16,346 nt of DNA from Promethearchaeota archaeon (GTDB lineage Archaea > Asgardarchaeota > Lokiarchaeia > Sigyniarchaeales > SOKP01), in NCBI GenBank assembly GCA_018238625.1, contig JABCSY010000093.1, positions 1 through 16,346 of the forward strand, in the 5' to 3' direction. Both the position numbers and the translations under genes were made by a program. Within the stretch, counting starts at the first letter, position 1. Every line of letters starts with the position of its first letter. The notes below the pieces were generated by a model. The model did no database searches, was not told where the DNA came from, and saw nothing but the letters and a program-made list of their open reading frames with translations. This document shows, piece after piece, positions 1 through 16,346 of this stretch.

Positions 1-1
1 T

Positions 2-220
2 GTTAGTATTGGTGCAGGAGGTGCAATTATTACGTGGGATGATAATAGAGTTGCAGATGATAATGGAAATAATGGTGATCCTCCTCCTTCTCCTCCTCCT
101 TCTCCTTCTCGAACTATTCCTGGATTTTCTCCATATCTTTTTATTATTATATTTTCAGTATGCGTGATTTTTAAAATTATTATATTTCATATAAAATCTA
201 AAAAAAAATTCCAAAAATAG
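2..220 (+). CDS. 3' end (partial) of a secreted, membrane-anchored protein with a PGF-CTERM/Loki-CTERM-like sorting signal
   Basis: Not in the ORF track. Frame from nt 2 is open to TAG 218-220: VSIGAGGAIITWDDNRVADDNGNNGDPPPSPPPSPSRTIPGFSPYLFIIIFSVCVIFKIIIFHIKSKKKFQK*. Pro/Ser linker, IPGF motif, hydrophobic helix and Lys cluster match the archaeosortase-type tripartite signal. Confidence 0.85.
   Translation, partial: VSIGAGGAIITWDDNRVADDNGNNGDPPPSPPPSPSRTIPGFSPYLFIIIFSVCVIFKIIIFHIKSKKKFQK
80..109 (+). repeat. In-frame CCT/TCT trinucleotide run encoding the PPPSPPPSPS linker
   Basis: cctcctccttctcctcctccttctccttct read directly. Confidence 0.85.
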
Positions 221-226
221 AATTCT

Positions 227-766
227 ATGTTGATAAAAATGGGTAACTTGATAAAGTTAAAGGGTATACAAAGTAAAGTATTTCTCTTTTTTTTAACTAC
301 TATATTATTTAGCCAAGTATTTCTACATCAAGTTGTAGCCGATGAAACAAAAGACGGGGTTCTTGAGATTAATAGCGGAGATACCATTAATATACAACTT
401 GGTACAAGTACTACAATAATTTGGCAATTTCAAGTTGATACGAATGAACGTGCAATATACTGGGAAATTATTGGAAATAATGTTTTTAAAACGGGATGGG
501 GTCCTAGTGCAAATTGTACTACACCCGTTTTAAATGAAACAGATACTAGATATGAATATGTATGTCATGGTTATTATGCAAAATATCATGTATGGAAAAA
601 GGTGATTGTAACATGCACAGAAACAATTGGCTTTGATCCCATAATCTTTCTTTATATAGGAATTCCTATTGTTTTAGTAAGTGGAATAGCTCTAGTCGTC
701 GTAATTTTTTTAAGGCGTAAAAAAAACCAAGATATCTTTTTAAGCAATAGAACTATGAAACTATAG
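227..766 (+). CDS. Hypothetical secreted protein with C-terminal membrane anchor (small beta-rich extracellular domain)
   Basis: N-terminal hydrophobic signal (KVFLFFLTTILFSQVFLHQVVA), beta-strand-rich middle, C-terminal TM (IIFLYIGIPIVLVSGIALVVVIFL) followed by RRKK. Starts 6 nt after the upstream stop; the true start may be slightly downstream (ATG 239 or TTG 248). Confidence 0.75.
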   Translation: MLIKMGNLIKLKGIQSKVFLFFLTTILFSQVFLHQVVADETKDGVLEINSGDTINIQLGTSTTIIWQFQVDTNERAIYWEIIGNNVFKTGWGPSANCTTPVLNETDTRYEYVCHGYYAKYHVWKKVIVTCTETIGFDPIIFLYIGIPIVLVSGIALVVVIFLRRKKNQDIFLSNRTMKL

Positions 767-843
767 TGAATTCGATGAACATCCTTCCGTATATAAATCT
801 AATTATAAAAATACTAATATTTTGTGGCAAATAAAAAAAATAA

Positions 844-2040
844 TTAGTTAATAGAAATAGGATAAGTTCCATATTTCTTTAATGTATCGTGCATCGCTAA
901 GTAATTTTCTAATTTAACAGAAGGATTAATACTATGTCCAGAACTTAGGATAAAACCCCCTCCTGGAGCAAGCTTTTTGATAAGGTTTTTAGTGTAATTC
1001 TCTATATAAATTTGCTCTTTATCGGCGAGATCTTGTGGAGAAACATTTCCGATAAATGTAATTTTACCTGAAAATTTTTCATTGAGTTTAAAAATGTCAT
1101 ATTCAGGATTTGCTGTTGTAGGTTCAATCGGATGTATTGCATCAACTCCGATTTTAACAAGATCTTCAAGTAATTCGAAAATATCTCCACAGCTGTGTAA
1201 TAGCACTTTTAAACCTCCTTTATGAGCAACTTTACAACTTTCTTCTAACCAAGGAAGTACGTAAGTTCTATAGTTTTTAGGGCTCATCAACAAACCAGAT
1301 TTATATCCATAATCGTCCAATATCATGATCATATCGGTTTCTCCCCATTCGATAAATGTTTTGACTAAATCTACAAGAAATTTACCAAATCTATCAAAAA
1401 TAACCTTGATCTTTTTTGTATCGGTTAATAGTTTACTAAAAGTTGAAAACCCAAAAACTTGCCAAGCAGGCTCAAATAAACCCCACATAGAAGGGATAAT
1501 GGAAATTTTTCCTTGAGATTCTTTTTCTGCTTTTCTCATTGCTTTAAAATATTTTTCTCTTCGGGGTGTGTTAACTTCTAAAGGGGCAGACGATTCAAAT
1601 TCTTCAAAACTTTTAAATGCGCCACCTCTATAATATGCCATATCCATACCATCTGAAGGGTTTTTTCTTACGTCAAAAACTCTTCCATATTCATCGGTAA
1701 AACTCGCTCTATCACAGCTTATAGGGAAAGTGACATAGCCTGTATATGGAACAATTGCTAGGTCGATTCCAAGCTTTTTATACAAATTCACATGCTTATT
1801 TAAAGTAGTTTTAATATACGATCTTGTTTCTGTAGCCATAAGAATAGTTTTAGTTAAAGAGTCTGTATTTCCTTGATATAAATCGTACGTGTCACTATAA
1901 GTTTGTGTCATTCCTTGAAATACATAATCCTCGTTAAAGTGTTCACATACTTTGAAATTATCTATGGACATCTCAAAAGACGGTACTCTATCTGGCTCTT
2001 CAAAATTTAAAACCTTCTGTAATCTTTCTCTACTATTCAT
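844..2040 (-). CDS. Uroporphyrinogen decarboxylase / MtaA-CmuA methyltransferase family protein
   Basis: N-terminal MNSRERL...EPDRVP, DDYG...LLMSP..YR.YV.P, HSCG (H-x-C), IHPIEP, GNVS, GGGFILSSGHSI motifs of the URO-D/CIMS-like barrel. Substrate unknown; not assignable to hemE. Confidence 0.85.
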   Translation of the reverse strand: MNSRERLQKVLNFEEPDRVPSFEMSIDNFKVCEHFNEDYVFQGMTQTYSDTYDLYQGNTDSLTKTILMATETRSYIKTTLNKHVNLYKKLGIDLAIVPYTGYVTFPISCDRASFTDEYGRVFDVRKNPSDGMDMAYYRGGAFKSFEEFESSAPLEVNTPRREKYFKAMRKAEKESQGKISIIPSMWGLFEPAWQVFGFSTFSKLLTDTKKIKVIFDRFGKFLVDLVKTFIEWGETDMIMILDDYGYKSGLLMSPKNYRTYVLPWLEESCKVAHKGGLKVLLHSCGDIFELLEDLVKIGVDAIHPIEPTTANPEYDIFKLNEKFSGKITFIGNVSPQDLADKEQIYIENYTKNLIKKLAPGGGFILSSGHSINPSVKLENYLAMHDTLKKYGTYPISIN

Positions 2041-2073
2041 AATAATTCGCCTTTAAGTTCTACTGCTTAAATT

Positions 2074-3279
2074 TCACTTAGTTAATATCTTCAATAATTT
2101 GATAAAAATATTAGGATTTTTTAACGAAAATTTGATTAAAAAAGTAAAAACTGAGGGGTTTTTTAATAACTTGAAAATTAAATCTTTTGGGAAATCCATA
2201 TCACCATAGAGCGAAATAATATGTTCAATTTTATTTTCTTTTACTATTTTAAAGAAAACTTCGAAGTCTTCGCTTGTTAGCCTTTCTAAAATAAGCCGTA
2301 TAACGTAATGCAACTTCAATTCTTTACCAATTGTTCTCAAACAAGACTTTTCATAATGTTTTTTAATAAATCTTTTTGAAAAATTATTCTGTTTGAAACT
2401 AAGTTTAACGCAATTCGAAGCGTGCCTTGCAGCAGTCAATAACATGACAATGCCTCCTCCTGTTGTGGCTTTAACTTGCCCTGCTGCGTCCCCTAACAAT
2501 AAAGCGTTTTTAAAAGCGCTTTTATTCATAATTCCGTAAGGGATAATTCCACCTTGCTGATCTATCTTATTGTCGACATCTATGCCTAACTTCTTTAAAA
2601 AAATAAGGAAACTTTTTTTTACATTTTTAGAGGATGCTATACCAATTCGGTAAACATTATTACCCTCTGGTACAATCCAACCAAATAATTGTTTCCATAA
2701 AGGGTGGAAGTACATAACTGCTTCGTTTTCGTCAAAATTGCCTTTAATTCTAATTTGAGCGGCATAAAGAAGCTTATTCTTCACTTTCAAATGTTTACCT
2801 ACCGAAGATAACGGTCCATCACACCCGATTAGCATCTTAGCCTTTATCAATCTTTTAGACGTTTCAATTAGCACACATTTATGGCCATTATCTACGCTGT
2901 ATTTAAACGACCTAAACCTTTCGCCAAGATAGTAAGTGATATTTGAGGTATTTTTATTTTTACCGTAAAATAAACGATCTAGAGCAATTCTATCGATTAC
3001 ATAGGGGCGTTCGTTACCAGAAAGATTAATGAAATTTCCCGAGGGACCAATGATTTTTGCCGTCTTAACTCGATTTAGTACGATTTCTTCAGGAAGCTCA
3101 ATTAATTGACTTAACTTTTGAGATATAATTCCAGCGCATTGAAACGGTAAGCCAATATCTTCGTGTTCCTCGATGACAACAATTTCTAAGTTTGATTTAG
3201 ACAATAAATAAGCTAAATAATTGCCCGCAATACTTGCGCCAATGATTGCTAAATCGAATTTCTTAATATTCTGATCCAT
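2074..3279 (-). CDS. Geranylgeranyl reductase family flavoprotein (DGGGPL reductase-like)
   Basis: Rossmann start DLAIIGASIAG, QCAGIIS, IDR..LD, LIGCDGPLS, FGWIVP, LLLGDAAGQVKATTGGGI. 33 nt upstream of the UroD-family gene on the same strand. Confidence 0.85.
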   Translation of the reverse strand: MDQNIKKFDLAIIGASIAGNYLAYLLSKSNLEIVVIEEHEDIGLPFQCAGIISQKLSQLIELPEEIVLNRVKTAKIIGPSGNFINLSGNERPYVIDRIALDRLFYGKNKNTSNITYYLGERFRSFKYSVDNGHKCVLIETSKRLIKAKMLIGCDGPLSSVGKHLKVKNKLLYAAQIRIKGNFDENEAVMYFHPLWKQLFGWIVPEGNNVYRIGIASSKNVKKSFLIFLKKLGIDVDNKIDQQGGIIPYGIMNKSAFKNALLLGDAAGQVKATTGGGIVMLLTAARHASNCVKLSFKQNNFSKRFIKKHYEKSCLRTIGKELKLHYVIRLILERLTSEDFEVFFKIVKENKIEHIISLYGDMDFPKDLIFKLLKNPSVFTFLIKFSLKNPNIFIKLLKILTK

Positions 3280-3438
3280 TAGAAGAAATAAGTAATATAA
3301 AAATTAGAAGTTTTTTAATAGCAAACCCTAATCAGGAAAAAAGAAAAAAAGAAGGAAAAAATTTTACTGTAACAGTCTTTTCTGTGTTAGGACTACCCAT
3401 TATTATATTATTTCTTGATAATGAAAAAGGTTTGTAAA

Positions 3439-3609
3439 TTAAATCGAAAAATAGTTTGTTATTAGCATTATCTTAAGCCCCATTCCTTTCGTATCAACAT
3501 TATAAACAATCTTACCTGGATCTGAGGAATTAAAAACATCTAAACAATTTAGTGAAGTTGTTTTTCTTGAACCTGGAAACTAATTAGACAAAATTATTGT
3601 ATAGATCAT
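3439..3609 (-). pseudogene. Possible decayed N-terminal fragment of a P-loop NTPase/GTPase
   Basis: Minus strand from ATG 3609 reads MIYTIILSN*FPGSRKTTSLNCLDVFNSSDPGKIVYNVDTKGMG...FSI* (TAA 3441-3439): hydrophobic strand plus a degenerate Walker A (xFPGS[G>R]KTT). Could be chance. Confidence 0.3.
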
Positions 3610-3624
3610 TTTCTTATATTTATT

Positions 3625-3687
3625 TGGAAACTTCCACATAACTTCCAAACTTCCATGAAACTATTGGAATCACAACTATAAATGGAA
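3625..3687 (+). promoter_or_regulatory. Probable promoter/operator of the beta-helix gene: TATAAA (3677-3682) within a cluster of TTCCA/TGGAA boxes
   Basis: AACTTCCA x3 (3629, 3640, 3648), palindrome TGGAA-AC-TTCCA (3625-3636), TGGAA at 3665 and 3683; TATA box about 40 nt before GTG 3724. Confidence 0.55.
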
Positions 3688-3723
3688 ACATAAACAACAT
3701 TCTTATAACATCTACTAAAAAAA

Positions 3724-5583
3724 GTGATAAATTTGAAATCTAAAAAAAAACAAAATATAGTACGCGTGCTATTCTTACTAGTTTTATTCTTCGTTGGAAA
3801 TTATTACATGGCCAATCCGATTAATAGCAAAGTGAATCGTGAAATCAACAGCTACACGCTTACTAATGTAGATATTCTAAGAACCTCTGGACACTGGAAT
3901 CTAGCACCTTTCGTTATAGATGATTCTGGAGGGGGAGATTATACCTGGGAAGAGGCTTCTGCCGAAACATGGTGCTCTGGTTCTGGAACTTTAGAAGAGC
4001 CATATCTTATTGAAAATGTTACAGTTAATGGCGGAAATTTAGGGAGTTGCATCACAATCAATAATTCAGCCAAATATTTTAGAATCGAAAATTGCACGGT
4101 TTTTAATTCAGGAGTGGGCACTTATGACGCAGGAATCCGTTTAGATCATGCTGGGAATGGAACATTAATCAACAACAATTGTTCATTTAATAATAGATAT
4201 GGAATATTTATTACTTATTCTGATAATACTACTGTCTCAGGAAATACTGCAAATGATAATCACCATAATGGAATATATGTTCGTTATTCTAATAAGACTA
4301 CTGTCTCAGGAAATACTGTAAATAATAATGACGCTCAGGGAATATATCTTTATGATTCTGATAATAATACTGTCTCAGGAAATACTGTAAATAATAATAA
4401 CTATCATGGAATAATGATTTATTTTTCTGATAATACTACTGTCTTAGGAAATACTGCAAATAATAATCAAGATAATGGAATACTTATTTATTATTCTGAT
4501 AATAATACTATCTCGGGAAATATTGCAAATTATAATAGCTTTAATGGAATATATCTTTATGATTCTGATAATAATACTGTCTTAGGAAATACTGCAAATA
4601 ATAATAGCTATTTTGGAATATATCTTTGTTTTTCTAATAATAATACTATCTCGGGAAATATTGTTGATAATAATGTGATTTACGGTATTTTAGTTTCAAG
4701 TGAAAGTGATTACAATCTAATTTATAAGAATTATTTCAATGATAATAATATTAACGCATACGATAGTGGAACAGATAATAAATGGGATAACGGAACTATT
4801 GGTAATTACTGGGACGATTACGATGGTGTCGATGCAAACGATGACGGAATAGGTGATACACCATATCTCATATCTGGAATAGGAGAGGGTCAAGATAACT
4901 ATCCAATATGGGCTGATGGTGATGACATTGTTATTACGATAATTTTACCTTTACCTAATAGCATATTCGGTTTAGATGCCCCAAATTACCAAATTACAAT
5001 AGATGAAGTCAACTTGGATACCATTTGGTACACTCTCGACGGAGGAGGGACGAATTACACCATCACAAGTTTAACCGGTACTTTGAATCAATTGGCGTGG
5101 GAAGCTTTAAGCGGAGGTAGCATTACAATTAGGTTCTATGCAAACGATTCTACTGGAAATGTTGGTTATGCAGCTGCTACTGTTGAAAAGGACATTAGCG
5201 CTCCAGTTATTACAATAATCTTTCCTTTACCTGATAGTATATTTGGTTTAGTTGCCCCAAATTACAATATTACTATAGATGAAGTCAACTTGGATACCAT
5301 TTGGTACACTCTCGACGGAGGAGGGACGAATTACACCATCACAAGTTTAACCGGTACTTTGAATCAATTTGCGTGGGAAGCATTAAGTGAAGGTAGCATT
5401 ACAATTAGGTTCTACGCAAATGATACTGCTGGAAATATAGGCTTCACAGATGTAGAGGTTATCATAGAGATTCCCGAAGATTTAGATGGCGTACCTATAA
5501 TTTCATTTGGAAATTACTACGTACTATTTGCGTTCATAGCGACACTTTCTTTTATTATCTTGGAAAAACGAAAGCAAAAATAA
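3724..5583 (+). CDS. Cell-surface parallel beta-helix (NosD/PbH1) protein with two tandem Ig-like domains and a C-terminal membrane anchor
   Basis: Signal/TM N-terminus; GSGT..EPYLIEN lead-in; 23-aa GIxxxxSDNNTVSGNTANNN repeats; GNYWDDY.G.D...DGIGDTPY cap typical of archaeal NosD-like proteins; duplicated ~92-aa domain (NLDTIWYTLDGG...ITIRFYANDxxGN); C-terminal ISFGNYY + TM + KRKQK. Confidence 0.9.
   Translation: MINLKSKKKQNIVRVLFLLVLFFVGNYYMANPINSKVNREINSYTLTNVDILRTSGHWNLAPFVIDDSGGGDYTWEEASAETWCSGSGTLEEPYLIENVTVNGGNLGSCITINNSAKYFRIENCTVFNSGVGTYDAGIRLDHAGNGTLINNNCSFNNRYGIFITYSDNTTVSGNTANDNHHNGIYVRYSNKTTVSGNTVNNNDAQGIYLYDSDNNTVSGNTVNNNNYHGIMIYFSDNTTVLGNTANNNQDNGILIYYSDNNTISGNIANYNSFNGIYLYDSDNNTVLGNTANNNSYFGIYLCFSNNNTISGNIVDNNVIYGILVSSESDYNLIYKNYFNDNNINAYDSGTDNKWDNGTIGNYWDDYDGVDANDDGIGDTPYLISGIGEGQDNYPIWADGDDIVITIILPLPNSIFGLDAPNYQITIDEVNLDTIWYTLDGGGTNYTITSLTGTLNQLAWEALSGGSITIRFYANDSTGNVGYAAATVEKDISAPVITIIFPLPDSIFGLVAPNYNITIDEVNLDTIWYTLDGGGTNYTITSLTGTLNQFAWEALSEGSITIRFYANDTAGNIGFTDVEVIIEIPEDLDGVPIISFGNYYVLFAFIATLSFIILEKRKQK
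4192..4674 (+). repeat. Seven tandem 69-bp coding repeats (23-aa beta-helix rungs)
   Basis: GGAATA recurs at 4201, 4270, 4339, 4408, 4477, 4546, 4615 (exact 69-nt period); a degenerate eighth unit starts at 4675. Confidence 0.95.
4930..5463 (+). repeat. 276-bp-period internal domain duplication
   Basis: Copies begin at 4930 and 5206; 4999-5093 is identical to 5275-5369 (95 bp). End coordinate approximate. Confidence 0.95.
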
Positions 5584-5585
5584 AC

Positions 5586-5608
5586 TTTTCCCCTTTTTTT
5601 TTTATTTT
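5586..5608 (+). terminator. Oligo-T archaeal-type terminator candidate
   Basis: ttttccccttttttttttatttt immediately after stop 5583. Confidence 0.5.
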
Positions 5609-5814
5609 AATTTTAATTAGCTTAAATGATGATTTATTAGATTTTCATAGATTTTTGTTGCAAATAAGGACTTAACTTCGATTTTAAGAAATAAATTCGC
5701 TGATTTCTGAAATTTTATTTCTCGTTTCATAGCTTTTTCTAATCATTATCAGATTAATAATTTTATTTAAAAATTTTAATCAGATTAAATATATAGTGAA
5801 TGTGATTTAAAAAA

Positions 5815-7212
5815 ATGGGAGGATTATTCGGAGTTTTTTCAAATAAAGATTGTGTTGATGATCTATTTTATGGGACAGACTATCATTCCCATTTAGGAAC
5901 CAAAAGAGGGGGTTTAGCGGTAAAAAACTCTGGTGGTTTTCAAAGGTTCATTAAGGATATCACGACGAGCCAATTTAGATCTAAGTTCGATAAAGATATC
6001 AAGAAAATGCATGGAAATAAAGGTATCGGAGTAATTAGTGACTACGAAGATCAACCCTTAATAATAAGTTCACGACTAGGCGTTTTTGCCATTTCAACAG
6101 TAGGTAAAATTAATAACATAGAAGAGCTCGCAAGCGAAGCGTTACAAAATGGAGCTCATTTCTCAGAAATGCATGGCGGAGAAATTAATCCAACGGAAAT
6201 GGTAGCAACAATAATTAGCCAAGCGACTACATTTGAAGAAGGTATTCAAAAGATTCAAGATATGATCGATGGTTCGTGTACCATTCTTATCTTAACTGAT
6301 GAAGGGATATTCGCGGCGCGCGATTCATTAGGTAGAACGCCTCTCGTTGTAGGTGAAAAGCCCGGGTCTTATGCTGTTGCAATGGAAACTTGTGCGTTCC
6401 CAAATCTGGGTTATAAAATAACAAAATATCTAGGGCCTGGAGAAATCGTTTTTATGGGTGAAAAGGGTCTCGAACAAAAGGTTGCACCAGGTAGTAGATT
6501 GCAAATCTGTGCTTTCTTATGGGTCTATTACGGATATCCTGCGTCTAGTTATGAGGGAATAAATGTTGAATCTGTTCGGTATAAATGTGGTGCTTATCTA
6601 CGAAGAGAGGACGATCTGGAGGTTGATCTTGTAGCAGGGATCCCAGATTCGGGTACAGCTCATGGATTAGGTTATGCTAACGAAGCCCAAATTCCTTATG
6701 TCCGACCCTTTGTTAAGTATACTCCAACATGGCCTCGAAGTTTCATGCCTCAAGAACAATCCATTAGAGATACGGTCGCAAAGATGAAACTTATTCCGAT
6801 TGAAGAACTTATCACGAACAAACGTCTTCTCTTTTGCGAGGACTCGATCGTGAGAGGTACTCAATTGAAAAAGCAAGTTGAGAGGTTGTTTGAATCGGGG
6901 GCAAAAGAAGTACACATGAGGCCTGCTTGTCCTCCACTTGTTTTCGGATGTAAATTTTTAAACTTCTCTCGATCTCGTTCTGAGCTAGATTTAGCAGGAA
7001 GATGGGCCATTAAAGAATTAATTGGAGAGGACATCGAAAATCCCGTGGAGTATATCGATCCTGAGTCTGATAATTATAAAGCAATGGTTAATGTTATACG
7101 CGAAAAGTTGCATTTAACGACATTAAAATATCAAAGGCTAGAAAACCTAGTTAAAGCTATTGGATTACCTAAAGAAAAACTATGTACCTATTGTTTCGAT
7201 GGTGTAGAATAG
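5815..7212 (+). CDS. purF: Amidophosphoribosyltransferase homolog lacking the N-terminal catalytic Cys (MGG-type)
   Basis: AARDSLGRTPL, GIPDSG, RSFMP, PRPP loop CEDSIVRGT, ACPP...GC, LCTYC (Fe-S Cys set retained). N-terminus is MGGLFG and the glutamine-site motifs are degenerate. Confidence 0.88.
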   Translation: MGGLFGVFSNKDCVDDLFYGTDYHSHLGTKRGGLAVKNSGGFQRFIKDITTSQFRSKFDKDIKKMHGNKGIGVISDYEDQPLIISSRLGVFAISTVGKINNIEELASEALQNGAHFSEMHGGEINPTEMVATIISQATTFEEGIQKIQDMIDGSCTILILTDEGIFAARDSLGRTPLVVGEKPGSYAVAMETCAFPNLGYKITKYLGPGEIVFMGEKGLEQKVAPGSRLQICAFLWVYYGYPASSYEGINVESVRYKCGAYLRREDDLEVDLVAGIPDSGTAHGLGYANEAQIPYVRPFVKYTPTWPRSFMPQEQSIRDTVAKMKLIPIEELITNKRLLFCEDSIVRGTQLKKQVERLFESGAKEVHMRPACPPLVFGCKFLNFSRSRSELDLAGRWAIKELIGEDIENPVEYIDPESDNYKAMVNVIREKLHLTTLKYQRLENLVKAIGLPKEKLCTYCFDGVE

Positions 7213-7229
7213 TAATTTTAAAAAAAATG

Positions 7230-8753
7230 CTAATTTCTATCTGATGATATAGCTCTTTCCATTTCTATTATTTTATTTACAGATTTTAGTGGATACTCCC
7301 CCGTTAGGCACGCCATACACAACTGATTTTTACTTTTTCCGATCGCACTAACAAGATCATCGATAGTTTGATATCGTAGAGAATCAGCACCTATTTTCTT
7401 TCTAATCTCTTCGATAAAGTTTTCCTCTCCATAAAGATTTTTGAAGCTTCCTGCAATTAATTCTGATGTTGTAGGAAAGTCAATACCCATGTAACATGGT
7501 CTTATTACAGGAGGACAACTAATTCTTACGTTAACAGATATCGCACCAGCTTCTCTAATCAAATTAATAATCTTTGTTGTAGTTGTTCCTCTTACTATTG
7601 AATCATCCAGTATAATTACATTCTTACCCTTGACAAAGGCTTTAATTGGGTTTAACTTTTCTTTTACAGCCGCTTCCCTATTTTTTTGTCCAGGCATTAT
7701 GAAAGTTCTCCACACATATCTATTCTTCATTAATCCCTCTACATAAGGTAGTTTTGCTTGTTGTGCGTAACCTACAGCTGCACTTCTCCCCGAATCAGGT
7801 ACTGGAACTACGATTGCATTTTCTTTAAATTTAGGGTCGTCCAATAAGGGATCGTTTTTGGCTAAATTTATCCCTAATTGCAACCTTGTCTGAGCAATAG
7901 AAATGCCATCAATAATTGAATCAGGGCGTGCGAAATATACGAATTCAAACTGACAAAGAGCTGTTCTATCGCTTTTAATTAATATTTCGGAGTGTAATTC
8001 TTTTTGATGACTTAAATGAACGATCTCTCCAGGTTCTACATCTCTAATGAGTTTTCCACCCACAACGTCAATACCACAAGATTCAGATGAGATGATGTAA
8101 TGATGTCTTTCTTCAGTTTTTAATTCTCCTATACATAAGGGTTTAAATCCCAAGGGATCTCTAATAGCGTAAATATCTCCTTCAGCCGTTAGTATTAAAA
8201 GCGAATAAGATCCGTCTAAAGATTTACTTGCAATCTTCAGAATGTTGGGCCAACCTTCAGTCCTTAAAGCAATAAATGCTATTAATTGGGCTATTACTTC
8301 TGTATCTGTATTTGTGACAAAAATTCTTCCCTTTTCTTCTAAATTTTGTTTTATCTCTGTATAATTAGGTATGGTTCCATTAAAGGCTAAGGAAAACTCG
8401 ATTTCGTGGTTATTAAAGTGAAAAGGTTGCATGTAATCAGGAGATTCAAACTCTTGGGCTCCAGTTGTTGCGTACCTATTATGCCCAATTCCAACATTGC
8501 CCCATAATTTGGACAACACTTTATCGTTTAACACTGTGGAAACTAATCCTTTTTTCTTGTAAGTAAAAATTCTTCCGCCCGTTTTAAGAATAGAAACTCC
8601 CGTAGATTCTTGACCGCGATGTTGCTGAGAAATTAAACCGCTATATAACAATTTAGAAACAGAATAGGTAATGTCGTTACAAGCTATACCAAAAACCGCA
8701 CAGTTTTCCCGTGGTTTATCTCTCTTAAGACTGGTTTTATGCTTTAGAGCCAT
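7230..8753 (-). CDS. purF: Amidophosphoribosyltransferase, canonical type with propeptide and Fe-S ligands
   Basis: 17-aa propeptide then Cys18 (RENCAVFGI), QHRGQES, GHNRYATTG, TDTE, RDPLGFKPL, CQFEFVYFARPDS, PVPDSG, DDSIVRGTT, SCPP..PCYMGIDF, LCMAC. Confidence 0.95.
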   Translation of the reverse strand: MALKHKTSLKRDKPRENCAVFGIACNDITYSVSKLLYSGLISQQHRGQESTGVSILKTGGRIFTYKKKGLVSTVLNDKVLSKLWGNVGIGHNRYATTGAQEFESPDYMQPFHFNNHEIEFSLAFNGTIPNYTEIKQNLEEKGRIFVTNTDTEVIAQLIAFIALRTEGWPNILKIASKSLDGSYSLLILTAEGDIYAIRDPLGFKPLCIGELKTEERHHYIISSESCGIDVVGGKLIRDVEPGEIVHLSHQKELHSEILIKSDRTALCQFEFVYFARPDSIIDGISIAQTRLQLGINLAKNDPLLDDPKFKENAIVVPVPDSGRSAAVGYAQQAKLPYVEGLMKNRYVWRTFIMPGQKNREAAVKEKLNPIKAFVKGKNVIILDDSIVRGTTTTKIINLIREAGAISVNVRISCPPVIRPCYMGIDFPTTSELIAGSFKNLYGEENFIEEIRKKIGADSLRYQTIDDLVSAIGKSKNQLCMACLTGEYPLKSVNKIIEMERAISSDRN

Positions 8754-8879
8754 GTTATTACTTTAATGAAGAATAAGGTTTTTAAAATCTACAATAACTA
8801 CAACTAATTTAAATGATTTATAATTTTTAATAATTGGTTTAATTGATTATTAATTACTTTTAGAGAAAGTTGTTAGGAA

Positions 8880-9551
8880 ATTAGCGATAAAAATAAATAC
8901 CTTGCTTTTGTTATCTTAATTGGCGGAAAAAGCGCTCGATTCGGTTCAGATAAAGGGCTCTTTAAATTTCGAGGAAAGGTTTTAATTGATTACCAGCTAG
9001 AAACCCTCTCTCGCTTTAAATACGATATTTTTCTCGTTGCTAATTCAAAGCAACAAGTCCAAAATTACGTCAATAATATTGATTTTAAAAAGGTAACGGG
9101 TTTCATTATTGACGATTATGACCTTATTCAAGATCAAGAATCGCGATTGCCTCTGATTGGTTTATATTCTGCCTTTAAAGAATTAAAAAACTTAGAATAT
9201 GAAAAGATGTTCGTTCTTCCATGTGACACTCCTCTAATTAAACATGAACTAATAGATTTATTATTAACACAATGTAAAAAATTTGATTGTTGTATTCCAA
9301 AATGGAAAGAGAGTTATTTAGAACCATTATTTGCTATTTATCACGTTAATAAAGCGTACGAAACCTCGTTAAGAAATTTACGACAAAAGCATTATAAATT
9401 GACGAAGATTATCGACCAAGATTGGAAAATCAACTACATCTCAATTGAACAAGACGTTAAAAAATTAGATCCTAACCTTTTGTCCTTTAAAAATATTAAC
9501 AAACTAGCAGATATTAAAACATTAGAATCGGTCTTTGACAAGAATCTATAA
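8880..9551 (+). CDS. mobA: Molybdenum cofactor guanylyltransferase MobA-like NTP transferase; start extended upstream of the ORF-track call
   Basis: The frame of ORF 9147..9551 is open back to TAG 8874-8876 and contains ILIGGKSARFGSDKG, then PLIGLYSA, VLPCDTP, EPLFAIY, FKNIN. No in-frame ATG/GTG/TTG before the N-terminal motif; ATT at 8880 is the proposed start (223 aa). Confidence 0.85.
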   Translation: MSDKNKYLAFVILIGGKSARFGSDKGLFKFRGKVLIDYQLETLSRFKYDIFLVANSKQQVQNYVNNIDFKKVTGFIIDDYDLIQDQESRLPLIGLYSAFKELKNLEYEKMFVLPCDTPLIKHELIDLLLTQCKKFDCCIPKWKESYLEPLFAIYHVNKAYETSLRNLRQKHYKLTKIIDQDWKINYISIEQDVKKLDPNLLSFKNINKLADIKTLESVFDKNL

Positions 9552-9588
9552 AAAATATAAAATAAAAAAGAAATATTTTAAAATTAAA

Positions 9589-10077
9589 TTAATCTCGTGG
9601 CATAATTGAACCAACTAGTCCTAACACGCCCCCAGCAATCAAGAAATAAGCCCCTAAACCTAAATCGCCAAGTGATACAAGAATAGGGAAAAAGTCTCCG
9701 AAATGTTCACCTATGGTAAAAAATGTGAAAAGTGCAGTCATAGGACCTAAGATCTCTGTGTAAAAGAGTAACATAAACATTATTCCAATACCCAGGGGAA
9801 AAAGTGAAAAGATAATGCCAACGATTTTAACTTTTAAACCAACTAATTGTAGTACTCCAGAAACAAGCCAGATTATAAAAAGAACCAACATGAAATAGAA
9901 AGTAATCGCATCAGCGCCCAATGAACTAGGATCTATTGCTATTATATCAAAAAGGTTCGTAGCGAATCCTAAACCAGAGCCTACAACACCAGGCCAAAAT
10001 AAGAAAAGAGCAAAAACATATGTCCCGAGGATAGATAGGGTCGCTCCTAAAATTAATAAAAGTTTACCAACTGCCAA
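9589..10077 (-). CDS. Hypothetical integral membrane protein (about 4 TM helices)
   Basis: 162 aa, almost entirely hydrophobic and Gly-rich; TTG start preceded by an SD-like GTGA. Confidence 0.8.
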   Translation of the reverse strand: MAVGKLLLILGATLSILGTYVFALFLFWPGVVGSGLGFATNLFDIIAIDPSSLGADAITFYFMLVLFIIWLVSGVLQLVGLKVKIVGIIFSLFPLGIGIMFMLLFYTEILGPMTALFTFFTIGEHFGDFFPILVSLGDLGLGAYFLIAGGVLGLVGSIMPRD

Positions 10078-10460
10078 ATTTTATCACTAAAAGTTATTTT
10101 TTATTTTTTTATAAAAGATGTTAATTAATTTATAGATATATTCTTCCACTCTTAAAAAAATTTAGTTTGTTAATGACTATTTAGTCTATTTTTTAAGTTT
10201 TTAATTTTTTTATTCAATTTGATTTCCATCTATCTAAAATCATAGATGTATCCTAATTTTTAGCTTATGAATTCAAAATTCACATCTTATTTTTTATTAA
10301 AACGATCTTTTAATACCGATAATCCAATTCTCATATTAACTTTAATTAAATAATAAATCTTTATAAAAATAATAGATTTTTAATACTAATAGTACAATTT
10401 CAAATTAAATTGTCAATTTAAGATTAATCAAAACTAAACTTATAACTAAGGAAATTTACG

Positions 10461-12182
10461 ATGAGCGATTTAATAATAAAGAATGGCTTAGTTTACGACC
10501 CTTTGAATAACATCGACGGCGAAAAGAAGGATATCTACATAAAAGATGGCGTGGTTGTTGATAAGGTTAATGGTGACGCCAAAGTTATCGATGCCAAGGG
10601 CATGATAATTATGCCGGGAGGAGTTGATATTCATTCACACATCGCTGGGGCAAAAGTAAATACTGGACGATCTTTTCGACCAGAAGATAAAGTGCCAGAG
10701 TATAACGAGAAGAAAACTAAAATAAGGCGATCTGGCACTGGATTTAGCGTGCCAAGCACTTGGGCTACGGGTTATAGATACGCTACGTTAGGATATACCA
10801 CTGTGTGTGAACCTGCTATGCCTTTATTGGAGGCTCGACACACTCACGAAGAGTTTCTAGAAACACCTATTCTCGATAAATTAGCGATGCCAATCTTTGG
10901 AAATAACTGGTATGTCCTTAAATTTGTAAGGGAGAACGATATCGAAAAATTAGCGGCCTACGTAAATTGGATTATGAAAGCTACGAAAGGTTATGCGATT
11001 AAGATAGTGAACCCAGGAGGAGTGGAAAACTGGGCATGGGGCAAGAATTGCGATAGCGTGGATTCACCCGTCTTGCATTGGGATGTTACACCAAGGCAGA
11101 TTGTTGAAGGTCTAGCAAAAGCAAACGAACTATTAGGATTGCCACATTCAATTCATGTCCATTGTAATAATTTAGGTCACCCAGGAAACTACGAGCATTC
11201 AATAGAGACATTTAAGATTTGTGAAGGAATTGAACCCTATGGTGAGAGAGAGCGATCGTTTCATGTAACCCACCTACAATTCAATGCTTACGCGGGTACA
11301 AATTGGGGAAATTTCGAGTCTGGAGCGTCGCAAATAGCAGAGTATGTCAATTCGCACAAACACATGTCTCTGGATACCGGCCAAGTTGTTTTTACAAAAT
11401 ACGCTACTACTACAATGACTGGCGACGGTCCGTGGGAGCACGCACTGCATCACCTTGGAGGTATGAGCCCTTGGGGCGCAAAACCAGGAATGAAATGGAT
11501 AAACGGTCAAATCGAAGGGGAGTCAGGATCGGGAGTAGTACCCTATTTCTTTTCTCCGAAGACGGGAGTAAACGCCATCCAATGGGCAATTGCCCTCGAG
11601 TTAATGCTCTTAATCAAAGATCCTTGGCAGATTAGTCACACGACAGACCATCCCAACGGAGCTCCCTTTATGACTTATCCTATCGTATTCAAATGGTTAA
11701 TGGATCGCAAATCCCGAAAAGATATGTTAGAAAATGTCGTCTCAAAGAAAGCAAGCACAGCCACGACCTTGCCAGACCTTGATAGAGAATTTACATTGAA
11801 TGAATTATGCATTGTTACGAGAGCAGGAAACGCGAAAACCTTGGGACTAAGAGATCGAGGTCATCTTGGCGTTGGAGCCATAGGCGATGTGGCGGTTTAT
11901 AAGTTAGATCCAAACAAGATGGATGGACATTCGATTGAGAAGGCGTTTTCGAGAGCAGCGTACACGATAAAGGAAGGTCAAATAGTCGTGAAAAACGGTG
12001 AAATCATGGCAGCACCTATGGGAACATTGATTCGCGCTGAAGGGAAAATCAAGGAAAGCGTTCACGAAGTTATGATGGAAGATGTGAAAGCGTCTTGGCG
12101 GGACCACTACAGCATTAATTTTAACAACTACGCGGTACAAGACGCTTACGCTCCAAAAGAAAAGATTGTTAACGGAACTTAA
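10461..12182 (+). CDS. fwdA: Formylmethanofuran dehydrogenase subunit A (amidohydrolase subunit)
   Basis: IIKNG.VYDP.N, PGGVDIHSHIAGAKVN.GR..RPED, G.SVPST..TGY.YA.LGYTT, KIVNPGG.E.W.WGKN, LGLPHSIHVHCNNLGHPGN, TH.QF..Y.G, TTDHPNGAPF, TRAG.AK.LGL; 573 aa; AAGGA upstream. Confidence 0.95.
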   Translation: MSDLIIKNGLVYDPLNNIDGEKKDIYIKDGVVVDKVNGDAKVIDAKGMIIMPGGVDIHSHIAGAKVNTGRSFRPEDKVPEYNEKKTKIRRSGTGFSVPSTWATGYRYATLGYTTVCEPAMPLLEARHTHEEFLETPILDKLAMPIFGNNWYVLKFVRENDIEKLAAYVNWIMKATKGYAIKIVNPGGVENWAWGKNCDSVDSPVLHWDVTPRQIVEGLAKANELLGLPHSIHVHCNNLGHPGNYEHSIETFKICEGIEPYGERERSFHVTHLQFNAYAGTNWGNFESGASQIAEYVNSHKHMSLDTGQVVFTKYATTTMTGDGPWEHALHHLGGMSPWGAKPGMKWINGQIEGESGSGVVPYFFSPKTGVNAIQWAIALELMLLIKDPWQISHTTDHPNGAPFMTYPIVFKWLMDRKSRKDMLENVVSKKASTATTLPDLDREFTLNELCIVTRAGNAKTLGLRDRGHLGVGAIGDVAVYKLDPNKMDGHSIEKAFSRAAYTIKEGQIVVKNGEIMAAPMGTLIRAEGKIKESVHEVMMEDVKASWRDHYSINFNNYAVQDAYAPKEKIVNGT

Positions 12183-12185
12183 AAC

Positions 12186-12208
12186 TTTTTTATTTCTTAC
12201 TTTTTCTT
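12186..12208 (+). terminator. T-rich terminator candidate after fwdA
   Basis: ttttttatttcttactttttctt directly after stop 12182. Confidence 0.45.
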
Positions 12209-12312
12209 AAAATCTTTCTATACACAATTATTTTACACTATCTTTACATCTAACAACTTAAAAAACTAAATAAGAGAAAACATTTAAATAACAGAAAATT
12301 AATAGTTATGGT

Positions 12313-12334
12313 AAAGTAAGACAAAAGTAAGACA
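12313..12334. repeat. Perfect 11-bp tandem direct repeat (AAAGTAAGACA x2), possible operator
   Basis: 12313-12323 and 12324-12334 are identical; one helical turn spacing; about 60 nt before the structured element. Confidence 0.6.
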
Positions 12335-12396
12335 CAACTTTTGAATTAAAATTTAAATCATGAATTAAAAAAAATAAAATAGGTAAATTTAACCAT

Positions 12397-12506
12397 GACT
12401 CCTGCACCGCCCTGGATTTTTGTCTTTTGGTAGTGCGTAAAGCACTTATCTAATACTCCCCCTATTTTGTTTTTGACCTTCTTATTAGGTCTTGGTCGCA
12501 GGAGTC
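12397..12506. ncRNA. Candidate structured non-coding RNA or cis-element of unknown family (strand uncertain, + slightly favoured)
   Basis: GC-rich island in an AT-rich spacer. GACTCCTGC-ACC (12397-12408) pairs with GGT-C-GCAGGAGTC (12494-12506), 12 bp with one bulge. Internal hairpins AGTGC-gtaaa-GCACT (12432-12446) and GACCT-tcttatt-AGGTC (12475-12491). Confidence 0.55.
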
Positions 12507-12715
12507 TCCCTTTTCACATTAAAGGTTTTTATTTTTTTTTAAAGGTTTTTAGAGAGATATTAATTATTTTAGAGCTTAATTTTAAAGAGATATTTAGATT
12601 TATTAGACAAATATTAAGATATCGTACTAAAATTTATATTATAAAGTCTCCTTTTTAAGCAGTAAAGCTATTTCGAAAATATATTCGTATAATCATTAAG
12701 TAAACGTCAAGTTCA

Positions 12716-13120
12716 ATGAAAGGGTTAAAGAAAAGGCGGGAGTTTAAAACTTCGCTTGAAGACTTGTTAAAAGATATTATGGATAATATCGAGGGTGTGA
12801 AAGCAGCGCAGCTTACGGCGGATACGGGTCAACCACTCGCATCTATACTACCTTCAAGTGCAGACGACATGCGATTAGCTGCCATGACTGCAGCACTTTG
12901 TTCATTGAGCGAACGTGCTATTGGAGAAATGGGTCTTGGCGAATTTGAACAATCGTACGTAAAAGGAAGTAAGGGATACTTATTGATTTTACATGCCGGG
13001 GAAGATAGAGTTTTAAGTGTGTCTACTACAAAAGACGTCAAGCTCGCGCCAATTTTGTATAAGCATTACAAACAACTAGAAGAGGGCGACGAAATAGTAA
13101 GTAGTACGCCACCTATTTAA
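12716..13120 (+). CDS. Roadblock/LC7 (MglB-like) domain protein
   Basis: GVKAAQL...G.PLAS.LP...D..RLAAMTAAL.SLSERA..EMG.GEFEQ.YVKG.KGYLL...AG...VL.V.T...VKL pattern; family is expanded in Asgard archaea. Confidence 0.9.
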   Translation: MKGLKKRREFKTSLEDLLKDIMDNIEGVKAAQLTADTGQPLASILPSSADDMRLAAMTAALCSLSERAIGEMGLGEFEQSYVKGSKGYLLILHAGEDRVLSVSTTKDVKLAPILYKHYKQLEEGDEIVSSTPPI

Positions 13121-13132
13121 CGCCAAAATCAC

Positions 13133-13933
13133 TTATATTTGCTTCCTTAACCCTAATTCTTCTGGTGTTACTTTATGAAATTTTTCATATCCAGGCACAG
13201 TCATTCTTAAAAAAAAAAGATATTTAATCTTGTCCAAAAGATTATGCTTCTTTGGAAAGGCGGGGTATCCCTCGTTAAATTTTTGCTCCCGAAAGTTTTC
13301 TGTGAAGTGGCCTGTACTAAAAAATCTCCCTAAGAAAAGGAATTTTCTAAAAAATCCTACTAATTTAGAGCTTAATGGAGTTACTTGGCTTCTATGTTGA
13401 GACAATGCTTCAACAACGATTTGGATGTCTTTCCACTTGCATTTTAATTTGAAATTTGGTTTGAAAGAGTAGTAATAAAAAACGCGAGCAGGTAATTCGT
13501 TTTTGTTTAGCTTCTTAAGGGCAAAGAAAGGCAATCTACCAGTGTTTATGTGATCGGGATGATAATCAAGAGCATACCAAGGGTCTGGCGCGAATATAAT
13601 ATCAGGTTTTTCAGTACGAATTATATCTACAACTTTATTCAAAGCTGATTTATTCATTGGAAGGTACCCATCGATATAACCTACTTTTAAAACTCGAACA
13701 TGGTTTTTAGTGTATTTAGCGTACACATTGTTTGCGTTTTCTAATTCTCTAGTACGGATTTTTTTCAAACGAGCCCCCTTAAATTCAATGCGATGCGTTC
13801 CAAATTCACAATTAGTCATCAGCACTTCTACAACATCATTTCCTAACCTTAACGATTCAAGAAATGTAAACGGCACGCCAAATTCGATGTCGTCGATATG
13901 TGGAGTAAAAAAAAGAATTTTAAATGGCTTCAT
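13133..13933 (-). CDS. PIG-L / LmbE family metal-dependent deacetylase
   Basis: ILFFTPHIDDIEFG (PHxDD), R..E...A, DG.L, PDIIF, HPDH, H.SQ. ATG 13933 (MKPFK) preferred over the ORF-track TTG 13981, which lies inside cysS. Confidence 0.88.
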   Translation of the reverse strand: MKPFKILFFTPHIDDIEFGVPFTFLESLRLGNDVVEVLMTNCEFGTHRIEFKGARLKKIRTRELENANNVYAKYTKNHVRVLKVGYIDGYLPMNKSALNKVVDIIRTEKPDIIFAPDPWYALDYHPDHINTGRLPFFALKKLNKNELPARVFYYYSFKPNFKLKCKWKDIQIVVEALSQHRSQVTPLSSKLVGFFRKFLFLGRFFSTGHFTENFREQKFNEGYPAFPKKHNLLDKIKYLFFLRMTVPGYEKFHKVTPEELGLRKQI

Positions 13934-13955
13934 ATTTTTAAAAAAATAAATTAAA

Positions 13956-15398
13956 TTATGTCTTTTTGTCTTCGATATCAATACCCAATTCTCTTAACCG
14001 TTCGCGTATTACGTCGCTTAGGTCGTAGATTTTTTTATCTCTTAATTTAGCGCGAATTTCAATTGTTAAATTTATAAGGCTTTTAATGAGTTTATCTTTC
14101 TCATCCATGCTTTCAAACGAGAAGGGCGTCATTTTAGCGTTTAAAGATGGAAAAATCCCGAAAATCTTTTCGATAAATTCTATAAATTTGAAAAATCGAT
14201 CCTTAAATTCTTGGCTTATTTTCAAGCCATCTTGTAGTATAGCTTTGTTGATTTCTTTAAATAATATCAGCAACTCTGCCAAAGCTACAGGAGTGTCAAA
14301 ATCATCCTCCATAGCGTCAACAATTTTGTTTTCCGCAGTTTCGATTTTTGCAATTAAATCGTCAAGTTGCTTTGATTTCGCTTCAGCAAATTCTGCGTCG
14401 TTCACTTTTTTAATCGTGTTTATTAATCGGTTATAAGTATTTTTGGCTTGTTCCATGCTTTCAATAGTATAATTATTTGAACTTCGATAATGACTCGATA
14501 TCAAATACCAACGGATAATCATTGGGTCGTACTGTTTGGCAATATCTGCTACTGTGAAAAAGTTTCCGAGACTTTTAGACATTTTTTCATTTTTTACATT
14601 AACATAACCGTTATGAAGGAAATAATTCGCAATTTTTTTACCAGTGTAAGACTCTGATTGCGCGATTTCGTTCCTGTGGTGTGGAAATTTCAAGTCTTGA
14701 CCTCCACCGTGTAGATCAATTGTTTCGCCTAAAAAGTTCAGGATCATAGCAGAACATTCAATGTGCCATCCAGGTCGTCCAACACCCCAAGGACTTTCCC
14801 AGAAAGGCTCTCCTTCTTTCATTTTTTTCCACAAAGCAAAATCTCGACTATCTAACTTATCCTCTCCAAATGCAGTATCTTGATCGACAGTGTAATCTTC
14901 TTCTTCGCTTTCCTTTCCTTCATCTTTACTCTTTTGAAGAATGGAACTATATTCCGGAAACGATTTAACTGAAAAGTATACGGAACCATTTTTCTCGTAA
15001 GCGTGTTCCTTAGAAATTAGTTCTTGAATAAAATTAATTATAAAATCTATTACTTCGGTTGCACGTGGATTTCGTGTGTCTTGCTCGACATTGAGCATTT
15101 CCATGATCTCTTCGTATTCAGCGATATATTGATCGCTTAAAGTCCTGAAATCGACGTTTTTTTCTTTGGAACTTTTAATTATTTTATCGTCAATATCAGT
15201 ATAATTTTTAACGATATTTACTTTATAGCCCTTAAACTTTAAATATCTGTGAATCAAATCAAAAGCGACCGCGGACTTTGCGTGACCAAGGTGTGGCGAA
15301 CCATATACTGTAACGCCACAAACGTACATCTTGACTTTTCCGGGTTCGATTGGCTTAAATTCTTCCTTTTTAAATGTTAAGCTATTATAAACTTTCAC
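13956..15398 (-). CDS. cysS: Cysteine--tRNA ligase
   Basis: MYVCGVTVY..PHLGH, NYTDIDDKII, DFALWK, WESPWG.GRPGWHIECS, DLHGGG.DLKFPHHRNE, KMSKSLGNF, HYRS, DDFDTP; anticodon-binding C-terminus R...R....Y..SD.IR..L...GI.IED. GTG start with AGGTG upstream. Confidence 0.97.
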   Translation of the reverse strand: MKVYNSLTFKKEEFKPIEPGKVKMYVCGVTVYGSPHLGHAKSAVAFDLIHRYLKFKGYKVNIVKNYTDIDDKIIKSSKEKNVDFRTLSDQYIAEYEEIMEMLNVEQDTRNPRATEVIDFIINFIQELISKEHAYEKNGSVYFSVKSFPEYSSILQKSKDEGKESEEEDYTVDQDTAFGEDKLDSRDFALWKKMKEGEPFWESPWGVGRPGWHIECSAMILNFLGETIDLHGGGQDLKFPHHRNEIAQSESYTGKKIANYFLHNGYVNVKNEKMSKSLGNFFTVADIAKQYDPMIIRWYLISSHYRSSNNYTIESMEQAKNTYNRLINTIKKVNDAEFAEAKSKQLDDLIAKIETAENKIVDAMEDDFDTPVALAELLILFKEINKAILQDGLKISQEFKDRFFKFIEFIEKIFGIFPSLNAKMTPFSFESMDEKDKLIKSLINLTIEIRAKLRDKKIYDLSDVIRERLRELGIDIEDKKT

Positions 15399-15451
15399 GA
15401 TATTTTATACACCTTAATAGAGCGTACTATTAGCGATAAAAGGGGAATAAG

Positions 15452-15531
15452 AGCCAGCGATGGGATTTGCACCCATGATGCTGAAAGCAACGGCTCTGCA
15501 GGCCGCCTCCTTACTACTCGGATACGCTGGC
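15452..15531 (-). tRNA. tRNA-Cys(GCA) with a long variable arm; CCA not encoded
   Basis: Reverse complement: GCCAGCG TA TCCG AGTAGTA AGGA G GCGGC CTGCAGA GCCGT TGCTTTCAGCATC ATGGG TGCAAAT CCCAT CGCTGGC T (80 nt). 7-bp acceptor, 5-bp anticodon stem, anticodon GCA, G37, U73, 5-bp T stem. Confidence 0.93.
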
Positions 15532-15706
15532 AAATTATTTTCTTTATTTTTTATTTATTTATTTTATTAAAAAATCAATGTTTATTATTTTTAAAAGGTA
15601 AATTATGCTAAAAATTTGTTGTTAATGTAATAAAAATGTTTGTTCTAACTCTTTAATTATAATCAATAAAACTAAAAATGATATAAAAAAAATTAGATCA
15701 AATTGG

Positions 15707-16225
15707 TTATTTAAAACATTTTCCACAACATTGACCATTTGAATTTGAATTTAAACTACAACATTCGAAATTAAAATCAAATGGTAATACAAAATCGTTT
15801 GTAACGTCGGTAATTATATCCATATAAACCGAAGAGACGTTAGGATTCTTTCTAAAATGGTTATTAACCATCTCATCAATATGAGCTAGTTTAGAACCTA
15901 TTACAAGAACACTGAGATTAAAAGTGCCACTCAATCGAAATGCGTTTAGCATGTAAGGACATTGTTTAACTAATTCAATGGTTTTATTTGGTTCTAAAGT
16001 TTGAACTTCAACTCGTGCCAGGATTAAATCCATGGTTTTAACATTTATACCCGCTTGAAATTTTAAGACCCCTGCTTTTTCAAGTTTCCGAATCCTCATT
16101 CCGATTGTGGGTTGACTCCGATCAACTCGCTTTGCGATTTCTGTATGAGTTAGCAAAGGTTCCTTTTGAATCAATTCAATTATATTCTTGTCTATCTCGT
16201 CGATTTTAAAGACTTGACTTTCCAT
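15707..16225 (-). CDS. Lrp/AsnC family transcriptional regulator with a Cys-rich C-terminal tail
   Basis: IDEIDKNIIELIQ....THTEIAKRVDRSQPTIGMRIRKLEKAGVL wHTH, RAM-like domain (FRLSGTFNL), tail ECCSLNSNSNGQCCGKCFK. Confidence 0.92.
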   Translation of the reverse strand: MESQVFKIDEIDKNIIELIQKEPLLTHTEIAKRVDRSQPTIGMRIRKLEKAGVLKFQAGINVKTMDLILARVEVQTLEPNKTIELVKQCPYMLNAFRLSGTFNLSVLVIGSKLAHIDEMVNNHFRKNPNVSSVYMDIITDVTNDFVLPFDFNFECCSLNSNSNGQCCGKCFK

Positions 16226-16282
16226 TATCTCTACCTTAAATTTTTAATTTTTTGTTTATATTGGTTAATAACGATATGCCGA

Positions 16283-16290
16283 TATATAAA
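16283..16290 (-). promoter_or_regulatory. TATA box candidate for the Lrp/AsnC gene
   Basis: Minus strand TTTATATA about 60 nt before ATG 16225; CGATA repeats at 16272, 16280 and 16296 flank it. Confidence 0.4.
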
Positions 16291-16346
16291 TGTTACGATA
16301 CTTTATTAATAAAATTTTAATTAATATTAATAAATCATTAAAAATA

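What the first reader, a model, noticed from the sequence alone, without database searches (positions are those of the whole stretch)
12397..12506. Unexplained ~110-nt multi-stem RNA-like element between fwdA and the Roadblock gene
Seen: a GC-rich closing stem of 12 bp with a single bulged C encloses two further hairpins (AGUGC-GUAAA-GCACU, extendable with a G-U pair on the + strand; GACCU-UCUUAUU-AGGUC), separated by two similar U-rich linkers (AUUUUUGUCUUUUG at 12416; AUUUUGUUUUUG at 12464), each followed by a hairpin. This gives an internally duplicated layout. T-tracts lie downstream on either strand (12526-12540 on +, 12367-12379 on -) and are near mirror images. I do not recognise it as tRNA, 5S, SRP, RNase P, C/D sRNA or a known riboswitch. 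Inference: a novel stand-alone small RNA, a leader element for the Roadblock gene, or a small palindromic mobile repeat.
Basis: partly seen in the sequence, partly recalled or inferred. Interest (0 to 1): 0.75.

Follow-up and report, generated by a model that had tools for sequence, protein, structure and literature searches.

The report
New folded small RNA gene, Lokiarchaeia
The flagged stretch is a real gene for a folded small RNA of about 118 bases from an uncatalogued family kept in nearly every genome of one family of Loki-type Asgard archaea, but its job is still unknown.

Summary
Window 12397-12506 folds as described (-36.4 kcal/mol, z -5.2). It is one of three full copies in this genome of a roughly 118-125 nt element.

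- **Distribution:** a covariance model found it in 122 of 131 other genomes of the same taxonomic family, at 1-16 copies each. It found it in 1 of 19 genomes of the sister families. The invariant 18-mer occurs almost nowhere else in a 400-genome phylum sample.
- **Structure:** all helices covary (96% of cells paired; 25 of 26 pairs change on both sides).
- **Strand:** 121 G-U pairs against 12 A-C pairs mark the + strand as the RNA.
- **Context:** gene neighbours and orientation vary, so this is a stand-alone gene, not a Roadblock leader or a mobile repeat.
- **Excluded:** it has no Rfam match and is not tRNA, 5S, SRP or RNase P RNA.
- **Conserved cores:** CUGGAUUUUUGUCUUUUGG, which resembles an Sm site, and a C/U-rich loop containing CCUCC, which resembles an anti-Shine-Dalgarno sequence.
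- **New here:** in about a quarter of loci, this window included, an A-rich stretch upstream is complementary to the 3' part of that loop.

Function and transcription are not shown. My best guess is a protein-bound trans-acting RNA. This scan met the same family before on other genomes (e1-5701596, e1-5517015, e1-5565162).

The parts
12397..12514 (+). Predicted mature small RNA (about 118 nt), from the first G of the closing stem to the U-tract
   Evidence: The covariance model match spans 12386-12513 at 144.3 bits. Conservation starts at -6 and ends after the UUU tail. The ends are inferred, not mapped.
12397..12408 (+). 5' strand of closing stem P1 (GACUCCUGCACC)
   Evidence: Fold. All 12 pairs of this helix show changes on both sides, with 95% of cells paired.
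12494..12506 (+). 3' strand of closing stem P1 (GGU-C-GCAGGAGUC, bulged C at 12497)
12412..12430 (+). R1, the family-invariant core CUGGAUUUUUGUCUUUUGG
   Evidence: These columns are invariant in 56 copies. The 18-mer with at most 1 mismatch occurs in 126 of 134 family genomes and almost nowhere else in a 400-genome phylum sample. No complementary target exists in the genome. In silico it is either open or a weak GGAU/GUCU mini-hairpin.
12432..12446 (+). Hairpin 1 (AGUGC GUAAA GCACU)
   Evidence: All pairs covary: UA/CG, GC/AU and others.
12447..12474 (+). R2, an unpaired pyrimidine-rich loop. This copy has the short form ...UACUCCCCCUAUUUUGUUUUU; most copies carry AUUUCGCCCUCCUCCCCCUAUUUU.
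   Evidence: Alignments. The predicted unpaired probability of the C-run is 0.92 over 74 copies. It contains CCUCC, as does the 16S 3' end GGAUCACCUCCU of this genome.
12475..12491 (+). Hairpin 2 (GACCU UCUUAUU AGGUC); absent in some lineages
   Evidence: All 5 pairs covary, with 98-99% of cells paired. It is absent in L143, L149 and L154.
12507..12514 (+). 3' tail UCCCUUUU, probable end of transcript
   Evidence: The consensus (U/A)CC(C/U)UUU is conserved in 121 copies and conservation stops after it. Termination at a U-tract is inferred from general knowledge of archaeal termination.
12367..12383 (+). Upstream A-rich stretch AAAAAAAAUAAAAUAGG, complementary to 12461-12474 of R2 (14 pairs, one G-U)
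   Evidence: RNAduplex on upstream versus the post-R1 segment gives -15.5 kcal/mol for this copy and -14.0 for the R2b window alone. Duplexes of -12 kcal/mol or better occur in 20 of 78 locus groups, against 4 of 78 with the upstream sequence reversed. It is not family-wide, and whether it is transcribed is unknown.
12348..12357 (+). AAAATTTAAA, a candidate BRE/TATA element
   Evidence: Similar A(n)TTTAAA motifs lie upstream of the 16S gene and several tRNA genes of this genome. They also lie 28-43 nt before the A-rich stretch in many copies. This is inferred only, and no fixed spacing to the stem was found.

Best explanation
Window 12397-12514 (+) is a stand-alone gene for a folded small non-coding RNA of about 118 nt. 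It belongs to an uncatalogued multi-copy family confined to one taxonomic family of Lokiarchaeia.

Architecture (shown): a long GC-rich closing stem joins the two ends. Inside it lie the invariant U-rich segment R1 (CUGGAUUUUUGUCUUUUGG), a covarying hairpin, an unpaired C/U-rich loop R2, an optional second hairpin, and a short CCYUUU tail.

Mechanism (inferred): the RNA acts in trans as a ribonucleoprotein. R1, which resembles an Sm site and lies between two helices, would be the docking site for a conserved protein, most likely one of the four LSm/Sm-like proteins of the genome. The exposed pyrimidine-rich R2, which contains an anti-Shine-Dalgarno-like CCUCC, would pair with purine-rich RNA such as GGAGG-type ribosome-binding sites.

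In some paralogues, this one included, an A-rich 5' leader or an inserted G-run can pair with the 3' part of R2. That could mask the loop or guide folding.
For: Shown:
- The fold is far better than shuffles.
- There are 3 full copies here.
- The model matches 122 of 131 other family genomes at 1-16 copies, and all 5 deeper-branching genera tested separately.
- On 101 diverse copies, 96.0% of cells are paired against 78.7% in shuffles. Both sides change in 25 of 26 pairs, 400 cells are compensatory against 94 expected, and slid controls give 23-47%. Results on 65 copies are similar.
- There are 121 G-U against 12 A-C cells, so the + strand is 96.0% paired and the - strand 91.7%.
- Downstream genes are co-oriented in 27 locus groups and opposed in 21; upstream genes in 25 and 28.
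- Conservation begins 6 nt before the stem and ends after the UUU tail.
- No conserved peptide exists: the ATG is present in 80 of 121 copies and R1 is read in at least two frames.

Bearing on mechanism (weaker):
- R1 is invariant while everything around it varies.
- R1 has no complementary genomic target with up to 3 mismatches, apart from its own antisense strand and 3 scattered chance-like sites. That favours a protein partner or tertiary contact.
- R1 contains GAUUUUUGU, which matches the eukaryotic Sm-site consensus AAUUUUUGG quoted in PMC5587771 (passages read) at 7 of 9 positions.
- Four LSM-domain genes are present. One of them, the 113-aa protein on C7, is 71-90% identical across the family but only 33-42% to the best match in the sister family.
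- The R2 C-run is predicted unpaired (0.92).
- The 16S 3' end is ...CACCUCCU, and AGGTG/GGTGA/GGAGG are enriched 15-27 fold before start codons.
Against: - Transcription, RNA ends and strand are not shown by RNA data. The four runs laid are assembled contigs from relatives and prove nothing.
- The Sm-site match is imperfect, and thermodynamic folding puts part of R1 in a weak mini-hairpin.
- No Rfam snRNA model matches.
- The LSm correlation is only phyletic. Family genomes have mostly 4 LSM matches and the five sister-family genomes have 3 each.
- Shine-Dalgarno-like motifs precede only about 3-9% of long ORFs, and no specific R2 target was found.
- R2 is variable in the deepest genera.
- The alignments used for pair counts were fitted to the model's structure, which favours it.
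Confidence: 0.55

Rival explanations
1. It is a structured RNA gene, but it works through a different partner or chemistry. It could be a scaffold or decoy for a non-Sm RNA-binding protein that recognises U-rich or C-rich single strands, for example a KH-domain factor of 16S 3'-end maturation or the cleavage/termination factor. It could also be a small ribozyme or a ligand-binding RNA whose invariant R1 forms a tertiary core.
For: An invariant 19-nt core with covarying helices around it is also the signature of catalytic or ligand-binding cores. R2 resembles the 16S 3' end plus trailer: CCUCCUAUUUAUUU against CCCCCUAUUUUAUUU. The upstream complement would form a pseudoknot-like fold together with the closing stem.
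Against: The U-rich composition of R1 is unusual for known catalytic cores (general knowledge). No Rfam ribozyme or riboswitch model matches even at E up to 10. No consistent neighbouring gene points to a ligand or pathway. The mimicry idea fails for the 16S 5' end.
Confidence: 0.25
2. It is a cis-acting 5' leader or attenuator of the downstream gene: Roadblock here, and the radical-SAM (tetraether-synthase-like) gene at the ancestral locus.
For: Here the element is co-oriented with the Roadblock/LC7 gene 203 nt downstream. At the most widespread locus it lies 211-766 nt upstream of a co-oriented radical-SAM gene in 20 loci. It contains U-tracts that could act as attenuators.
Against: By locus group the downstream gene is co-oriented in 27 and opposed in 21, which is no bias. 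Distances range from 33 to 455 nt. Downstream genes are unrelated, forming 101 neighbour clusters. A conserved CCYUUU tail ends the conserved block.
Confidence: 0.07
3. It is a small palindromic mobile or repeat DNA element (MITE-like), and the fold is a by-product of terminal inverted repeats.
For: It is multi-copy (1-16 per genome), has terminal inverted repeats, folds well on both strands, and has degenerate fragments at C175 and C121.
Against: The arms differ between copies yet stay complementary within each copy. G-U pairs are tolerated on one strand only, 121 against 12. The internal hairpins covary too. No target-site duplication is visible in the flanks. Each paralogue keeps its place among orthologous neighbours across species. 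No transposase is associated.
Confidence: 0.05

Closest known systems
Sm-class snRNAs (Sm site between stem-loops) and SmAP/LSm- or Hfq-bound small RNAs
   Same: It has a single U-rich tract, GAUUUUUGU, that matches the AAUUUUUGG consensus quoted in PMC5587771 at 7 of 9 positions. The tract is set between two helices. The RNA is small and stable-looking with paired ends and a U-tail, and LSm genes are present in the genome.
   Different: There is no sequence or structure homology to any Rfam snRNA. The invariant block is 19 nt, far longer than an Sm site. No binding data exist. The family is confined to one archaeal family. No spliceosomal context is known in archaea (general knowledge).
C-rich-loop regulatory sRNAs that pair with ribosome-binding sites (e.g. 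actinobacterial 6C, staphylococcal RsaE type; names recalled, not tested)
   Same: It has an exposed C/U-rich loop with a CCUCC/CCCCC run complementary to GGAGG-type sequences.
   Different: Those are bacterial families with C-rich hairpin loops. Here the C-run lies in a long junction strand, only a minority of genes carry SD-like motifs, and no target was found.
Y RNAs (Ro60 RNPs)
   Same: It is about 100-120 nt, with 5' and 3' ends paired in a long stem carrying a single bulged nucleotide, a large pyrimidine-rich internal region, and a 3' U-tail (resemblance recalled from general knowledge).
   Different: The genome has no TROVE/Ro60 gene (0 matches), and there is no Rfam Y_RNA match.
BHB-flanked circular small RNAs of Hermod-type Asgard archaea
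   Same: These are also stand-alone Asgard small-RNA genes with a covarying stem that presents an invariant pyrimidine-rich loop (unchecked notes).
   Different: The closing stem here has only a one-nucleotide bulge and no bulge-helix-bulge. No joint could be tested.

Membership tests
Any Rfam 15 family | Covariance-model match at or near the gathering score | tested here: not met
   Over the whole window at gathering threshold, only tRNA at 15452-15531 matched. Over 12200-12720 at E up to 10 there were 4 matches of 11-18 bits, all with E of 4.8 or more.
Sm-class snRNA / Sm-site RNA | Single-stranded Sm site (AAUUUUUGG consensus) flanked by stem-loops | tested here: inconclusive
   R1 has GAUUUUUGU (7 of 9 positions) between P1 and hairpin 1. 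Predicted unpaired probability is high only for the UUUU runs.
Sm-class snRNA / Sm-site RNA | Bound by a heptameric Sm/LSm ring | not testable with these tools
   Four LSM-domain genes are present. No RNA-protein prediction or data are available.
Sm-class snRNA / Sm-site RNA | Homology to U1, U2, U4, U5 or U7 | tested here: not met
   No such Rfam match at E up to 10.
Y RNA | Ro60 (TROVE) partner encoded in the genome | tested here: not met
   PF05731 gave 0 matches in a 97.9% complete genome, and the control rang in Deinococcus.
5S rRNA | Match to RF00001 and three-way junction with helices II-V | tested here: not met
   The element gives no RF00001 match. A separate, divergent 5S-like gene lies on contig C165.
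tRNA / tRNA-like | Cloverleaf found by ARAGORN or RF00005 | tested here: not met
   Searches find only tRNA-Cys at 15451-15531.
C/D-box or H/ACA guide sRNA | Conserved C/D boxes, or an ACA box 3' of the stem, plus complementarity to rRNA or tRNA | tested here: not met
   No Rfam match. The ACA after the stem in this copy is not conserved in paralogues. No complement of R1 was found in the genome, which includes the 16S gene; the 23S gene is not in the assembly. Box consensus sequences are recalled.
MITE / palindromic repeat | Terminal repeats conserved in sequence, target-site duplication, variable insertion sites | tested here: not met
   The arms covary, G-U pairs occur on one strand only, no duplication is visible, and loci are orthologous across species.
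Cis-regulatory leader / riboswitch | Constant orientation and association with a downstream gene class | tested here: not met
   The downstream gene is co-oriented in 27 locus groups and opposed in 21, and the downstream genes are unrelated.
BHB-processed circular RNA | Two 3-nt bulges on opposite strands separated by a 4-bp helix | tested here: not met
   The closing stem has a single 1-nt bulge or mismatch. Circular joints could not be tested.

The most novel reading that the evidence does not exclude
The family is an archaeal Sm-class RNP RNA. Its invariant site, between two helices, would load a family-specific LSm ring (candidate: the 113-aa LSm paralogue on contig C7). A pyrimidine-rich guide loop would then select purine-rich RNA targets. 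That would make it a prokaryotic counterpart of the snRNP 'domain A' design in the closest relatives of eukaryotes. In some paralogues a self-complementary 5' leader would gate the guide.
Probability: 0.15. Interest if true: 0.85.

Novelty: new member of a known kind. Interest (0 to 1): 0.6.

Why it matters
Very little is known about non-coding RNAs of Asgard archaea, the closest prokaryotic relatives of eukaryotes. My four searches of the paper library turned up no description of this family.

This RNA is kept in nearly all genomes of one Lokiarchaeial family, often in several diverged paralogues. It carries a 19-nt stretch that has not changed while the rest of the molecule was remodelled, so it must have a conserved partner. 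If that partner is an LSm ring, the family would give an experimentally tractable archaeal model for how Sm-site RNPs are built and used.

Even if it is not, the family should be added to RNA catalogues so that these GC-rich islands stop being read as unexplained intergenic features. The alignments and model made here define what to probe for.

Tried and rejected
- **RNA evidence:** seven runs held 5-11% of the sampled words. I laid four (X1, X2, X3, X6), all as assembled contigs. One contig covers 12400-12522 and another 12240-12439, both from relatives or paralogues. This gives no verdict on transcription, ends or strand.
- **Target search for R1:** with up to 3 Watson-Crick mismatches, the only hits were the antisense strands of the three genes plus three scattered sites. 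The scan allowing G-U gave 5468 hits and is uninformative.
- **Target search for R2:** 45 G-rich sites showed no pattern, and GGGGG is not enriched before start codons.
- **'Is it the missing 5S rRNA?':** RF00001 finds nothing in this genome, but a divergent 5S-like gene exists elsewhere. Rejected.
- **'Mini pre-16S mimic':** R1 does not resemble the 16S 5' end. Rejected.
- **AAAATAGGG as a general promoter element:** 73 occurrences against 54 expected genome-wide. Rejected.
- **Fixed-distance TATA box:** no positional signal was found upstream of the stem, and the A-rich motif lies 11-56 nt from it.
- **Micro-ORF MTPAPPWIFVFW:** not conserved.
- **Ro60:** absent.
- **RNase P and SRP RNAs:** present elsewhere in the genome.
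- **23S rRNA:** not found with RF02540 in this or two related assemblies, so complementarity of R1 to 23S could not be tested.
- **BHB processing:** no such motif is present.
- **Paper searches:** searches gave search listings only and found nothing on this RNA. PMC5587771 was read in passages.

Full report
**1. Observation**

- A closing stem pairs GACUCCUGCACC (12397-12408) with GGU-C-GCAGGAGUC (12494-12506), leaving C12497 bulged.
- Two hairpins lie at 12432-12446 and 12475-12491.
- U-rich stretches begin at 12416 and 12464.

The + strand folds at -36.4 kcal/mol. Dinucleotide shuffles average -20.1 (sd 3.1), giving z -5.24, and 0 of 200 shuffles fold as well. The - strand also folds well (z -4.95).

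The element sits in a 533-nt gap between two + strand ORFs. The downstream ORF (12716-13120) carries a Roadblock/LC7 domain.

**2. Not a known RNA**

- Rfam 15 at gathering thresholds finds only a tRNA at 15452-15531 in the window.
- With E up to 10 over 12200-12720, there are four junk matches of 11-18 bits.
- ARAGORN finds only tRNA-Cys.
- RNase P RNA (115 bits) and an SRP RNA (54 bits, below its cut-off but full length) lie elsewhere in the genome.
- RF00001 (5S) finds nothing in this genome, and passes its cut-off in only 1 of 41 family genomes of at least 95% completeness. I therefore asked whether the element could be the 5S rRNA. It is not. Weak 30-33-bit 5S hits in three relatives have a homologue on contig C165 of this genome, with recognisable 5S segments (19 bits). 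The element itself gives no 5S match.

**3. A gene family**

*Copies in this genome.* The genome (4.29 Mb, 32% G+C, 201 contigs) holds three full copies: C61 (this window), C106 and C13. They are 76-84% identical. Degenerate fragments lie on C175 and C121.

*Spread by BLAST.* BLAST found the element in 24 of 24 congeneric genomes and 1 of 16 genomes outside the genus.

*Spread by covariance model.* I built a model from the three paralogues with a hand-set structure. It matched 122 of 131 other genomes of the same family (f1) at 1-16 matches per genome. It matched 1 of 14 in f2, 0 of 1 in f3 and 0 of 4 in f4. The non-matching f1 genomes are mostly incomplete. Five genomes of the most divergent genera all matched, with 5-12 matches each.

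*Spread of the invariant 18-mer.* With at most one mismatch, TGGATTTTTGTCTTTTGG occurs in 126 of 134 f1 genomes of a 400-genome phylum sample. Outside f1 it occurs in 1 of 14 f2 genomes and in two others (one mismatch each). That is the level of the reversed-pattern control, which hit about a dozen genomes.

*The single f2 hit.* It lies on a 1.8-kb contig of a 1150-contig assembly, and I cannot tell whether it is mis-binned.

I did not test it.

**4. Structure and strand**

| Measure | 101 diverse copies | Control |
|---|---|---|
| Cells forming a standard pair | 96.0% | 78.7% in shuffles; 23-47% with the 3' partner slid |
| Pairs with a change on both sides | 25 of 26 | 18.4 in shuffles |
| Cells with a change on both sides | 400 | 94 in shuffles |

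On 65 copies from the genus sample, 95.8% of cells pair and 24 of 26 pairs change on both sides. Every helix covaries: the closing stem, a 3-bp extension, hairpin 1 and hairpin 2.

One caveat applies. Both alignments were fitted to the model. The compensatory changes are nevertheless plain in the raw sequences. The closing stem reads GACUCCUGC.., GAUUUCCC.., GAUCCUUGC.. or GGGAAAUCUG.., each with its own complement.

G-U pairs number 121, against 12 A-C cells that would be G-U on the other strand. The + strand is therefore 96.0% paired and the - strand 91.7%. This names the + strand as the RNA.

Conservation begins 6 nt before the stem (AAccAU, then G; a pyrimidine-purine step at -1/+1). It ends after a (U/A)CC(C/U)UUU tail. 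My predicted RNA is therefore 12397 to about 12514.

**5. Stand-alone gene**

I scored neighbours for the 91 copies that had enough flanking DNA. The neighbouring ORFs fall into 101 clusters.

The most widespread, probably ancestral, locus has two features:
- a divergent membrane-protein gene upstream (26 loci);
- a co-oriented radical-SAM gene with an HMPTM-type zinc ribbon downstream (20 loci).

This is the C106 copy, not the window's. The window's locus (fwdA-like / Roadblock) is shared by only three of those copies (L009-L011).

Counted by locus group, downstream genes are co-oriented in 27 and opposed in 21. Upstream genes are co-oriented in 25 and opposed in 28. A leader role is therefore not supported.

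The 12-codon ORF MTPAPPWIFVFW that overlaps the stem and R1 is not conserved. The ATG is present in 80 of 121 copies, and R1 is read in at least two frames.

A mobile-repeat reading is contradicted by three points:
- the covariation;
- the strand-specific G-U pairs;
- the stable orthologous positions of each paralogue.

**6. What is conserved**

*R1.* R1 (CUGGAUUUUUGUCUUUUGG, 12412-12430) is invariant in nearly all copies, even where stems and loops are wholly different. Three copies carry a hairpin insertion inside R1 but rebuild the motif behind it (L147, L151, L162).

*R2.* R2 is a pyrimidine-rich junction strand.
- Most copies read AUUUCGCCCUCCUCCCCCUAUUUU(A/G)UUU.
- The window's subfamily has the shorter ...UACUCCCCCUAUUUUG.
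- The deepest genera keep only a C/U-rich tract.

*In silico pairing.* The C-run is unpaired (probability 0.92 over 74 copies). R1 is half open, with a weak GGAU/GUCU mini-hairpin that presents UUUU. Because R1 is invariant, covariation cannot decide.

*R1 targets.* R1 has no complementary site in the genome other than its own antisense strand and 3 scattered chance-like sites at 3 mismatches. This argues for a protein partner or a tertiary role rather than an antisense guide. The 23S rRNA is not in the assembly, so that target remains untested.

**7. Mechanism, inferred**

*R1 as an Sm-type site.* R1 contains GAUUUUUGU between two helices. The Sm-site consensus of eukaryotic snRNAs is given as AAUUUUUGG in PMC5587771 (passages read), so the match is 7 of 9 positions.

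*LSm genes.* The genome encodes four LSM-domain proteins of 85, 94, 113 and 128 aa. In the order sample, f1 genomes show 2-6 LSM matches, mostly 4, and the five f2 genomes show 3 each. The 113-aa paralogue is found in 37 of 40 other f1 genomes. It is 71-90% identical in most and about 52% in one genus. The best f2 matches are 33-42% identical, in 5 of 9 genomes. This is a phyletic hint only.

*R2 as an anti-SD-like strand.* R2 carries CCUCC, like the 16S 3' end GGAUCACCUCCU of this genome. AGGTG, GGTGA and GGAGG are enriched 15-27 fold at -18 to -6 of 2537 long ORFs, but only about 3-9% of genes have such motifs. No specific R2 target emerged.

*Working model.* I propose a protein-bound, trans-acting RNA. 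R1 would be the protein platform, and the pyrimidine-rich loop would pair with purine-rich RNA. None of these steps is shown.

**8. A feature not in the earlier notes: an upstream complement**

In this window, AAAAAAAAUAAAAUAGG (12367-12383) can pair with CCUAUUUUGUUUUU (12461-12474) over 14 pairs, one of them G-U.

*Frequency.* Of 111 copies with CCUA in R2, 52 have UAGG within 100 nt upstream. In most of these, 8-10 of the 10 flanking positions pair.

*Covariation.* By my reading of the listing:

| Loop base after UAUUUU | Upstream partner | Copies |
|---|---|---|
| A | U | 21 |
| A | A | 2 |
| A | C | 0 |
| G | C | 11-12 |
| G | U | 4 |

*By locus group.* Counting one copy per locus group, 20 of 78 groups have a duplex of -12 kcal/mol or better. 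The same upstream sequence reversed gives 4 of 78 (Wilcoxon p about 1e-5).

*Limits and variants.*
- The feature is concentrated in the window's genus and part of a second genus, so it is not family-wide.
- The copies are related, so independent events are few.
- The motif lies 11-56 nt from the stem, so it is not a fixed-distance TATA box.
- It is not a general promoter word of the genome: 73 occurrences against 54 expected.
- An A(n)TTTAAA motif resembles those before the 16S and tRNA genes. It lies 28-43 nt further upstream in many copies, and at 12348-12357 here. This would put the transcription start near or before the A-rich stretch.
- Copies that lack the upstream motif but carry an insertion in R2 bring a GGGG next to the C-run (L028, L030, L031, L065).

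*Reading.* Together these points suggest that in some paralogues the 3' part of R2 is paired in cis. With the closing stem, that pairing would form a pseudoknot. I rate this at roughly even odds. 5'-end mapping would settle it.

**9. Expression**

The one run search found seven runs holding 5-11% of the words of a 1401-nt stretch. Four were laid, and all are assembled contigs. One contig (labelled probably DNA) covers 12400-12522 with one difference and then diverges. An RNA-library contig covers 12240-12439 with differences. These come from relatives or paralogues. They show neither transcription nor ends.

**10. Comparison and novelty**

The family works most like Sm/LSm- or Hfq-type small RNAs and like C-rich-loop regulators. 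It is a member of none of them: no Rfam match, no Ro60 gene for a Y-RNA reading, and no BHB for the circular Asgard RNAs noted earlier.

Four searches of the paper library found no description (listings only). Subscription journals and closed supplements were not searched.

The same family was met three times before in this scan on other genomes. Those notes reached the same core reading. What I add:
- the strand call from G-U counts;
- the orientation statistics;
- the exclusion of 5S, Ro60 and a micro-ORF;
- the anti-SD-like reading of R2;
- the candidate LSm paralogue;
- the upstream complement.

**11. Verdict**

This is a real, uncatalogued structured small-RNA gene. I put the gene itself at about 0.9 and the proposed mechanism at about 0.35. 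Interest is 0.6: a conserved multi-copy RNA with an invariant Sm-site-like core in Asgard archaea is worth bench work, but function and expression are still open.

Noticed in passing
own genome contig C165:~3439-3540 (locus L209:140-241); relatives L173-L175: The 5S rRNA of this family escapes Rfam. RF00001 finds nothing in this 97.9%-complete genome and passes its cut-off in only 1 of 41 family genomes. A 5S-like gene with the hallmark segments scores 19-33 bits, and about 17 model positions of the helix III/loop C region are missing.
   Followed up: partly
own genome G000; relatives G104, G075: RF02540 (archaeal LSU rRNA) gave no match in any of the three assemblies, one of them a single contig. 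Either the 23S genes are unassembled or the first-look filter misses them. The SRP RNA (C176:962-1274) also scores only 54 bits against a cut-off of 96.5.
   Followed up: no
own genome C7:45952-46290 (-): This 113-aa LSm-domain paralogue is 71-90% identical in most genomes of the RNA-bearing family (about 52% in one genus). Its best matches in the sister family are only 33-42% identical. It is a candidate partner by phyletic pattern only.
   Followed up: partly
window 12395-12433 (+): The 12-codon ORF ATG..TAG (MTPAPPWIFVFW) overlaps the closing stem and R1. The ATG is present in 80 of 121 copies and R1 is read in at least two frames, so it is not a conserved peptide.
   Followed up: yes
own genome C175:~67740-67800 (-) and C121:~16830-16916 (+): These are degenerate partial copies of the element: a 5' half with a decayed R1 next to a tRNA gene, and a 3' part that keeps the GACAGGAGUCUCCCUUUU end.
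   Followed up: partly
loci L147, L151, L162 (R1) and L028, L030, L031, L065, L068 (R2): These lineage-specific variants carry an extra hairpin inserted inside R1 (the motif is rebuilt behind it) or inside R2. In four of the five R2 variants (L028, L030, L031, L065) the insertion places GGGG next to the C-run; in L068 the match ends before that point.
   Followed up: partly
window 15451-15531 (-): tRNA-Cys (GCA) gene, 54.7 bits with RF00005. It is the only catalogued RNA in the window.
   Followed up: no
window 12467-12658 (+): This 63-codon TTG ORF starts inside the element. It has no Pfam match and is most likely spurious.
   Followed up: partly

Follow-up and report, generated by a model that had tools for sequence, protein, structure and literature searches.

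The window, that is, the whole stretch of DNA analysed here (16,346 nucleotides), is an entire contig of a 4.29-Mb, 201-contig MAG assembly of 32% G+C that was rated 97.9% complete and 7.6% contaminated. It carries a gene for tRNA-Cys(GCA) directly upstream of cysS (Table 1). ARAGORN recognized a single tRNA in the window and identified it as tRNA-Cys(gca) (15451-15531, minus strand), and Rfam model RF00005 aligned to this gene from 15531 to 15452 over its full length (model positions 1 to 71) with a score of 54.7 bits (gathering threshold, 29; E value, 1.3e-09). We accepted as tRNAs those sequences that score at or above the RF00005 gathering threshold with a full cloverleaf, and the window gene does both. 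It also has the two features by which tRNA-Cys genes were designated, the GCA anticodon and discriminator base U73. This discriminator, which passages in PMC13433404 and PMC7609411 describe as a major determinant for CysRS, was invariant in 36 of 36 aligned tRNA-Cys genes.

Table 1. Coordinates of the features of the tRNA-Cys and cysS locus in the window
Feature	Position	Strand	Basis
cysS, canonical class I cysteinyl-tRNA synthetase, 480 aa	13956..15398	minus	PF01406 1.8e-122 plus DALR_2
Spacer from tRNA 3' end to cysS start codon (GTG), 53 nt	15399..15451	minus	sequence
tRNA-Cys(GCA) gene, 80 nt	15452..15531	minus	ARAGORN; Rfam RF00005 54.7 bits; cloverleaf minimum-energy fold
Discriminator U73	15452..15452	minus	Rfam alignment; invariant in aligned tRNA-Cys genes
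Variable region UGCUUUCAGCAUC, 13 nt	15477..15489	minus	sequence, Rfam alignment, fold
Anticodon GCA, then G37	15497..15499	minus	ARAGORN, Rfam

The RNA reads GCCAGCG UA UCCG AGUAGUA AGGA G GCGGC CUGCAGA GCCGU UGCUUUCAGCAUC AUGGG UGCAAAU CCCAU CGCUGGC U, with a 7/5 acceptor/T arrangement and without an encoded CCA. The acceptor stem has G1-C72, C2-G71, and C3-G70, and the D stem has 3 bp plus G13/A22. Between the anticodon and T stems, the RF00005 alignment treats approximately 9 to 10 nt as an insertion. The variable region found there, UGCUUUCAGCAUC, can form a stem of 3 to 4 bp (G-C, C-G, and U-A, with a possible U44-A pair), a UUC loop, and a 3' tail, UC, that ends in C48. We defined class II tRNAs as those in which the variable region exceeds 10 nt and folds into a base-paired stem-loop between positions 45 and 48, and the gene sequence has just such an arm. 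It belongs to the same size class as the arms of the tRNA-Leu genes (14 nt with a 3-bp stem) and tRNA-Ser genes (15 nt) in the host genome. The minimum-energy fold was a cloverleaf with an extra, fifth hairpin of 4 bp (UGCU/AGCA; -30 kcal/mol). The fold energy was not significant in comparison with shuffled sequences (z, -1.65; 13 of 200 shuffles folded as well), and therefore the case for the arm rests on the covariance model and on conservation and comparative data. A preliminary description of this DNA had proposed a tRNA-Cys with a class II arm at this site, leaving the strand unstated. The ARAGORN and RF00005 results demonstrate that the tRNA-Cys is genuine, and all of the structural details given in that description hold according to the Rfam alignment and the sequence: the 13-nt variable region, the D stem with G13/A22, GCA, G37, U73, and the first three acceptor pairs. 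The distance to cysS on the same strand was likewise correctly given.

The window gene is apparently the only tRNA-Cys gene of its genome. One of the 19 tRNA genes that ARAGORN found in the assembly was a tRNA-Cys; BLAST of the whole gene or its halves against its own genome returned no further match; and a genome-wide scan for a GCA anticodon arm followed by a T arm yielded the single locus and no second. Thus, the second, canonical tRNA-Cys whose presence the preliminary description had left for checking was not found in the host genome by any of these three approaches. Under relaxed settings, ARAGORN reported a "tRNA-Cys" on contig C189, which was rejected because of its mismatched acceptor stem, and several "tRNA-SeC" genes with introns of 47 to 146 nt, which were rejected as junk. 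At least 28 tRNA matches were recorded in the host genome from the 150 of 351 candidates that were scored, and many tRNAs there hold introns; a heavily interrupted second copy of tRNA-Cys could have been missed.

One concern with any gene from a MAG with an estimated contamination of 7.6% is that the feature of interest is an assembly or binning artefact, or that the gene is a pseudogene. This is extremely improbable here. The same arm was found in assemblies from 54 other species, all stems of the window gene are intact, with the RF00005 score given above, and the flanking CysRS is 94 to 95% identical to those of named Promethearchaeota MAGs. Furthermore, eight DNA runs from three studies contain at least half of the sampled words of the stretch.

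To place the arm among relatives, the 80-nt tRNA-Cys was compared by BLAST with 161 genomes of the class, and all matching loci were classified. Matches were obtained in 120 genomes, including the window's own. The variable region was long (12 to 14 nt) in 55 and a 5-nt loop in 61; in 3 the match was a tRNA-Ser, and in 1 the state was undetermined. The short loops were assigned by pattern in 44 cases; the other 17, in which introns within or close to the T arm prevented pattern matching, were assigned by eye. The 55 long-arm genes represent 18 arm sequence variants in two families. Long arms occurred in four genera of the window's family, namely, g1 (23 long, 14 short), g12 (23 long, 17 short, plus the 1 undetermined), g11 (4 long, 5 short), and g5 (1 long, 2 short), as well as in f4 (4 long, 0 short), which is another family of that order. 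All other sampled genera of the class, including those of two further families, had short loops. Long and short states are thus polymorphic within single GTDB genera.

Full-length alignment demonstrated that long and short tRNA-Cys genes differ by one block of 8 to 10 nt and are near-identical otherwise. The preliminary description had considered that a relative with a short loop in an otherwise identical tRNA would point to a private insertion or an assembly error. Relatives with a 5-nt loop in a near-identical tRNA do exist (for example, L048), but because the arm is common to 54 other genomes, they do not show that the insertion is private. Beyond the class, BLAST with the 80-nt query across the phylum (400 genomes) was too insensitive and yielded nothing informative. 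Therefore, 36 tRNA-Cys genes without introns were used to build a covariance model, with which 87 genomes of a different Asgard class were searched; 84 had a match. The 30 best loci, each from a different genome among these 84, were all tRNA-Cys(GCA) with a 5-nt loop. Because these best-scoring genes of the other class all have the short loop, comparison of the sequences indicates that the long arm is derived and, as far as sampled, confined to one order.

The pairing of the arm was evaluated in an alignment of 3' halves from the 55 long-arm genes, which comprise 29 distinct sequences. The four proposed arm pairs were standard pairs in 100% of the cells, whereas control registers, slid along the sequence, paired in 37 to 72% of cells. 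Two of the four pairs displayed compensatory changes. Pair 3 was CG in 26 sequences, UA in 2, and GC in 1; pair 4 was UA in 17 and CG in 8, the pair being absent in four variants with a GNRA loop. The other two pairs had wobble variation only (UA/UG and GC/GU). The covariation score of the arm and T stem together was 0.363 versus 0.156 for shuffled alignments, and 0 of 500 shuffles reached the observed value. U44, G45, and C48, the last being the partner of G15, were invariant in the 29 sequences, and the arm was identical in 20 species with differing tRNA bodies. The preliminary description had suggested examining whether the arm is conserved and covaries in relatives, and across the 55 genomes it does both. 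These comparative data argue that the arm helix is under selection.

A serious alternative explanation for these patterns is that splicing removes the extra 8 to 9 nt, which would then be a mini intervening sequence or what is left of an intron in the variable region, so that the mature tRNA-Cys would be class I. Archaeal class I tRNAs can resemble class II when an intron lies in the variable arm; a passage of PMC4810241 gives Thermofilum pendens tRNA-Gly, with its 18-nt intron, as an example. Heavy interruption of Asgard tRNA genes, including at noncanonical sites, is described in portions of PMC11291895 and of the preprint 10.64898/2026.10.13.758758, and a section of PMC5829648 assigns the Asgard splicing endonuclease EndA to the broad-specificity (alpha-beta)2 type with an L1 loop. 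Inserts in tRNA-Cys genes of the clade itself are found at several sites, namely, the D arm, the vicinity of positions 30 to 33, position 37/38, the border between the variable region and the T stem, and the T loop, and some genes have two. Those at the border of the variable region and T stem in relatives L051, L052, L060, and L108 are approximately 30 nt long. The patchy distribution of the arm within genera would also fit an intron, and covariation in the hairpin is equally expected of a helix inside an intron. Given a broad EndA and many intron sites, one of them holding an intron of just 12 nt, the sequence by itself leaves room for a very small insert with a relaxed motif.

We nevertheless consider excision of the arm unlikely. 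Removing just 8 to 9 nt would restore a 4- to 5-nt loop, and this is less than the smallest insert in these tRNA-Cys genes (12 nt, in L050). The geometry of a bulge-helix-bulge holds a minimum of approximately 10 to 14 nt by our own reckoning, and 8 to 9 nt falls below it; the literature searched gave no lower limit for the length of archaeal introns. Introns were defined by two 3-nt bulges with a 4-bp helix between them, or the relaxed form of this motif, and by excision that leaves a canonical tRNA. A scan of the genes turned up no motif of this kind in the variable region that could be excised to give a normal tRNA; each of the six hits in the window tRNA would remove the anticodon or one half of the T arm. 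The scanner is crude and permissive, with chance hits in every gene, and it recovered the canonical introns of L090 and L111 and missed others. A relaxed cut like that of L050 would take out the invariant C48. The insert is located exactly at the class II arm site, where it has remained identical in the 20 species with differing tRNA bodies. In addition, several genes that carry the arm also have true introns, in the D arm in L008, L017, L072, L080, L082, and L084-86 and in the anticodon region in L054-58.

RNA sequencing runs contained small shares only of the stretch. In four RNA runs, contigs from relatives spanned the tRNA, the spacer, and the 5' end of cysS with no gap in the arm. However, contigs from the RNA libraries retained the D-arm intron (loose ends at 15519/15521) and ran into cysS. 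They therefore represent precursor or DNA and are uninformative on the arm of the mature tRNA.

The synthetase encoded beside the tRNA is ordinary. It aligned with Escherichia coli CysRS (1li5/1u0b; 5.5e-108) over residues 1 to 477 and is alike over the full length. The window cysS is the sole CysRS gene of the assembly (one PF01406 match). The closest CysRS genes, with 94 to 95% identity, were in MAGs assigned to Promethearchaeota or to Promethearchaeia, the latter being the name that NCBI now uses for the Asgard class Lokiarchaeia. The Asgard origin assumed in the preliminary description is therefore correct. The adjacency of tRNA-Cys and cysS is common in Asgard archaea. Of 48 Asgard cysS loci, 41 had a tRNA-Cys no more than 450 nt upstream, on the same strand in 37 and on the opposite strand in 4. 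The spacing of the same-strand pairs was 25 to 60 nt in 36 of 37 and 298 nt in L148. Two of the 7 loci without an upstream tRNA-Cys are cut by contig ends. The preliminary description had asked whether the linkage to cysS recurs in relatives, which these counts establish.

It had further proposed that the locus might encode a co-evolved, noncanonical tRNA-Cys/CysRS pair. Such a pair is not what the comparison of CysRS and tRNA-Cys genes suggests. The linkage was seen equally with long-arm genes and with 5-nt-loop genes, and 13 of 29 long-arm loci examined with 1.5-kb flanks had no cysS nearby; most of the 13 were from genus g12, and 2 of the 13 are short stretches of sequence. A CysRS tree of 49 rows, constructed with a quick method and with the arm state known for 46, required at least three changes of arm state. 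The window fell within a clade of 16 long-arm rows, and a clade of 21 rows comprised 20 long and 1 short. The long-arm L135 was sister to the short L133, with near-identical tRNA bodies and similar CysRS. The arm persisted across CysRS divergence down to 63 to 65% identity (L154, L158, and L160). No CysRS column or indel tracked the arm state in a comparison of 46 rows that has low power, since it includes approximately three independent transitions. At 13 of the 15 best-associated columns, L135 shared the residue of its short sister L133, and it matched L133 at all of the best-associated columns at which less than 10% of short rows carry the residue of the long group. Thus, the best-associated columns are clade markers, L135 resembles its short sister, and nothing in this comparison suggests adaptation of CysRS to the arm.

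The same observations bear on a different role for the arm, as a positive identity or quality-control element that is required by CysRS or by a lineage-specific factor, such as a modification enzyme, or that serves evasion of a nuclease. The long retention of the arm with its pairing maintained would be expected of a required element, and in the window's clade the tRNA-Cys adjoins cysS. However, the lack of any CysRS column or indel that follows the arm, the existence of 5-nt-loop sisters with near-identical tRNA bodies and similar CysRS (L133 and L135), the 13 long-arm loci that are not beside cysS, and the fact that no candidate partner was identified make this role quite improbable.

A long arm on a tRNA-Cys also invites the possibility that the arm confers a second identity. 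In this case SerRS, or LeuRS, would also charge the tRNA, with the result that Ser would be inserted at Cys codons or that the charged tRNA would enter a tRNA-dependent conversion to Cys or Sec via PSTK/SepSecS. The preliminary description had suggested both a dual-identity tRNA charged by SerRS and a Ser>Sep>Cys tRNA-dependent route. Several features point in this direction. The arm is near the tRNA-Ser arms of the genome in size (13 versus 15 nt) and in layout, with one unpaired nucleotide on the 5' side and two on the 3' side, and within the host genome the D arm of tRNA-Cys is closest to those of tRNA-Ser genes. BLAST with tRNA-Cys retrieved tRNA-Ser(GGA/UGA) in three genomes of a sister family, with 75% identity over 71 nt in two genomes and 73% over query positions 1 to 79 in the third. 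The host genome has SepSecS (386 bits) and a gene of the KTI12/PSTK family (122.7 bits).

Other results make a second identity very unlikely. The discriminator base is a major determinant for Ser and Leu identity. The identity set of tRNA-Ser is G73 plus a long arm, and the tRNA-Cys has U73, whereas the tRNA-Ser genes of the host end in G73 and its tRNA-Leu genes in A73; passages on the discriminator as a Ser/Leu determinant are found in PMC7609411 and PMC9976931. Moreover, this is the sole tRNA-Cys found; it has to supply cysteine faithfully, and substantial misserylation would hit every Cys codon. Both enzymes of the indirect pathway to Cys are absent from the host genome: the best score for SepRS (TIGR00470) was 69.9 bits against a cutoff of 380.65, and that for SepCysS (TIGR02539) was 24.5 bits against a cutoff of 365.25. 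SepSecS was present in 152 of the 161 genomes of the class, with long and short arms alike, and because it is near-universal in the class, it is unrelated to arm state. The proposed Ser>Sep>Cys route therefore finds neither SepRS nor SepCysS to carry it. A role as tRNA-Sec is not indicated either. We designated tRNA-Sec and selC* tRNAs by 8/4, 9/4, or 8/5 acceptor/T arms together with an extended D or anticodon stem, and the window gene has instead a 7-bp acceptor stem, a 5-bp T stem, and a short D stem. RF01852 had no match at the tRNA-Cys locus, and no tRNA-Sec exceeded the cutoff in the host genome.

The similarity to tRNA-Ser was considered as evidence that the whole gene is a remoulded tRNA-Ser, and this was rejected. 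In a hand count restricted to positions outside the arm, the acceptor, anticodon, and T arms were approximately 79% identical to tRNA-Cys of other orders versus 73% to tRNA-Ser. Because these three arms fit the tRNA-Cys of other orders better, the gene as a whole is not a converted tRNA-Ser; the parts that are Ser-like are the D arm and the variable arm only, and we do not read this resemblance, although real, as a sign of mischarging. A more limited version is that the tRNA-Cys of this order was rebuilt on a class II core, its D and variable arms having come from tRNA-Ser (for example, as a gene-conversion patch) or having converged on it. There would then be a latent Ser/Cys dual identity checked only by U73, and the changes of arm state would reflect selection on Ser/Cys fidelity or on a factor that binds the arm. 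We regard this as distinctly unlikely.

The explanation that we favor is, we think, probably correct: the gene encodes a working and apparently the only tRNA-Cys(GCA), which has a class II-shaped mature form and is charged directly by CysRS, the arm being tolerated. The mature tRNA would keep the 3- to 4-bp hairpin between U44/G45 and the 3' tail that ends in C48, which would give it the class II shape. The canonical class I CysRS encoded 53 nt downstream would charge it with cysteine by way of the GCA anticodon, U73, and the acceptor stem, and this enzyme would not require the arm or have undergone adaptation to it. When a class I synthetase binds its tRNA, the variable region stays exposed to solvent on account of the side of approach, which may be why the arm is tolerated. 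Selection would keep the insert as a compact helix and would keep U44, G45, and C48 in place. The arm probably arose within the window's order of Lokiarchaeia, and its state has changed (by gain, loss, or exchange) at least three times.

The long-arm archaeal tRNA-Cys is real, conserved, and unusual, and its function is most likely ordinary. Within single genera, and beside a single canonical CysRS, tRNA-Cys genes that have a class II arm occur together with otherwise near-identical ones that lack it, and they form a natural series. This series provides a ready-made experiment on the origin and loss of long arms, on the blindness of class I synthetases to them, and on how SerRS and LeuRS avoid a new long-arm tRNA. 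There are also practical consequences. Annotation pipelines may mis-score long-arm tRNA-Cys genes or read the arm as an intron. Moreover, these genes fall outside the 70- to 78-nt "compact class I" window of intron censuses. For example, section 4.3 of the Asgard census in preprint 10.64898/2026.10.13.758758 describes 70- to 78-nt class I references and the recording of inserts of at least 10 nt only, and neither "Cys" nor "Lokiarchae" occurs in its text.

We found no prior description of an archaeal long-arm tRNA-Cys in the open-access PMC and bioRxiv literature. The relevant passages of PMC4810241 place tRNA-Cys in class I throughout life, and the only long-arm tRNA-Cys described in the corresponding parts of the reviews PMC7609411 and PMC4810241 is the bacterial selC*, an 8/4 tRNA-Sec mimic. 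In most respects the Lokiarchaeia gene resembles canonical archaeal tRNA-Cys. It has the GCA anticodon, G37, U73, the G1-C72, C2-G71, and C3-G70 pairs, 7/5 acceptor/T arms, and a G15-C48 Levitt pair, and it is near-identical to genes of 72 to 73 nt in sister species and clearly homologous to tRNA-Cys genes from both other Lokiarchaeia orders and a second Asgard class. It differs from the canonical class I form, with its loop of 4 to 5 nt, in the block of 8 to 10 nt that turns a 5-nt loop into a paired arm of 12 to 14 nt.

According to passages of PMC7609411, which reviews the work of Mukai et al. (2017), selC* tRNA-Cys has Cys identity elements (U73, with GCA in some) together with a long variable arm, as the Lokiarchaeia tRNA does. 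These passages also describe selC* tRNAs as mimics of tRNA-Sec, with 8/4 acceptor/T arms, a bulged A51a, and longer anticodon stems, that are extra, minor isoacceptors in anaerobic bacteria, are linked to selB*, and in some lineages are paired with a dedicated copy of CysRS. In contrast, the Lokiarchaeia tRNA-Cys has a 7/5 frame, is the sole tRNA-Cys found, belongs to an archaeal host, and is accompanied by an ordinary full-length CysRS. The variable-region intron of T. pendens tRNA-Gly (18 nt; in the part of PMC4810241 noted above) is similar in that extra nucleotides mimic class II in an intron-rich lineage. Unlike such bulge-helix-bulge introns, the Lokiarchaeia genes have an excess of just 8 to 9 nt, no splicing motif was found in them, and the flanking U44, G45, and C48 are invariant.

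The best analogy is tRNA-Tyr, which, according to sections of PMC9976931 and PMC13433404, belongs to class II in Bacteria but to class I in the other two domains. There, as would be the case for tRNA-Cys, a substrate of a class I synthetase has gained or lost an arm of approximately 13 nt and 3 to 4 bp with its amino acid identity unchanged. The change in tRNA-Tyr is ancient and domain-wide, whereas that in tRNA-Cys lies inside one archaeal order and is polymorphic within GTDB genera.

The elbow of the window's tRNA-Cys departs from the usual arrangement in both of its loops (see the table). Position 55 is G rather than the near-universal U/pseudouridine. Among the 36 intron-free tRNA-Cys genes of alignment A2, 28 combine A18 with G55, and the remaining 8 combine G18-G19 with U55. 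The 30 tRNA-Cys loci examined in a different Asgard class (L178-L207) all have G55 as well, together with A at position 18. Exceptions to the A18/G55 versus G18/U55 pattern are some genes of g12, a genus in the window's family, which have AGUCGUA with UUC. The 18:55 elbow contact looks like a covarying pair that would be specific to Asgard tRNA-Cys.

Features of the window and of its own genome assembly (G000)
Feature	Location	Strand	Remark
tRNA-Cys T loop, UGCAAAU	window 15465-15471	-	G at position 55
tRNA-Cys D loop, AGUAGUA	window 15512-15518	-	A in place of expected G18
PIG-L family gene (GlcNAc-PI de-N-acetylase, MshB/BshB-like)	window 13133-13981	-	
Roadblock/LC7-domain gene	window 12716-13120	+	flanks cysS/tRNA-Cys pair
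AsnC/Lrp-type regulator	window 15707-16225	-	flanks cysS/tRNA-Cys pair
SepSecS	G000 C107:14551-15708		386 bits
KTI12/PSTK-family gene	G000 C116:23013-23765		122.7 bits

Inserts of 12 to ~33 nt were found in tRNA-Cys genes of the Lokiarchaeia (L008, L017, L027, L049-L064, L084-L112, L161, and others). They occupy at least five distinct sites, located in the D arm, near positions 30-33, at 37/38, at the border of the variable region and the T stem, and in the T loop. The occupied sites vary between close relatives, and a single gene at times carries two inserts (e.g., L053/L161, 137 nt; L060; and L108).

Several tRNA genes of G000 were probably misparsed by ARAGORN. The call at C95:3537-3637 (+) was a 'tRNA-Glu(ctc)' with a variable region of 12 nt. 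When inspected by eye, the same stretch fits better as a putative tRNA-Pro(CGG) with a 5-nt variable loop, in which a noncanonical insert of ~27 nt separates the anticodon stem from the D arm. Two further calls, 'tRNA-Pyl(cta)' (C177) and 'tRNA-Stop(tta)' (C22), probably likewise represent interrupted genes that the program read wrongly. No tRNA-Sec in the G000 assembly scored over the Rfam cut-off (best, 35.7 bits versus 47), and its gene may be interrupted or unassembled. The assembly does encode SepSecS and a KTI12/PSTK-family protein.

In three genomes of the sister family f3 (L065, L102, and L103), BLAST with the window's tRNA-Cys matched tRNA-Ser(UGA/GGA) rather than tRNA-Cys; two of these matches share 75% identity with the query across 71 nt, and the third shares 73% over query positions 1-79. 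Within G000, the nearest matches to the tRNA-Cys D arm are tRNA-Ser genes.

In four relatives (L131, L132, L154, and L169) tRNA-Cys lies upstream of cysS but is encoded on the other strand, suggesting that the tRNA gene was inverted locally. Contig coordinates place tRNA-Cys 0.8-2 kb from cysS in L138, L144, L145, and L147. In the window, the 3' end of cysS overlaps the PIG-L family gene by 26 nt. Because PIG-L deacetylases act jointly with CysRS paralogues in mycothiol and bacillithiol synthesis, the pairing of cysS with a PIG-L gene may indicate low-molecular-weight thiol metabolism.
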